Shown here in pieces: positions 1 through 64,000 of a DNA stretch of 64,000 bases. This DNA is from an uncultured virus (IMG/VR IMGVR_UViG_2599185221_000008). Lineage: Duplodnaviria > Heunggongvirae > Uroviricota > Caudoviricetes. The translations under genes were made by a program, and so were the position numbers. How positions within the stretch are numbered: position 1 is the stretch's first letter; every line of letters begins with the position of its first letter. The notes under the pieces are model-generated. The model worked only from the letters and a program-made list of their open reading frames with translations, made no database searches and was not told where the DNA came from. Location: IMG/VR virus record IMGVR_UViG_2599185221_000008; one strand, written 5' to 3'.

Positions 1-1878
1 CTATGCTTCTTCTTCTATATCATCCTCAGACACATCATAATACATTGTATCGTGAGGAAGTTTAATATTTGGCACCCAGATTGCTTTTCCACCCCATCCC
101 TTAGTACCAGTCACTTGATACATGGTCAGAACTACTTTGTCATGGAAAGTGCCACCTAGTTTCCAGTCGTTCGGAGACAACAAGGCTCCTGTCCCTTGTG
201 CAACATCTCTTCCTCTTCTGACAATCAAAATACCCTGTCCAGCTGGTTGTTCTGAAAGAAGTGTATCAATGACAGAAAGGAATGCATCTAACTTGAAATC
301 TGGGCTAGCAATAATGTGAGATAATATTTTCTTAATTAACCTCAAATTTACCTGGTAATAAGGATCATCATTGGAGAAAGGCTCCAATAGTTTTGATATA
401 TCATCTATGGTGTTATTATCTGGGTAGAACGGATAATAGTTCGTTCCCCCTGAAAGGATATTGACTCGTTTGTTATCAATTACATTCCTTCGAGTTGGAT
501 TCAATCCAATTGGATAATAAATTTTTATGTTTTCAATTCCTTGCTCTACTTGTGCGATAATGGCATTATTAGTAGCGTTAATGTCCGCAAATAATTTATA
601 GAGTTGTTCATCTATAAATATCTTCATCATGCCAGAGTCTCTGTCATAACCAAACATCCTACTATGTTGCCACATAGTATCCGCCTGAGGCTTTTTGCTG
701 GTTCTTGTATAATAAATTGTCTGTAGCCCTGGAAAAGTTACGCCTCGGCCTAGAGTGTTTCCGCCTACGATAAAATTACAGCCTGTTGCATAATCTGGAC
801 TCTCAACATCTGTTTTTCCATTCATAACAAGAATTTTTATCCCTTTGTTTTCCAACAAATCCTTAGTAGTTTTATAGATAACTTCAAAAGAAAGTTTCTC
901 ACTTTTGTTGGGTTCTAAAGAATCATAGTGGGTTTGTAATTCTGTGATGAATTCGGTATTGATATGCTCCATACACCAATCTAGTTCCTTTGCGACATCG
1001 TCAGCAAAACGCTGGTGGACATTTTGTCGTACGCTCGGATGTAGAAGGCAATTTGATACTTTTCCTTTTGATGCTAAAATCTGAGCAGATACAGCAAGGT
1101 GGCGTATAACAACACTTCGTGTCGGTCGTTTGATAGTTTCAAGAAAATCAATGCATTCAGGTTTACCGCTTGTTGGAAAGAAAAAGTCTCCACCTAAATA
1201 GCCATCCCCTGGATGGAAGTAGTATGTAAAATATGGATGCCAACCAGACGCAAGGGTCTGTAATAAGATTGCTTGAGGCGTACCTGTAACCTGTAAGTAT
1301 AAGCTACTTGATGCTCCATTTTTTATAGAATCCAGATATCTATTAATTGATGACTGACTATTACGGTTTATTAGAGTATTTAAGGAAGCCGCATCCGCCT
1401 CATCATCAACGATGAATAGAGGGTTGCCCTTCATAAAGCCTGTAGAATTAAATACATTTGCCCACAATCTTAGTACTCTTGCATTTTTCTTTAGAACGAC
1501 AATGGCTGGCTTAACAAGGCTATTTTCAATAAATAAGCCTGAGTCGTTTTCGCCACAAATACAGAAGCCGTCTAAGTCGTCTCTAACTCGATCTAAGGTT
1601 TGTTGTTGCAAGACAACATTGTCTGTTGTGAGTAAGATGAATGCGGGAAATCCTAAATCTGCAGCTTTGCACATAACGCCAAACATTTGACCAGTTTTTC
1701 CAGATTGCACATTACCAAACAACAAGCCAATCTCATGACTTATAAATGAAAAATTGCGAATATGTTGATTGCCAATATCTTCAGCTGTTTTGGAAATGGA
1801 CTCAGCTAATTTTTCGTTACCTCGCTCTTTTATTTTTTGCAAGTATTTTTTTAAATATTGCATTGATACACCTCTCAT
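1..1878 (-). CDS. SF2 helicase-like ATPase with Z1 domain (H.CglI/N.NgoAVII-like restriction partner)
   Basis: Walker A GNVQSGKT, Walker B IVDDEAD, Z1 motifs GGNTLGRGVTFPGL and PQADTMWQHSRMFGY; overlaps the PLD nuclease stop. Confidence 0.85.
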   Translation of the reverse strand: MRGVSMQYLKKYLQKIKERGNEKLAESISKTAEDIGNQHIRNFSFISHEIGLLFGNVQSGKTGQMFGVMCKAADLGFPAFILLTTDNVVLQQQTLDRVRDDLDGFCICGENDSGLFIENSLVKPAIVVLKKNARVLRLWANVFNSTGFMKGNPLFIVDDEADAASLNTLINRNSQSSINRYLDSIKNGASSSLYLQVTGTPQAILLQTLASGWHPYFTYYFHPGDGYLGGDFFFPTSGKPECIDFLETIKRPTRSVVIRHLAVSAQILASKGKVSNCLLHPSVRQNVHQRFADDVAKELDWCMEHINTEFITELQTHYDSLEPNKSEKLSFEVIYKTTKDLLENKGIKILVMNGKTDVESPDYATGCNFIVGGNTLGRGVTFPGLQTIYYTRTSKKPQADTMWQHSRMFGYDRDSGMMKIFIDEQLYKLFADINATNNAIIAQVEQGIENIKIYYPIGLNPTRRNVIDNKRVNILSGGTNYYPFYPDNNTIDDISKLLEPFSNDDPYYQVNLRLIKKILSHIIASPDFKLDAFLSVIDTLLSEQPAGQGILIVRRGRDVAQGTGALLSPNDWKLGGTFHDKVVLTMYQVTGTKGWGGKAIWVPNIKLPHDTMYYDVSEDDIEEEA

Positions 1879-3023
1879 TCGTTAGTAATTGTTTCAAACG
1901 ATAAAACCCACACATCAAGCTCGGTGCCATCTTCGTCCAATGCTTTCTGATCTGTTTTTGAAAGTACAAGGCTATCGCAACCGTATGCTTGTAACATTTC
2001 TTTCGTAATCATTCCCTTACGATCAGTATCAGCTTGGGTGTCATTAACTGGTGTTACTAAACCTGCTGCTGCAAGTCTACCTTTAATCCAACGACCAAGA
2101 ATGAGTTCATCGCCAACAGCACTGAATTGTTTATTGCCATCGCTTGTGGTATGAGCTTTAAACCAATAGCCATCATCGGTTACAACAAAAAAAGGCTTGT
2201 TTTTTTCAGGGTAACCTTCTGAACGAGTTATCGCTTTGCTAACAGTCAATTGAGTTTCGTACCAATCACGGGATTTCCTTTTACTTCGTGGTGCGGCATA
2301 GCTAACATTTATATTTGACTTTGTGAAATGCTTACCATCATCCATATGCCGCTCATCGTAAGCAGGAACTTTTAATGGCAGTACAAAAGAAACGTCTGTT
2401 TTATGCTGTTCATAAAGCTGTACACCAGTTTGGGGAATCTGTGTTACCGTATCAATGCCACTAAGTGATGTGTTAACTTCCCTGACTATTGGCATTCCTA
2501 TAATGTTAGCAATATTATCAGAGCAGTTCTGAGCCTTTAGCTTCTCTAAAAATTCAGCAATTTCTTTACATTCAGTAGCATCATCAGTAACCGATGAGAT
2601 TTCATATTGCCTACGGTTATTAGCATCTAATTTGATTACACCTAAGTTTGCGGAACCAATAATAGCAGAAAAAGGTTGCCCATCTTTATAAAAGCAGTAT
2701 ACTTTTCCATGATATTTGAATGCTTTTACGATCTTAATTTCACCTATACCAGTCTCTGTCCATTTTTTGTTGATTTCTAAAGCAGTATTATATGATCCTT
2801 CTGGCATTCCTTCGATGAAGTACATTCCAATGGTAAGGCATATACTAGATATATTATGCTCTTCGACCAGATTGTCGAGTTCTTCCAAGGCAACACGAGA
2901 AATATATCCAACCGCAATTTCAACACGGTCTGATTTTGCAATTTGCTCGTTAAAACAATTTATAATTGTTTGTTGACCCTCTGATGTTCCAAGAGGTAGG
3001 ATGTTTGAATATAACAGTTTCAT
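1875..3023 (-). CDS. PLD-family restriction endonuclease, NgoFVII/R.CglI-like
   Basis: IAVGY, YHGKVY (HxK) and IIGSANL PLD motifs, plus a C-terminal putative B3-like DNA-binding region; start moved to the ATG at 3023 following SD AAGGAG. Confidence 0.85.
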   Translation of the reverse strand: MKLLYSNILPLGTSEGQQTIINCFNEQIAKSDRVEIAVGYISRVALEELDNLVEEHNISSICLTIGMYFIEGMPEGSYNTALEINKKWTETGIGEIKIVKAFKYHGKVYCFYKDGQPFSAIIGSANLGVIKLDANNRRQYEISSVTDDATECKEIAEFLEKLKAQNCSDNIANIIGMPIVREVNTSLSGIDTVTQIPQTGVQLYEQHKTDVSFVLPLKVPAYDERHMDDGKHFTKSNINVSYAAPRSKRKSRDWYETQLTVSKAITRSEGYPEKNKPFFVVTDDGYWFKAHTTSDGNKQFSAVGDELILGRWIKGRLAAAGLVTPVNDTQADTDRKGMITKEMLQAYGCDSLVLSKTDQKALDEDGTELDVWVLSFETITNE

Positions 3024-3027
3024 TAGC

Positions 3028-3258
3028 TCACTCCTTTGTTTTTGGTGGGGTTTCTGTAGTTTTTTCAATCTCCATAATATCTGAAATATCGCAGTTAAGC
3101 GCCTTACATACTTTTATTAAAATGTCAGTATTAACATTTTCATTTTTTCCAAGCTTAGCCATTGAAGCTGTACTAATACCAGCTGCTTCTCTTAAGTCCT
3201 TTTTTTTCATATCTCTATCAATAAGAAGTTTCCATAGTTTTTTATAACTTATGGACAT
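3028..3258 (-). CDS. XRE/Cro-C1 HTH regulator heading the restriction operon
   Basis: SYKKLWKLLIDRDMKKKDL...ICKALNCDISDIME-type HTH_26 signature; SD GAGGTG. Confidence 0.9.
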   Translation of the reverse strand: MSISYKKLWKLLIDRDMKKKDLREAAGISTASMAKLGKNENVNTDILIKVCKALNCDISDIMEIEKTTETPPKTKE

Positions 3259-3313
3259 AATATCACCTCGCCTTAGTACCTAGCCTAAGTTAATAAATAA
3301 AGTTTATCACAAA

Positions 3314-3384
3314 GTTAGCGAAGCAACAATTAAAATTCGCAAACGTAAAATAAATGTTGAGGCAATCAAAATACATGTTATAAT
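3314..3384 (+). promoter_or_regulatory. Inverted-repeat operator (GTTAGCGAA-N13-TTCGCAAAC) and sigma-A-like promoter TTGAGG-N16-TATAAT with extended TG
   Basis: Read directly in the divergent intergenic region. Confidence 0.55.
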
Positions 3385-3459
3385 TTACCTATGAACTAAT
3401 GTTTGAATAGTAAAAATCCTTAAAGATATTAATTTCATATGGGGTGAGGAGGGAGTGCC

Positions 3460-5328
3460 TTGGCGGGTAATCGTTCTTTTAAAGATTACGTGGATGGTAG
3501 ATTCTATAATGAGATATTTTCTGCCATACAAACCTATGCAACGGATAATTGTGAAGATTTAGACTTACGGTTATACAGAGTTCAAAACATTGGCGGCATT
3601 GAGTTATCAGATATAGAAGTAAAGTTCGTATCTGTTAATGACTTACCGGACATGAAAATAGAATTTGATGTTGCTGTTGAAGCGGAATTCGAAGTCCGTG
3701 AATCAAATCATCGTTATGATGAATCAGAAAATTGCCGGCAATGGTTTATGCTAGAATGCTCAGGTGATTTGGATTGCAATTTGGATGATTTTTCAATCTC
3801 TAGTATAACGGAGTATACTAGCAAAAATAAGCAGCCGAAACCTATGTCAGACTCCCTTGTCCCTATCATTCATAAGGAACAACTAGAATCTGTTGCCACA
3901 GACTTCCTTAGAAGACATTACCCTGAAGCATTAAAAACCCCAATGGCAGTTGAGCCACAGGTGTTGGCAGAAAAAATGGGCCTTACAGTAGAAATGAGGG
4001 AGATTACAAAGGATTTCTCTGTTTTTGGGCAGATATACTTTCACGACTGTGATGCAGAATTTTATAATGTAGACATCGATGAAATGGTACAGACCCGTGT
4101 GAGTGGCCGTACAATAATCGTGGACCCTAAAGCTTACTTCCTTCGTAATCTGGGATCAGTCAATAATACTATTGTGCATGAGTGTGTTCATTGGGATCAA
4201 CATAGAAAAGCATTTGAATTGGAGCGGTTGTATAACAGCAGTGCCACACGAATCAAGTGTCAGGTGGTCGGAGGTATAAAAGACAATACCAGAGATGCAA
4301 CTGACTGGATGGAGTGGCAGGCGAATGCCCTCGCTCCAAAGATACAAATGCCACTTGCTATGTTTAAAACCCAAGCGTTCAAATTTATTAAGCAATTCCG
4401 TTCAGAACTGGGAACATCTGAACTTATAGATGTAATGGAGCCAGTTATTGATGCATTAGCAACGTTCTTCAGTGTATCTCGGACAGCAGCTAAAATCCGA
4501 ATGATTGATGCTGGATATGAGGAAGCAATCGGAACCTTTACTTACATAGATGGTCGCTACGTCAAGCCTCATAGATTTAAGAAGGGTGCTCTTGAAAGAA
4601 ATCAGACCTTTTCTATAGGTGCAGAGGATGCTGCCATCCAAAGCATAACCAATCCAGAAATGGCCGCTTTAGTTAGGGACGGAAGTTATATATATGTAGA
4701 TTCCCACTTTGTCTTAAACCATCCAAAATATATAACGCAGGATATATTTGGACAGACTGTACTTTCGAACTATGCACGAACCCATATGGATGAGTGCTGC
4801 TTGGTTTTCGAGTTATCAGTCAAATCTGGGTGCAAGGAAAGATATTATACTGAATGTTTTCTCAATCGTGATAAGACATCGAATATTGATTTTGATATAA
4901 AATATTGTAATGGTTTTGAGTATGCGGCTCCAGAAAAGAAGGCCCAACTACTAGCCGAAACAATAGCTGAAGAAATGCGAATCTATAATGAATTGCCAAA
5001 TAGCTATACCAGCTCTCTTAAAATAGTTCGTAAGTGGAGAAAAGTAACTTATAACGAATTAGCAGAGGAAATAATGGTCAATGAGCGTACCATAAGAAGA
5101 ATAGTTAATGGTGAAGAACCAGGCTCTATTAATTCCATAGTTTTAATTTGCCTTGGACTTCATCTGCCACCTAAAATTAGTAACCATATAATTAGCAATT
5201 CTCCATTTTCGTTGAACTTCAATAACAATAGTCATATTTGGTATGATTTTGCATTGACTCACCTATATCCAAAATCGATGGATGAGATTAGAACATTTTT
5301 ACAGGAACATGGCGCAGAGCCATTATAA
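3460..5328 (+). CDS. ImmA/IrrE-family metallopeptidase fused to a C-terminal XRE HTH
   Basis: TIVHECVHW (HExxH), EWQANALAPKIQMP, FSVSRTAAKIR; C-terminal TYNELAEEIMVNERTIRRIVNG HTH; TTG start with strong SD. Confidence 0.8.
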   Translation: MAGNRSFKDYVDGRFYNEIFSAIQTYATDNCEDLDLRLYRVQNIGGIELSDIEVKFVSVNDLPDMKIEFDVAVEAEFEVRESNHRYDESENCRQWFMLECSGDLDCNLDDFSISSITEYTSKNKQPKPMSDSLVPIIHKEQLESVATDFLRRHYPEALKTPMAVEPQVLAEKMGLTVEMREITKDFSVFGQIYFHDCDAEFYNVDIDEMVQTRVSGRTIIVDPKAYFLRNLGSVNNTIVHECVHWDQHRKAFELERLYNSSATRIKCQVVGGIKDNTRDATDWMEWQANALAPKIQMPLAMFKTQAFKFIKQFRSELGTSELIDVMEPVIDALATFFSVSRTAAKIRMIDAGYEEAIGTFTYIDGRYVKPHRFKKGALERNQTFSIGAEDAAIQSITNPEMAALVRDGSYIYVDSHFVLNHPKYITQDIFGQTVLSNYARTHMDECCLVFELSVKSGCKERYYTECFLNRDKTSNIDFDIKYCNGFEYAAPEKKAQLLAETIAEEMRIYNELPNSYTSSLKIVRKWRKVTYNELAEEIMVNERTIRRIVNGEEPGSINSIVLICLGLHLPPKISNHIISNSPFSLNFNNNSHIWYDFALTHLYPKSMDEIRTFLQEHGAEPL

Positions 5329-5352
5329 AAAATCAAAATATTTTTGAAAAAG

Positions 5353-5508
5353 CGGACACGGGATGTCCGTTTTTTAGTTGCAAAATATGTGAGCCATACA
5401 TGAATCCTTTTAGGGGTTTGTGTATGGCTTTTTTTATTGTCGTTTTTAGGTGTTTTTGTGAGGGAAAGCCTAATTTTAAGCCTGAAATTAACGGGCATGA
5501 GGTGTCCG
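5353..5508. promoter_or_regulatory. Two palindromic operators CGGRCA-N5-TGTCCG (5353-5369, 5492-5508)
   Basis: Both copies read directly; they flank a terminator hairpin. Confidence 0.6.
5392..5436 (+). terminator. Intrinsic terminator after the peptidase-HTH gene
   Basis: GCCATACA...TGTATGGC stem followed by a T-run. Confidence 0.7.
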
Positions 5509-5541
5509 CCAAGGCTGTCCAATTCTCTCTTACAATAATAC

Positions 5542-5800
5542 TAGACGAAGGAAAGGTCCTTCGTAGTTAGCAAGAATTAGACCATTCCTCGTCTACAAAA
5601 AAATATCAAATGCCTGATTTGCAATAAGGGCAAAGGATACATATTGCTACGTTTCAGTCCGTTTAGGATTGTTATGCGTTGCAATAAAAGTACCTTACCT
5701 TGTTGCGCTCATTTTCAGGACAAAGGGTCTGTGTACTTCGAGGCACAGACCTATTTTTGTATCCTTTGCCGCCAATGCAGTCCGGCGGAAAGGATGCAAA
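5542..5800 (+). ncRNA. Putative structured cis-regulatory leader RNA of the sigma-like gene
   Basis: Multiple stems, including a perfect 13-bp 5629-5641/5758-5770 pairing and an alternative SD-sequestering hairpin 5759-5797. Confidence 0.55.
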
Positions 5801-6334
5801 ATGAAAATTAGAATTCAGCACGAAAACAAATCTATCTATCTAGAGGTACCAGACGAGGACTTCACTTTAATGATTGATGCAGATTACGAGGACAGGCTAT
5901 CTTCTGTCGAGGAGAAGGAAACTGTAGCACGCCGTTCACCACAAGAGATTATGGACGAGCGTTTCAACAAACCCGAGTACAATAACTGGCATAAATTTGA
6001 TAGACACAGAGGGATGCCAAAGAAACCATTCCGCAAAGATGACGAATCTGAGGATGCAACGGATCATATGGACTATTTCCCTGATAACACCGATGAAGTG
6101 ACTCGAGAGAAACAAGAAGAGTATGAATACCTCTGTGAAATTATCCGCAAGACCCTCAAGGAAAAACAAGCAGAGTTACTGATTGCTATATTCCTAGATG
6201 GTGTTTCTGTAACAGAGTATGCAGAGCGTGAGGGTGTTAGTAAAAGTGCCATTTCACACCGTTTAGATACAGCTAAGAAGAATTTCAAAAAAGTTTTTCC
6301 AGAATCCTCAACTTTCCCCTCTTGCCACGGCTAA
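5801..6334 (+). CDS. Phage sigma-70 region-4-like factor
   Basis: C-terminal LKEKQAELLIAIFLDGVSVTEYAEREGVSKSAISHRLDTAKKNFKK sigma4 HTH; ATG at 5801 after GAAAGGA. Confidence 0.75.
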   Translation: MKIRIQHENKSIYLEVPDEDFTLMIDADYEDRLSSVEEKETVARRSPQEIMDERFNKPEYNNWHKFDRHRGMPKKPFRKDDESEDATDHMDYFPDNTDEVTREKQEEYEYLCEIIRKTLKEKQAELLIAIFLDGVSVTEYAEREGVSKSAISHRLDTAKKNFKKVFPESSTFPSCHG

Positions 6335-6343
6335 TAGATAGAG
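6303..6343 (+). promoter_or_regulatory. Conserved phage promoter-like motif, copy 1 (AATCCTCAAC-N16-GGCTAWTAGRTAG)
   Basis: Same motif with identical spacing at 10608 and 43987. Confidence 0.65.
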
Positions 6344-6380
6344 GGCAGTACATAAACGCTCTCGGAAAGAGGTGAAGAAC

Positions 6381-6599
6381 ATGAAACACTACTTGAAAAT
6401 CAGTGTTTCAAAAACTCCACAGACTGGCGGGATTGTAACTTGCCGTAATGTCACCATAAGGGAGCGTTTCCTCCGTTTCTTACTTGGTGATAAGCAGAAA
6501 CTGACTATCCTTGTTCCGGGTGACACCGTACAGGAACTCGCCATTAGTGAGATTAAGGAGGGAGGATTAAACCATGAGCAAAATCAAACTACTTCTTGA
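6381..6599 (+). CDS. Conserved phage hypothetical protein
   Basis: ORF with SD GAGGTG, first gene of the replication operon. Confidence 0.7.
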   Translation: MKHYLKISVSKTPQTGGIVTCRNVTIRERFLRFLLGDKQKLTILVPGDTVQELAISEIKEGGLNHEQNQTTS

Positions 6600-6897
6600 T
6601 GTGGTTTCAGATATGCGCTCTTTGGCAGACAGCATACAAGCGGTTGCCGATGCAATGGCGGGCAATGAACCTGTCGAAGCAAAAGAGCCGACTTCACCTG
6701 TAAAAGAACCTGCGCCAAAGAAAAAGGAGATCACTCTAGAGGAAGTAAGAGCAAAACTCGCTGAAAAGAGTCAAGCCGGTCTTACTGCTCAAGTAAGAGA
6801 AATAATCCAAAAATACGGTGGCTCTAAATTAAGCGAAGTGGCCCCAAAACATTATGCAGATATGTTAAAAGATGCGGAGGTACTTGGGAATGAGTGA
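6574..6897 (+). CDS. Conserved phage protein (C-terminal ITLEEVRAKLA...LSEV domain, often mislabelled rrp5-like)
   Basis: Typical gene upstream of DUF2800; SD GGAGG. Confidence 0.7.
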   Translation: MSKIKLLLDVVSDMRSLADSIQAVADAMAGNEPVEAKEPTSPVKEPAPKKKEITLEEVRAKLAEKSQAGLTAQVREIIQKYGGSKLSEVAPKHYADMLKDAEVLGNE

Positions 6898-8038
6898 TCA
6901 TGCAGTTCTTTCCGCATCAGGCGCCCATAGGTGGCTGAATTGCCTTCCGTCTGCACGATTGGAACTGGAGTTTGTAAATAACGAATCCAGTGCAGCCGCT
7001 GAAGGCACCGCCGCCCATGCTCTCTGTGAACATAAGCTTAAAAAAGCACTTCACATGAGAAGTAAGCGTCCTGTCTCAGTTTATAACTCCGATGCGATGG
7101 AAGAACACAGTGATGCCTATGTGGAATTTGTAATGGAACAGCTTGAGCTGGCAAAGCAGAGCTGCACAGACCCTTTAATACTAATCGAACAGCGTCTTGA
7201 TTTTTCCTGCTATGTTCCACAGGGATTTGGAACCGGTGACTGCATCATTATTGCAGATAAGAAACTTCACATTATCGATTTCAAGTATGGCATGGGAGTA
7301 TTGGTGGATGCGGTGGACAATCCACAGATGAAACTGTATGCACTGGGTGCTTTAGAAATTTACGATAGTTTGTACGACATCGAGGAAGTGTCCATGACCA
7401 TTTTCCAGCCACGCAGAGAGAATGTCAGCACATGGACAATACGGGTAGAGGATTTAAAAGCTTGGGCAGAAAAAGAACTAAAACCAAAGGCAAAAAAAGC
7501 TTATGACGGTGAAGGTGAATATCTTCCGGGTGAGTGGTGTACTTTCTGCCGAGCGGCAGTTAAATGCCGTGCTAGGGCTGAGGAAAAACTGAAATTGGCA
7601 CAATCGGAGTTTAAACTACCTCCACTACTTACGGACTCTGAAATCGAGGAAGTTCTATCTAAACTGTCCGACCTTACGAAATGGGCAAATGAAATCATTG
7701 CATATGCCACCGATGCAGCTGTTAATCATGGGAAAGAGTGGCATGGTTTTAAGGTTGTTGAGGGCAGATCTGTCCGCAAATACAAGGATGAAGATGCTGT
7801 GGCTGAAGTAGCCAAAGCAAACGGTTATAAAGATATCTTTCGTCAGAGTCTCATCACTCTTACGGAAATGGAAAGGCTGATGGGCAAATCAAAATTTGAG
7901 AAGATACTCGGTGATCTTATATACAAGCCACCGGGAAAGCCGACTCTGGTCCCGCTATCGGATAAGCGTCCGGCTATGAACGTATCAAACGCAAAAAACG
8001 AATTTAACGAAATAACGGAGGAATGTGAATATGAATAA
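6890..8038 (+). CDS. DUF2800 PD-(D/E)XK (Cas4-like) nuclease
   Basis: HAVLSASGAHRWLNC, GTGDCIII, IIDFKYG, NPQMKLYALGA, WCTFC. Confidence 0.85.
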   Translation: MSDHAVLSASGAHRWLNCLPSARLELEFVNNESSAAAEGTAAHALCEHKLKKALHMRSKRPVSVYNSDAMEEHSDAYVEFVMEQLELAKQSCTDPLILIEQRLDFSCYVPQGFGTGDCIIIADKKLHIIDFKYGMGVLVDAVDNPQMKLYALGALEIYDSLYDIEEVSMTIFQPRRENVSTWTIRVEDLKAWAEKELKPKAKKAYDGEGEYLPGEWCTFCRAAVKCRARAEEKLKLAQSEFKLPPLLTDSEIEEVLSKLSDLTKWANEIIAYATDAAVNHGKEWHGFKVVEGRSVRKYKDEDAVAEVAKANGYKDIFRQSLITLTEMERLMGKSKFEKILGDLIYKPPGKPTLVPLSDKRPAMNVSNAKNEFNEITEECEYE

Positions 8039-8579
8039 TAAAAACAGAACGAAGGTTATCACTGGTGTAAACACACGTCTCAGCTACTTTCATGGCTGGG
8101 AACCGGTATCCATCAATGGTGGGGCAGAAAAGTATAGTGTATCGGTATTGATTCCTAAATCGGATAAGGAAACCATTAATGCCATCAATGCAGCAGTTGA
8201 TGCTGCTATTGAAGAGGGCATTGCAAAGTTTGGTGGTAAAAAGCCAAATAAGGCTGCTATCAAGCTACCACTTCGAGATGGTGATGTAGAACGAGATGAT
8301 GAGGCTTATAAAGGACATTATTTTGTAAATGCCAACAGCACTACTCCGCCTCAGATTGTAGATAAAGCAGTCAAGCCTATTCTGGATCGCAATGAGGTAT
8401 ACAGTGGTTGCTATGCAAGAGTGTCACTTAATTTCTATGCTTTCAATTCTAACGGTAACAAGGGTGTGGCCTGTGGACTTGGTAACATCCAAAAGATTAG
8501 AGATGGAGAGCCTTTAGGCAGCAGAACCACAGCGGCTGATGATTTCACCACAATTGAAGATGATGATTTCCTAGCATAA
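8031..8579 (+). CDS. DUF2815 ssDNA-binding protein (T7 gp2.5-like)
   Basis: LPLRDGD, VYSGCYAR, GLGNIQKIRDGEPL, acidic tail DDDFLA. Confidence 0.85.
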   Translation: MNNKNRTKVITGVNTRLSYFHGWEPVSINGGAEKYSVSVLIPKSDKETINAINAAVDAAIEEGIAKFGGKKPNKAAIKLPLRDGDVERDDEAYKGHYFVNANSTTPPQIVDKAVKPILDRNEVYSGCYARVSLNFYAFNSNGNKGVACGLGNIQKIRDGEPLGSRTTAADDFTTIEDDDFLA

Positions 8580-8658
8580 CAGCTAAAGTATGAATACAAA
8601 CGGGGTGGTGGAAGTTGTTCTTCTGTCACCTCGTTTGCATTGGAAAGGGTGGTAATAC

Positions 8659-10593
8659 ATGAATTCTATTTCAATTGATATTGAAACATTTAGTAGTGCC
8701 AATCTTCAAAAATGTGGAGTCTACCGTTATGCCGAGAGTGATGATTTTGAAATTCTATTGTTTGGTTATTCGGTTGATGGCGGTGCAGTTCAGGTGGTCG
8801 ATATTGCCTGTGGAGAGAAAATCCCAAATGAAATAATCAATGCCCTTATGGATAATTCTGTTATTAAATGGGCCTTTAATGCTATGTTTGAACGTGTTTG
8901 CCTATCAAAATGGCTTAACCTTACTGATTATCTTGACCCTACATCCTGGAAATGTTCAATGATATGGTCGGCTTATATGGGACTTCCACTTTCACTTGAA
9001 GGTGTCGGTGCAGTCTTAGGATTGGAAAAACAAAAATTGACGGAAGGCAAAGACCTCATTAAATATTTCTGTACACCTTGCTCCCCTACTAAATCAAACG
9101 GAGGACGAGTTCGTAATTTGCCAAAACACGACATGGATAAATGGGAGCGATTTAAAGCATATAACCTCCGTGATGTGGAAGCCGAGATGTCAATACAGCA
9201 GAGACTATCTAAATTCCCGCTTCCAGAGAATATATGGTCAGAATATCATCTTGACCAGAGAATCAATGATCGTGGTATCGCTATTGACATGGCTTTTGTA
9301 AAACAAGCCGTCAAGATGGATGAACAGTCGCGGGAAAAGCTAATGGCTTTAATGCAGGATATAACTAATTTAGAGAAACCAAACTCCGTACAACAAATGA
9401 AAGAATGGCTTGCTGATAACGGATTGGAAACAGATAGTCTTGGTAAAAAAGCAGTTGCTGAGATGTTAAAGACAGCACCTGAACCACTAGGCACCGTTTT
9501 GGAACTTCGTCAGCAGCTTGCAAAATCATCGATAAAAAAATACACAGCAATGGAGAATGCAGTATGTAATGATGGTCGTGCAAGAGGAATGTTTCAGTTT
9601 TATGGAGCAAACAGAACTGGTAGGTTTTCAGGCAGGCTTATTCAACTACAAAATCTCCCTCAAAACCATATGCCCGATTTGGAACAGGCTCGTGCTTTAG
9701 TTCGTAGCGGAAACTTTGATGCTCTTACCTTACTTTATGATTCTATTCCGGAGGTACTGTCGGAACTTATCCGTACTGCTTTTGTACCGCAGGAGGGCAT
9801 GAAGTTTATAGTTGCAGATTTTTCAGCGATTGAAGCTCGCGTTATAGCCTGGCTTGCGGGAGAAAAATGGAGAATAGATGTATTCCAAAATGGCGGTGAC
9901 ATTTACTGTGCAAGTGCATCTCAGATGTTTAATGTACCTGTGGAGAAAAACGGTGTTAATGGACATCTTCGTCAGAAGGGAAAAATTGCTGAATTAGCCC
10001 TAGGTTACGGTGGATCTGTTGGAGCATTGAAATCAATGGGTGCTTTGGAGATGGGAATTGAAGAAGAGGAACTTCAACCTCTTGTAACGGCTTGGAGACA
10101 ATCCAATCCCAATATTACAAAACTATGGTGGGATGTTGACCGCTCTGTAAAAACCTGCGTTAAGCAGAAAACTCCTACAGAAACACACGGTATTAAATTT
10201 ATATATCAAAGTGGAATGCTCTTTATTGTCCTTCCTTCCGGCAGGCGGCTTTCCTATGTGAAACCTCGTATAGGAGAGAATGTATTTGGTGGTGAGTCAG
10301 TTACTTATGAAGGTATCGGTGGGACGAAGAAGTGGGAAAGAATCGAAAGCTACGGTCCAAAATTTGTAGAGAATATTGTCCAGGCAATCAGCCGTGACAT
10401 TTTGTGCCATGCCATGCAGACATTAAAGAATTGTTCCATTGTGGCTCATGTACACGATGAAATTATAATCGAAGCGGATATGAGGAGGTCACTTTCTACT
10501 ATTTGTGAACAAATGGCTAGGACACCAACATGGGCAAAAGGCCTGTTACTTGGTGCTGATGGCTATGAGTGTCAGTTTTATCAAAAAGATTAA
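8659..10593 (+). CDS. Phage family A DNA polymerase
   Basis: Exo I DIET, RTGRFSG, motif A DFSAIEARV, motif B RQKGKIAELALGYG, motif C HVHDE. Confidence 0.92.
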   Translation: MNSISIDIETFSSANLQKCGVYRYAESDDFEILLFGYSVDGGAVQVVDIACGEKIPNEIINALMDNSVIKWAFNAMFERVCLSKWLNLTDYLDPTSWKCSMIWSAYMGLPLSLEGVGAVLGLEKQKLTEGKDLIKYFCTPCSPTKSNGGRVRNLPKHDMDKWERFKAYNLRDVEAEMSIQQRLSKFPLPENIWSEYHLDQRINDRGIAIDMAFVKQAVKMDEQSREKLMALMQDITNLEKPNSVQQMKEWLADNGLETDSLGKKAVAEMLKTAPEPLGTVLELRQQLAKSSIKKYTAMENAVCNDGRARGMFQFYGANRTGRFSGRLIQLQNLPQNHMPDLEQARALVRSGNFDALTLLYDSIPEVLSELIRTAFVPQEGMKFIVADFSAIEARVIAWLAGEKWRIDVFQNGGDIYCASASQMFNVPVEKNGVNGHLRQKGKIAELALGYGGSVGALKSMGALEMGIEEEELQPLVTAWRQSNPNITKLWWDVDRSVKTCVKQKTPTETHGIKFIYQSGMLFIVLPSGRRLSYVKPRIGENVFGGESVTYEGIGGTKKWERIESYGPKFVENIVQAISRDILCHAMQTLKNCSIVAHVHDEIIIEADMRRSLSTICEQMARTPTWAKGLLLGADGYECQFYQKD

Positions 10594-10607
10594 ATATATT
10601 TTTTCAA

Positions 10608-10648
10608 AATCCTCAACATTCATTACCTCCTGTGGCTATTAGGTAGAG
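10608..10648 (+). promoter_or_regulatory. Conserved phage promoter-like motif, copy 2
   Basis: AATCCTCAAC-N16-GGCTATTAGGTAG upstream of the antirepressor. Confidence 0.65.
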
Positions 10649-10686
10649 GGGTTTCCTCTCTGACTATATTACAGGAGGTAATTCGT

Positions 10687-11439
10687 ATGGACGAATTAGT
10701 AAGAATCAATTATGAAAATGACCACCCCACAGTGCTTGGCCGTGATTTGCATGCAGTTTTGGAAGTGAAAACACCCTATGATAAATGGTTTCCAAGAATG
10801 TGTGAGTATGGATTTGTGGAGGGTACGGACTTTTCGACATTTCTGTCGGAAAGTACAGGTGGAAGACCTGCTGTTGACCACCAAATAACAATTGATATGG
10901 CAAAAGAGCTATGCATGATACAGCGTACTCCAAAAGGGAAAGAGTGTCGCCAATACTTTCTTGAAATAGAAAGAAGATGGAATTCCCCAGAAGCAATCAT
11001 GGCAAGGGCACTTCAGATTGCTAATCAACAGCTAACTCAAGTAAGGAAACAAAATAAAGTGCTTGAAGGTACGATTGCCGTTCAGAATCAGCAAATTGCA
11101 GAAATGAAACCGAAAGTCTCCTATTATGATGTAGTTCTAAATTGCAAAGACCTCATTTCTACATCAGCAATTGCCAAAGATTACGGTAAGTCAGCTATTT
11201 GGATGAACCGCTATCTTAATAAAAAGGGCATCCAATTTAAACAAGGTGGTATCTGGCTTTTATATCAGAAGTATGCAGAAAAAGGCTATACCAGCACCAA
11301 GACACATAGCTACATCGGTAGTAACGGTGAACTGCATACAAAAGTCCATACATATTGGACTCAAAAAGGCAGACTCTTCATTTACGAACTGTTGAAGGCA
11401 GATGGTATTTTGCCGCAGATAGAAATGGAGGGTGTGTAA
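10687..11439 (+). CDS. Phage antirepressor (AntA/AntB N-terminus plus KilAC/ANT C-terminus)
   Basis: GRDLHAVLEV, IDMAKELCM, WNSPEAIMARAL, KPKVSYYD, WTQKGRLFIY. Confidence 0.88.
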   Translation: MDELVRINYENDHPTVLGRDLHAVLEVKTPYDKWFPRMCEYGFVEGTDFSTFLSESTGGRPAVDHQITIDMAKELCMIQRTPKGKECRQYFLEIERRWNSPEAIMARALQIANQQLTQVRKQNKVLEGTIAVQNQQIAEMKPKVSYYDVVLNCKDLISTSAIAKDYGKSAIWMNRYLNKKGIQFKQGGIWLLYQKYAEKGYTSTKTHSYIGSNGELHTKVHTYWTQKGRLFIYELLKADGILPQIEMEGV

Positions 11440-11873
11440 TGGGAATCGATAAATTCAATCATGAAGGATACCATGACCCAACTCCCCATGAGGCACTGAC
11501 CAACATAATAAGAAAGAAAAAGGCAGAGAAAAAATCTGCCTTTAAGCCACTTGTATATATCTGTTCTCCCTATTCCGGTGATGTAGAAGGAAACGTTAAA
11601 AAGGCTCGCAACTTTTGTAGATTTGCCTTGGAGAATAATTGCATCCCAATTGCTCCCCACCTTATGTTTCCACAGTTTATGGATGATGAAAATCCAGAGG
11701 AACGTGAACTTGCCATATTTATGGACATCGTGCTTATGGGCAAATGCTCCGAGGTTTGGGTGCTAGGCAATACCATCTCAAGCGGGATGGCAAGGGAGAT
11801 TGAAGTAGCCAAGAAACGCAGACAAACGGTCAGATATTTTAGTCCAGAGCATGAGGAGGTCGAAAGCTTATGA
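11439..11873 (+). CDS. DUF4406-like / nucleoside deoxyribosyltransferase-fold phage protein
   Basis: VYICSPYSG, PIAPHL, SSGMAREIEVA. Confidence 0.7.
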   Translation: MGIDKFNHEGYHDPTPHEALTNIIRKKKAEKKSAFKPLVYICSPYSGDVEGNVKKARNFCRFALENNCIPIAPHLMFPQFMDDENPEERELAIFMDIVLMGKCSEVWVLGNTISSGMAREIEVAKKRRQTVRYFSPEHEEVESL

Positions 11874-14236
11874 AAATCGCTGTGGGCAACAGTCGGATGG
11901 ACAAGAAATGGAAAAACAAAGATATCTCGTGGGAGGATTTTTGTGCCCGTGTAAAGACAACACAACGTACTACGGAAACAGTAGAAGAATATCGGAAATT
12001 AAAAAGAGGCCAACAAGATGATATCAAAGATGTGGGTGGTTTTGTCGGAGGCCATTTAAAAGGGGGAAGGCGAAAGAAGGGCAATGTTTTATGCCGTTCT
12101 TTGCTTACCTTAGATATGGATTACGGTAGACCAGATATCTGGGAACAAATCAGTATGCTTTTTGATTTCAAATGCTGTGTTTATTCCACCCATAAGCATA
12201 CACCGGAAAATCCAAGACTTAGGCTAATCGTTCCTCTCGCTCGTGAAGTCAGCGAAGAAGAATACGCAGCCGTTGGACGTATGGTGGCAAAAGAAATCGG
12301 CATAGATCTTTTCGATGATACGACTTATGAAGCCCATCGCCTTATGTATTGGCCATCCACTTCCTCTAATGGTGAATTCGTCTATGAAGAGCAGGATGGA
12401 GAATTGCTTGACCCTGATGTTTATCTTTCAAAATATCAAAACTGGCGGGATACATCAACTTGGCCAGTATCAAGCAGGCAGTCTGAAGTTATAAATCGCA
12501 GTCTTAAAGAACAAGCAGATCCGCTTTTAAAGGAAGGTGTGGTAGGAACATTCTGTCGTGCCTATCCCGTACGTGAAGCAATTGAGAAATTCTTAGGTGC
12601 AGTTTATGCCCCATCTGCTATGGAAGGACGATACGATTATATTCCAGCTGATAGTAGTGCCGGTGTGATTATCTATGATGATAAATTCGCATACAGCCAC
12701 CATGCTACAGACCCAGCAAGTGGATTACTCCTCAATGCTTTTGATCTCGTTCGTATTCATAAATTTGGTTCTTTAGATGATAAAGCTTCTACCACCACAG
12801 CTCCCGGTAAGATGCCGTCTTTTGTGGCAATGTGCGAGTTTGCTATTAAAGATGAAAAAGTAAAAGCTGAGTTTGCTAAGGAGAGACAGGCACAGGCTGA
12901 AGAGGAGTTTAGTGATGAGGATTGGCAGACAGCTTTGGAATTGGATAAGCAAGGCCGAATAAAAGACACTCTAGACAACATCGTTTTGATTATTCGTCAT
13001 GACAAGGAATTACAGCATATAGCTTTTAATTGCCACCGTGATGGTATTGATGCCAAAGGAGGTCTGCCTTGGGAACAGATCAAGGCGGGTTGGAATGATT
13101 CGGATAATGCACTTCTTAAAGTGTATTTAAGCAGCAAATACGGAGTCTATTCCCCTACCAAGACCAAGGATGCTGTGTTAGCGGTAGCGGCTGAAAGAGC
13201 CTACCATCCTGTTAAGGAGTATCTGGACTCCCTGCCAAAATGGGATGGAATTAGTCGAGTAGATAATCTATTAATTGATTATTTCGGTGCAACAGATAAT
13301 TCCTATACAAAAGCAGTTATCCGCAAAACGATGGTTGCAGCGGTAGCCCGCATTTATAGACCAGGCACAAAGTTTGATAGTGTCCTTATCTTAAACGGTC
13401 CTCAAGGTATCGGTAAGTCAACTTTCTTTGCAAAACTTGCTGGAGATTGGTTTTCAGATAGTTTGACCATTACGGATATGAAAGATAAATCCGGCGCTGA
13501 GAAACTTCAGGGATATTGGTTATTGGAACTGGGTGAGCTTGCCGGAATGCGTAAGACGGATGTGGAAATTGTGAAGTCTTTTATTTCGAGGGCAGATGAT
13601 AAGTACCGGGCAAGTTATGGAGTCAATGTGGAGAGCCATCCCCGTCAATGTGTGATTGTAGGTTCTACAAATGCAGAAAGCGGGTTTCTTCGAGATATAA
13701 CCGGCAATCGAAGATTCTGGCCAGTCCGTATTAGCGGTAATGATAAAAAGAAAGCTTGGCAGATGACTAAAGAGGAAGTACAGCAGATTTGGGCAGAGAC
13801 ACTAGTGCTTTATGAGAAGGGAGAAAAACTCTACCTTGAAGGTGATGATGCATCCATGGCAACTAGTGAGCAGGCAGATGCCATGGAAACAGATGAACGA
13901 GAAGGATTGGTTCGTACCTATCTGGATACTCTTTTGCCGGATGATTGGGACACTATGTCTTTATACGAGCGTAGAAATTTCCTCGGCGGTAGCGAATTTG
14001 GCGGCGGCACCCGTGTTGGAACAGTAAAAAGAACCCTTGTCTGCAATATGGAGATTTGGTGTGAATGTTTTGGAAAAGATGCATCCTCAATGAGAACATC
14101 TGATTCTTATGCCATCGGTGCCATTATGAGAAAGATCAGTGGGTGGAACAAGTACACCGGGAACAAGAACGGAACAATCAATTTCCCTATCTATGGAAAG
14201 CAACGAGCTTATTCCCGAACCGAGGAACAAAGCTAG
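11870..14236 (+). CDS. Primase-helicase with virulence-associated E (VapE) domain
   Basis: N-terminal LTLDMD and YSTHKH primase-like motifs; Walker A GPQGIGKS, ELGEL, TGNRRFWP. Confidence 0.88.
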   Translation: MKIAVGNSRMDKKWKNKDISWEDFCARVKTTQRTTETVEEYRKLKRGQQDDIKDVGGFVGGHLKGGRRKKGNVLCRSLLTLDMDYGRPDIWEQISMLFDFKCCVYSTHKHTPENPRLRLIVPLAREVSEEEYAAVGRMVAKEIGIDLFDDTTYEAHRLMYWPSTSSNGEFVYEEQDGELLDPDVYLSKYQNWRDTSTWPVSSRQSEVINRSLKEQADPLLKEGVVGTFCRAYPVREAIEKFLGAVYAPSAMEGRYDYIPADSSAGVIIYDDKFAYSHHATDPASGLLLNAFDLVRIHKFGSLDDKASTTTAPGKMPSFVAMCEFAIKDEKVKAEFAKERQAQAEEEFSDEDWQTALELDKQGRIKDTLDNIVLIIRHDKELQHIAFNCHRDGIDAKGGLPWEQIKAGWNDSDNALLKVYLSSKYGVYSPTKTKDAVLAVAAERAYHPVKEYLDSLPKWDGISRVDNLLIDYFGATDNSYTKAVIRKTMVAAVARIYRPGTKFDSVLILNGPQGIGKSTFFAKLAGDWFSDSLTITDMKDKSGAEKLQGYWLLELGELAGMRKTDVEIVKSFISRADDKYRASYGVNVESHPRQCVIVGSTNAESGFLRDITGNRRFWPVRISGNDKKKAWQMTKEEVQQIWAETLVLYEKGEKLYLEGDDASMATSEQADAMETDEREGLVRTYLDTLLPDDWDTMSLYERRNFLGGSEFGGGTRVGTVKRTLVCNMEIWCECFGKDASSMRTSDSYAIGAIMRKISGWNKYTGNKNGTINFPIYGKQRAYSRTEEQS

Positions 14237-14430
14237 TTGTACCTTACCTTGTTCTCATACTGGTTCTTTCCCCGAAGCTAGTAATCAAAAGGAAAATCTA
14301 CGGTTCGGAACAAGTGGAACAAGAAGTATCCTATTTATTTATAAATAGTAAAAAAGAAGAAAGTGTAGCCTGTGCATACACGCATACGCGCGCGTATAGG
14401 AAAAATGGGTCAAAGTTGTTTTCTTGTTCC
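14145..14430. repeat. Iteron-like GGAACAA(G) repeats, AT-rich tract and palindrome: putative phage replication origin
   Basis: Copies at 14145, 14160, 14171, 14224, 14307 and 14316; inverted copies at 14248 and 14423; TACGCGCGCGTA at 14385. Confidence 0.55.
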
Positions 14431-14455
14431 GAGCCTTTTTATATGGGAGGTATTT

Positions 14456-14737
14456 ATGCTTGAAAAATATATCGAAAAGAAACTGGTGGCTGAGGTAAAA
14501 AAGATGGGAGGCATTGCAGCAAAGTTTGTTAGTCCGGGTTTAGATGGGATGCCAGACCGCTTAGTGCTTTTACCGTTAGGGAAGATCGCTTTTGTGGAAT
14601 TAAAGGCTTCCGGAAAGAAACCTCGACCACTACAGATTAGAAGAATAAAGCAATTACAAAAGTTAGGCTTTAACTGCTATGTCATTGATGATGTTGAGCA
14701 GATTGGAGGGATACTCTATGAAATACAATCCTCATAA
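14456..14737 (+). CDS. VRR-NUC domain nuclease
   Basis: GMPDRLVL, FVELK, RPLQ. Confidence 0.88.
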   Translation: MLEKYIEKKLVAEVKKMGGIAAKFVSPGLDGMPDRLVLLPLGKIAFVELKASGKKPRPLQIRRIKQLQKLGFNCYVIDDVEQIGGILYEIQSS

Positions 14738-16079
14738 ATATCAAACATATGCTACGAATTTTATACTTGAGCATCCCATAGCAGCGGTGTTTTTAGAGAT
14801 GGGTCTTGGCAAAAGCGTAATCACTTTAACTGCTATATTTGATTTATGCCTTGATAGTTTTGAAATTGGAAAGGTTCTGGTCATTGCCCCACTAAGGGTA
14901 GCAAGGGATACTTGGCCAGCTGAGATAAACAAATGGGAGCATTTAAAAGGACTGGAGTATTCAGTGGCTATTGGAACAGAACAGGAGCGGTTAGCAGCTC
15001 TTAGGAAACCAGCAAGTGTCTATCTTATAAACAGAGAAAATGTTGACTGGTTAGTAAACAAAAGTGGCATTCCTTTTGATTATGACATGGTGGTCATTGA
15101 TGAATTGTCATCTTTTAAGTCCTATGGAGCAAAAAGATTTAAGAGTTTACTAAAAGTCAGACCTAGGGCGAAACGTATTGTGGGTCTTACGGGTACTCCA
15201 TCCAGTAACGGGTTAATGGATTTGTGGGCAGAGTTTCGTATTCTCGACATGGGTAAAAGACTCGGCAGATACATAACTCACTACCGCAATTCCTTCTTTA
15301 CTCCAGATAAACGTAATCAGCAGATTGTATTTTCATATAAACCGTTACCTGGGGCAGAAGATGCCATATATCGGCTAATTTCAGATATTACCATTTCAAT
15401 GAAGTCGGTTGATTTTCTGAAAATGCCAGAATGCGTGATAAATGAAGTGTCGGTGTATCTAAATGATAAAGAACAATCAGTATACGATCACTTTCGTGAA
15501 GAGATGGTTCTTGAGCTTGCCAATGAGGAGATTGATGCCATGAATGCAGCAGTCCTTTCGGGCAAACTCCTTCAAATGGCAAACGGTGCTGTCTATGATG
15601 ATGATAAAAATACTCATATTATCCATAACCGCAAGCTGGATGCTCTTGAAGATTTAATCGAAGGTGCAAACGGCAAACCTGTCCTTATTGCATATTGGTA
15701 TAATCACGATTTAGAGCGTATTAAAGCAAGATTTAATGTTAGAGAAATTAAAACATCCAAGGATATCAAGGACTGGAACAACGGTGATATTTCTGTGGCG
15801 GTTATCCATCCCGCATCAGCAGGACACGGTCTCAATTTACAAAGTGGTGGTTCAACACTTATTTGGTTTGGTCTTACTTGGAGTCTGGAACTCTATCAGC
15901 AAACAAATGCAAGACTTTGGAGACAAGGACAAAATGAAATGGTGGTTATCCATCACATTGTTGCAAAAGGAACGATTGATGAAGATGTGATGAGAGCCTT
16001 GAAACGAAAGGAAAAGACACAGTCCGATCTTATTAACGCTGTCAAAGCAAATCTGGGGAAAGCGAGGGGTGTTGTATGA
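14718..16079 (+). CDS. SNF2-like DEAD/H helicase
   Basis: MGLGKS, VVIDELS, LTGTP, GHGLNLQ, ARLWRQGQ. Confidence 0.9.
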   Translation: MKYNPHKYQTYATNFILEHPIAAVFLEMGLGKSVITLTAIFDLCLDSFEIGKVLVIAPLRVARDTWPAEINKWEHLKGLEYSVAIGTEQERLAALRKPASVYLINRENVDWLVNKSGIPFDYDMVVIDELSSFKSYGAKRFKSLLKVRPRAKRIVGLTGTPSSNGLMDLWAEFRILDMGKRLGRYITHYRNSFFTPDKRNQQIVFSYKPLPGAEDAIYRLISDITISMKSVDFLKMPECVINEVSVYLNDKEQSVYDHFREEMVLELANEEIDAMNAAVLSGKLLQMANGAVYDDDKNTHIIHNRKLDALEDLIEGANGKPVLIAYWYNHDLERIKARFNVREIKTSKDIKDWNNGDISVAVIHPASAGHGLNLQSGGSTLIWFGLTWSLELYQQTNARLWRQGQNEMVVIHHIVAKGTIDEDVMRALKRKEKTQSDLINAVKANLGKARGVV

Positions 16080-16297
16080 TGGATGCATTTGAAAAACTGG
16101 CAAATGCCATTATTCTACAGGCGGTCAAGGATTATCGTTTTGCTCTGAAAAGACTAGCGAAATACCCTCGCAATGATTCTGCTAGATATACGAAATGTGA
16201 GATTGAGCGTTTCTTTCATTCCGGGTATTTCACTACCCTGACATCCCTCGATCCTGAGATGCTAATTAAAAAGCTACATGAGGAGGTGGTGCGATGA
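16076..16297 (+). CDS. Conserved phage hypothetical protein
   Basis: LANAIILQAVKDYR motif; translationally coupled to its neighbours. Confidence 0.7.
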   Translation: MMDAFEKLANAIILQAVKDYRFALKRLAKYPRNDSARYTKCEIERFFHSGYFTTLTSLDPEMLIKKLHEEVVR

Positions 16298-16704
16298 CGG
16301 CAAAGGAATTCTTGAAACAAGCTTATCGCTTAAATGAGCTGATTAATTCCGATCTTGAGGAGTTGCAAAATCTAAGGGAACTCTCAAGAAGTGTTTCATC
16401 TCCTGTTCTTGAGGAAAAAGTCAGTAAAACAAAAAGTACTGATCCACCTTTTGAAAAATACGTGATTAGAATAGTAGATTTGGAGAAGCAGATACAACAA
16501 GAGGTGGAACGTTTAATAAAGCTTAAGTCAGATATTCGTGAAGCGATTAACCAGATGGAAAACGTGGATGAGAAGCTGCTTCTTCGCTACCGTTACATTA
16601 ACTTTCTTAACTGGGAAGAAATCTGTGTCAACCTTAATGTTTCTATGAGAACTGTGCATAGACTTCACTCATCAGCCTTGCAGCATTTAAAGGTGCCTAA
16701 ATAA
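16294..16704 (+). CDS. ArpU/RinA-like (DUF1492) late transcriptional activator
   Basis: LLRYRYI...WEEICVNLNVSMRTVHRLHSSAL sigma4-like HTH; last gene before the packaging module. Confidence 0.75.
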   Translation: MTAKEFLKQAYRLNELINSDLEELQNLRELSRSVSSPVLEEKVSKTKSTDPPFEKYVIRIVDLEKQIQQEVERLIKLKSDIREAINQMENVDEKLLLRYRYINFLNWEEICVNLNVSMRTVHRLHSSALQHLKVPK

Positions 16705-16707
16705 AAG

Positions 16708-16772
16708 TTGGCACACTTTGGCACAGGTTGGCATACGATGACACTGTTTGTCCGTAGTGAAAGTTATATAAT
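16708..16772 (+). promoter_or_regulatory. Late promoter: four 10-bp-phased TTGGCACA-like repeats followed by TATAAT
   Basis: Repeats at 16708, 16718, 16728 and 16738; -10 at 16767-16772; no good -35. Confidence 0.6.
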
Positions 16773-16858
16773 GGTAGTATGGAATATTAGCAAACAGAAG
16801 CCTTCACGGGAGCATTTCTCCTGCGAGGGCTTTTTCTATGGGCAAAAGGAGGTGTAGT

Positions 16859-17218
16859 ATGCCAAGGAAACCTAAGCGACCATGCTCTTATCCTGGTTGT
16901 CCAGAGCTGACTGACAGACGTTTTTGTGAAGAACATGCTAAAAAGGAAGCTGCACGGTATGAAAAGTATGACCGCGATCCAGCAACTCGTAAGCGATATG
17001 GTCGTGCATGGAAGAGAATACGTGACCGCTACATTGCGGCTCATCCTCTTTGCGAGGAGTGTAAACGGCAAGGAAAGCTGACCTCAGCAACCGAGGTACA
17101 TCACATTCTTCCTCTTGCAAGAGGAGGGACTCACGATAGAAGTAATCTGATGGCTCTTTGTACTCCTTGCCACTCTGCTATCACAGCAAGAGATGGAGAC
17201 CGTTGGGGAACCCGGTAG
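16859..17218 (+). CDS. Packaging-associated HNH endonuclease
   Basis: CEEC...VHHILPLARGGTHDRSNLMALCTPCH. Confidence 0.9.
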   Translation: MPRKPKRPCSYPGCPELTDRRFCEEHAKKEAARYEKYDRDPATRKRYGRAWKRIRDRYIAAHPLCEECKRQGKLTSATEVHHILPLARGGTHDRSNLMALCTPCHSAITARDGDRWGTR

Positions 17219-17290
17219 GGGGAGTCAAATCTCCACAGCTTTTCATTTGTGTAACGGGCGTGGGGTAACGCGTGAAAATTCGCGGTTTCA
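17214..17290. other. Possible cos/packaging site region
   Basis: G-rich non-coding segment between HNH and terS, the usual cos position in HK97-type phages; exact site not determined. Confidence 0.35.
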
Positions 17291-17329
17291 AACAGGGTAA
17301 TAGACCCATCAACGAAAAGAGGTGAGTGA

Positions 17330-17881
17330 ATGGCCAAAGATGGAACAAATCGTGGCGGTGCCCGTATAGGTTCTGGTCAAAAAAAGAAACCACTTGCTGA
17401 TAAAATTGCACAGGGAAATCCAGGTAAGAGAAAGCTAGAAATCATTGACTTCCAAAATACCGCTGATTTAAAGGGGCAGGAAATGCCAAAGCCAAGGGCC
17501 ATGCTCTCAGCGGTGCAAAAGGACGGGAAAACCCTAGTAGCCAGCGAGATTTATGAAATTACTTGGAAATGGCTTGAGGAGCGAGGCTGTGCCCATTTGG
17601 TGCTCCCACAGCTTCTAGAACGATATGCCATGAGTGCGGCCAGATGGATACAGTGTGAGGAGGCGGTAACTGAGTTTGGCTTTCTTGCCAAGCATCCAAC
17701 TACCGGCAATGCTATTCAAAGTCCTTATGTAGCTATGAGTCAGAACTTTATGAGTCAGACAAACAGATTGTGGATGGAGATTTATCAAATCGTTAAAGAG
17801 AATTGTGCTACAGAGTATTCTGGTTTAAACCCACAGGACGATGTGATGGAGCGACTGCTATCTGCCCGCAGAGGAAAATAA
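17330..17881 (+). CDS. terS: Terminase small subunit (P27 family)
   Basis: RGGARIGSG, GNPGKR, HPTTGNAIQSPYV; position after HNH. Confidence 0.8.
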   Translation: MAKDGTNRGGARIGSGQKKKPLADKIAQGNPGKRKLEIIDFQNTADLKGQEMPKPRAMLSAVQKDGKTLVASEIYEITWKWLEERGCAHLVLPQLLERYAMSAARWIQCEEAVTEFGFLAKHPTTGNAIQSPYVAMSQNFMSQTNRLWMEIYQIVKENCATEYSGLNPQDDVMERLLSARRGK

Positions 17882-17898
17882 AGATGAGGAGATATGTA

Positions 17899-19080
17899 AT
17901 GAGTAAAAGATATTTAACAGCTGAAAGTGTATGTGCTGGACATCCTGATAAACTATGCGACATCATAGCAGATAGCATTTTAGAAGCATGTTTACGTAAA
18001 GATAAAGCATCACGTGTTGCTTGTGAGGTAATGGCAACCAAAGGGAAAATTATCGTGGCGGGCGAAATCTCCTGCAGCGAGAAAATAGACATCCGATACA
18101 TTGTTAGGAATGTCCTTAAAGAGATTGGATACAACCCTCTTAAATTCTTGATTTATGTATTTGTACACAAACAAAGTGTAGATATTGCAACTGGCGTGGA
18201 TACTGCACTGGAAGTAAGAAATGGAATAAATGAACAGTATGGTTCGATAGGTGCTGGAGACCAAGGAACTGTGTACGGCTATGCTACAAAGGAAACAGGA
18301 GAAATGCTTCCCCTACCCCTTGTACTATCTCACAGGATTGTAAAGAGACTGGATGATTGCCGAAAAGGGAAACTGATAAAAGGTATCCACCCAGATGGTA
18401 AAGCGCAGGTGACGGTGGAATATGAAGGGGACACTCCAGTGCGAATAAAGACTATTGTGATATCGGTACAGCATGATAAGAATAAAACACAGGAAGAACT
18501 AAAGACAGATATCCTTAACAATGTCCTATGGCAGTGCTTTGAGGACTTCCCATTTGATGATGAAACAGAAATTCTCATTAACCCCTCTGGTAGATTTGTC
18601 GAAGGTGGTCCCGCTGCCGATACAGGCTTAACTGGTAGAAAAATTATGGTTGATACCTATGGAGGACTTGCATCCCATGGAGGTGGCGCACTTAGTGGTA
18701 AAGACCCCACCAAAGTTGACCGAAGCGGTGTCTATATGGCTCGGTACATTGCAAAGCATATCGTCTGGTGTGGTTATGCAAAGAGATGTGAAGTTAGTAT
18801 ATCCTATGCCATTGGTAAGGCAAATCCTGTAGCCTTTTCTGTAAATACTCTTGGCACAGGTATTGTTTCTGACGAAATATTAACTCTTGCTGCACAGGAG
18901 ATTTTCAATTTAAGACCTGCGGCAATCATAGAGAAGTTGCGTCTAAGGAATGTGATTTACTCTGATACAGCTGTTTATGGTCACTTTAATAGTTGTCTAT
19001 TCCCGTGGGAGGATGTAAATAAGTACAGTGAATTTAGAAAGGCGGTGGAAAAGTATGTTGATAGAGAAGATAAAAACTAA
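17899..19080 (+). CDS. metK: S-adenosylmethionine synthetase
   Basis: ESVCAGHPDK, GAGDQG, PDGKAQV, DTGLTGRKIMVDTYGG, SGKDPTKVDRS. Confidence 0.93.
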   Translation: MSKRYLTAESVCAGHPDKLCDIIADSILEACLRKDKASRVACEVMATKGKIIVAGEISCSEKIDIRYIVRNVLKEIGYNPLKFLIYVFVHKQSVDIATGVDTALEVRNGINEQYGSIGAGDQGTVYGYATKETGEMLPLPLVLSHRIVKRLDDCRKGKLIKGIHPDGKAQVTVEYEGDTPVRIKTIVISVQHDKNKTQEELKTDILNNVLWQCFEDFPFDDETEILINPSGRFVEGGPAADTGLTGRKIMVDTYGGLASHGGGALSGKDPTKVDRSGVYMARYIAKHIVWCGYAKRCEVSISYAIGKANPVAFSVNTLGTGIVSDEILTLAAQEIFNLRPAAIIEKLRLRNVIYSDTAVYGHFNSCLFPWEDVNKYSEFRKAVEKYVDREDKN

Positions 19081-20296
19081 ACAACTCATCCCCGCTGAAT
19101 ATAACCCAAGGAAGGATTTAAAACCGGGTGATCCGGAATATGAGAAACTTAAACGTTCCCTTGAGGAGTTTGGATATGTAGAACCCGTAATATGGAATAA
19201 GACCACAGGCAGAGTCATCGGAGGTCATCAGCGTTTGAAAATCCTGCTGAGTATGGGCATGGAGGAGATAGATTGCGTAGTTGTTGAATTGGATGAGCAA
19301 AAGGAGAAGGCGCTGAACATTGCACTAAATAAAATAAGTGGTGATTGGGATAAAGACAAATTAGCACTTCTCATCACGGACTTAAATGCTTCAGACTTTG
19401 ATGTGTCTTTGACAGGTTTTGACCCAGGAGAGTTGGACGATCTTTTCAAGGATTCCCTTAAGGATAATATAAAAGAAGATGATTTCGATGTAGACAGCGA
19501 GCTGAAAAAGCCCGCTGTTTCGCATTTAGGGGATATTTGGCTACTTGGACAGCATCGATTAGTCTGCGGAGACAGTACAAAGAAAGACACCTTTGATGTC
19601 TTGATGGATGGGAAAACTGCTAATTTGGTAGTTACGGACCCTCCATATAATGTTAACTATGAAGGCACTGCTGGAAAAATCAAAAATGACAATATGGCTA
19701 ACGAAGCGTTCTACGATTTCCTGCTTGCAGCATTTCAGAACACCGAAGCAGCGATGGCAAAGGACGCTTCTATTTATGTATTCCATGCGGATACCGAAGG
19801 ACTCAATTTTAGAAGAGCATTCTCCGATGCAGGATTTTATCTTTCCGGTACTTGTATTTGGAAAAAGCAGTCCCTTGTTCTCGGTCGCTCTCCTTATCAG
19901 TGGCAGCATGAACCTATTCTCTTTGGGTGGAAAAAGAAAGGCAAGCATAACTGGTATTCCGATAGAAAGCAGACCACCATCTGGGAATTTGAGAAACCAA
20001 AGAAAAATGGCGACCATCCAACCATGAAACCAGTGGCACTTGTGGCATATCCCATTATGAACTCAAGCCTTTCTAATTGTATCGTGCTTGATCCTTTTGG
20101 TGGTTCAGGAAGCACACTGATTGCCTGTGAGCAGACAGATAGAATCTGTTACAGCATTGAACTGGATGAAAAGTACTGTGATGTCATTGTGAAAAGGTAT
20201 ATTGAGCAAGTTGGAAAATCAGACAGTGTGTTTCTCCTAAGAGATGGTTCGAAAATAAGATATTGTGACCTGCCGGAGGTGAATGTAGATGAGTAA
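19055..20296 (+). CDS. ParB-N domain fused to an N4/N6 DNA methyltransferase (beta class)
   Basis: YNPRK and IGGHQR (ParB-N); DPPY, HPTMKP, LDPFGGSGST. Confidence 0.9.
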   Translation: MLIEKIKTKQLIPAEYNPRKDLKPGDPEYEKLKRSLEEFGYVEPVIWNKTTGRVIGGHQRLKILLSMGMEEIDCVVVELDEQKEKALNIALNKISGDWDKDKLALLITDLNASDFDVSLTGFDPGELDDLFKDSLKDNIKEDDFDVDSELKKPAVSHLGDIWLLGQHRLVCGDSTKKDTFDVLMDGKTANLVVTDPPYNVNYEGTAGKIKNDNMANEAFYDFLLAAFQNTEAAMAKDASIYVFHADTEGLNFRRAFSDAGFYLSGTCIWKKQSLVLGRSPYQWQHEPILFGWKKKGKHNWYSDRKQTTIWEFEKPKKNGDHPTMKPVALVAYPIMNSSLSNCIVLDPFGGSGSTLIACEQTDRICYSIELDEKYCDVIVKRYIEQVGKSDSVFLLRDGSKIRYCDLPEVNVDE

Positions 20297-22232
20297 ATTG
20301 AGACTCGGCTCCCTTTTTGATGGGAGCGGAGGTTTTCCTCTAGGCGGTCTGCTCTGTGGCATTGAGCCTTTATGGGCATCTGAAATTGAGCCGTTTCCTA
20401 TAAGAGTTACGACCAAACGCATCCCTCAGATGAAGCATTATGGGGATATAAACAAATTAAATGGTGCGGAGCTTCCACCTGTAGATATCATAACATTTGG
20501 CTCTCCCTGCACAGATATGAGTGTGGCGGGTAAAAGAGCTGGTCTGGACGGAGAACAATCCGTCCTTTTTTATGAAGCAATAAGAATTATCAAGGAAATG
20601 AGGTGTAAGACCAATGGACAATATCCAAGGTATGCAGTCTGGGAAAATGTCCCCGGCGCATTCTCGTCAAATAAAGGAGAGGACTTTAGAGCAGTCCTCG
20701 AAGCGGTCATCGGTGTCAAAGAGCCGAACACCTCGGTGCCTTTACATGAAAAAGGACGATGGCCATACGCTGACATCTATATGGGAGACGGATGGAGTGT
20801 GGCTTACCGAACTATCGATGCGCAATATTTCGGAGTACCCCAACGTCGTCGTAGAATCTACCTTGTCGCAGATTTTGCAGGCAGATGTGCCGCAGAAATA
20901 CTATTTGAGTCCGAAGGCATGCCAAGGAATTTTGCGCCGAGCGGCAGCCCGTGGCAAAGAACTTCCGGAAATGCTAAAAACTGCACTGGAAAGACAGGCA
21001 CTGTATGCTTAAACGATCAAGGTGGACAACGCATCGATGTGCTTGATGGTAAGACAGCAACACTTAGAGCAAAAGCAAATCATCCACCCTGTGTAATGTT
21101 TGAAAACCACAGTCAAGATACACGATACAAAGGCCCCGTTGATGTAGCACCAACTGTATCCGCTACATATGGGAAGGGTGGTAATAATCAACCTTTTGTA
21201 ACAACTGCTGGATTCTGCACAGAACATTCATCGGATAGTCGTAGTATTGGATATGAGGAGGAAATTTCACCAACGTTAAGGGCAGGAGTCGTACCAGCGG
21301 CTGTATCATTAAATGAGACTCCAAAGACCCTAAAAATTCGTTCTGGGTGTGAAGGTGGCGGTAAAGGTGCGTTAATTCAAGATGATAAGTCTGCGACCCT
21401 TGGATGCAACAATGACCAGACCGTTTTTGTGCCTACTGCATTTGGCATCTGTTCTGATAAGAGCAACTCTATGCAGTCAAGCAATCCTCATAGCGGTATA
21501 TATGAAGCGGATACTTCTCGAACCATCGATGCTAATGGTGGAAATCCGGGATGTAATCAAGGTGGTATTGCTGTAGTTGCTCTTCAAGGCTCTATGATTG
21601 GAAGACAGGATAAAAACGGTCCTCAAGGAGCTGGCATAAATGATAATATGAGTTTTACTCTTAATACAGTGGATCGACATGGTGTTGTGTATGCAATTGA
21701 TCGTGAAACCTTTAACTGCGGACAGAATTTTGCTAGAAATTTAGGGATAACAGAAGACAGTGTTGCTTCAACATTAAATGCTCAAGGCCCATCGGCTGTG
21801 GCACAACCTTATCAAAATATCAGCGGTACGATTTCTGCAGGTGCACATCCAAGTGGTTTTAACGGTCAGGATGCATCAAACGATATGCTTATTACAGTCA
21901 AGAAAAACGATGAGCCAAATTATATCGTCCGAAGGCTTACACCAACAGAATGTGCAAGATTGCAAGGCTTCCCGGATGATTGGTGTGATGACCTTGGTAC
22001 GGAAAATCCTACAGAAGATGAAATTTCATTCTGGACGGAGGTTTGGGAAACCCATCGCAAAATCATGGGTAAGAGTAGCAAGCCGAAAACAAGAAAGCAA
22101 ATTATTAAATGGCTTAACAACCCTCATTCCGATTCAGCTGAGTACAAAATGTGGGGTAATGGTGTAGCACTTCCATGCGTCTGTTTTGTGCTGACTGGCA
22201 TTGTGTTATCTGCACGGAATACCGCCGATTAA
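20289..22232 (+). CDS. DNA (cytosine-5) methyltransferase with a very long modular variable region
   Basis: LFDGSGG (I), GSPC (IV), ENV (VI), QRRRRIY (VIII), RRLTPTECARLQGFPD (IX), GNGV (X). Confidence 0.92.
   Translation: MSKLRLGSLFDGSGGFPLGGLLCGIEPLWASEIEPFPIRVTTKRIPQMKHYGDINKLNGAELPPVDIITFGSPCTDMSVAGKRAGLDGEQSVLFYEAIRIIKEMRCKTNGQYPRYAVWENVPGAFSSNKGEDFRAVLEAVIGVKEPNTSVPLHEKGRWPYADIYMGDGWSVAYRTIDAQYFGVPQRRRRIYLVADFAGRCAAEILFESEGMPRNFAPSGSPWQRTSGNAKNCTGKTGTVCLNDQGGQRIDVLDGKTATLRAKANHPPCVMFENHSQDTRYKGPVDVAPTVSATYGKGGNNQPFVTTAGFCTEHSSDSRSIGYEEEISPTLRAGVVPAAVSLNETPKTLKIRSGCEGGGKGALIQDDKSATLGCNNDQTVFVPTAFGICSDKSNSMQSSNPHSGIYEADTSRTIDANGGNPGCNQGGIAVVALQGSMIGRQDKNGPQGAGINDNMSFTLNTVDRHGVVYAIDRETFNCGQNFARNLGITEDSVASTLNAQGPSAVAQPYQNISGTISAGAHPSGFNGQDASNDMLITVKKNDEPNYIVRRLTPTECARLQGFPDDWCDDLGTENPTEDEISFWTEVWETHRKIMGKSSKPKTRKQIIKWLNNPHSDSAEYKMWGNGVALPCVCFVLTGIVLSARNTAD
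20614..21012 (+). CDS. Nested +1-frame ORF, putative C5-MTase beta-subunit-like polypeptide
   Basis: SD GAGGTG 8 nt upstream; ESTLSQILQ...YYLSPKACQGILRRAAARGKELPEML resembles M.EcoHK31I beta as recalled. Confidence 0.65.
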   Translation: MDNIQGMQSGKMSPAHSRQIKERTLEQSSKRSSVSKSRTPRCLYMKKDDGHTLTSIWETDGVWLTELSMRNISEYPNVVVESTLSQILQADVPQKYYLSPKACQGILRRAAARGKELPEMLKTALERQALYA

Positions 22233-22269
22233 TGGAACAGTATTTTCTACAGAAAGATGCCCTAAATGA

Positions 22270-22313
22270 CTTGATATTAACAGCCTTTAGAGTGATATAT
22301 GTATGTACCGAAA
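22270..22313 (+). promoter_or_regulatory. Promoter-like motif CTTGxTA...GCCTTTAGAGTGATATATGTA, copy 1
   Basis: Near-identical copy at 23405-23447. Confidence 0.55.
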
Positions 22314-22332
22314 ATAGAAAGGCGGTATAAAA

Positions 22333-23118
22333 ATGCAGATAAACTATAATGTCACAGGAGCAAAAAGAAAAGAGTTAGTCAACGCAATCAGCCAAAAACT
22401 GAATGCTCCTGTAAGATATCTTGGAGCACCTACATTTGCATATGAGGTGGCAGACTACAACATTGACAAAAACGGGGTAGTCAGAGGACCAGATAATTCT
22501 GAACTGGTTAATGATCTATTAGGCCTTTATGACTTCAATGCGGTTACAGCAGAATATGACACACCACTTCCAAAAGCAGAGCTTGTTCCTGAAAATATTC
22601 AAATTCCCTATGAAGCGGCTCTTGGTGGAAGGGTAAGCCCATATAATGATTACGAAGAATCTCCCGTATACGCCGAGCCAGATGAAATCGAAGATGTTAG
22701 ATTGATTATTCAAATGCCGAGGGAGAGTTTTACCGAAATCGCACTTGATAACCTAAAAGGATTGGTAGAAAGCAAAGAAACCCTTATAAAGAAAGCACTT
22801 GATACTGACTCTATTCCCATTATCGTAAATGAGGAATTTGTAACCTTCCCCTGGTTCCAAAGTGAGTGCTCCGCAGAGGAGGTTAAGGCTTATACTCACT
22901 TTGTAACAGCACTTTGCGAAATGGCAAAGAAGCAGACTCGCGTCAACTCGACCGAGAAATCAGTGGAGAATGAAAAGTACGCTTTCCGTTGTTTCCTTCT
23001 AAGACTTGGCTTTATCGGTCCAGAATACAAAACCGAACGAAAAATTCTCCTCTCCAAACTGTCCGGTAGCTCTGCCTTCAAAAGCGGAACTGCCAAGCAT
23101 AAGGAGGTGAGTGAATAA
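22333..23118 (+). CDS. Conserved phage protein ('virulence-related') sharing its C-terminal domain with the amidoligase
   Basis: YLGAPTFAYEV; C-terminal ENEKYAFRCFLLRLGFIG. Confidence 0.7.
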   Translation: MQINYNVTGAKRKELVNAISQKLNAPVRYLGAPTFAYEVADYNIDKNGVVRGPDNSELVNDLLGLYDFNAVTAEYDTPLPKAELVPENIQIPYEAALGGRVSPYNDYEESPVYAEPDEIEDVRLIIQMPRESFTEIALDNLKGLVESKETLIKKALDTDSIPIIVNEEFVTFPWFQSECSAEEVKAYTHFVTALCEMAKKQTRVNSTEKSVENEKYAFRCFLLRLGFIGPEYKTERKILLSKLSGSSAFKSGTAKHKEVSE

Positions 23119-23345
23119 TGAATATCATTCACCCAGAAATGCTAAAACAACTTAGGAGTTATTACACTCCGGGAACTCGTGTCATGCTACTTAAAATGAA
23201 TGACCCTTATACCAAGCTTCAGCCTGGGACTAAAGGTACGGTTACTAGTGTTGATGACATGGGAACCATCCACGTCAGTTGGGATTCAGGCAGTTCCCTT
23301 GGAGTGGTCTTTGGAGAGGATTTATGCAGGAAAATCGAAGAATAA
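23118..23345 (+). CDS. DUF4314 protein
   Basis: GTRVML..MNDPY..L.PGTKGTVTSVDDMGTIHVSWDSGSSL. Confidence 0.8.
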   Translation: MNIIHPEMLKQLRSYYTPGTRVMLLKMNDPYTKLQPGTKGTVTSVDDMGTIHVSWDSGSSLGVVFGEDLCRKIEE

Positions 23346-23404
23346 AAATACACATTTTAAGACCAATATGGCAGTAAATATGTAGATTTATATTGTAGAA
23401 TTGT

Positions 23405-23447
23405 CTTGCTATATAAGCCTTTTAGAGTGATATATGTATATGCCGAA
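23405..23447 (+). promoter_or_regulatory. Promoter-like motif, copy 2
   Basis: CTTGCTATATAAGCCTTTTAGAGTGATATATGTA. Confidence 0.55.
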
Positions 23448-23480
23448 AGGACAAACACACTTTAAAAGGAGCGAGACACG

Positions 23481-24380
23481 ATGTTAAGTGCAAAATTCGG
23501 GATTGAGATTGAATTTACCGGGATTACAAGGGAAAGGGCGGCTAGAGTCGCTGCAGAGTTTTTGCAAGGCCTTTACAGTGAAGGCGGGACTTACTACGAC
23601 ACCAAGAAGGTAAAAACTTCAGATGGTCGAGTGTGGAAGTTTATGTACGATGGGAGCATCAACTGCCAAAGAAAAGAAGGTAGAAGAAAAGTAGCTGCAG
23701 GTAGAGATTATAGCGTTGAGTTGGTTAGTCCAATCCTAACCTACCGTGAGGACATTGAAACTTTGCAGGAGCTAGTAAGAAAGCTTCGCAAAGCTGGAGC
23801 CTTTACAAATACATCTTGCGGAATTCACATTCATCTAGACGGTGCTGAACATACCCCACGAAGCATTCGAAACTTTGTAAATATCATTGCAAGCAAAAAC
23901 GACTTATTTTATAAAGCACTTCAGATTGCACCGCAGAGAATGAATTACTGCAAAAAGATGGACAGCATTTTGGTTGAGAAGATGAACAGTAAAAAGCCTA
24001 AAACCATGAGACAAATTGAGGACATTTGGTACGAAGGTTACAGCGAGAGTAGAAACACTCATTACCACAACAGCCGCTACCATTTCCTCAACCTTCACAG
24101 CTTTTTTACCGGAAACCATACAGTTGAACTTAGAGGGTTCAATAGCGAACTTCATGCAGGAAAGATAAGAAGCTACATTGTTCTAGCACTTGCCATCAAC
24201 CACCAAGCCTTAACACAAAAGTGTGCATCAGCAAAGAAACCGCAGGTGGAAAACGAGAAATTTGCCATGAGAACCTATCTAAACCGGATTGGTTTCATTG
24301 GGGATGAATTTGCAAACTGCAGAGAACATTTGACAGCAGCACTTTCGGGTTCAGCTGCATGGCGGTTTCGGGCGGCCTGA
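23481..24380 (+). CDS. Putative amidoligase (COOH-NH2 ligase, Amidoligase_2)
   Basis: FGIEIE, DGSI, ELVSPIL, SCGIHIH, RYHFLN, TVELR. Confidence 0.85.
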   Translation: MLSAKFGIEIEFTGITRERAARVAAEFLQGLYSEGGTYYDTKKVKTSDGRVWKFMYDGSINCQRKEGRRKVAAGRDYSVELVSPILTYREDIETLQELVRKLRKAGAFTNTSCGIHIHLDGAEHTPRSIRNFVNIIASKNDLFYKALQIAPQRMNYCKKMDSILVEKMNSKKPKTMRQIEDIWYEGYSESRNTHYHNSRYHFLNLHSFFTGNHTVELRGFNSELHAGKIRSYIVLALAINHQALTQKCASAKKPQVENEKFAMRTYLNRIGFIGDEFANCREHLTAALSGSAAWRFRAA

Positions 24381-24418
24381 GCTGCCCCTAACCCACAAAG
24401 CTAAGAAGGAGGATTACA

Positions 24419-24877
24419 ATGAAGAATAAATTATATCTTGCCTATGGCTCCAACCTTAATCTAAAGCAAATGGCCGACAGATGCCCCACAGCGAAGGTGG
24501 TAGGAGCAAGTCAAATCAATGACCACCGCCTATTATTTCGAGGGGCACACGCGGGCGCTGTGGCGACAATCGAGCCTTTTGAGGGTGGCAACGTACCAGT
24601 TTTAGTTTGGGAGATTACACCGACCGATGAAGCGGCACTTGACCGTTACGAGGGATGGCCGTTCCTTTATCGAAAGGAAACAATAAAAGTGAAGTTGGGA
24701 AGCAAAACCGTCAAGGCGATGGTCTACATCATGAATGATGGTAGACCGCTTGGACAGCCGAGTTGTTATTATTACAGTACAATTTTAGAAGGCTATAAGA
24801 GTGCGGGCTTCGATGTGGAAATCCTGCGCAAAGCTACAACTGATTCAATAGAATCGGAGGAGGTAGCCAATGAATGA
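24419..24877 (+). CDS. Gamma-glutamylcyclotransferase (AIG2-like)
   Basis: YLAYGSNL, LDRYEG. Confidence 0.88.
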   Translation: MKNKLYLAYGSNLNLKQMADRCPTAKVVGASQINDHRLLFRGAHAGAVATIEPFEGGNVPVLVWEITPTDEAALDRYEGWPFLYRKETIKVKLGSKTVKAMVYIMNDGRPLGQPSCYYYSTILEGYKSAGFDVEILRKATTDSIESEEVANE

Positions 24878-25058
24878 GATAATTAAGCAACAAATCCTTT
24901 CCATCCGAGAAAGTGGAGTCACAAATATGTTTGATGTGGACCGAGTACAGTATGAGGCAAATGAACGAGGGTTTTATGAATTGGTAGTCTATTTAATAGA
25001 CCATAAAGCAGAATATGCCCATTTCATACTGACGGGTGAAGTGGATATAAAGAAATAA
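24870..25058 (+). CDS. DUF5049 protein
   Basis: QILSIRESGVTNMFD...YAHFILTG. Confidence 0.75.
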   Translation: MNEIIKQQILSIRESGVTNMFDVDRVQYEANERGFYELVVYLIDHKAEYAHFILTGEVDIKK

Positions 25059-25145
25059 CTAAATCTAAATAGGATAGAGAAAAGGGCTTCATCTATAGGA
25101 TTGAGGCTCTTTTCTTTTGTCCTTTTTCATAAAGGGGCGGTGTTT

Positions 25146-26750
25146 ATGCGGAAACTGAAGAAATATAAGCCGACCGCCTTTATAGCTGAAGGGTCATATT
25201 ACGATAAGGACGCTGCTGATTACGCTGTGGCTTTTATCGAAGCACTCTCCCATACGAAAGGTTCATGGGCAGGCAAGCCTTTTGAACTTATCGATTGGCA
25301 GGAGCAAATTGTCCGTGATTTATTCGGTATCTTAAAACCTAATGGATACCGGCAGTTTAACACGGCTTATATAGAAATACCTAAAAAGATGGGAAAAAGC
25401 GAGCTTGCAGCAGCAATCGCACTTCTCCTCACTTGTGGAGATGGTGAAGAACGAGCAGAGGTATACGGTTGTGCCGCAGATCGCCAGCAGGCATCAATTG
25501 TATTTGAAGTAGCAGCCGATATGGTGCGGATGTGTCCAGCGCTGAATAAACGAGTGAAGTTGCTGGCTTCAACTAAACGACTGGTGTACCTGCCGACCAA
25601 CAGCTTTTATCAGGTATTGTCGGCTGAAGCCTATTCAAAACACGGCTTCAATATACATGGTGTTGTTTTTGATGAACTTCATACTCAGCCAAATAGGAAA
25701 CTATTTGATGTTATGACAAAAGGGTCTGGTGATGCGAGAACCCAACCGCTATATTTTCTTATCACCACTGCAGGGACGGATACCCAGAGTATCTGCTATG
25801 AAACACACCAAAAAGCGGTTGATATTATTGAGGGAAGAAAATACGATCCTACTTTTTATCCCGTAATCTACGGTGCCAAAGAAGAGGATGATTGGACTGA
25901 TCCCAAAGTATGGAAGAAAGCAAATCCAAGCCTAGGAATTACAGTAAGTATCGATAAAGTTAGAGCAGCTTGTGAAAGCGCAAAACAGAACCCTGCTGAG
26001 GAAAATAGCTTTCGACAGCTGCGTCTGAACCAGTGGGTTAAGCAATCTGTCCGTTGGATGCCAATGGCAAAGTGGGATGCCTGTGCGTTTCCAGTAAAAC
26101 CAGAGAGCCTTGAAGGTAGAGTATGCTATGGAGGACTTGATTTATCCTCTACCACTGACATTACAGCCTTCGTGCTGGTGTTCCCACCGGAAGATGAAAC
26201 AGATAAATATACCGTTCTCCCGTATTTTTGGATGCCGGAGGATAATATTGACCTCCGAGTTCGACGAGACCACGTGCAATACGATCTTTGGGAGAAGCAA
26301 GGCTATATTTTAACCACCGAGGGAAATGTAGTCCATTATGGATACATTGAAAAATTCATTGAAGAACTGGGGGAAAAGTACAACATTCGAGAGATTGCTT
26401 TTGACCGCTGGGGCGCTGTTCAGATGGTGCAAAATCTTGAAGGGTTAGGCTTTACTGTAGTTCCTTTCGGTCAAGGTTTTAAAGATATGTCACCACCTAC
26501 AAAGGAACTTATGAAATTGACATTAGAAGAAAGAATAGCACACGGCGGGCATCCAGTACTACGGTGGATGATGGATAACATCTATATAAAAACAGATCCG
26601 GCTGGAAATATAAAACCGGACAAGGAAAAAAGTACAGAAAAAATAGATGGAGCAGTGGCAACTATTATGGCACTCGACCGCGCCATCCGCTGTGGACCAG
26701 GTAATAGTGGAGACTCGGTGTATGACGAGAGAGGTTTAATAATTCTATAA
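25146..26750 (+). CDS. terL: Terminase large subunit
   Basis: PKKMGKSEL, VFDELH, GGLDLSSTTD, KIDGAVA. Confidence 0.93.
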   Translation: MRKLKKYKPTAFIAEGSYYDKDAADYAVAFIEALSHTKGSWAGKPFELIDWQEQIVRDLFGILKPNGYRQFNTAYIEIPKKMGKSELAAAIALLLTCGDGEERAEVYGCAADRQQASIVFEVAADMVRMCPALNKRVKLLASTKRLVYLPTNSFYQVLSAEAYSKHGFNIHGVVFDELHTQPNRKLFDVMTKGSGDARTQPLYFLITTAGTDTQSICYETHQKAVDIIEGRKYDPTFYPVIYGAKEEDDWTDPKVWKKANPSLGITVSIDKVRAACESAKQNPAEENSFRQLRLNQWVKQSVRWMPMAKWDACAFPVKPESLEGRVCYGGLDLSSTTDITAFVLVFPPEDETDKYTVLPYFWMPEDNIDLRVRRDHVQYDLWEKQGYILTTEGNVVHYGYIEKFIEELGEKYNIREIAFDRWGAVQMVQNLEGLGFTVVPFGQGFKDMSPPTKELMKLTLEERIAHGGHPVLRWMMDNIYIKTDPAGNIKPDKEKSTEKIDGAVATIMALDRAIRCGPGNSGDSVYDERGLIIL

Positions 26751-26800
26751 ATTTCAATGATTGTTTGTGGTGTAATTCTTTCAATTTGGAGGTGAGGCCT

Positions 26801-28045
26801 ATGAATTTATTAAAAGGACTGTTTCGTTCAAGGGACAAACCGCAAAACCGTGTGGGTAGCGCATTTTCCTTCCTATTCGGCGGTACATCATCTGGCAAAA
26901 CAGTAAATGAGCGTACTGCAATGCAAGCAACAGCGGTGTATGCCTGCGTAAGAATACTAGCTGAAGCTATTGCTGGACTGCCACTACATGTATATAGATA
27001 TCGTTCTGATGGAGGTAAAGAAAAGATTCCTTTCCACCCTTTGTATTACCTTCTTCATGATGAACCAAATCCAGAGATGACTTCATTTGTGTTTCGAGAA
27101 ACACTGATGAGTCATCTTTTACTTTGGGGCAATGCTTATGCACAGATAGTTCGAAATGGTCGTGGCCAGGCAATTGCGCTTTATCCTCTACTTCCTAACA
27201 AGATGGAAGTAAGTCGAGCATCAAATGGTGAACTGGTTTATACCTACTACCGGGATACAGACGAAAGTGGCCTGAATCCAAAGGGCGGCTATGTCACACT
27301 TCGCAAAGATGATGTACTTCACATACCAGGCTTGGGCTTTGATGGACTCATTGGCTATAGCCCTATTGCTATGGCAAAAAATGCAATCGGTATGTCACTT
27401 GCTACCGAAGAATACGGTGCGGCATTCTTTGCTAATGGAGCCAATCCCGGCGGTGTGCTGGAGCACCCAGGAGTAATTAAAGACATACAGAGAGTCAAGG
27501 ATAGCTGGAATAGTGCTTACCAAGGCACAGCTAAGGCACATAAAATCGCTGTATTGGAAGAGGGCATGAAGTTTCAAGCCATCGGTATACCTCCAGAACA
27601 GGCTCAGTTTTTAGAAACACGGAAATTTCAAATCAATGAGATTGCAAGGATTTTCCGTGTGCCTCCTCATATGGTGGGAGATCTTGAGAAATCTAGCTTC
27701 TCTAATATCGAGCAGCAGTCTTTGGAGTTTGTAAAATACACTCTCGATCCGTGGGTGGTGAGATGGGAGCAAAGTCTCCAGCAATCGCTTATTTTGCCTT
27801 CTGAGAAAACATCAGTATTCATCAAGTTCAATTTAGATGGTCTGCTTCGCGGCGATTATCAAAGCCGAATGAATGGCTATGCTATTGGGCGACAAAATGG
27901 CTGGATGTCAGCTAATGATATCCGTGAATTGGAGGACATGAACCGTATCCCAGCTGAGGAAGGTGGCGATTTATATCTGGTTAACGGAAATATGACGAAA
28001 TTGGCTGACGCAGGAGCGTTTGCCAAAACCGAAGGAGGTCAGTAA
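26801..28045 (+). CDS. HK97-family portal protein
   Basis: AVYACVRILAEAIAGLP, GNAYA, IARIFRVPP. Confidence 0.93.
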   Translation: MNLLKGLFRSRDKPQNRVGSAFSFLFGGTSSGKTVNERTAMQATAVYACVRILAEAIAGLPLHVYRYRSDGGKEKIPFHPLYYLLHDEPNPEMTSFVFRETLMSHLLLWGNAYAQIVRNGRGQAIALYPLLPNKMEVSRASNGELVYTYYRDTDESGLNPKGGYVTLRKDDVLHIPGLGFDGLIGYSPIAMAKNAIGMSLATEEYGAAFFANGANPGGVLEHPGVIKDIQRVKDSWNSAYQGTAKAHKIAVLEEGMKFQAIGIPPEQAQFLETRKFQINEIARIFRVPPHMVGDLEKSSFSNIEQQSLEFVKYTLDPWVVRWEQSLQQSLILPSEKTSVFIKFNLDGLLRGDYQSRMNGYAIGRQNGWMSANDIRELEDMNRIPAEEGGDLYLVNGNMTKLADAGAFAKTEGGQ

Positions 28046-28735
28046 ATGAAGAAGTTCTGGAATTGGGTGCGAGACTCTGATGAAGGGCGCACTCTCTATT
28101 TAAATGGAGTGATATCCGAAGAAACGTGGTGGGGTGATGAGGTCACACCTAAGATGTTCAAAGATGAACTGCTGGCTGGCACCGGTGATATTACAGTGTG
28201 GATTAACTCTCCTGGCGGGGATGTGTTTGCAGCAGCTCAGATTTACAACATGCTTATGGACTATACAGGAAAGGTCACTGTAAAAATTGACGGGCTTGCG
28301 GCAAGTGCAGCTTCTGTTATTGCAATGGCGGGTGGAGATGTATATATGTCGCCGGTATCCATGATTATGATTCATAACCCTTCGACTATTGCCATCGGTG
28401 ATAGCGAGGAAATGCTACGAGCTAAAGCTCTATTAGATGAGGTTAAGGAAAGTATTATTAATGCCTATGAGTTAAAGACTGGTCTTTCCCGAACAAAGCT
28501 TTCTCATCTGATGGATGCAGAATCATGGATGAATGCAAATAAAGCCATCGAACTGGGTTTTGCAGATAAGATCATGTTTATGGAAAATGAAACACCGGAT
28601 TTGACGGATAGCCTTATCTTTAGCAGGATGGCGGTTACTAACTCACTTATTAGCAAACTACCTAAAAAACAAAAACAAAAAACAGGTACACCTATAGAGT
28701 CGCTGGATAAGCGGCTTTCTTTAATTTCTCACTAA
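28046..28735 (+). CDS. ClpP-type head maturation protease
   Basis: INSPGGDV, GLAASAAS, MIHNP. Confidence 0.9.
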   Translation: MKKFWNWVRDSDEGRTLYLNGVISEETWWGDEVTPKMFKDELLAGTGDITVWINSPGGDVFAAAQIYNMLMDYTGKVTVKIDGLAASAASVIAMAGGDVYMSPVSMIMIHNPSTIAIGDSEEMLRAKALLDEVKESIINAYELKTGLSRTKLSHLMDAESWMNANKAIELGFADKIMFMENETPDLTDSLIFSRMAVTNSLISKLPKKQKQKTGTPIESLDKRLSLISH

Positions 28736-28754
28736 TTTAAAGGAGGAAATAACA

Positions 28755-29960
28755 ATGAGTAAAATTCTTGAATTGCGCGAGAAACGCGCTAAGGTTTGGG
28801 ATGCGGCGAAGGCATTCCTTGATTCAAAACGTGGCGGTGATGGATTGTTATCCGCAGAGGACACACAAACCTATGAAAAGATGGAAGCTGAAGTTGTTGC
28901 ACTTGGTAAGGAAATAGAACGTTTGGAACGTCAGGCGGTTATTGACTTAGAACTTTCCAAAGCCACTAGTAGCCCTATTACAAACACACCGTCCAAACAT
29001 GCTGAAGATAAGACAGGACGTGCGTCTGCAGAGTACAAGAAAGCATTCTGGAATGCTATGCGTACTCGTGCAGGTGAAGGCCTTGATGTAAACGTAAGAA
29101 ATGCCCTTCAAATCGGTACAGACTCCGAGGGTGGTTATCTTGTGCCTGACGAGTTTGAACGTACCTTAGTAGAGGCTCTTGAGGAAGAGAACATTTTCCG
29201 TTCACTGGCCAATGTTATCAATACATCTTCTGGCGATAGGAAAATTCCTGTTGTAGCTACAAAAGGTACTGCTTCCTGGGTGGATGAAGAAGGCACTATC
29301 CCAGATAGCGATGATAGTTTCGGACAGGTTTCTATAGGAGCTTACAAACTCGCTACCATGATCAAAGTTTCCGAGGAGCTTCTTAACGATTCTGTGTTCA
29401 ATCTTGAAGCCTACATCTCTAAGGAGTTTGCAAGGCGTATCGGTAACAAAGAGGAAGAAGCTTTCTTTACCGGTGATGGATCTGGAAAACCGACAGGTAT
29501 CCTTGCTTCTACAGGTGGTGCCCAAATTGGTGTGACTACTGCAGGTGCTACGGCAATCACTATGGACGAGGTTCTTGATCTGTTCTATTCATTAAAGGCA
29601 CCTTACCGTAATAAGGCTGTATTCGTTATGAACGACGCCACTGTAAAAGCAATCCGTAAACTAAAGGATGGTCAAGGACAGTACCTATGGCAACCTTCCT
29701 TACAGGCAGGTACACCGGATACTATCCTCAATCGACCATTGTATACTTCTGCATATATGCCAACTATTGCTGCAGCTGCAAAGAGTATCGCATTTGGTGA
29801 TTTTAGTTATTACTGGGTAGCTGATCGTCAGGGTCGTGTATTTAAGAGGCTTAATGAACTTTATGCTGTTACTGGTCAAGTAGGCTTTGTTGCTACTCAG
29901 CGTGTGGATGGAAAATTAATTCTACCTGAAGCCATAAAAGTACTTCAGCAGAAAGCTTAA
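28755..29960 (+). CDS. HK97-fold major capsid protein
   Basis: Coiled-coil delta domain, GGYLVP, GDGSGKPTGIL, FGDFS. Confidence 0.93.
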   Translation: MSKILELREKRAKVWDAAKAFLDSKRGGDGLLSAEDTQTYEKMEAEVVALGKEIERLERQAVIDLELSKATSSPITNTPSKHAEDKTGRASAEYKKAFWNAMRTRAGEGLDVNVRNALQIGTDSEGGYLVPDEFERTLVEALEEENIFRSLANVINTSSGDRKIPVVATKGTASWVDEEGTIPDSDDSFGQVSIGAYKLATMIKVSEELLNDSVFNLEAYISKEFARRIGNKEEEAFFTGDGSGKPTGILASTGGAQIGVTTAGATAITMDEVLDLFYSLKAPYRNKAVFVMNDATVKAIRKLKDGQGQYLWQPSLQAGTPDTILNRPLYTSAYMPTIAAAAKSIAFGDFSYYWVADRQGRVFKRLNELYAVTGQVGFVATQRVDGKLILPEAIKVLQQKA

Positions 29961-29972
29961 TGGAGGTGCGTT

Positions 29973-30353
29973 ATGAGCTATAACACTAAGAATTATACCG
30001 AACAAGGCGGAGAAAAAACTGTTATAGGCGGAACACTTGAAATCAAGGAAGGAGCCTCGGTAACGGGGCTCTCCGCCGATCCGCTTCTCGTGGCAACAGA
30101 GGAGACTCTTGGTGGTGTAAAAGCCGCCGCTGCTGATGAGGGTGATACTGTCGAAATCAAAATTGGTGAAGATGGTAAGCTGTATGCTCCAACATATCCT
30201 ACCGATGCTACGGAGTCAGTCTCTGGGCTGGTAAAAATGGCTGCTAATCAAGCCGACAGCATAGCTGAGGATACAGCCACTCTTGTCACAGATTTTAATG
30301 CTCTGCTCGCTAAACTAAAAGCGGCTGGGTTAATGGCTACAGACGAAGAATGA
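29973..30353 (+). CDS. Head fiber/decoration protein
   Basis: Repeated AT.E.LGGVK-like motif; DFNALLAKLKAAGLM; follows the capsid gene. Confidence 0.7.
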   Translation: MSYNTKNYTEQGGEKTVIGGTLEIKEGASVTGLSADPLLVATEETLGGVKAAAADEGDTVEIKIGEDGKLYAPTYPTDATESVSGLVKMAANQADSIAEDTATLVTDFNALLAKLKAAGLMATDEE

Positions 30354-30372
30354 CCGGAAGGAGGCGGACGGC

Positions 30373-30690
30373 ATGACAACTGATAATCTTCTCCCTAAAG
30401 TAAAAGCAAATCTGATCCTGACGCATGACGCAGACGATGGACTTCTGCTGCATTACATCAAAGCCGCCGTCTCTTATGCGGAAAGTTATCAGCATGTTGC
30501 TGAGGGTTATTACACTGAGAATATTATGCCCCCAACTACTGAACAGGCAGTAATCATGCTGTCGAGTCATTTCTACGAAAGCAGAGATGGCTCGACGGCT
30601 GGTTTCTTCGCCGATAGCGTACAGGCGGGGCAGCAGGTTTGGAACACGGTGAACCTACTTCTTAGGCTAGACCGGGATTGGAAGGTGTAA
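30373..30690 (+). CDS. Head-tail connector (gp6-like)
   Basis: KVKANL...DD.LL..YI.AA, HFYESR. Confidence 0.8.
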   Translation: MTTDNLLPKVKANLILTHDADDGLLLHYIKAAVSYAESYQHVAEGYYTENIMPPTTEQAVIMLSSHFYESRDGSTAGFFADSVQAGQQVWNTVNLLLRLDRDWKV

Positions 30691-30693
30691 ATT

Positions 30694-31029
30694 ATGAGTT
30701 TTGGAAAGATGAACACCTTTATTGATATCATCAGTACAGAGCCTATTAAAGACAAGGATGGTTTCGCTGCTATAGGCGATAACATACTTGCCAGTGTACG
30801 TGCCTACAAGGAAGATCGGCATGGCAGTGATCGGTGGGCAAATAGGGCATCATTTTCTTCTGCAACTTCCCTATTTAGGTTTAGAAAAATATCTGGCCTT
30901 AGGGTGACCAGTGAAATGGTCATCGTTTGTGATGATGGCAGATATCAGATTTTAAGTGTTGATGATGTAAGAAAACGAGGCATGTATGTCGAGGTTTTAG
31001 CAGAAAAGATAGAACCAACTGTGAGGTGA
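30694..31029 (+). CDS. Head-tail adaptor/closure protein
   Basis: Synteny and size. Confidence 0.7.
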   Translation: MSFGKMNTFIDIISTEPIKDKDGFAAIGDNILASVRAYKEDRHGSDRWANRASFSSATSLFRFRKISGLRVTSEMVIVCDDGRYQILSVDDVRKRGMYVEVLAEKIEPTVR

Positions 31030-31034
31030 TGGAT

Positions 31035-31466
31035 ATGGCAAAAGTGAATATAAAGATGCCAGAAGAATTCCTTTTAAAGGTATCACGATTAGCTGACCAG
31101 ACCGATGTAATTCTTCCTAAGGTTCTGGAAGTTGGCGGTGAAGTGGTACTGGATAAAGTTAAGGGGAATCTAAGTAAAGTAATTGGTAAGAACACAAAAT
31201 ATCCATCCAAAAGTACTGGGGAGCTACTATCTTCACTAGGACTTTCAAGTGCAAAGCAAGATAGAAACGGAAACTTCAATGTTAAAGTTGGCTTTTCCGA
31301 GCCACGTTCTGATGGTGAGAGCAATGCTAAAATTGCTACAATCATTGAATATGGTAAGCATGGTCAGCCTGCAAAACCCTTCCTAAAGCCTGCGAGAACT
31401 GCATCTAGGAAACCTTGTATCAATGCGATGATCGCAAAGCTAGAGGAGGAGATTGATAAAATATGA
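31035..31466 (+). CDS. HK97 gp10-like tail component
   Basis: STGELLSSL, IEYGKHGQPAKPFLKPA. Confidence 0.8.
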   Translation: MAKVNIKMPEEFLLKVSRLADQTDVILPKVLEVGGEVVLDKVKGNLSKVIGKNTKYPSKSTGELLSSLGLSSAKQDRNGNFNVKVGFSEPRSDGESNAKIATIIEYGKHGQPAKPFLKPARTASRKPCINAMIAKLEEEIDKI

Positions 31467-31804
31467 ATATCTTAGAGGAGCTAAATACACTTCTGACAGC
31501 AATACCTATCCCCGTAGAAACCGGGGTTTTTTCAGGTTTGGCACCGGATGAGTACGTGGTGATACTCCCACTTTCGGATGTTTTTGAAGTTCATGCGGAT
31601 AACCGCCCTGGCTTTGATGTGCAGGAAGTACGGATATCACTATTTTCCAAGAGCAATTACTTAGAGAGAAAGAGGCAGATTACAACGGCTTTGTTAAACG
31701 ATGATTTTACAGTGACTGAGCGTAGGTATATTGGTCACGAGGATGATACTGGATATCATCATTACGCCATCGACGTGGCGAAAAACTATGGAATGGAGGA
31801 ATAA
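31463..31804 (+). CDS. Putative tail terminator
   Basis: Synteny; EDDTGYHHYAID. Confidence 0.65.
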   Translation: MNILEELNTLLTAIPIPVETGVFSGLAPDEYVVILPLSDVFEVHADNRPGFDVQEVRISLFSKSNYLERKRQITTALLNDDFTVTERRYIGHEDDTGYHHYAIDVAKNYGMEE

Positions 31805-31807
31805 CAT

Positions 31808-32398
31808 ATGGCAACTATCGGTTTGGATAAACTGTACTATGCAAAAATAACCGAGGACTCAAATGGCGAGGAAACCTATGGTGTGCCTTCGGTACTCGCA
31901 AAAGCCATTACTGCCGAACTTTCGGTAGAATTGGTGGAAGCAATTCTGTATGCCGATGATGGTGCTGCCGAGGTTGTGAAGGACTTTAACAGCGGTACAC
32001 TCACTCTCGGTGTAGATGACATTGGCCCGACAGTAGCAGCAGATCTAACTGGTGCGTCTACCGACGACAATGGGGTATTAATTTCTGCAAGTGAGAGTGT
32101 AGGTACACCTGTTGCAGTTGGGTTTCGTGCGCAAAAGGCTAATGGAACATACCGATATTTTTGGTTATATCGCGTTAAGTTTGGACTACCAGCGACCAAC
32201 TTACAGACAAAGGCGGATTCCATTACCTTTTCTACACCTACTATTGAAGGAACAGTTATGCGCAGGAACAAGCTGGATGGGTTGGGCAAGCACCCATGGA
32301 AAGCAGAAGTCACAGAAGGTGACCCCGGTGTTTCATCGTCCACCATAACAGGCTGGTTCACTGAAGTTTATGAACCCGTATATACACCTGAACCATAG
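31808..32398 (+). CDS. Major tail protein (phi13 family)
   Basis: IGLDKLYYA, LYADDG, YFWLYRVKF. Confidence 0.85.
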   Translation: MATIGLDKLYYAKITEDSNGEETYGVPSVLAKAITAELSVELVEAILYADDGAAEVVKDFNSGTLTLGVDDIGPTVAADLTGASTDDNGVLISASESVGTPVAVGFRAQKANGTYRYFWLYRVKFGLPATNLQTKADSITFSTPTIEGTVMRRNKLDGLGKHPWKAEVTEGDPGVSSSTITGWFTEVYEPVYTPEP

Positions 32399-32406
32399 GA
32401 GGAGAA

Positions 32407-32796
32407 ATGATGGATAATGAGAGAAGTGCCACAATCAAAATAGGTGACAAAGAGTATGAACTGGTTTTAACTACACGTGCAACAAAAGCAATTGCTGGTC
32501 GTTACGGTGGTCTTGAAAATCTTGGAGAAAAACTGATGAAATCAGAAAACTTTGAGATGGCACTGGACGAGATCGTTTGGCTAATCACACTGCTTGCAAA
32601 CCAGTCCATTTTAATTCGTAATCTTAAGAATAAGAACGCACCAGAAGAATTGTTGACAGAGGAAGAAGTGGAGCTTCTTACCTCACCACTTGATTTGGCG
32701 GAATATAAAAGTGCAATCACCGAAGCAATGTTCAAAGGTGCAAAGCGCAACGTGGAAAGTGAGGAAGAAACTCCAAAAAACATGGAAGTCGGGTAA
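32407..32796 (+). CDS. Tail assembly chaperone (G)
   Basis: Between major tail and tape measure genes; slippery A AAA AAC near the 3' end. Confidence 0.8.
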   Translation: MMDNERSATIKIGDKEYELVLTTRATKAIAGRYGGLENLGEKLMKSENFEMALDEIVWLITLLANQSILIRNLKNKNAPEELLTEEEVELLTSPLDLAEYKSAITEAMFKGAKRNVESEEETPKNMEVG

Positions 32797-32984
32797 CGGA
32801 CGCTGAAGTCTTTACCCGACTTTATTATTATGGAACAGTTCAGATGGGCATGGACGCAGAGGAATTCTGGCTTATGCCAATTGGACTGTTTTTTGATTTA
32901 TGGGCTTGCCACAAGCAATGGCATGGGATCGAAAAGCCGAAGAAAACTCGAACGATTGATGATATTATCCCACCAGGCATATAG
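32775..32984 (+). CDS. -1 frameshift extension (T segment) of the tail assembly chaperone
   Basis: -1 frame is open from the slippery site: KKHGSRVTDAEVFTRLYYYG...EEFWLMPIGLFFDLW...DDIIPPGI*. Confidence 0.72.
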   Translation, partial: KKHGSRVTDAEVFTRLYYYGTVQMGMDAEEFWLMPIGLFFDLWACHKQWHGIEKPKKTRTIDDIIPPGI

Positions 32985-32998
32985 GAGGAGGTGAAGGT

Positions 32999-35419
32999 AT
33001 GGCGGACAATTTTGGATTGAAAATAGGCGTCGAGGGCGAGCGTGAGTTTAAGAACGCCCTACGAGATATCAATCAGTCCTTTAAGGTGCTGGGTAGTGAA
33101 ATGGCACTTGTGACCAGTCAGTTTGATAAAAACGATAAATCTATCCAGTCGGTCACTGCTCGTAATGCGGTTTTGAATAAAGAAATCGACGCACAGAAAG
33201 AAAAGATTTCAACCCTTAAGGCCGCTCTTGATAATGCCACCTCCTCTTTCGGTGAAAATGACCGCCGCACTCAAAATTGGCAGATTCAGCTGAACAGAGC
33301 CCAGGCAGAACTCAATAATATGGAGCGCGAACTTCAGCAGTCTGCGGTTGAAGCAGATAATCTCGGTGAAGAGTTGGACAACTCAGGCAAAAGTGCGGAA
33401 GATTCTGGAGGTAAATTTGAAAAGCTTGGTGGTATACTCAAGGGCATCGGTGTGGCTATGGGCACAGTTGCAGTTGCTGCTGGAGCTGCTGCTATAAAAT
33501 TGGGTAAAGAGGTAGTTACTCAGTTTGGAGAATTGGAACAAAACCTAGGTGGCTCAGAAGCAGTCTTTGGAGCGTATGCTGCTTCAATTCAAAAAACCGG
33601 TGAAGAAGCCTATAGAAATCTCGGAATTTCCCAAAGTGAGTATTTGGCAACGGCTAATAAAATGGGTGCATTGTTCCAAGGCTCTGGCATTGAACAGCGA
33701 AAAAGTCTTGAATTGACAGAAAAAGCGATGCAACGTGCAGCAGATATGGCATCCGTTATGGGTATAGATATGTCCGCTGCCATGGAAGCGGTTACGGGAG
33801 CGGCAAAAGGCAACTTTACCATGATGGATAACTTAGGTGTTGCCATGAATGCTACAAACATCGAAGCTTATGCTCTTGCTAAGGGATTAGATTTCACTTG
33901 GAATACCGCTACACAAGCCGAAAAAGCCGAAGTGGCAATGCAGATGTTTTTTGAAAACACACAGCAGTATGCCGGAAACTTTGCGAGAGAGTCAACTGAG
34001 ACCATTTCTGGTTCTATTGGGTTATTACAAGCTGCACTTGGCTCTTTTACAGCAGGACTCGGTAACGCTAATGCAGACATGACAAATTTGACGGGAAATC
34101 TTGTGGATGCATTCCGTGCAGTCGTTAAAAATATCGTGCCTGTTTTAGAAAACATCGTAACCTCACTACCGCCTGCGTTCGATGCGATATTAACAGCAAT
34201 AGGTGACCTGCTTCCGATGTTGTTGGAAACTGTCACGAGCCTGTTCACGCAGGTGTTGGAGACACTCTTGAACTTATTGCCTGAACTGATTCCAGCGGCA
34301 GTAGATGCAGTAATGACGATTGTCGGTGCGTTGATTGATAATCTTCCACTGCTCATAAATGCAGCAATAGAACTGGTAACCGCACTTGTGGAGGGTATTG
34401 GCATGGCTCTACCGCAACTCATACCCGCAGCAGTTTCGGCAGTCACGCAGATTGTTCAAGGATTAATGGATAACCTACCACTTATTTTGGATGCCGCTTT
34501 GCAGTTGATTATAGGATTAGCACAGGGATTGGTAGATGCAATACCTCAACTAACATCATCCTTACCTGTCATCATAAAAGCAATAGTGGATTTTATAGTT
34601 GAATCCATTCCACAGATTATTGATGCTGGTATTCAATTATTGACTTCATTGGTTACAGCACTGCCTACTATCATCACAGCAATCGTGGAAGCAATCCCGC
34701 AGATTATCGACAGTATTATCAGTGCAGTTATTGGGTCAATTCCATTGATTATAGATGCGGGCATACGTCTATTAATATCACTCATACAGGCACTCCCACA
34801 AATTATCACTACTGTGGTTGGGGCTATTCCGAAAATAATAACATCCTTGGTAAACGCTATTGTAGGTAACATCGACAAGATCATCTTGGCCGGTGTTCAG
34901 CTGTTTGTGGCATTAATTGCGAATCTTCCAAGGATAATCGTAGAGATCGTCAAGGCTGTACCTCAGATTATCTCAGGATTGGTCAATGCTTTTACCAGTT
35001 ATATAAGCCAGATGGCTAAAGTAGGTGGAAACTTAATCAAAGGTTTGTGGCAAGGTATTTCAGATGCAGGTGCATGGCTATGGAGTAAAATCTCTGGATT
35101 TTTCGGCAATGTTGTATCAAAGATTAAGAATTTCTTCGGCATCAGTTCACCTTCAAAGCTATTTGCTGGAATTGGCCACAATATGGGTGAAGGTATTGGT
35201 GTAGGTTTTGAGGATGCAATGACAGCAGTTTCAAGGGATATGCAAAATGCTGTACCAACTAGTTTTGATTTTAATTACAGAGGTTTATCTGGGCAAGGGA
35301 ATGCCAATGGTACAAGTATCACTCAAAATATCTCTGTTGTGTCACCAAAGCCTCTATCTGAAAAAGAATTAGCCAGGGAATTCAAAAATCTGTCTCGCAA
35401 ACTGGCACTAGAATATTAA
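32999..35419 (+). CDS. Tape measure protein
   Basis: N-terminal coiled coil, long amphipathic LP.II repeats, FGISSPSK. Confidence 0.9.
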   Translation: MADNFGLKIGVEGEREFKNALRDINQSFKVLGSEMALVTSQFDKNDKSIQSVTARNAVLNKEIDAQKEKISTLKAALDNATSSFGENDRRTQNWQIQLNRAQAELNNMERELQQSAVEADNLGEELDNSGKSAEDSGGKFEKLGGILKGIGVAMGTVAVAAGAAAIKLGKEVVTQFGELEQNLGGSEAVFGAYAASIQKTGEEAYRNLGISQSEYLATANKMGALFQGSGIEQRKSLELTEKAMQRAADMASVMGIDMSAAMEAVTGAAKGNFTMMDNLGVAMNATNIEAYALAKGLDFTWNTATQAEKAEVAMQMFFENTQQYAGNFARESTETISGSIGLLQAALGSFTAGLGNANADMTNLTGNLVDAFRAVVKNIVPVLENIVTSLPPAFDAILTAIGDLLPMLLETVTSLFTQVLETLLNLLPELIPAAVDAVMTIVGALIDNLPLLINAAIELVTALVEGIGMALPQLIPAAVSAVTQIVQGLMDNLPLILDAALQLIIGLAQGLVDAIPQLTSSLPVIIKAIVDFIVESIPQIIDAGIQLLTSLVTALPTIITAIVEAIPQIIDSIISAVIGSIPLIIDAGIRLLISLIQALPQIITTVVGAIPKIITSLVNAIVGNIDKIILAGVQLFVALIANLPRIIVEIVKAVPQIISGLVNAFTSYISQMAKVGGNLIKGLWQGISDAGAWLWSKISGFFGNVVSKIKNFFGISSPSKLFAGIGHNMGEGIGVGFEDAMTAVSRDMQNAVPTSFDFNYRGLSGQGNANGTSITQNISVVSPKPLSEKELAREFKNLSRKLALEY

Positions 35420-35432
35420 AGGAGGTCTGGCA

Positions 35433-36284
35433 GTGGAACTTACTTATATTAACTCAAACGGTGAGAGTATCACCCTAAAACAAAGCCGCCCGTATTTTCT
35501 TACCAAGATAGACGGAACAGGCAACATACGCCAGACCGTTAATACATTTAAGGCACCGGATCAAGACGGTGCTTTTTATATTTCCTCCACACTGGATATG
35601 CGTAATATCACGCTAGAAGGTACGGTCGTAGCGGATTCTCTTGACGAGGCTTATGTACGGAGACAGAGATTTCTTAAGATATTTACTCCAAAAATGCGAG
35701 GAACTCTTTTATATCGTGGACGGCAAATTGCTTGTGTGGTAGAGGAAGCAGGATTTACTGTTTCTACTAGACAACGCATACCAAACTTCTTTGTAAGTTT
35801 ACTATGTCCATCCCCTTTCTTCGAAACATTAGATGAGGTGAGAGAGGAACTGGCATCATGGATACCTCTATTTGAGTTTGAACTGGAGATACCAGTAAGT
35901 GGTATGGAGTTTGGAATGCGTCAGCCGAGCCAAATCATCACAGTAGAAAACATTGGTGATGTATCTTGTGGATGCGAAATCGTATTTCGAGCACTGGGTA
36001 CGGTTACCAACCCTGAACTACTAAACATAGACACGGGAGAATATATCCGGCTTCTCACTACAATGAGTGCTGGTGATGAACTTCGTGTGTATACCCATTT
36101 CGCTGGTAAGCGTGTGGCCCAGGTTGTAGGGTCAACGGTTACAAATGCCTTTTCACTGTTGGACACCAATTCAACGTTTTTTCAGCTTGCTGCAGGTACT
36201 AACACACTGCGCTATGACGCTTCAGTCAATATGGAACTGTTGGAGGTCAGTATTTACTTTCGTCCACAATTTTTGGGGGTGTGA
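35433..36284 (+). CDS. Distal tail protein (Dit, Sipho_tail)
   Basis: Follows the tape measure gene; CPSPFF, FFQLAAGTN. Confidence 0.8.
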   Translation: MELTYINSNGESITLKQSRPYFLTKIDGTGNIRQTVNTFKAPDQDGAFYISSTLDMRNITLEGTVVADSLDEAYVRRQRFLKIFTPKMRGTLLYRGRQIACVVEEAGFTVSTRQRIPNFFVSLLCPSPFFETLDEVREELASWIPLFEFELEIPVSGMEFGMRQPSQIITVENIGDVSCGCEIVFRALGTVTNPELLNIDTGEYIRLLTTMSAGDELRVYTHFAGKRVAQVVGSTVTNAFSLLDTNSTFFQLAAGTNTLRYDASVNMELLEVSIYFRPQFLGV

Positions 36285-36286
36285 GT

Positions 36287-38203
36287 ATGGAACTATATAT
36301 CTTTAATACATACCGGGAGCTTGTGGGCATCGTGGAATCTTTCGAATATCTTCGATGGACGCGGCGTTATTCTCAGTGTGGTTCATTTGAACTAAAAGCC
36401 ATCGCTACACAAGAGAATGCCGAACTTCTAAAAGAAGGAAATATCATTTGGAAGAACGATGATGAAGAAGCTGGGATTATTGAGCATCTTTCCTTGTCTC
36501 AGACGGATCAGGAATTTATTACGGTAAGTGGTCGCTTTGCCACGTCCTTTCTTGCTAGACGCATTGTATGGCAAACGGAGAAATTGTCCGGTGACATTTC
36601 TGATTGTGTGGAGCAACTTATAGAAAATAATCTTATCAATCCTTCTGATGTAGCAAGAAAGATCAGCGGTATATCCTTTTCATCCCCAAGCCTAGATATA
36701 CCCATTAGCACCCAAATTTCGTACCGCAACTTGATGGACGCAGTGACGGAACTATGTGAAGTTTCGGAGGTTGGTATCAAGACTATTTTTACTCCTGAAA
36801 CAGGGGTTTTTACAATAATGCTGTATAAGGGGACTGAATCACAGGCAGTGTTCTCTAAGGAGTATGAGAACCTAACTGAGCAGGTTTATACAGTAAGTGC
36901 AGCAGATTTTGCTAACACTGCTCTTATAGGTGGAGAGGGCGAAGGTGCAGAGCGGACATTTGTAGCAATTACAAGTGGATCAGGAGAATCTCGACATGAG
37001 ATTTTTGTGGATGCTAAAGACCTACGGGCAGAAGATTTTGGAGTGGATTATATCAATACACTGATTTTTCGTGGGCAGAGCAAGCTAAATGAGCAAGTAA
37101 TACGTTATTCCTTTGATACATCAGTTAACCCACATGGCAACCTGACTTATAAGGTAGACTTTGACCTTGGCCAGGTTGTTAAGGTTATTTCCAAAGCATG
37201 GGGTGTATCTATGACAACACGAATCGCTGAAGTGGAGGAGACTTATGACGCGGACGGTCAAAGCATCAGCGTAGTATTCGGAAAGAGCGAGCTAACAATA
37301 GCTCAAAAAATTCGCTCTGATATGAGTGAGGTTAAAACGGCATTATCTGCCCCAACTGGCATCTCTGATATTGCAGAAGCATTAGGCAATGTGTCAGAAA
37401 CACTTGGAGATATTCATGATCTTGACCCCAATATCCAAGGAGATACTGTTACCGATAGTATCAACAATCTGTTTGGGAAACTGCCCTCACTTGAGGTAAT
37501 TGTTGGAGAAGGAGCTATATCGATCGGTCAGTATGCCCTGCACCATATGAGCCCTGGAGATGCTTTTTATTTCACCTCGTGGAGCGGCAACAAATTCAGT
37601 GATCAGCCAAGCGATGACGGGCATGTCTTTTTGGTAAAGCATAGCGGGGATAACACGGGAAACGGATATCAGCGGGCAATGGGATTTTTTATATCTCGCA
37701 ACACAATGACGTTTTATGTGATATCTGTTTTTGTATTTAACAATCCGTCTGGTGAAGCGAACTGGTTGAATATTAATAACGATCCAATAACTACAGCACG
37801 GATTGCAAATGGAGCGGTCACTGGTGCCAAGATTGCAGAACGCACGATTACTGCAACTAAAATCTCCTCTGCGTTTACTGATTACTCTATGACAGAACAA
37901 AACACAGGGCGTCTATGGATAGATGGTAAGGCAATATATCGAAAAGTAGTAAACCTCGGCTCCCTTCCCAACGCTACTCCTGGGAGTGTAGCCCATGGCA
38001 TAGCAAACCTAAGTACAGTTGTTAGTTTATCCGGCTTTGCAACAAATGGCACCAACTTCTTGCCACTACCGCTTGCACGGTATAACAACTTCGCTTCACA
38101 AATCGGTCTTTATGTGGATAAAACAAATGTCGTTGTTGAACCTGGTGTTGACCGGACAGATTATACGGGCTATGTGGTTATCGAGTATACGAAAACCATC
38201 TAG
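36287..38203 (+). CDS. Gp37-like (ReqiPepy6) tail/baseplate protein with C-terminal extension
   Basis: WTRRYSQCGSFEL, GEGEGAER, DFDLGQVV; C-terminal TGRLWIDGKAIYRKV fiber-like domain. Confidence 0.75.
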   Translation: MELYIFNTYRELVGIVESFEYLRWTRRYSQCGSFELKAIATQENAELLKEGNIIWKNDDEEAGIIEHLSLSQTDQEFITVSGRFATSFLARRIVWQTEKLSGDISDCVEQLIENNLINPSDVARKISGISFSSPSLDIPISTQISYRNLMDAVTELCEVSEVGIKTIFTPETGVFTIMLYKGTESQAVFSKEYENLTEQVYTVSAADFANTALIGGEGEGAERTFVAITSGSGESRHEIFVDAKDLRAEDFGVDYINTLIFRGQSKLNEQVIRYSFDTSVNPHGNLTYKVDFDLGQVVKVISKAWGVSMTTRIAEVEETYDADGQSISVVFGKSELTIAQKIRSDMSEVKTALSAPTGISDIAEALGNVSETLGDIHDLDPNIQGDTVTDSINNLFGKLPSLEVIVGEGAISIGQYALHHMSPGDAFYFTSWSGNKFSDQPSDDGHVFLVKHSGDNTGNGYQRAMGFFISRNTMTFYVISVFVFNNPSGEANWLNINNDPITTARIANGAVTGAKIAERTITATKISSAFTDYSMTEQNTGRLWIDGKAIYRKVVNLGSLPNATPGSVAHGIANLSTVVSLSGFATNGTNFLPLPLARYNNFASQIGLYVDKTNVVVEPGVDRTDYTGYVVIEYTKTI

Positions 38204-38220
38204 GAAGGAGGAATTTTTGT

Positions 38221-38724
38221 ATGGAGAAAAGCGGATTTTTCAATTCATCCGATGGAGATAGAGTCTATGATGCCACGGATTTTGCAGCATACTTTGGAAG
38301 TCTTGTTTCAAACGGGATATTTTATAAAACAGCTACAAATCTGCAGGTATCACCAGGGATGGGATTGGCAGTAAGCGTGGCGGCTGGAAGTGCGTGGATT
38401 AATGGATATAGATATGAGAATACAGATGCGTTAAATATGCCTCTCACTACAGCGCACGGTAGCAATCCACGCATTGACCGGATTGTTGTTCGCTTAAGCC
38501 AAATCAGCAGGAATATTCAGCTTGCAGTTGTTACCGGGACTCCAGCTGCTACACCAGTGGCTCCAGACTTAACAAGAACCAGCGATGTATATGAACTCGG
38601 TATTGCAGATGTTATTATACCTGCTGCGGCTACATCAATAGCAGCAAATAACATTACTGATACCAGATTAAATACCAGCCTTTGTGGGTTAGTGAACTCA
38701 TTGGTATCAGCGGTTTACGAGTGA
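38221..38724 (+). CDS. Baseplate/minor structural protein
   Basis: SGFFNS..GDRVY, PRIDRIV, ITDTR. Confidence 0.7.
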   Translation: MEKSGFFNSSDGDRVYDATDFAAYFGSLVSNGIFYKTATNLQVSPGMGLAVSVAAGSAWINGYRYENTDALNMPLTTAHGSNPRIDRIVVRLSQISRNIQLAVVTGTPAATPVAPDLTRTSDVYELGIADVIIPAAATSIAANNITDTRLNTSLCGLVNSLVSAVYE

Positions 38725-38735
38725 GGTGAATTTCT

Positions 38736-41207
38736 ATGGCAACCTATCAAGCGATAAATGCTTGTACATGGCGTAATGGCAGTTGGATTGCGGGTGTAAC
38801 CGACTACGTTCGACAAGGGGTTTATGCCCCAGCCAATAATTATGAGAATGTTGGCGCCATGTTATTTGACCTTACAAGTATTCGAAATACCTATGCAAAC
38901 TATTATCCTACCTCCGCCAGTATTCGTCTTGTTAGGATAGCTGCAGGTGATTGGGGGTCAGCCAGAACTATAACACTATATGCTGGAAATGCATATGGTT
39001 TGCCATCTCCTAGTTCGGGTACCAGCATATCCGGGAGTAGACCTACGAAAGTTACCTCTGGGTATAGCTATACTGTTTCTGCCGGACAAGGTACAAAGGA
39101 TATCGCAATTTCCACCGCACTCATTGATTCCATCGGTAGTGGAGCTAGTAATTGTTTATTCATGGATGCTGGCTCCAGCACACTAAACTATATGGGATTT
39201 CGAGCCAGAGATGATTTAAGCCAGATAGTGTTAACCATTAACTGGGCAATAAGAACCACAGCTTGTAGTGCTCCTACATCCTGTTCATTGAGTGCAACTC
39301 TCTCGGAGGACAATGTTACATTATCATGGAGTGGTGCTTCCGGTGGTACAAATAATGCCATCTCCTCCTACGAGATACAGTATAGTGATTCTGCTGACAA
39401 CTTGAATTGGGGATCGTGGACAGCACTAACTACAGTAACCACCACGGCCACTAGTGGCAGCTTGTCAGTTGCACCACCATCAACACGGGGTAATTATCGT
39501 AGGTTTCGGGTGCGAACTCGAGGTACAGCAGGAGCAAGTTATTATTCAGGCTGGAGAGTATCGTCGAACTCTGTTCGCAGAAACACAGTTCCTAGCCCAC
39601 CAACTACAGTGACTGCTACTCCAATCAATTATAGTGATGAAACAATCACGCTTACTTGGAGTGGTGCTTCTGGAAGTACGAGTGCAATCAAGGGATACCA
39701 GATTGCCAGTAGAACATCTACGGATAACAGCACATGGAGTCCGTGGAACGTTCTAACCATATTGGCCCTATCGGCTAGTGGAGGTAGTTATAGCCCTAAC
39801 GTGTCACGAGTTCCAGGAACATATACTCAATTTGGTGTATGGACGATAGATAATCTCGATGTCTACTCCTCGGAAAAAATCAGTAATAGCATTTACTGTG
39901 ATATCACGGCTTGTGGAGCACCGACCGCTTGCTCGGTAAGTTCAACTTTAGCTGAAGGAAATGTTACTCTTTCATGGAGTGGTGCATCTAGTGGCGCAGG
40001 CAACACCATCACATCCTATGAGATTCAATATAGTGACTCGGCAGATAACAGCACATGGGGAGCATGGACAGCATTAACAATAGCGATTTCCTCAACAACA
40101 AGTGGCAGCGTAGTTGTTAGCCCACCGACAACTCGCGGTTATTACCGTAGGTTTAGAGTTAGGACACGTGGTACGGCTGGAGAGAGTTTTTATTCTGACT
40201 GGACTATATCTAGCAACACTGTCCGCAGAAATACACTGCCCATTCCGCCTACTTCTTTCACTGCTACTCCGCCAATATATGAGACGAATACAGTAACTCT
40301 TATGTGGAGCGGAACGATACCGGGAACCAGTGCCATCAAGCAATATGTTATTCAACAAGCTACATCAGCAGACGGTATAAATTGGTCGGTATATGAAGCA
40401 TTGACTACTATTATTTCAAGTGCTACTTCAGGTACCCATCAGGTAAATGCTTCCCCGGTACCTGGAATGTATACCCGCTATCGAATAAGCGTAACAGATA
40501 CACTTGATGCAGTTTCAAGCCATGTGGTTAGTAACACGGTAAAGAAAAACAGTCCGCCTGCTGCTCCGATCATCGTCAGTCCTATGACCGGAAAGTCTAC
40601 TTATAACACGACACCACGCTTTATGATTACTACAGGCACTGAACCAGACGGTCAGACACAGATTGTGGAAGTAAAGATTGATTCAGGTGAGTGGGTTAAT
40701 AGTGTGGATAATCCTGAGAGATTTTCTACGAGTGGCTATCTGGGAAATGGTGTTAGTACGGTGTACCAAGCGGAACCGCTTGCAGTAGGAAACCATACTG
40801 TAATCTTCCGCTGTCTTGATAGTGATATTGAGTCGGCAAGCACAGAAGTTGTTCGGACATTTACTATACTACAGCCACCTTTTGAAACGATTACTGCAAA
40901 CGAGACTGTCGTAAAGGCAGCACATATTCAGACGCTTCGAACCGCTTTAAATATAGTGCTAAGTTATTACAACTTATCCCCTGTAATTTGGAGTGAAGAG
41001 ATTATTGCGGGAAGAACAACAGTTAAAAAATGGTCATTTCACATTACTGAAATCCGAAAAGCTATTGATACTATCATTACAGTGGTTAATGGTTTTGACT
41101 CTTCTGCAGCATTTGATATACCACCTGTGACATGGCTCCCTATTGGAACAGGGCGTCCAAAGGCGGATGTGATGCAACAAATCCACGATCTTATACTGAT
41201 GCTGTAA
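38736..41207 (+). CDS. Ser/Thr-rich tail protein with tandem fibronectin-III-like domains
   Basis: Four P...VTL.WSG...I..Y repeats in A-B-A-B arrangement. Confidence 0.7.
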   Translation: MATYQAINACTWRNGSWIAGVTDYVRQGVYAPANNYENVGAMLFDLTSIRNTYANYYPTSASIRLVRIAAGDWGSARTITLYAGNAYGLPSPSSGTSISGSRPTKVTSGYSYTVSAGQGTKDIAISTALIDSIGSGASNCLFMDAGSSTLNYMGFRARDDLSQIVLTINWAIRTTACSAPTSCSLSATLSEDNVTLSWSGASGGTNNAISSYEIQYSDSADNLNWGSWTALTTVTTTATSGSLSVAPPSTRGNYRRFRVRTRGTAGASYYSGWRVSSNSVRRNTVPSPPTTVTATPINYSDETITLTWSGASGSTSAIKGYQIASRTSTDNSTWSPWNVLTILALSASGGSYSPNVSRVPGTYTQFGVWTIDNLDVYSSEKISNSIYCDITACGAPTACSVSSTLAEGNVTLSWSGASSGAGNTITSYEIQYSDSADNSTWGAWTALTIAISSTTSGSVVVSPPTTRGYYRRFRVRTRGTAGESFYSDWTISSNTVRRNTLPIPPTSFTATPPIYETNTVTLMWSGTIPGTSAIKQYVIQQATSADGINWSVYEALTTIISSATSGTHQVNASPVPGMYTRYRISVTDTLDAVSSHVVSNTVKKNSPPAAPIIVSPMTGKSTYNTTPRFMITTGTEPDGQTQIVEVKIDSGEWVNSVDNPERFSTSGYLGNGVSTVYQAEPLAVGNHTVIFRCLDSDIESASTEVVRTFTILQPPFETITANETVVKAAHIQTLRTALNIVLSYYNLSPVIWSEEIIAGRTTVKKWSFHITEIRKAIDTIITVVNGFDSSAAFDIPPVTWLPIGTGRPKADVMQQIHDLILML

Positions 41208-41291
41208 GGTGTGTGATACGGCAACAGCACTCTTGTATTTTACAGGGGTGCTTTTTTAAATACACAAATTAATGTAATGGAGGTGTTTACA

Positions 41292-41732
41292 GTGAAAGAG
41301 ATTTGGAATTGGATACAGTTAGCTTTTGTGGCTGTTGGTGCTTTTCTTGGATGGTTTCTCGGCGGGTTTGACGGATTTCTATATACACTGGTCACTTTTG
41401 TAGCTATTGATTATCTGACAGGTGTCCTTTGTGCGATTACAGATAAAAAGCTGTCCAGCGAAATTGGTGCCAAGGGAATTTTCAAAAAGGTGCTCATCTT
41501 TGTAATGGTAGGTATCGCTCATATTCTTGATACACAAATTTTGGGGAGTGCAGGATACAATGGCAGCGCTTTGCGAACGGCGGTAATCTTTTTCTATCTA
41601 AGTAACGAGGGTGTATCCATTTTGGAGAATGCAGGTCATATTGGGCTACCCATCCCAGAAAAACTAAAGGCTGTTCTTAAGCAACTACATGGTCGTGATG
41701 AGGAACCTCCTAAGCCAGGTGATGAAATATGA
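41292..41732 (+). CDS. Holin (phage_holin_4 family)
   Basis: TM segments, DYLTG, NEGVSILEN, GLPIP. Confidence 0.88.
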   Translation: MKEIWNWIQLAFVAVGAFLGWFLGGFDGFLYTLVTFVAIDYLTGVLCAITDKKLSSEIGAKGIFKKVLIFVMVGIAHILDTQILGSAGYNGSALRTAVIFFYLSNEGVSILENAGHIGLPIPEKLKAVLKQLHGRDEEPPKPGDEI

Positions 41733-43123
41733 TTGACTTAACAAAAGCGGTAACGGTATTCATTGGTCGACGCGGTGAACACAATTACCGAAATATTGAG
41801 TTTGATGTATCAAGCCTACTGGAAAATAACTACCCAAGTGCCTCCTTAAATGCGATTTACAAAAGGCCTGATGGGGTTGCATATCCGGTAGTCACGAACT
41901 ACGCTGATGGTGTCCTTACATGGCAGCCCAATGCAACGGACACATCATTTGTTGGTGTTGGTCGGCTTGAAATAAGGGTTACTTATGGTGATGTGGTTGG
42001 AAAGAGTGCAAGAATACTAACCATAGTCGAGGATGCTCTTGTGGATGGAATTGTTGAACCACCAGAACCTCCTGCACAGGAATGGTTAAATAAAGTGCTT
42101 TCAGCTTTAGCTGAACTGGATATTGATGAAATAAATAATCTGCTCAACCTCACTTACAATCTATTAAACAACAACTATGATTTGCTAAATACAACACACA
42201 ATTTGGTTGAGGATACCCGCGAAAATCTATATAGGCGGACAGGTATTCTACTCAACCATTTGCATCCAATAGAAACAGCTAGTGCACCGGATATGATTAG
42301 CCGGAGGGCAGCCATCACATTTAGCAATATAGCAAATGGAAACGATGTAGTAATTGGCACGATAACATATACTTTCGTTACAGCTTTGGGCAGTCCAGCT
42401 GCAAATAATGTGCAGGTTCTAATTCAAGACACCCTCCGTAATACAGTTAAGACACTTGCTAGAGCTATAAGGGGCATTGATGACGAAATGAATATTGCCT
42501 ATGGAACTGGGACTGATCCAAACCCAATATGTACAGCTTACTGGACAAGTCAAAGGTTTTCCATAGGTAGTACTACCGTTGAGGCAGGTGAGAGTCTTTT
42601 CCTACTTGAAAGAGCAGAAAACGTGACTTCCGCGATACCTCTCTCATCCACTGCAACGGCTATTATTAGTGACTTCACCCGGTCGGCCTATTCAAGATAT
42701 ATATTGTCTGGCAATGTCTCAGGTTCAGGCGGTGTAAACAGTGTCCGTGGCCCTTTGCACACGATATTACCTATTAATAGTGTGGTTATTGGCGGTCAGG
42801 GCGGAGAACTGTATCCAACGGCTTATGATTGCCATTTGATAACTCTTTGTCGTCAATCGGATACTAGTGAAAAGGAACTGGACTTGTATATTTCCAATGA
42901 TGAGGAGACGTTTACCAGAATTCAACGGAGTACTCCTATCGGGTCGAATACTTCAGCAGAATCCTTGCACATTCATATTCAAATGCGGCAGGCCAGAGTT
43001 CCAGCAGGTTACGGACTGTATATCTGTATGGGAAGTGATGGAACATCATCAAATGCTTATTGTGATTTAAAGTTTACCTATCACCTGTACCCTGTCCATC
43101 TTACACCTGAGCCAAATGATTAA
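41729..43123 (+). CDS. Protein with BppU-like N-terminal domain, located between holin and endolysin
   Basis: IGRRGE, KRPDG..YPV, LTW, G.GRLEI N-terminus; remainder unrecognised. Confidence 0.55.
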   Translation: MIDLTKAVTVFIGRRGEHNYRNIEFDVSSLLENNYPSASLNAIYKRPDGVAYPVVTNYADGVLTWQPNATDTSFVGVGRLEIRVTYGDVVGKSARILTIVEDALVDGIVEPPEPPAQEWLNKVLSALAELDIDEINNLLNLTYNLLNNNYDLLNTTHNLVEDTRENLYRRTGILLNHLHPIETASAPDMISRRAAITFSNIANGNDVVIGTITYTFVTALGSPAANNVQVLIQDTLRNTVKTLARAIRGIDDEMNIAYGTGTDPNPICTAYWTSQRFSIGSTTVEAGESLFLLERAENVTSAIPLSSTATAIISDFTRSAYSRYILSGNVSGSGGVNSVRGPLHTILPINSVVIGGQGGELYPTAYDCHLITLCRQSDTSEKELDLYISNDEETFTRIQRSTPIGSNTSAESLHIHIQMRQARVPAGYGLYICMGSDGTSSNAYCDLKFTYHLYPVHLTPEPND

Positions 43124-43140
43124 ATGTTGAGGTGATTATA

Positions 43141-43842
43141 ATGAAATTATACAAACTAATACTTACGAACAATGCCTGCTACAAGGCAGGTAAAACAATA
43201 AAACCGAATGGTATAATGATTCACTCAACAGGGGCTAACAACCCGTGGTTGAAGAGATATGTTGGCCCAGATGACGGTTTGCTCGGAAAGAACCAATACA
43301 ATAATCATTGGAATCAGGATAAACCTGGAGGTCGTCAAGTTTGTGTCCATGCTTTTATTGGCAAATTAGCAGATGGTTCCATTGCCACCTATCAAACATT
43401 GCCTTGGAATCACAGAGGTTGGCATGCTGGAGGAGATGCAAATAATACTCATATTGGATTTGAAATCTGCGAGGACGGTTTGACCGATACCTCGTTTTTT
43501 AATGCAGTTTATAAGGAAGCAGTAGAGCTTTGTGTACATCTTTGCAAACTCTATGGACTTAGTGAGAAGGATATCATCTGTCATAGTGAAGGCTATAAGC
43601 AAGGTATAGCCAGTAACCATGCAGATGTTATGCACTGGTTTCCTAAGCATGGCAAGACCATGGATACTTTTAGAGCAGACGTTAAGAAACTTCTAAGCGA
43701 AGGAGTAAAATCAGCAGAACCAGTGCAAAAGAAATACTACCGTGTACAAATAGGTGCATACACTGTCAAAGCAAATGCTGAGGCACAGCTTGCCAAAGCT
43801 AAAAAGGCAGGATTTACGGATGCATTTATTAAGTATGATTAA
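43141..43842 (+). CDS. Endolysin: N-acetylmuramoyl-L-alanine amidase plus SPOR domain
   Basis: IMIHSTG, WHAGG, IGFEICE, HADV; YRVQIGAY. Confidence 0.9.
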   Translation: MKLYKLILTNNACYKAGKTIKPNGIMIHSTGANNPWLKRYVGPDDGLLGKNQYNNHWNQDKPGGRQVCVHAFIGKLADGSIATYQTLPWNHRGWHAGGDANNTHIGFEICEDGLTDTSFFNAVYKEAVELCVHLCKLYGLSEKDIICHSEGYKQGIASNHADVMHWFPKHGKTMDTFRADVKKLLSEGVKSAEPVQKKYYRVQIGAYTVKANAEAQLAKAKKAGFTDAFIKYD

Positions 43843-43922
43843 TCAAAGGGAGCGAGTAAAAAAGTATTTTTGCTTTAGCTTCACAGAGTTTCCCTAAAAA
43901 AAACTAACTATTAGATGTATAT

Positions 43923-43959
43923 AGCCTGTGGGGGTTATTCCCTTGCAGGCTCTTTTTTT
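43923..43959 (+). terminator. Intrinsic terminator after the lysin
   Basis: AGCCTG...CAGGCT followed by a T-run. Confidence 0.75.
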
Positions 43960-43986
43960 ATGCTCTGGTTTTATTTTATTTTTACA

Positions 43987-44025
43987 AATCCTCAACTTCG
44001 ACCTGTTCCCGCGGCTATTAGGTAG
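43987..44025 (+). promoter_or_regulatory. Conserved phage promoter-like motif, copy 3
   Basis: AATCCTCAAC-N16-GGCTATTAGGTAG directly before the SHOCT gene. Confidence 0.65.
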
Positions 44026-44038
44026 GAGGTGATTCTAC

Positions 44039-44275
44039 ATGAATCAGCATGAGGATAAAAAAGTTATGAAGATCTCAGATGGGGTTATAGACAAAAGCAT
44101 CGAATTAAAGAAAATGTCACAGGAGCAGCTAAAGCGTGAGTTTGATTATATTCAAGCAGAGAAATTACTTAGAAAGATGCTTCAAAAAGGTTTAATAACG
44201 GAGGCAGAATTCAACAAGATAGACGCACTCAACCGCCAAACTTTCTCTCCTTTTTTAGCAGAGATAATGCCCTGA
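44039..44275 (+). CDS. Small SHOCT-like protein (candidate recombination directionality factor)
   Basis: MLQKGLITEAEFNKI; paralog at 58279-58527. Confidence 0.7.
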   Translation: MNQHEDKKVMKISDGVIDKSIELKKMSQEQLKREFDYIQAEKLLRKMLQKGLITEAEFNKIDALNRQTFSPFLAEIMP

Positions 44276-44280
44276 AGTCG

Positions 44281-44314
44281 TTGATATATAAGGGTTTCAG
44301 AGGTAATATGTGAC
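44281..44314 (+). promoter_or_regulatory. Promoter TTGATA-N17-TAATAT overlapping the 17-mer CAGAGGTAATATGTGAC
   Basis: Identical 17-mer on the - strand at 58252-58268. Confidence 0.6.
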
Positions 44315-44336
44315 CTACCAAGAAGGAGGTGAGGCG

Positions 44337-45896
44337 ATGAAAAAGATAACGAAAATAGAAGGAAATAAGGTTGCATCGATTATCAAACCTAAACTACGAG
44401 TGGCCGCATACTGTCGTGTTTCTACGGGTAGTGATGAACAGTTAGTAAGTCTACAAGCACAAAAATCCCATTATGAGACTTACATAAAGGCAAACCCAGA
44501 ATGGGAGTATGTTGGCTTGTATTATGATGAGGGAATTAGTGGCACTAAAAAAGAAAACCGAACGGAACTTCTAAGAATGCTGTCAGATTGTGAAAACAAG
44601 AAGATTGACTTAATTATTACAAAGTCCATTAGTAGGTTTGCAAGAAACACTACGGATTGTTTGGAGATGGTTCGTAAACTGTTGGACCTTGGGATTTATA
44701 TCTACTTTGAGAAAGAGAATATCAATACCCAATCAATGGAAAGTGAACTGATGCTTTCTATATTAAGCGGGCTTGCAGAAAGTGAGTCAATCTCCATTTC
44801 GGAAAATAACAAGTGGGCAATTCAAAGGAGATTTCAGAACGGAACTTTTAAGATTTCTTACCCACCATATGGCTATGACAACATTGATGGTCAAATGGTG
44901 GTAAACCCTGAGCAAGCAGAAATTGTGAAGTATATTTTCGCAGAAGTATTATCAGGCAAGGGTACACAGAAAATAGCAGATGATCTTAATCAAAAGGGTA
45001 TCCCCTCCAAAAGAGGTGGTCGTTGGACTGCTACCACAATTCGAGGAATTCTAAAAAATGAGAAATATACCGGGGATGTTATACTGCAAAAAACCTATAC
45101 AGATTCCCGTTTTAATAAGCGCACCAATTATGGTGAGAAAAACAGATATTTAATAGAAAATCACCATGAGGCAATTATCAGCCATGAAGTGTTTGAAGCA
45201 GTAGAAGCTGCCTTAAATCAAAGGGCAAAAGAAAAGGGAATAGAAAAGCGTAATGATAAGTACCAAAACCGGTATTCTTTCTCCGGGAAAATTATTTGCT
45301 CGGAATGTGGTAGCACCTTTAAAAGACGAATTCATTCATCCGGCACAAGAAAATATGTAGCCTGGTGTTGTAGTAAACACTTAAAGCAGATAACAGAATG
45401 TTCCATGCAGTTTATTCGAGATGAGGATATAAAGACGGCCTTTGTTACTATGATTAACAAGCTGATTTTCGGTAGAAAACTTATTCTACAACCACTATTA
45501 GATGCTTTGCGTGGAATGAGCAACTCAGATAACCTTTCAAGAATTCAGGAATTAGAGAAGCAAATTGAAAAAAATGCAGAACAGAGAGAACTGCTTGTAA
45601 AGCTTATGGCAAAGGGTTATCTAGAACCAGCCCTTTTTAACAGAGAAAACAATGAACTGCAAATGGAAGCAGATAATTATATGGGGCAAAAAGAAGCTTT
45701 AATTCATGCTTTAAATGGAGAATTATCAAAGGTGCAGGAAGTCAGTAACTTAATAAAGTTTACAAATAAGGCTGAAATGATAAATACCTTTAGCGAGCAA
45801 ATTTTCAATGATTATGTTGAAAAAATTATCGTTTTCTCAAGGGTAGAGATAGGTTTTGTTCTGAAATGTGGAATCACACTAAGGGAAAGGATGTGA
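44337..45896 (+). CDS. Large serine recombinase A
   Basis: YCRVST catalytic Ser, [19 protein letters not shown] zinc ribbon, coiled coil. Confidence 0.93.
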   Translation: MKKITKIEGNKVASIIKPKLRVAAYCRVSTGSDEQLVSLQAQKSHYETYIKANPEWEYVGLYYDEGISGTKKENRTELLRMLSDCENKKIDLIITKSISRFARNTTDCLEMVRKLLDLGIYIYFEKENINTQSMESELMLSILSGLAESESISISENNKWAIQRRFQNGTFKISYPPYGYDNIDGQMVVNPEQAEIVKYIFAEVLSGKGTQKIADDLNQKGIPSKRGGRWTATTIRGILKNEKYTGDVILQKTYTDSRFNKRTNYGEKNRYLIENHHEAIISHEVFEAVEAALNQRAKEKGIEKRNDKYQNRYSFSGKIICSECGSTFKRRIHSSGTRKYVAWCCSKHLKQITECSMQFIRDEDIKTAFVTMINKLIFGRKLILQPLLDALRGMSNSDNLSRIQELEKQIEKNAEQRELLVKLMAKGYLEPALFNRENNELQMEADNYMGQKEALIHALNGELSKVQEVSNLIKFTNKAEMINTFSEQIFNDYVEKIIVFSRVEIGFVLKCGITLRERM

Positions 45897-45901
45897 GAAA
45901 A

Positions 45902-46330
45902 ATGGCGCACACGCCCTATGGCTATAGGATAGAGAATGGAATAGCAGTTATCGATGAAGAAAAAGCTGAAAAGGTTAGGAATTTATATAAGGGTTACTTA
46001 TCAGGCCTTTCCTTATCGGTCGCAGCAAAGTCTGCTGGAATAGATGCTTATCATGGAACTGCTGGAAGGATGCTAAGAAATGAACGTTATCTTGGTGATG
46101 ATTATTACCCTGCCATCATTGACAAAGAGACCTACGAAAGAGCAGAAACAGAGAGGGTAAAGAGAGCAAAAAAGCTAGGCAGAATCTTTGAACCCAAGAC
46201 AGAAGATAAACCTACTATTTATAAGAAGTTTTCCATAGGACAAATAATTCAGAAGTATACAAATCCTTTTACACAAGCGGAATATGTATACAGCTTAATA
46301 GAAAGTGAGGTGCAGCAAGATGGCAGTTAA
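45902..46330 (+). CDS. Small recombinase-domain protein (no catalytic domain)
   Basis: [20 protein letters not shown]. Confidence 0.8.
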
Positions 46331-47885
46331 TAAAAATGTAATGATTATACCTGCAATAAAACGTGTAGGCAACAATCGAAAAGAAGATGAAACACCAAAA
46401 CTTCGGGTCGCTGCTTATTGCCGAGTTTCTACAGATAGTGATGAGCAGGCTAGTAGTTACGAAGTGCAGATTGAACACTATACAGAGTTTATTAAGAAGA
46501 ATTCAGAGTGGGAATTTGCAGGGATCTTTGCTGATGATGGTATCAGCGGCACAAATACAAAAAATCGCGACGAATTTAATCGAATGATTGATGAGTGCAT
46601 GGCTGGGAAAATTGATATGGTTATTACCAAATCAATAAGCCGATTTGCTAGAAATACCTTGGACTGTCTACAATACATCAGAAAACTTAAAGATAAAAAT
46701 GTTGCGGTATATTTTGAGAAAGAAAATATCAATACACTGGATGCCAAAGGTGAAATTATGCTTACCATTATGGCATCCTTAGCGCAACAAGAGAGCCAGT
46801 CATTAAGCCAGAATGTAAAGCTTGGTTACCAATACCGATACCAACAGGGAGAGGTAATGGTCAATTGTTCTAGGTTTTTAGGATATACCAAAGATGAAAA
46901 TAAGCGATTAGTAATTGTGCCGGAGGAAGCTGAAATAGTTAAAAGGATTTACCGAGAGTATCTTGAAGGCTCAAGTATGGATAAAATCAAAAAAGGACTT
47001 GAAGCTGATGGCATACTTACGGGAGCGGGAAAAAAAAGGTGGCATACCAGTACTATAAGGAAAATATTAAGCAATGAAAAATACATTGGTGATGCATTGC
47101 TCCAAAAAACTTATACGGTAGATTTTCTTACAAAAAAGAGGGTTGTAAATAACGGAATCGTACCTCAGTATTATGTAGAGAATAACCATGAAGCCATTAT
47201 CCCGCGTGAAATCTTCATGCAGGTACAAGAAGAGTTAGTTCGTAGAAGTAGAGGACATATAAGTACTAGTGGAAAGAAAAGAAACTTTAGTTCAAATCAT
47301 GTATTTTCACAAATTATCTTCTGTGGAGAGTGTGGCGAAATATACCGTAGAGTTCATTGGAATAACCGAGGTAAAAAATCGATTGTTTGGAGATGCGTCA
47401 GTAGACTTGAGAATACAGGGTTAACTTGTCATTCCCGAACCGTGCTGGAGGATATGATAGGCCTTGCTACGGTGGATGCAATTAATAAACTAATAGGGCA
47501 AAAGGATGGCTTTTTAACTATCTTAAAGGAAAATATAGAAACAGTGATAAGTGAAACGGACAATAATATTGTTTCCGAGATAGATAAAAAGCTAGAGGAA
47601 TTACAAAAAGACCTTTTGAGACTGGCAAATTCCAAAGAAGATTATAACGATATAGCCGATGAGATTTACAGGCTCAGAGAGGAAAGACATAAGGCTTTAG
47701 CAGAAGAAGCTGGCAAAAAAGGTTCCAAGCAAAGACTAGAAGAGATGGAAAAATTTCTAAATGAACAATCCAGCCTCCTTGAGGAATATGATGAGCAGCT
47801 AGTAAGGAGACTTATAGAGAAAATAACGGTCTATGATGATAAACTAACTATTGAATTTAAATCTGGTGTAGAAGTAGATGTATAA
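46320..47885 (+). CDS. Large serine recombinase B
   Basis: YCRVST, SRFARNT, CGECG, EFKSG end. Confidence 0.93.
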
Positions 47886-47903
47886 ACATAACCTTCATGA
47901 ATG

Positions 47904-47947
47904 ACCACCATTCAGGAGATATATTCTCTTGATTGGTGGTTTTCTTT
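47904..47947 (+). terminator. Intrinsic terminator after the recombinases
   Basis: ACCACCA.TCAGGAGA/TCTCTTGA.TGGTGGT stem followed by T-rich tail. Confidence 0.7.
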
Positions 47948-47949
47948 CA

Positions 47950-47978
47950 TTGACTGGAATTGGTAAAAGGCATATAAT
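47950..47978 (+). promoter_or_regulatory. Sigma-A promoter of the cargo operon (TTGACT-N17-TATAAT)
   Basis: Near-consensus boxes with optimal spacing. Confidence 0.75.
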
Positions 47979-48025
47979 CTTATTAACAATGTTGTTGATA
48001 TTGTTATTGATAAGGAGATGACAAC

Positions 48026-48265
48026 ATGGGTGATGTTAATGAGTTACTAGAAGAAGCTATTAAGGAAACTGAAAACTTGAATGAAGGTGAAGTCTTTCTT
48101 GTTAAAGATTTGTTCAAGGGTTATGTATGGAATAGAATACCCAGAAAGGATCGACTTCTGCTTGGGACTTTATTTTTAAACTACGTAAATAAAATGGAAG
48201 GTAATATAAAGGCAATTGAAAAGACCTCATCTAACCAGCAGAGGTACGAAAAGGTTTGTAAATAA
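48026..48265 (+). CDS. DUF1413-family small protein
   Basis: GEVFLVKDLFKGYVWN...LLGTLF...KTSSNQQRY. Confidence 0.7.
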   Translation: MGDVNELLEEAIKETENLNEGEVFLVKDLFKGYVWNRIPRKDRLLLGTLFLNYVNKMEGNIKAIEKTSSNQQRYEKVCK

Positions 48266-48292
48266 TTTAACTATTCATGAGGGGGGATCGTT

Positions 48293-49051
48293 TTGTCATT
48301 AATATGTAGGCTGTTTGGTCACAAGTGGAAAGATGGAGTTTGTAATCGCTGTAATAAGAAGAAAGCTGAGTATGATGATAAAGTTCAAGCAGCAATAAGC
48401 GGGAATAAAGAAATCTTGCAGACAGGTAGGACTTCTGTAGATCAATTAGAGCATGATTTGAAAAAAGCTATAGCAGATGAGAAAAAAAGTATAAATCCAA
48501 AGTTCCACAGAACAGAAAAGGAAGAAGAGTTGTCATTTAACTTCTCACAAAAATGGGCATCGGCAATTCAGAAATATGAGGATGCCATATATTCTGAGAC
48601 AGCTAAAGTAGGTACGCTGGATTCTATAGATAAGAATATTGAGCAATGTCATAAAGCTATAGATGCTTTCGAAGCTTTTAGGAATTACTGTTATAAAAAG
48701 AGTAAAGGCGGTCAAATCTATTTTGATGATATGTGGGAACACTGTCACAATTCTAAAGATCCTTGTTTTAGTTATATTCAAAGCACTAAAGATTACCTTA
48801 TAGAGCTTACAGAAAATTATGATACATACAAAATTCGTTTTGAGAAAGAGAGTCGGCTTGATACGATTTTATTAGATATTATTAGTAACGATAATGGTAT
48901 TTCTCAACGGAAACTTTACCCGTTAATTCCCGAGGTACCACAAGCCACTATACGTAAGGCGGTAGATGGGCTTGCTAAAGATGGAAAGATTATTAAAGAA
49001 AAGAAAGGCAGTAGTTATACTTTAAGACTTGCTGAGGGTGAGAAAAATTGA
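48293..49051 (+). CDS. Hypothetical protein with N-terminal C..FGHKW..CxxC motif and C-terminal winged HTH
   Basis: CRLFGHKW..CNRC; GISQRKLY...IRKAVDGLAKDGKIIKEKKG. Confidence 0.55.
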   Translation: MSLICRLFGHKWKDGVCNRCNKKKAEYDDKVQAAISGNKEILQTGRTSVDQLEHDLKKAIADEKKSINPKFHRTEKEEELSFNFSQKWASAIQKYEDAIYSETAKVGTLDSIDKNIEQCHKAIDAFEAFRNYCYKKSKGGQIYFDDMWEHCHNSKDPCFSYIQSTKDYLIELTENYDTYKIRFEKESRLDTILLDIISNDNGISQRKLYPLIPEVPQATIRKAVDGLAKDGKIIKEKKGSSYTLRLAEGEKN

Positions 49052-50043
49052 AGAATAGAATCAGCAATTCACATATAGAAGCACTAAGGAAGCAGTTCAA
49101 GAAATATTTAAATGATAACTATAAACATCTGAAAGATAAAAGTGTAATTTACAGTGATTCCTTTTATCCTTATCGCCATGACATTGGCATGGATTTTTGG
49201 GATATATTTATTGACGATAATTCTTTAAGAAAAGCACGTGAACTATTAGAAATTAAGTTCAGCAATGAGAAATCCCACAAGAACCCTAGAATGAATTCTT
49301 ATGGCTATATGCGTACATTCAAAATATTTAAGGAATTTATCGATAATACCTATGGAAGTGTGGATGGCTACATAGAATTTGCTAAGACAAATCAGCCTCC
49401 CAAGATTGAAAAAATGGTTATTGAAAAAGTTCCTAGAACCAAAAAAACAAAAGACGCAAGACCTGATGTATTGCGGCCAAGTTGTGAGGAAGTGAATAGG
49501 TATTTATTAGCTTGGGAGCAATTAGAAAACTACGCATTACAAGAAAGTGCTTTAAACAAACTCTTTTACCAGACTTACCCTGACAATAAAGATATAGATG
49601 ATGTTCTTGTAAAAGTATCGGTCTTAAATGACTTTTACAGTACAAATATATTCTCACCATTTAAAGTAGCAAAGCACATCATCGATTTAGATATTGATGA
49701 AAGACTGGCGGCGGGTGATGTTACTTTAGTAAATGAAATAGCAAGAGTCGATATGGATAACGGTACGGTAAAAAAATTTTATTCCTTTGCAACAAAATAT
49801 TGTAGCCATCATAAACCCCTGAACTTCCCTATCTATGACAGTTATGTAGATAGGCTTCTTCGTTATTTTCGGGATGTTGATGGGTTTTATAGTTTTAATA
49901 ATCACGACCTAAAGGACTATGTTAAATTCAAAAAAATATTGCTGGAATTCAGTAAGTTTTATAATCTTGAATCCTATAGCCTAAAAGACATAGACAAATA
50001 CCTATGGCAGCTTGGAAAAGAAAAGTTTCCGAAGAAGTATTAA
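49048..50043 (+). CDS. Hypothetical protein, possibly HhH-glycosylase-like fold
   Basis: LNDFYSTNI, SFATKYCSHH, FPIYDSYV, IDKYLW. Confidence 0.5.
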   Translation: MKNRISNSHIEALRKQFKKYLNDNYKHLKDKSVIYSDSFYPYRHDIGMDFWDIFIDDNSLRKARELLEIKFSNEKSHKNPRMNSYGYMRTFKIFKEFIDNTYGSVDGYIEFAKTNQPPKIEKMVIEKVPRTKKTKDARPDVLRPSCEEVNRYLLAWEQLENYALQESALNKLFYQTYPDNKDIDDVLVKVSVLNDFYSTNIFSPFKVAKHIIDLDIDERLAAGDVTLVNEIARVDMDNGTVKKFYSFATKYCSHHKPLNFPIYDSYVDRLLRYFRDVDGFYSFNNHDLKDYVKFKKILLEFSKFYNLESYSLKDIDKYLWQLGKEKFPKKY

Positions 50044-50058
50044 GTAGTTACGGAGGAG

Positions 50059-50511
50059 GTGTTCCAATTGCAGATACAAAAAGTAAGAATTATTTCAAAT
50101 AATATATGCTTCGGTCCAGAACCACTTCCTGATGACGAAGTAGAACAGCATTTGACCATATCTGCTAATGGTGGAATATGGTTTACAGGATATAAATATG
50201 GAAATGGTTTTGGTCGGTTCGAGATTTCTAGAAAGCAACAGTTTAATATAGGGAAATCCGCAGTAAAGAAAATATTGGAGCTTTTCTCCCAGTATCTAGA
50301 TAGTGATCAATTGACTTGCTATGCTACCGATATAGGAACTTGGGAAATGACCATTACAGATACCAAAGGTGAGGTACATACTTTCAAAGGTTCACTTTGC
50401 GGTGGAGTGACTGTCGGAGATATTGATATAACTTTTTATTTGCGCCAACAAATTCCAGTTTCTAACTTGTTTGTATTTGAGGATAATTTCATGGAGTCAG
50501 ATGAAAAGTGA
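50059..50511 (+). CDS. Hypothetical protein
   Basis: ORF within the cargo operon with upstream GGAGG. Confidence 0.6.
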   Translation: MFQLQIQKVRIISNNICFGPEPLPDDEVEQHLTISANGGIWFTGYKYGNGFGRFEISRKQQFNIGKSAVKKILELFSQYLDSDQLTCYATDIGTWEMTITDTKGEVHTFKGSLCGGVTVGDIDITFYLRQQIPVSNLFVFEDNFMESDEK

Positions 50512-50537
50512 ATTATTATTAAGTAAGGGGTGAAGTT

Positions 50538-51698
50538 TTGTTCTTACCAAAATTTAAATTAAAAGATAGTGAACCATGCCCATGTGGTAGCAATATAAGG
50601 TTTCAAGAATGTTGTAAGGGGAGAAAACCGCAAATAATAAAACCTTCTAAAAAGCCCGTAGAAGTTCAGGTAATGGAAAAAATGAGGGCTTCGATGAAGA
50701 AGTTTTGTATGCATCCAGATCAAGAAAAATGCAAAGGACCAATCAAAGGAGCACATGCGTTACAGAACAACAAGATTATTTCTTTATTAGCTGGTTCGGA
50801 ACGTCATGTATATATGTTAAACACAAAAAAACAACCTCTTCTCATTCCTTTATATAATGGTGAAGTAGTCCCTATAGTGGAACTGAGTAGAGTAAGCGCT
50901 AATGATGCAACTACTGAAACTTGTTTTTGTGATTATCATGATAATATAGCCTTTGCTGTTATAGAAAAAGATGCTCCGGATTTTGATGAAACAAGCGAAG
51001 AGATGAAATTTGTATATGCTTATAAAGCTTTTATTTTTGAATATTACAAGCAGAGAATAGCATTTGATATATTTCAAAGTAACTTTAGAGACAATCCGAT
51101 AGCATTTCAATCTCCAGAAATGATTGGCATGTATAGAATGTTACAGCTTAAGATGCAGGAGTTTGAACCTATAAAACAACATTTTGATTCACAAATAATC
51201 GGAAATACATTTGAAGGAGTTGTAACTTGTGCAATTAGGATTCCAGAACAAATAAAGTTTGCGGGTTATGCGTATATTGCTCCTGACTTTGATGTAAATG
51301 GTAAAAGAATTAAACATACAAAAAAAGGAATTATGCATAGAATTGCAATTACTATTTTCCCAGAAATAACACAGTCGTGGTTACTATTAAGTTGTCTAGA
51401 ATCGGAAAAACATATTTATGAAAAATTATTTAACCAGCTTGAAACTGTATCAATAGATAAACTTAAATTTTACTTAAATATGATCTTACCACTATATTCT
51501 GAGAATATGGTGCTTAGTCCTTTGTTGTGGAGAGCCTGGGATGAAGAAACACAGATGGCTTATACGTATTATGCTAATCTTCATGGTCCAGAAGCAATGC
51601 AAATGGGGATGTGTATCGGATTTGGATTGAAGAATGCTGCAAGAGACAAATCAGGCAAAGTATACGAACAAGCACCAAAAATCAATTTGTTTTTATAA
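50538..51698 (+). CDS. SEC-C motif-containing protein
   Basis: PCPCGSNIRFQECC; further C/H cluster (C..C..AH..FC..HD). Confidence 0.7.
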   Translation: MFLPKFKLKDSEPCPCGSNIRFQECCKGRKPQIIKPSKKPVEVQVMEKMRASMKKFCMHPDQEKCKGPIKGAHALQNNKIISLLAGSERHVYMLNTKKQPLLIPLYNGEVVPIVELSRVSANDATTETCFCDYHDNIAFAVIEKDAPDFDETSEEMKFVYAYKAFIFEYYKQRIAFDIFQSNFRDNPIAFQSPEMIGMYRMLQLKMQEFEPIKQHFDSQIIGNTFEGVVTCAIRIPEQIKFAGYAYIAPDFDVNGKRIKHTKKGIMHRIAITIFPEITQSWLLLSCLESEKHIYEKLFNQLETVSIDKLKFYLNMILPLYSENMVLSPLLWRAWDEETQMAYTYYANLHGPEAMQMGMCIGFGLKNAARDKSGKVYEQAPKINLFL

Positions 51699-51701
51699 TT
51701 A

Positions 51702-51836
51702 GTCGATATGTTCCCGCCTACCGATAGTGCAAAAAGTGCCGATGACGTGTTTCCGACTACCGACAATGTAAAAGACATCAATCCACCCGGCTCGTTGCAC
51801 GTGGAGACCGTAGTTCTGATGTCTAAGGTCAGGTAA
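51702..51836 (+). other. Displaced rlmD/rumA-like 3' end with att-like scars (putative attR)
   Basis: Reads VDMFPPT...DVFPTT...HVETVVLMSKVR*, matching the RlmD C-terminal DMFP.T.HVE motif. Confidence 0.7.
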
Positions 51837-52073
51837 ATAAGTGTGAAAAAGGCCTGATTTCAGGTCTTTTTTGCTATTGGGAGTACGAAAACATTCAATC
51901 CGAGGTCTAAACTTAACGCTTTGTGGGAACAGGGCGATAAGCAAGGAACATAAAAAGTGTGTATAGTTTAGGCGCCGATTTAGATGCCGGGCATTGAGTT
52001 GCCGATTTTGTTGTCAGCGAGAGTTTAGGCATCGGATTGGATATTGAGAATAGAAGAGGAAGGAACATATAGA

Positions 52074-53702
52074 ATGGACAACTCGGAAATAACCATATTT
52101 TACTCATGGCAGTCTGATTTGCCAGGAAGTGAGACAAGAAATATCATTCAGGAGAGTATAAAAGATGCAGTTCGCTTATTGAGAGATACAGTTGATATCG
52201 AAGCTGACCGTGATACAAAAGGAGAGTATGGCTCACCTGATATAGCGCAGACTATTTTTTCAAAAATTGACGACTGTGATATTTTTATTGCTGACGTTAG
52301 TGCGGTATGTCAATATGAGACAGTTGATAAAGATGGAAACAAAAAGGTGAAATATATGCCTAATCCTAATGTGATGCTTGAATTAGGATATGCTGCGCAT
52401 GTTGTTGATTGGGATAACGTAATTTGTGTATTAAACGCTGATTATGGTGCGCCAGAGGATATGCCTTTTGATATTGCAAGTCGAAGATTAACACCTTTTT
52501 CATTGAAAGATGGAAAAAGTAAGGGAGAGGTAAAGCGATATATAAAAGGAGTAATTCAAGATACTGTCCAAAATGTATTAGAAAATGGAAAGCGTGTTAA
52601 AACTGGATTCTCTGACTTGCGTCTTGGTTGTTTTGTTGATGGTGCTATCTCAAATTTGATTCATCCGATTGAAATATCGAAATCGGTTTCTTTTGTTAAA
52701 CACAGAGAGCAAATAATAAAAGAATGCTTGAAACTGATAGAACAAATCAGGAGTATAAAAATCACAGAACCATCTGAGCTTTTAAGTGAAGAAGAGGAAA
52801 ACAATTCTGTTGAGGAAAAAGCGACCGCCGAAACCGCAATTATTAGAAAAGATGGTTCGGTGCTAACCCCAATCAAAAACTCCTTAAAACTGAACCTTTT
52901 TAAATTACGGAGGGTACTCATCAAAGGCGATGATAAAAATTCGATAATAGATTTGTGCAAAGATTATTTGGGTATAGATATATCTGAAGAAATAGAATTC
53001 TTCAATATTGGAAATTTGGAAAGAAAGTATGACGTATTGTCATCATATTCTTATGAGGGAACAAAAGAGGAAGAAGACAAATATGATAAGATAATGGAGT
53101 TAGAATACAAATTGCACCGTGTGCAAATGCTGGATTGGTATGTAACGACTTTTGATGGAATGCTTTTTATACCACTTGCAATTGAAAATGCATCTACAGT
53201 GTATGATGAAGATATAGATATACATGTAAAGATAAAAGAAAGTGATGCTGGTGCAATTTGCCCATCGAAGAAATTAATAAATCCAGATATGCAAGGATTG
53301 GAGGGATTGATTTTTGAAGAAGGCATTATAAAAGAACTTTTGTTGATGCTTGAATCGTCAGATATTTCATATGATAGTGATATCACATACAGTATTGCTG
53401 ACAGTTTGGCAGAGAATCAGGCGTCAATAAGAGCACACTTTAGCGCTGGTGGAATTAATGGAAATCCAAGGTATGATGAAGATGATTACGAAAGAGAAAT
53501 ATCAAAATATATTGCAATACCAAACGCTAATAGCAAGAATGAGTTTGAATTTTCCATTGGTTCTCTTAGGCCAAAAGAAAAGAAGTGGTTAGGCCCTGCA
53601 TTATTGATAAGACCATTGAAAGATGGATTTGATATTGATTATTCAATAAAATCGAAGCATTCAAATGGTGATTTGTCTGGAATAGTCAAATATTGCAAAT
53701 AA
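52074..53702 (+). CDS. Protein with N-terminal TIR-like/nucleotide-processing domain (possible defence effector)
   Basis: IFYSWQSD, IFSKIDDCDIFIADVS, PNPNVMLELGYA, PFDI. Confidence 0.6.
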   Translation: MDNSEITIFYSWQSDLPGSETRNIIQESIKDAVRLLRDTVDIEADRDTKGEYGSPDIAQTIFSKIDDCDIFIADVSAVCQYETVDKDGNKKVKYMPNPNVMLELGYAAHVVDWDNVICVLNADYGAPEDMPFDIASRRLTPFSLKDGKSKGEVKRYIKGVIQDTVQNVLENGKRVKTGFSDLRLGCFVDGAISNLIHPIEISKSVSFVKHREQIIKECLKLIEQIRSIKITEPSELLSEEEENNSVEEKATAETAIIRKDGSVLTPIKNSLKLNLFKLRRVLIKGDDKNSIIDLCKDYLGIDISEEIEFFNIGNLERKYDVLSSYSYEGTKEEEDKYDKIMELEYKLHRVQMLDWYVTTFDGMLFIPLAIENASTVYDEDIDIHVKIKESDAGAICPSKKLINPDMQGLEGLIFEEGIIKELLLMLESSDISYDSDITYSIADSLAENQASIRAHFSAGGINGNPRYDEDDYEREISKYIAIPNANSKNEFEFSIGSLRPKEKKWLGPALLIRPLKDGFDIDYSIKSKHSNGDLSGIVKYCK

Positions 53703-53708
53703 AGAAAT

Positions 53709-53752
53709 AGCTCCCCATCACCGGATATTATCCCAGTGGTGAGGAGCTTTTG
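53709..53752. terminator. Hairpin terminator between convergent units
   Basis: AGCTCCCCATCAC...GTGGTGAGGAGCT followed by T-rich tail. Confidence 0.6.
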
Positions 53753-53764
53753 TTGTCTATGGCA

Positions 53765-53904
53765 TTAGCCTTCAATATCAACGCTTATCCCGGACTTGAA
53801 TTCCACCGTGAAGTGGTCTTCGGACACGGTGATTTTCTGCAGCAGCCTGCGGACAAGACTTTCATCAAATGCTGTGATTTTCTGCGACTGATCCTTTATA
53901 AAAT
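53765..53904 (-). pseudogene. 3' remnant of a serine recombinase B
   Basis: Reads [45 protein letters not shown]; diverged copy of 54684-54823. Confidence 0.8.
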
Positions 53905-53950
53905 TTCAACGTGCCAGTTACCATCAGGATTATGCGGGAACTGCAGCAGA

Positions 53951-54184
53951 TTATTTTTTAACCTTAAAAAAATATTCTGGGATATCAAACTTTTCAATTT
54001 CTAACAGTTTACTCATCTGGTTGATTTCACTTTGTAAAAAATCAATCCGGTTATTTAATCTCTGGGACAGGGAAACTCTTCCGATGTTTAATGCATCTGC
54101 CAGTTTTTCCTGGGTTCCATAATATTCTTTGATTCTCCCCCGCAGTTTCGAATAATCGAATTCAACCTGTTTGTTGCTGCTCAT
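53951..54184 (-). CDS. DUF739 Cro-like HTH protein
   Basis: FDYSKLRGRIKEYYGTQEKLA...IPEYFF; SD AGGAG. Confidence 0.8.
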   Translation of the reverse strand: MSSNKQVEFDYSKLRGRIKEYYGTQEKLADALNIGRVSLSQRLNNRIDFLQSEINQMSKLLEIEKFDIPEYFFKVKK

Positions 54185-54310
54185 TTTTACCACTCCTAAA
54201 ATTCTGTATTGAAAGAACTTCCCTAATGTATTATACTATTTACAGAAGGAAACTTCTAACCGAGTATGATGGGTTTTGTGGTCAAACAAGATGCCCGTCA
54301 TGCTCTATTT

Positions 54311-54484
54311 TTAGTTCAGGCTTTTTTCCAACAGCAGAACTCCCTGCCGCATGGCTTCGGAACGTTTTACCTCTTGCTGTTTGCAGTAACGGTCAAGAAT
54401 GTCTGTACAGTTTGCATCCAGTCTGACGGTAAGCTTGTCTGTTTTCGGGTTATCTGCCGGCGGTCTGCCGATTCGTGGACTCAT
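54311..54484 (-). CDS. Ribbon-helix-helix (CopG/Arc-like) regulator, 57 aa, absent from the ORF track
   Basis: MSPRIGRPPADNPKTDKLTVRLD...SEAMRQGVLLL; SD GAGGTG. Confidence 0.75.
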   Translation of the reverse strand: MSPRIGRPPADNPKTDKLTVRLDANCTDILDRYCKQQEVKRSEAMRQGVLLLEKSLN

Positions 54485-54683
54485 TCAATCACCTCACTTT
54501 TTGTCCGACAGTTCGATGTTACCTAAAGTCCGACAGAAATACAAGTTGGTTTTCCTTTTATTTCTAAATTTATAAATTTGTCACAGAAATCTTTGGCTAT
54601 GAAAATGGATTTTTATTAGATAATGGAAAGAAAAAAGAGAGCAAGCCACCCTATGAAATAAAACAATCAGGGCGACCTGCTCT

Positions 54684-56252
54684 TTATTCGTTTATATCAA
54701 CACTAACACCGGATTTGAATTCCACCGTGAAGTGGTCATCAAAAACGGTGATTTTTTGCAGCAGCCTGCGGACGAGGTTTTCATCAAATCCTGTGATTTT
54801 CTGCGGCTGATCCTTCAAAAAATCGCAGAGCTCAGTAATTCGGGCCAGCCGCTTATCCCGGATGCCGATGTCAGTTTCTGATTTTGTTTTCAGTTCCCGA
54901 AGCTGGAAAATCTCCTCTGCGATAGAATCGTAATCGTCCCGGTTGTTTGCTTTTTGGAGGAGCTCTTTTTGAAGTTTCAGCAGCTTGGCATCAATGTCAT
55001 CCGTAGAAGCGCTGGCATCGTTGCGAATGACCGCAGCGATATTTTTCTGCAGCATTTGCATGTAGCCGCTTTTGTCCAGAATCATTTCGTTGATGGCTTT
55101 CAGGATAATGTCCTGCAATAACTCCTCATTGACAGTTCTGGCTCGGCAAGCGACTCCGGTGTTCTGCAGGCGGCTTTCGCAACGCCAGACGATGGATTTA
55201 CAGCCACGATTGTTCCAGTGGATGCGGCGGAACATTTCGTTGCATTCTCCGCAGAAGATGAGCTGGGAGAAGCAGTGGTTGCTGCTATAGCTGCGCTTGC
55301 GTCCGTTGGCGCTGGTGTGCACCACTCGTCTGCGCACCAATTCTTCTTGCACCTGCATGAAGATTTCTTTGGGAATAATCGCTTCATGGTTACCTTCCAC
55401 ATAGTATTGAGGAACGGTGCCGTTGTTCTTGATTCTGGTTTTGCTGAGAAAGTCGGTGGTATAGGTCTTTTGTAGCAAGGCGTCTCCGATGTATTTCTCG
55501 TTTCGCAGAATCTTGTTGATGGTACTCGTCCACCACTTGGTCTTCCCTGCACCGGTGAGAATACCGTCAGCCATGAGCCCGGCGGCAATCTTGTCCATGC
55601 TGTAGCCTTCCATGTACTCCCGGTAGATGCGCTTGACCGTCTCGGCTTGCTCCGGGTCAATGACAAGGTTTCCGTCTGCATCCTTGGTGTAGCCAAGGAA
55701 GTGGTTGTGATTGACCTGAACGTGTCCTTGCTGGTAGCGATATTGCAAGCCCAGCTTGATGTTTTGGCTCATGGATTGGCTTTCCTGCTGAGCCAGAGAG
55801 GCCATAATGGTAAGCAGCACTTCACCCTTGGCGTCCATTGTGTTGATGGACTCCTTCTCAAAGTAAACGGGAATGTTCTTATCCTTTAGCTGGCGGATAA
55901 ATTTCAGGCAGTCCAGCGTGTTACGGGCAAATCGGCTGATGGATTTGGTAATCATCATGTCGATGTTACCGGCCATGCATTCATCAATCATGCGATTGAA
56001 CTCGGTACGCTTTTTTGTGTTGGTGCCTGAAATGCCATCATCTGCAAAAATGCCTGCCAGCTGCCATTCGGGATTTTTGGAAATGTACTCCGTGTAATGC
56101 TCAATCTGAGCGTCGTAGCTGGTGGCCTGCTCATCGCTGTCGGTACTGACACGGCAGTACGCTGCGACTCGGAGCTTTGGCTTCTCAGCGGCTTTGATGG
56201 TGTTGCCGACCTGTCGTCTGGCCGGAATGACCATAACCTTACTTTGTGCCAT
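54684..56252 (-). CDS. Large serine recombinase B (prophage 2)
   Basis: YCRVST, SRFARNT, CGEC; paralog of 46320-47885. Confidence 0.93.
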
Positions 56253-56670
56253 TGGTAATCACCTCCGGTCGGATAAGGCTATACAGGTATTCGGCCTGTC
56301 TTAGCGGATTGGGTAGCTCCTTTTCTGCTGGCCCCATAAGAAAGTCGGTAGGAACGTATTTGCTGTGAGGAGCGCTTGCTCTATCAAGTCGTCCTAACTT
56401 TCCGGCACGCTTTTCCAGTTCGATAGGAACGGCATCGAATGTGTTTTTGTCGACAATAGCTGGGTAAAAGCTATCACCCAGGTAGTGCTTGTTCAGCATC
56501 ATTCGTTTTGCTGTTCCGTGGTAGGTGTCGAGACCTGCCTTCTTTGCAGCATCGCTTAGGGCTATGCCAGCTAAATAATTCTTGTAAAGCTCACGAATAG
56601 TAGCGGCAGCAGCTTCATCGATAACTGCCTGACCGTTTTCTATTTGGTAGCCATAGGGTGTGTGACCCAT
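56239..56670 (-). CDS. Small recombinase-domain protein (prophage 2)
   Basis: [20 protein letters not shown]. Confidence 0.8.
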
Positions 56671-56674
56671 AAAA

Positions 56675-58231
56675 TCACATCCTTTCTCGCAGTGTTAATC
56701 CGCATTTCAGTTCAAAGCCAACTTTTTCTCGACTGTAAACGATGATGCGGTTTGCGTATTCTGTAAATAATTCTTCTTCAAATGCCTGCAGCATGTCAGC
56801 GTGCTCGGTGAAATGCAGGAGCTTTTGAAGCTCCACAATTCTGGTAGAGGCTTGACCACTGCAGTTCTGCAGCATTTCAATTTCGGTTTTGCAGGCTTCC
56901 GTCTGCGTCATCAGCTCATTTTTCTGCTGGGTGAAAATAATCTGGTCAAGGTAGCCTTGGGCCATCAGGCGTTGCAAGGTTTGCCGTTGCTCAGTGATTT
57001 GCAGCAGCTGCCTTTCCAATTCTCGGATGCGACGAATACCGCCGTCCTCGTTGGTATTTTTGAGCTGCTCCAGCAGTGGGGCCAGAATGGTTTTCCTGCT
57101 AAAGATGAGCTTATTCATCATAGTGATAAAAGCATGCTCAAGGTCATCGTTCCGGATGTACAGCATGGAGCAGGCTTTCACATCAGCCAGATGGGTGTTG
57201 CAAAGCCAAGCGACGTATTTGTGACCCTTGCAAGTGTGGATGCGCCTGCGGAAGGTCGCACCGCATTCGCCGCAGATGATGTTACCTGAAAAGGCATAAC
57301 GCTGCTGGTATCTGTCGCAGCCTTTTACGATTCCTTTTTCAATGCTGTGCTGTTCCAAAAGACGTGCAGCCAGTTCGAAATCCTCATGGCTAATGATGGC
57401 CTCGTGATGCTCGGCGCAGAAGTATTGGTCTTTTTCGCCATTGTTCTGATGCCGATTGAACTGTGCATCGGTGTAGGTCTTTTGGAAAATGGTATCGCCT
57501 GTGTATTTCTCATTTGCCAAAATACCTTTGATGGTACCGTGCGACCATTTGCCACCTTTTTTAGTAGGCACCTGTCGGGCATTCAAGTCTTTTGCAATAT
57601 CCTGAATACCAGTTCCCGAAAGAAAAGCGGAAAAAATGTGTTTTACAACATCAGCCTGTTCCGGATTCACCTTCATTTCCTCTCCGTTCCATTCGTAGCC
57701 ATAGGGCGGATAACTGATTTTGAAGGTGCCGTTTTGAAATCGCTTCTGTACGGCCCACTTGGTGTTTTCTGAGGTCGAGGTTGATTCGCCCTCAGCCATT
57801 GAGCTTAGAATTGCCAGCATCAGTTCGCTTTCCATCGAGCCGGTATTCAGATTTTCCTTCTCGAAGAAGATAGGTACATTCACCGCAAGCAGGCGTCTGA
57901 CCAGTTCCAAGCAGTCAGTTGTATTTCTGGAAAAGCGGCTTAGTGACTTCGTGATAACCATATCGATTTGATGGCTTTCGCAATCTGACATGAGTTGAAG
58001 CAGGGCCGTTCTCTTTTCCTTTTTTGTGCCGGTGATACCTTCATCGTAATAAATACCGGCAAGCTCCCAGTCTTTTCTGGAATTGATGTAATTCTCAAAA
58101 TACGTTTTTTGCGTATCCAGACTTTCAAGCTGAGCATCACTGCCAGTCGATACTCGGCAGTAGGCCGCTACACGGAGCTTTTTCTTCTCAGCAGGCGCTT
58201 TCACCTGCTGCAATTTTGTGATTGTTTTCAA
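56675..58231 (-). CDS. Large serine recombinase A (prophage 2)
   Basis: YCRVST, SRFSRNT, CGECG; paralog of 44337-45896. Confidence 0.93.
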   Translation of the reverse strand: MKTITKLQQVKAPAEKKKLRVAAYCRVSTGSDAQLESLDTQKTYFENYINSRKDWELAGIYYDEGITGTKKEKRTALLQLMSDCESHQIDMVITKSLSRFSRNTTDCLELVRRLLAVNVPIFFEKENLNTGSMESELMLAILSSMAEGESTSTSENTKWAVQKRFQNGTFKISYPPYGYEWNGEEMKVNPEQADVVKHIFSAFLSGTGIQDIAKDLNARQVPTKKGGKWSHGTIKGILANEKYTGDTIFQKTYTDAQFNRHQNNGEKDQYFCAEHHEAIISHEDFELAARLLEQHSIEKGIVKGCDRYQQRYAFSGNIICGECGATFRRRIHTCKGHKYVAWLCNTHLADVKACSMLYIRNDDLEHAFITMMNKLIFSRKTILAPLLEQLKNTNEDGGIRRIRELERQLLQITEQRQTLQRLMAQGYLDQIIFTQQKNELMTQTEACKTEIEMLQNCSGQASTRIVELQKLLHFTEHADMLQAFEEELFTEYANRIIVYSREKVGFELKCGLTLRERM

Positions 58232-58278
58232 GCTATCACCTCCTTGTCAGTGTCACATATTACCTCTGAGTGCGCCTA

Positions 58279-58527
58279 TTATCCAGTTATATTGGGCATA
58301 ATCTCGACCAGATATGGGGAGAAAGTTTTCCGATTTAGCAGCGTGATTTTGTTGTATTCTGACAAGGAAATAAGTCCAGAATCCAGCATGCTTTGAAGCA
58401 GCAGCTGAGCTTTGTGATAACCGGCATCACGCTGCAATTGTTCTGTTGTGGGCGGTGTCGGTGATGTCAATATTGGTAATTCTTCAATAGAAATTGGTGT
58501 TAGTAATGTTTTCTGTTCGCTGTTCAT
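58279..58527 (-). CDS. Small SHOCT-like protein (prophage 2)
   Basis: MLDSGLISLSEYNKI..LNRKTFSP. Confidence 0.7.
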   Translation of the reverse strand: MNSEQKTLLTPISIEELPILTSPTPPTTEQLQRDAGYHKAQLLLQSMLDSGLISLSEYNKITLLNRKTFSPYLVEIMPNITG

Positions 58528-58646
58528 AGTTGTCCTCCAATCTGAGAAATCCTCTAATTTCCCACTGGAGACAAAACAGCAATTTGAGCGGATAAAAAGA
58601 AAAAGGCCTGCAGGATTTCTCCCACAGGCCGAAAGATATAGCAGTA

Positions 58647-59591
58647 TTAAATTCGTGTTGCAAAGTCGAGCGAAATCCAGCCATCACGTCCGTCAGCGTA
58701 AGATTTCAGAAGGCCCCATTGAGAGGCTCCCTGACCGCTGGCTTCCTCCACGATGGTGAAGCAGCCCTTGCCGGTGTACTTTCCGACAGTGCCATAGTTA
58801 GTGCCAGGCCCTTTACGGATGTTCAAATCCTCAATGGTGACATTGACCAGATAAGGCGAAAAGCCTGTAGCGGCAGCGCTGCCATAGATGACCTTGCCAT
58901 TTTCATCAAAAACAGCATAGCCAGGATTGGCATCAACCTTTGCTTTGGCATTGGCCAGCACCTTGTAAGCGCCAAGCTGGCTCTTGCTGTCGGCCCAGGT
59001 TTTACGAACACGATACCATACCGTTTTGTCGGTAGTCGGCTCCTGTTGCGTGCTGCCAAGCGCAGCAGTAACCTTTGCCGCCAAATCGCCAAGACAGCTA
59101 TAGAGCCAGTCGCCCGGACAGCTCTTATTGGCAAACCAGCGATGAACTGTAATGACCATTTCATCCGACTTTGGAGCATAGTTCAGGGACTTGCCCTTAT
59201 CGGCAAACCACAACAGCTTGCTCTTACCGTTACGCTGGCAGATGTCAGTGCAGATCTTGATGAGGGTGGCATAAACAGCGCTGTTCATCGCATAAGGCTC
59301 GGTCTTATCACTGGCGCACTCGATGGTGATGGCACGCTGGTCATTGGCATTGCTGGAGGTGCACCAGGAGCGATTCTTCTCCTCGACACAGAGGGAAACA
59401 CGCCCATCCGTGCCGATGCCGTAATTGCAGCTGGCATCACGGCCTGCCGGGAAGCAGGCACAGATGGTTTCTGCGGAAAGCTGACCGACTACGCAGTGAG
59501 GCGTGATGCGGTCGATTGCATGTGTTCTTTGCCCAGAATGGTTTGGGCTAAGGCCGGTGTAAACCACCAGCGGACTGTTTGTGTAAGCCAT
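58647..59591 (-). CDS. Endolysin: amidase_2 plus SH3-like cell-wall-binding domain
   Basis: ITPHCVVG, ASCNYGIG, HRWFANKSCPG; LNIRKGPGTNY, GWISL. Confidence 0.9.
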   Translation of the reverse strand: MAYTNSPLVVYTGLSPNHSGQRTHAIDRITPHCVVGQLSAETICACFPAGRDASCNYGIGTDGRVSLCVEEKNRSWCTSSNANDQRAITIECASDKTEPYAMNSAVYATLIKICTDICQRNGKSKLLWFADKGKSLNYAPKSDEMVITVHRWFANKSCPGDWLYSCLGDLAAKVTAALGSTQQEPTTDKTVWYRVRKTWADSKSQLGAYKVLANAKAKVDANPGYAVFDENGKVIYGSAAATGFSPYLVNVTIEDLNIRKGPGTNYGTVGKYTGKGCFTIVEEASGQGASQWGLLKSYADGRDGWISLDFATRI

Positions 59592-59592
59592 A

Positions 59593-60006
59593 TTATTTGT
59601 CCTCCTTCTCGCTGCGGTCATGGAGCTGCTGCAGCACTGATTTTAGTTTTTCAGGATAAGGCAGGCCTAGATGACCGGCATTTTCCAGAAGGGATACACC
59701 TTCGTTGGAGATGTAGAAAAAGATGATGGCGGTGCGGAGTACGCTGCCGGTACCAATGACCTGAACATCTAAGATGTTGGCAATGCCGACCAGAATAAAA
59801 ATCAGCACCTTGCGGCAGATACCTTTGAAGCCGACCTCGCTGGAGAGCGTTTTGTCCGCAATGGCACACATCACACCGGTGATGTAATCCGCCACCACGA
59901 AGGCGACCAGCGCATAGAGCAGACCGTCACAGCCGCCAAGGAAGTAGCCCAGCCAGCCGCCAATGGCAGCAAAGGCAAATTGAATCGTGTTCCAGAATTT
60001 TTTCAT
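59593..60006 (-). CDS. Holin (phage_holin_4 family)
   Basis: Paralog of 41292-41732; NEGVSLLEN. Confidence 0.88.
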   Translation of the reverse strand: MKKFWNTIQFAFAAIGGWLGYFLGGCDGLLYALVAFVVADYITGVMCAIADKTLSSEVGFKGICRKVLIFILVGIANILDVQVIGTGSVLRTAIIFFYISNEGVSLLENAGHLGLPYPEKLKSVLQQLHDRSEKEDK

Positions 60007-60086
60007 AGTGAGTTCCTCGCTTTCTTTGATTTTGGGTATGAAAAAAGCGGCTGCCCATAACGGACAGTCGCCTGATTCCAAAAGGA

Positions 60087-61481
60087 TTATTGTTCTTGAA
60101 TGATATAGGTGACCTTCATGGTCTTGTCGGCAGTCTTAGTGACAGGCTCCGACAGATTGTTGATGGTGGCCAGATAATTTGCCAGCATCATAAAGTCGCT
60201 GGTAGACCAGTTACCATAGCTGCAGAAATAGTTGAGTGGCTCATTCAGCATTGGCGTATAGCAAATCTGGTTACTACCGCTAAAGATGCGATTACTTTCC
60301 GGCTTCACAGCTTCATTTGTGGCAGAGTTTACGATGTACAGCTCATTGTAGGCGTTTTCGTAATAGATTCTCCCGTTGTAGGCCAGCTGCGGAGTACCAT
60401 TGACGGAGGTCATGCCGGAGTATCTGATTTTTGTTACATTGGCTGCATTTCCAATCTCAAACTTATAAATATCATAAGGGCTGTTATAAGTTCGCAGATA
60501 CACAAAGCCTTCATGCGCAAAAGCAAAGCGCATTCCGTTGGTATTCAGATTCACATCCGTGGTATTGACCATCGTGAATTGCTGAATGCGGAAGTTCTCA
60601 ATGCTGATTTTTGTAATGAGAAAGGTGTCATTCGGCTTCAGGTAGTAGCTGGCAGAAGAAAAGATATACAAGCACTTATTCGCATGGTCGAAATTGTAAG
60701 CAAAATAGCTTGTAGCCATTGCGGTTGCAAGCTCGTCCAAGGCGGTATCCTCTACAAGAGCCTTTTGTGAGTAGGGATTTTCCAACACAGAAACGCTCTG
60801 CAGGTATGCTCTGCGCTGAAGGATGTGAATGGTGTTTGCATTATCGATGCGGAAGTAATAGGCCACATCTGCCTCACGGTCAATGACGAAAAGCATCTCT
60901 GTTTTTTCCAGTGTTAGACCGGAGTATTTATCGCCGGTGACGGCTCCTGTATAGCCGGTATAAACATATTGCAGATTTGCGTCTGAAATCTGAATGCCCA
61001 GAGGATAATTGCTTGTAAATACGGCATCGTTGCTCCCGTAGGAAGTGAAGCCGCCATGAAGATGTGTGAGGCAGACGCAGGCGATTGTTCCGTTTGCCTG
61101 CGAGGTCGCAAAATCGTAGACATATTTCATGTAGCGATTTGTCAGATTCAGCGCGCTCTCGGTTTGATTGAAGCCGCCACGACTTGTTCCGGTTGTGTTA
61201 TTCTGTACGCCATACGCTCCGCAGCCTATCAGCTGGGCCTCTGCCGGAGGGTAGATGTTATTGGCGTTTTCTTCAATGTTATGGTCGAATAGCAGAATGC
61301 CACCCAGCAGCTTCTGGTAATAGGGTGCATAGCTGCTCATGAATTTGCCGGGAGATTTGTTCAGGCCCAGAGGACGGAAAACCTCCGTCAGTGCGTTGGT
61401 AATCATATTGTGTTCAACCACAGTTTTCTTTTCTCCCGTGTGGACATCTGTGAGTTCAATTTTCATAGTACCTTTCAGCAT
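60087..61481 (-). CDS. Tail/baseplate-associated protein
   Basis: EHNMITNAL, DFATSQANGTIACVCLT, LATINNLSEPVTKTADKTMKVTY; position before the holin. Confidence 0.65.
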   Translation of the reverse strand: MLKGTMKIELTDVHTGEKKTVVEHNMITNALTEVFRPLGLNKSPGKFMSSYAPYYQKLLGGILLFDHNIEENANNIYPPAEAQLIGCGAYGVQNNTTGTSRGGFNQTESALNLTNRYMKYVYDFATSQANGTIACVCLTHLHGGFTSYGSNDAVFTSNYPLGIQISDANLQYVYTGYTGAVTGDKYSGLTLEKTEMLFVIDREADVAYYFRIDNANTIHILQRRAYLQSVSVLENPYSQKALVEDTALDELATAMATSYFAYNFDHANKCLYIFSSASYYLKPNDTFLITKISIENFRIQQFTMVNTTDVNLNTNGMRFAFAHEGFVYLRTYNSPYDIYKFEIGNAANVTKIRYSGMTSVNGTPQLAYNGRIYYENAYNELYIVNSATNEAVKPESNRIFSGSNQICYTPMLNEPLNYFCSYGNWSTSDFMMLANYLATINNLSEPVTKTADKTMKVTYIIQEQ

Positions 61482-61495
61482 AGTAAGCGCCTCCT

Positions 61496-63022
61496 TTAAT
61501 TGATATAGGTGATTTTGAAACGGGAGATTGTGGCATTGTCGTGTAATACAAAATGCAGGATGAGAATCTTCGTTTCATTCAAACTGTTATAAAGCTCGTC
61601 CGGGTCTGTGTTAAGCCACTCCGAAAGAGGAATCTCTTCGGAGAAGGTTTCTCCATTATCCAGTGATTGACACAGCCCCACATCACCAGAGAACTGCGCA
61701 GTCATGAGCTTGATTCCAAGAATGGAAATGTGGCTCATATCGACGACAGAAGAAATGATGCTGGGATACGGGTAGGCTTTTATTGTTGCCTTGAGTAAAG
61801 TATCCTCACCGCCTGCCTTCCATAGAAATATGTGTGGGTTAGACAGCGGAGTTAGCAATTCCGGTGCAGGTATTTCTTCGCAGCCATACTTTAGGAACAT
61901 TGCGGCTGTAAGAGCCTGAATGGGTACCTCCTGCAGCTCGTTTTCCGTGACAGTATAAAAGGCACCAGCTTGCTGCAACAGGTAGCCGAAGGAAAAGGCT
62001 CCGGTGTTTTCATACATTGCATAAATGATGTTCCAAGTGCGACCGCCCTCATCCTGATGATAGAAGCTGACCTGCGTTCCTCCACCAGCTCCTGTGCTGT
62101 CAATCAGATTCAAAGGAGTGGTCATATTATTGCAGACCAGTTCCGAAGTTCCAGTGTTGCTGGAGGTTGGGGTCTGGATTACATTCAGGAACATGTCGTT
62201 GTTGCCAAGCAGGAACAGTTCAAGAATAATTCGGTTTTCTTCCACCCGATTGCTATATACGGTGTAGCCCTCAAAGCGTAGTTTCAAAAATTCCAGCCCA
62301 TTGCTGCAGGTGCCAAGTTGACGATAAATGGCCGTAGAACAGGCATCCCGGCGCATGACTTTTAGCTGTTCAGCATTTGCACCAAAGCCAAACCATAGAT
62401 TGCTGGAAATATAAAGTGCTGCAGCAGCGATGCCATTAAACATGAAACCATCAAGGGCCGTGGTGGTAAAGGTGCCGTCATCGTTGTAAGAGGAGCTTAT
62501 GACATTCATAGCTTCACTGGTATTGAGGAAGGGCGTCAGCACTGTTTTTTCTTCTCCGATTTCCGCAATAATCCGGAGCGAGGTGAGCCCGACGTATTTT
62601 ACTCCGGCGCTGGCATCAGAGGTCAGATTAAGTATCAGGCGGTCACAGGCAAAGGGCTGCTCCGGCTCCAATGCACATTTGCCTTTAGAGGTGGCTGGAA
62701 ATTCACCAGAGAGCAGCACTTCTGTCATTTCTTCGTCAGCGTAGACCTCGACCGCCTTTGTGATATGAATGCTTCCTGTGGGTTTGTTGACCAGCTCAAT
62801 ACGATAGATTTTTAGTGGCTTATCAAACACCCATTCAAATTGGGCATTGGTAACAGCGTCACGGCTTTTCCAATGAGTATCTTCGTTCCCATCCAAAGCA
62901 TGATAAGCTGCATAATTTCCAGCATTGACGGAGGTGGCGGATACAGTTCCCCAGGTGTTGTCAGAGTCGAAGATGGGCTGTGCCCACCTTGACCAGTTGT
63001 ACTTGCTTTCATCGATTAACAC
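61496..63022 (-). CDS. Tail protein with N-terminal F5/8 type C (discoidin)-like domain
   Basis: AYHALDGNEDTHW..., WVFDKPLKIYRIEL. Confidence 0.6.
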   Translation of the reverse strand: MLIDESKYNWSRWAQPIFDSDNTWGTVSATSVNAGNYAAYHALDGNEDTHWKSRDAVTNAQFEWVFDKPLKIYRIELVNKPTGSIHITKAVEVYADEEMTEVLLSGEFPATSKGKCALEPEQPFACDRLILNLTSDASAGVKYVGLTSLRIIAEIGEEKTVLTPFLNTSEAMNVISSSYNDDGTFTTTALDGFMFNGIAAAALYISSNLWFGFGANAEQLKVMRRDACSTAIYRQLGTCSNGLEFLKLRFEGYTVYSNRVEENRIILELFLLGNNDMFLNVIQTPTSSNTGTSELVCNNMTTPLNLIDSTGAGGGTQVSFYHQDEGGRTWNIIYAMYENTGAFSFGYLLQQAGAFYTVTENELQEVPIQALTAAMFLKYGCEEIPAPELLTPLSNPHIFLWKAGGEDTLLKATIKAYPYPSIISSVVDMSHISILGIKLMTAQFSGDVGLCQSLDNGETFSEEIPLSEWLNTDPDELYNSLNETKILILHFVLHDNATISRFKITYIN

Positions 63023-64000
63023 AGCTTCACCTCCAAGTTCTCGACCCGTTCATAAGGGTCAGTGTTGATTGCCAGATGCTGCAACTGACCAGCATTGATT
63101 TCTTCGGCGGTAGAAACAGCCGTATAGTCGCTGATAAGACAGAAGGCATCTGCATCGTTCAATTCAATAATCGTCTGGTCGTATTCGCCAGGGAATTTAG
63201 CATCCATCGTAAAGGTCTGGATGACCTCAATAACGCTGATGCGCTCGTTCAAGCGGGCATAGCCAAACTGCATGCCTGCGAAGGCAATACGAGAAATGCG
63301 CTGCTGGATACCAGTGTCTGCTTTTGCCGGAAAGGTCGCCATAACACTATCACGCAGTTCACGGAAGCCAAAGTCTGTATGAACAAAGGGAATGCGCTCG
63401 AAGGACTCTGTAATGCTAATGCGGCCATTCCAGTCACCGATACCAGCAACAAGCCCTTGACCAGTAATCGTGGCACGGATTTGTGATTCTCCAATATCGC
63501 AGCTGCCACCAGAAACCTTCAGGAAAACAGATAGAGTATTCTCGCAGTTTTCAATGACCTGTGAAATTGGATAGAACAGAGTGACGATGTGCTTTCCATC
63601 AATGCAGGTCTTGGTCGGATAGAAGGTCTCCACCTCATCTCCGTTCATTTTGTAAATGATGGTCAGTTCAGGCTCACCTTTATCAGTAAAAGAGTATTTC
63701 ACAGGCTTTGTAACCTGTTCGGTAGTAGCGGTGCCTGCTTCATCGGTGGATTCTTCCTCATAGGTGGCGGTGCCAGATATAGATTTTTTGATTTCATCTG
63801 CATTGATTTCCAGCAGGATTTCAGCCAGAAACATAGCCGAGGTCGTTTCCTTGGAAGTAAAGGTTATCGCCAAAACTTCTGTGGGAGAGGAGCCGATGTG
63901 GAAGGGCGATACATTGACGAAGTTGTAAACGACAATTTTATCGGATTCTATTTGATTCAAAAGCCCGGTGATGTTCTTATCGTTTTTACTTTTGGCAGCT
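63016..64000 (-). CDS. Phage tail protein, 5'-truncated by the window edge
   Basis: Frame remains open to position 64000 (AAKSKNDKNITGLLNQ...). Confidence 0.65.
   Translation of the reverse strand, partial: AAKSKNDKNITGLLNQIESDKIVVYNFVNVSPFHIGSSPTEVLAITFTSKETTSAMFLAEILLEINADEIKKSISGTATYEEESTDEAGTATTEQVTKPVKYSFTDKGEPELTIIYKMNGDEVETFYPTKTCIDGKHIVTLFYPISQVIENCENTLSVFLKVSGGSCDIGESQIRATITGQGLVAGIGDWNGRISITESFERIPFVHTDFGFRELRDSVMATFPAKADTGIQQRISRIAFAGMQFGYARLNERISVIEVIQTFTMDAKFPGEYDQTIIELNDADAFCLISDYTAVSTAEEINAGQLQHLAINTDPYERVENLEVKLC

Follow-up and report, generated by a model that had tools for sequence, protein, structure and literature searches.

Inside the gene of a phage C5 cytosine DNA methyltransferase, comparison with related sequences supports a real, overprinted gene that possesses its own ribosome-binding site and is under selection in an alternative reading frame. 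The window, meaning the whole stretch of 64,000 nt that was analysed, derives from an uncultured Caudoviricetes virus (IMG/VR IMGVR_UViG_2599185221_000008), here considered a prophage. While the open reading frame, its start signals and the selection acting on it are observed, we infer translation, binding and a role in the enzyme; the reading considered somewhat probable is a translated small protein that would form a non-covalent part of the methyltransferase, located between its catalytic and its TRD/motif IX domains.

The main ORF harbours the motifs I (FxGxG), IV (PC), VI (ENV), VIII (QxRxR), IX and X of C5 methyltransferases in a single frame and is recognized by PF00145 in three stretches (E=5.5e-41) and equally by TIGR00675. 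Residues 3-134, 172-194 and 547-565 of its product align to M.HhaI, which covers motifs I-VI, VIII and IX, and the presence of motif IX in the main frame, as proposed by the first-pass annotation, is thereby borne out. Motif VI reads ENVPG (residues 119-123) and motif VIII QRRRR (residues 185-189), with GNGVALP close to the C-terminus. Sequence and alignment indicate a string of TRD-like cassettes between motifs VIII and IX, preceded by a linker with an entropy of 1.0-1.4 at main-frame first positions. A second methyltransferase of the same genome has only 23 residues between motif VIII and the TRD block, compared with 61 in M.HhaI. The methyltransferase gene upstream overlaps the start of the C5 methyltransferase gene by 8 nt (Table 1).

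Table 1. Positions in the window of the methyltransferase genes, the nested gene and their parts
Feature	Position	Strand	Description or basis
Upstream gene	19028..20296	+	ParB_N + N6/N4 DNA methyltransferase (PF01555, PF02195)
Main ORF	20289..22232	+	647-aa multi-TRD C5 cytosine DNA methyltransferase
TGA closing the +1 frame	20599..20601	+	Four codons before the nested ATG; sequence
Shine-Dalgarno GAGGTG of the nested gene	20600..20605	+	8 nt before the ATG (20614-20616); sequence
Nested +1-frame gene	20614..21012	+	132 codons plus stop, ATG start; inside main ORF
Nested N-terminal part, ~80 codons	20614..20856	+	Overlaps motifs VI-VIII; weak +1 constraint, predicted mostly disordered
Nested C-terminal domain, residues 82-130	20857..21003	+	LSQIL...KYYLS... 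followed by two helices; conservation
Main-frame linker, residues ~200-228	20886..20972	+	Motif VIII to first TRD cassette; Gly/Ser/Pro/Thr-rich, poorly conserved; alignment
Motif IX of the main protein, residues 547-565	21927..21983	+	Aligned to M.HhaI 271-289

As (20614-20289) mod 3 equals 1, the nested frame is the +1 frame of the main ORF. The nested ORF spans the main-frame motifs VI-VIII and stops shortly after motif VIII; its length of 132 codons and the position of its Shine-Dalgarno sequence, as first annotated, were confirmed by the ORF list and the sequence. The TGA that closes the +1 frame upstream belongs to the conserved main-frame codons ATG-AGG, and almost every relative has its open +1 stretch starting 12 nt upstream of the nested ATG. 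The start signals themselves are fixed at synonymous sites. All 29 non-redundant relatives use AGG for the Arg codon that bears the Shine-Dalgarno sequence, and 28 of them use GAA for the preceding Glu codon, whereas two other nearby Arg codons are each represented by five different codons. Equally, the nested ATG is retained in 29/29, with the overlapping main-frame codon being AAT (25), GAT (3) or CAT (1), never AAC or GAC. Between positions 19000 and 22600 no sigma-70-like internal promoter was found on the plus strand, and a terminator-like hairpin detected at 20546-20565 is of a kind no more frequent than chance predicts (3 found versus 3.0 expected).

Openness of the frame was assessed in 78 genome loci picked by main-frame similarity alone, 76 of which contain the whole region. 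In 76/76 complete loci the +1 frame is open over 130-141 codons, with an ATG-initiated ORF of 129-137 codons, while the third frame of the same loci is open for 8-76 codons and once for 195. The +1 frame is equally open in all 92 viral loci with a match (96 fetched, again picked by main-frame similarity). An interruption in homologs, which the first-pass annotation had named as evidence against its proposal, was thus not encountered in the complete loci. For 29 non-redundant sequences, shuffling of synonymous codons predicts 2.6 stops on average, with P(open) averaging 0.075, as opposed to 0 stops observed in 29/29, with the counts representing non-independent trials as the sequences share their phylogeny. 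Outside the nested ORF, stops occur in the real +1 frame at a density of 6.7 per 100 codons on the upstream side and of 3.8 per 100 on the downstream side.

The pattern of substitutions shifts with the frame. Over main-frame codons 180-229 the codon-position entropy changes to a +1 periodicity, with values of 0.95/0.44/0.46 at main-frame positions 1/2/3 within the nested C-terminal domain versus 0.51/0.29/1.44 upstream. Among the differences in the last approximately 50 nested codons, 55% are synonymous in the +1 frame and 21% in the main frame, a relation that is reversed in the upstream region (17% and 60%, respectively); in the N-terminal approximately 80 nested codons, synonymous differences make up 41% for the main frame and 24% for the +1 frame. 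Contigs assembled from four RNA-library runs of four studies, which carry neither starts nor strand and cannot prove transcription, point in the same direction, with four out of five variants within the C-terminal domain hitting the +1 wobble position; three of these four are silent in the +1 frame, and all four alter the main-frame residue. Stop-codon avoidance and suppressed synonymous variation, the two signatures by which the first-pass annotation suggested to probe an overprinted gene within the phage methyltransferase, are thus both present in the relatives, the latter as fixed start signals and as the +1 coding behaviour of the last approximately 50 codons.

The nested product itself consists of two unequal parts. 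Its C-terminal domain is nearly invariant in 37 sequences and includes helices 100-113 and 119-131, predicted with a pLDDT of 85-90, while the N-terminal part reaches a pLDDT of 43-66 in the predicted structure. Searches with the product in Pfam and NCBIfam identified no family, searches of the PDB by sequence and by profile retrieved nothing, and the nested product of the second methyltransferase of the genome equally gave nothing against the PDB by sequence. Foldseek with the nested model delivered no match at E<=0.001, and VIA-align with the nested model alone retrieved no methyltransferase, all matches being generic helical hairpins with a Z of at most 4.1. In the ESM Atlas only clusters of mostly viral 'hypothetical proteins' of 97-121 aa were found. 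Compared by hhalign with the main family, in which motif IX is included, the nested family shows no similarity (probability 0.07), and the eye-catching likeness of the segment ...LSPKAC.GIL... to motif IX was dropped on this basis. Across all collected loci, no locus with motif VIII in frame continues in frame into the LSQIL...KYYLS motif, the search having returned two frameshifted forms, L271 and L263; canonical methyltransferases may carry such a motif in frame.

The nested gene is widespread. The nested product was matched by tblastn in 139 phage records of GenBank, P1 dmt among them, and in 14 out of 15 phage genes checked, including P1 dmt, Bcep22, CP-T1 and mycobacteriophage Omega, a nested ORF resides in the +1 frame of the annotated methyltransferase CDS. 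The C-terminal signature [CS][ST]LS[DQ]IL ... [KR]Y[YF]LS is shared by the window, MM1, Bcep22, MA11, P1, Omega, CP-T1 and DMCA. The nested ORF has no entry in any of the 14 phage records that show the +1 layout, so that the expectation that standard annotation would miss it mostly holds. The PHROG family phrog_16143 ('DNA methyltransferase', 139 positions) matches the window product weakly (E 0.0073, residues 71-104 only) and, also weakly, the database protein P0161 (E 3.3e-5). Literature searches within a limited collection retrieved no functional study of the nested ORF.

As part of the enzyme, the nested gene would have a translation start of its own on the methyltransferase mRNA, provided by its Shine-Dalgarno sequence and ATG. 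The first approximately 80 residues of the 132-aa product might represent a weakly constrained, largely disordered leader imposed by the main-frame motifs VI-VIII, and the last approximately 50 residues are predicted to form a small helical domain, on which purifying selection is strong. This domain would be positioned where the catalytic domain, past motif VIII, adjoins the TRD-motif IX domain. There the same nucleotides, read in frame 0, give the main chain no more than a short linker that is not conserved. With the nested domain at this junction and the main-chain linker short, the enzyme would be composed of three pieces, namely motifs I-VIII, the nested domain and the TRDs with motifs IX and X, the covalent connection of which differs between relatives. 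Since the nesting physically locks both genes together, their co-inheritance alone is uninformative about a shared function.

Of 80 viral loci fetched with P0385, 77 have a plus-strand match, and in six of these the gene is naturally split, namely L186, L184, L185, L189, L222 and L223. In these loci ORF-A, with motifs I-VIII, terminates just past motif VIII, and the nested frame continues as a single ORF-B which joins the nested module to the TRDs and motifs IX and X (441 aa in L186). The stop of ORF-A is at the identical place in L184, L185, L186 and L189, with an identity to P0385 of 53-68%; split forms arise, however, by one frameshift. Called proteins with the build of ORF-B recur, with P0341 (20 members) and P0382-P0385 as examples. 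As eight out of ten fused database proteins of this build that were looked up are single-member clusters, only the split forms confirmed on the DNA were used. The recurrence of split and fused forms indicates that the list of parts is constant while their connectivity varies.

A structural model of such a relative gives a weak indication of where the domain might be placed. In the AF2 model of ORF-B of L186 (mean pLDDT 44) only the nested C-terminal domain (77-86) and motif IX (80-84) are confident. Compared with 48,161 PDB chains, the seven best matches are all C5 methyltransferases, all with Z <8, among them EhMeth 3qv2_A (Z 5.6, rmsd 2.9, 79 aligned residues, chain 189-302), DNMT3A (Z 4.5) and Dnmt2 (Z 4.3). 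Six of the seven alignments begin at model residues 94-97, the start of the nested domain, with the matched chain residues located just after motif VIII; the alignment with Shigella Dcm 3lx6_B begins at residue 35. The nested domain may thus be located between motif VIII and the TRD/motif IX region of the fold, a placement that partly relies on motif IX/X and concerns a split relative rather than the window's own protein.

A nested protein that is real, yet serves a function independent of methylation, such as a regulator, a replisome adaptor or a counter-defence factor that uses a conserved gene as coding space, is possible, if considerably doubtful. Homology to any methyltransferase segment is absent by sequence and by profile, and the confident part of the product is predicted as a basic, helix-turn-helix-like hairpin. 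Furthermore, a QLxLF-like N-terminal motif occurs in several distant lineages, represented by Bcep22, MM1, Omega/Lucky2013, the Akkermansia phage, zjk6, L186, L188 and L203, in the variant forms QLTFW and QLTLL in the Akkermansia phage and zjk6, and motifs of the type Q-[LMVI]-x-[LMI]-F or QL[SD]LF represent the beta-clamp-binding consensus. On the other hand, this clamp-like motif is absent from the window copy, the N-terminus of which reads ..IQGMQSG..., and from its entire clade; it is present in five of 187 unique N-termini, all from other lineages, besides MM1. Equally, natural fusions of the nested module to the TRD/IX/X half recur and the weak structural placement adjoins motif IX, both of which argue for a part in the enzyme.

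Programmed frameshifting from the main frame, by which a protein of approximately 240 aa with motifs I-VIII and the nested C-terminus would be produced instead of a separate 132-aa protein, is very unlikely. Database proteins of 233-250 aa with such a build do exist (P0294, P0359 and P0352), some with multiple members, but their junctions are located at differing places, as frameshift mutations or errors would give. No conserved synonymous sites indicative of a slippery site occur in codons 105-175, and no slippery heptamer was seen in the sequence at the end of the nested ORF. The Shine-Dalgarno sequence, the ATG and the 80 upstream open codons are conserved, three features that a frameshift product could do without.

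Equally improbable is a beta subunit of the M.EcoHK31I type, a nested polypeptide that provides motif IX to an alpha chain devoid of it. The same gene-in-gene layout in a C5 methyltransferase is compatible with this reading, as is a parallel to the weakly conserved N-terminus of the nested product, since the first 42 residues of the beta chain are described as dispensable in vitro in PMC2836561. The main frame of the window, however, possesses a textbook motif IX, and the nested family lacks hhalign similarity to the main family in which this motif is included. The resemblance of the nested product to the EcoHK31I beta chain, put forward by the first-pass annotation, is not supported by these observations, and the PDB contains no chain of that kind. 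That the ORF has no functional protein at all, its openness and conservation stemming from main-frame constraint, nucleic-acid signals or the mere act of translation, is extremely improbable. Main-frame constraint does dominate the N-terminal 80 codons, and ENVPG and further motifs of the main frame directly dictate several of the conserved +1 residues. In the last 50 codons, however, first positions of the main frame are as variable as wobble positions while the +1 residues are nearly invariant, a pattern predicted neither by an RNA or DNA signal nor by a peptide-independent uORF, and stops are avoided to a degree that greatly exceeds the shuffles.

In bacteria and phages, long genes that overlap on one strand and show clear purifying selection are seldom encountered, and the rules of annotation pipelines remove them. 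The nested ORF described here belongs to orphan anti-restriction methyltransferases of a family with a very broad distribution, and cloned 'single-gene' methyltransferases of the family have therefore always carried the nested ORF without notice. Should the small protein act as a required subunit, a specificity factor or a tethering factor, expression, engineering and cataloguing of these enzymes would change, as would the view on the evolution of split and permuted C5 methyltransferases, and a clean, testable model of dual coding would be at hand. A farther-reaching reading, which we regard as unlikely, is that the family, in phages and ICEs and from Firmicutes prophages to P1 and Omega, constitutes an obligate multi-chain enzyme with an overprinted third piece, the nested protein supplying the element between motif VIII and the TRD and, in many lineages, tethering the enzyme to the replication fork by its N-terminal QLxLF. 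Such a tether would be the phage counterpart of the DNMT1-PCNA link and might allow new phage DNA to be methylated before host restriction acts.

The multispecific C5 methyltransferases of temperate Bacillus phages such as SPR and phi3T possess TRD cassettes between motifs VIII and IX, as does the window enzyme; we know of no report of a nested ORF in enzymes of this type. M.AquI (CYCGRG) is composed of one chain with motifs I-VIII and another with the variable region and motifs IX and X according to PMC3404938, an arrangement shared by L186, L184, L185 and L189. Unlike in M.AquI, the two ORFs of the split relatives share approximately 370 nt, and the nested module forms the beginning of the second chain; the window's own gene is unsplit. 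In the alpha/beta enzyme M.EcoHK31I (YGGCCR), as presented in PMC2836561, the small chain is encoded wholly inside the gene of the large chain in another frame, as in the window; its beta chain, however, carries the motif IX that alpha lacks, whereas motif IX resides in the main chain of the window.

The closest counterpart is found in the Streptococcus pneumoniae phage MM1, where ORF14, approximately 140 codons long, resides inside ORF13 in the +1 frame of a C5 methyltransferase gene and ends shortly after motif VIII. The window ORF has the same arrangement: it lies wholly within the methyltransferase gene in frame +1, covers motifs VI-VIII and stops just after motif VIII, and LSDIL...RYFLS of MM1 corresponds to LSQIL...KYYLS of the window. 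The main enzyme of MM1 is shorter, HhaI-like and has a single TRD, as compared with the multi-TRD window enzyme, and the two terminal helices of the window product (GILRRA...ALERQA) are missing from the MM1 nested protein. Both MM1 ORFs are annotated in RefSeq NC_003050.2, and PMC5601072 calls the overlap 'striking' with reference to MM1 and Tn5252 and mentions similar total overlaps for Streptococcus thermophilus 5093-group phages and Tn5252. The 'different split architecture' that the first-pass annotation had considered new is therefore an already known layout, to which the window adds one more member.

Inside the C5 methyltransferase gene of the window lies a second, +1-frame reading frame (the nested ORF), which, judged from the comparison of related sequences, almost certainly represents a real gene. 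A first-pass annotation had pointed to this ORF, to its strong Shine-Dalgarno sequence and to its overlap with motifs VI-VIII of the enzyme, all of which could be confirmed: the nested ORF covers the main-frame motifs VI (ENVPG) and VIII (QRRRR), and motif IX, as had also been proposed, is encoded in the main frame, where it occupies residues 547-565.

Positions of the nested ORF, its host gene and adjoining features in the window
Feature	Position	Strand	Basis
Main ORF, 647-aa C5 cytosine methyltransferase	20289-22232	+	PF00145, E 5.5e-41
Nested ORF, 132 codons, frame +1	20614-21012	+	ORF listing
GAGGTG, 8 nt before the nested ATG	20600-20605	+	sequence
TGA closing the +1 frame just 5' of the nested ATG	20599-20601	+	sequence
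SAM synthetase	17803-19080		three S-AdoMet_synt domains
ParB-N6/N4 methyltransferase	19028-20296		
Terminator-like hairpin, then T-run	20546-20565		

The gene has a prophage location, with a family A DNA polymerase, an antirepressor, a VapE-like protein and an SNF2 helicase, as well as small and large terminase, portal and capsid genes, as neighbours. Directly 5' of the main gene are the phage-borne SAM synthetase and the ParB-N6/N4 methyltransferase, the three genes being joined via short overlaps; this arrangement might constitute a cofactor-supply module for methylation in infection. Residues ~240-540 of the main protein form a run of short TRD-like cassettes (..TLRA.., ..TVSA.., ..TLG.., ..TLNT.. 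and others), the number of which varies among relatives with main proteins of 550-777 aa. The hairpin lies within the methyltransferase coding region ~50 nt 5' of the nested start; terminator-like sites in the region equal the shuffled expectation, without excess.

Relatives were fetched via main-frame similarity alone, so that their choice is without bias toward the nested ORF. From 304 stretches, 295 relatives were obtained, the best 80 of which represent 78 distinct loci, all matched by the nested product. With two loci cut by contig ends (L046, L049) set aside, 76 of 76 complete loci have an uninterrupted +1 frame of 130-141 codons that includes an ATG ORF of 129-137 codons, and this down to 46% identity of the +1 products; the third frame stays open for just 8-76 codons, once for 195. 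Interruption of the +1 frame in close homologs, regarded in the first-pass annotation as speaking against the gene, was found in none of these complete loci. Of 96 loci on viral contigs, 92 had a match, and in all 92 the +1 frame ends 2-11 codons past the conserved end, with the main frame continuing for at least 179 codons. For statistics, 10 loci without enough flank were dropped and the resulting 69 sequences, including the window, were reduced to 29 at <90% nucleotide identity. When the synonymous codons of each main frame were shuffled 2000 times per sequence, an average of 2.6 +1 stops was expected and the frame stayed open with an average probability of 0.075 (range 0.0005-0.31), against which zero stops were observed in 29 of 29 sequences, which are related by descent and not independent trials, their divergence being large nonetheless. 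Outside the ORF, +1 stops occur at 6.7 (upstream) and 3.8 (downstream) per 100 codons. Besides this stop-codon avoidance, suppressed synonymous variation was seen at the start signals of the nested ORF. The Arg codon within the Shine-Dalgarno sequence is AGG in 29/29 sequences, compared with a nearby Arg position at which AGA, CGA, CGC, CGG and CGT are all used and a second one with AGA in 21, AGG in 4 and other codons in 4; the Glu codon preceding it is GAA in 28/29, and the main-frame codon providing the A and T of the nested ATG is AAT (25), GAT (3) or CAT (1), never AAC or GAC. Such codon constraint is of the exact kind that a ribosome-binding site with a start codon would be expected to impose.

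Selection on the encoded protein can be traced in pairwise single-base differences, of which 60% are silent in the main frame and 17% in the +1 frame upstream, 41% and 24% in the first ~75 overlapped codons, and 21% and 55% in the last ~50. Entropy at main-frame codon positions 1/2/3 amounts to 0.51/0.29/1.44 upstream and 0.95/0.44/0.46 in codons 180-233, with ~1.3 at the first and ~0.3 at the third position of codons 200-225, the periodicity of the +1 frame. In an alignment of 37 nested products, the last 50 residues hardly vary (LSQIL...KYYLSPKAC.GILRRA..RGKELP..L..ALE.QA), and conservation is loose in the first 80; the main frame over this C-terminal domain is a freely varying Gly/Ser/Pro/Thr-rich linker. 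In near-identical copies on RNA-library contigs from four studies, four of five variants in the DNA of this domain (20857-21003) occupy the +1 wobble position, three of them silent in the +1 frame and all four altering a main-frame residue. On the simplest reading, the +1 frame would be translated and its C-terminal domain would be the selected product of this DNA; that the nested gene is both real and translated appears highly probable.

In total, 746 called proteins (72-231 aa) match the nested ORF, and its last 64 residues find 3567 matches at E<=0.001 among 1.84 billion cluster representatives. A tblastn search of GenBank phages identified 139 records, including phages of Vibrio (26), Mycobacterium (19), Escherichia (13), Streptococcus, Burkholderia, Pectobacterium, Caulobacter, Akkermansia and others. 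The match is in frame +1 of the annotated methyltransferase CDS in 14 of 15 records checked (Bcep22, MA11, an Oscillospirales phage, P1 dmt, Omega, CP-T1, Akkermansia phage Chantilly, DMCA, Lucky2013, Smarc1, zjk6, Pm86, Saumur and Javan422), none of which has the nested ORF annotated. The 'DNA-cytosine methyltransferase' CDS of the fifteenth, Faecalibacterium phage FP_Toutatis (L271:544-1149), crosses from the main into the nested frame and is without motif VIII, owing either to a frameshift in the gene or to faulty sequencing of this cultured-phage record. In Mycobacterium phage Omega (L180:1134-2438), the annotation divides the methyltransferase into two 'hypothetical proteins', gp127 and gp128, in the same frame and parted by a stop and 6 nt, with the nested ORF (157 aa) within gp127. 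The window's genome itself encodes a second C5 methyltransferase, HhaI-like and of 443 aa, on another contig (C42; L265:1077-2408), where it forms a second prophage-like pair with a ParB-N6/N4 methyltransferase; this gene has its own +1 nested ORF of 149 codons (L265:1219-1668), ending ..LLQILEAEVDEKYYLS.. with the signature LLQIL...EKYYLS.

A link to the enzyme is suggested by naturally split relatives. With the database protein P0385, 80 viral loci were fetched, 77 with a plus-strand match: 39 conform to the nested layout by strict criteria, 22 combine an unbroken main frame with a longer, 183-codon nested ORF, 7 are truncated or disrupted and 6 are split (L184, L185, L186, L189, L222, L223). 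In L186 (1945-3826), ORF-A comprises motifs I-VIII and stops soon past motif VIII, and the 441-aa ORF-B continues the nested frame with the nested module, TRD cassettes and motifs IX and X. The two halves of split forms overlap by ~370 nt, and the position of the ORF-A stop is common to L184, L185, L186 and L189 despite 53-68% identity to P0385. The version in L222 and L223 is independent and permuted: motif I also stands at the end of ORF-B, and ORF-A begins after motif I, a circular permutation at the gene level. Upstream of the remaining methyltransferase part of L184, which restarts at motif VI (..PGAFSS..), an ORF of 626 aa (L184:470-2350) is directly adjacent that, read from its translation, encodes a putative reverse transcriptase/maturase of the group II intron type, as if an intron had inserted into the gene. 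The ORF-B build recurs in the database proteins P0341 (20 members) and P0382-P0385; of ten proteins looked up, eight are single-member clusters, and the seven of these that are ORF-B-like were left out of the argument. Motifs I-VIII, the nested module and the TRD-IX-X part always travel together with varying covalent linkage, as expected of parts of one complex.

Modelled alone, the nested protein folds poorly (mean pLDDT 62): the N-terminus is disordered, two helices at the C-terminus are confident, and the model matched no methyltransferase among PDB chains. The L186 ORF-B model (mean pLDDT 44) is confident in the nested C-terminal domain and motif IX only; in a comparison with 48,161 PDB chains, all of its seven best matches are C5 methyltransferases, at Z 5.6 to 3.7, below the level rated reliable by the comparison tool. 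Six of these alignments set in at model residues 94-97, where the nested domain starts (Shigella Dcm 3lx6_B at 35), and on the PDB side just past motif VIII, a hint rather than proof that the nested domain may be placed right after motif VIII in the fold. Between motif VIII and the TRD block, M.HhaI has 61 residues and the second methyltransferase of the genome only 23, which would fit a main chain that lacks a segment. On gene arrangement and models, chances appear about even that the nested product is a methyltransferase subunit; translated separately from the main chain, this small subunit would complete the hinge joining the catalytic domain to the TRD/motif IX domain.

Distant lineages carry a QLxLF-like motif at the nested N-terminus (Bcep22 QLTMF, MM1 QMTLF, Omega/Lucky2013 QLDLF, Akkermansia phage QLTFW, zjk6 QLTLL, L186 QVSIF, L188 QLTLF, L203 QVSLF), at its extreme end in L175, L178, L180, L182, L186, L188, L203 and L269. 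The motif resembles the beta-clamp-binding consensus. As it is absent from the window's copy and clade and present in 5 of 187 unique N-termini, sliding-clamp binding in the wider family is offered as a hypothesis only.

The first-pass annotation had likened the nested ORF to the beta chain of EcoHK31I, the analogue that has been characterised, which according to PMC2836561 and PMC3404938 is nested in another frame of the alpha gene, carries motif IX and is required together with alpha. The comparison holds only in part, as the gene-in-gene concept is shared but the content differs: motif IX belongs to the main chain in the window, and hhalign detected no similarity between nested and main families (prob 0.07). 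A search of the accessible literature found no functional study of the nested ORF. PMC5601072 describes C5 methyltransferases of S. thermophilus 5093-group phages as apparently wholly overlapping in different frames and cite similar overlap for MM1 and Tn5252. In pneumococcal phage MM1 (RefSeq NC_003050.2), ORF14 (7631-8056) is located in frame +1 inside ORF13 (7480-8637), both annotated 'DNA methyltransferase', and ORF14 shares the C-terminal signature of the window's nested ORF. The nested-gene layout is already known, and the window adds one member to it.
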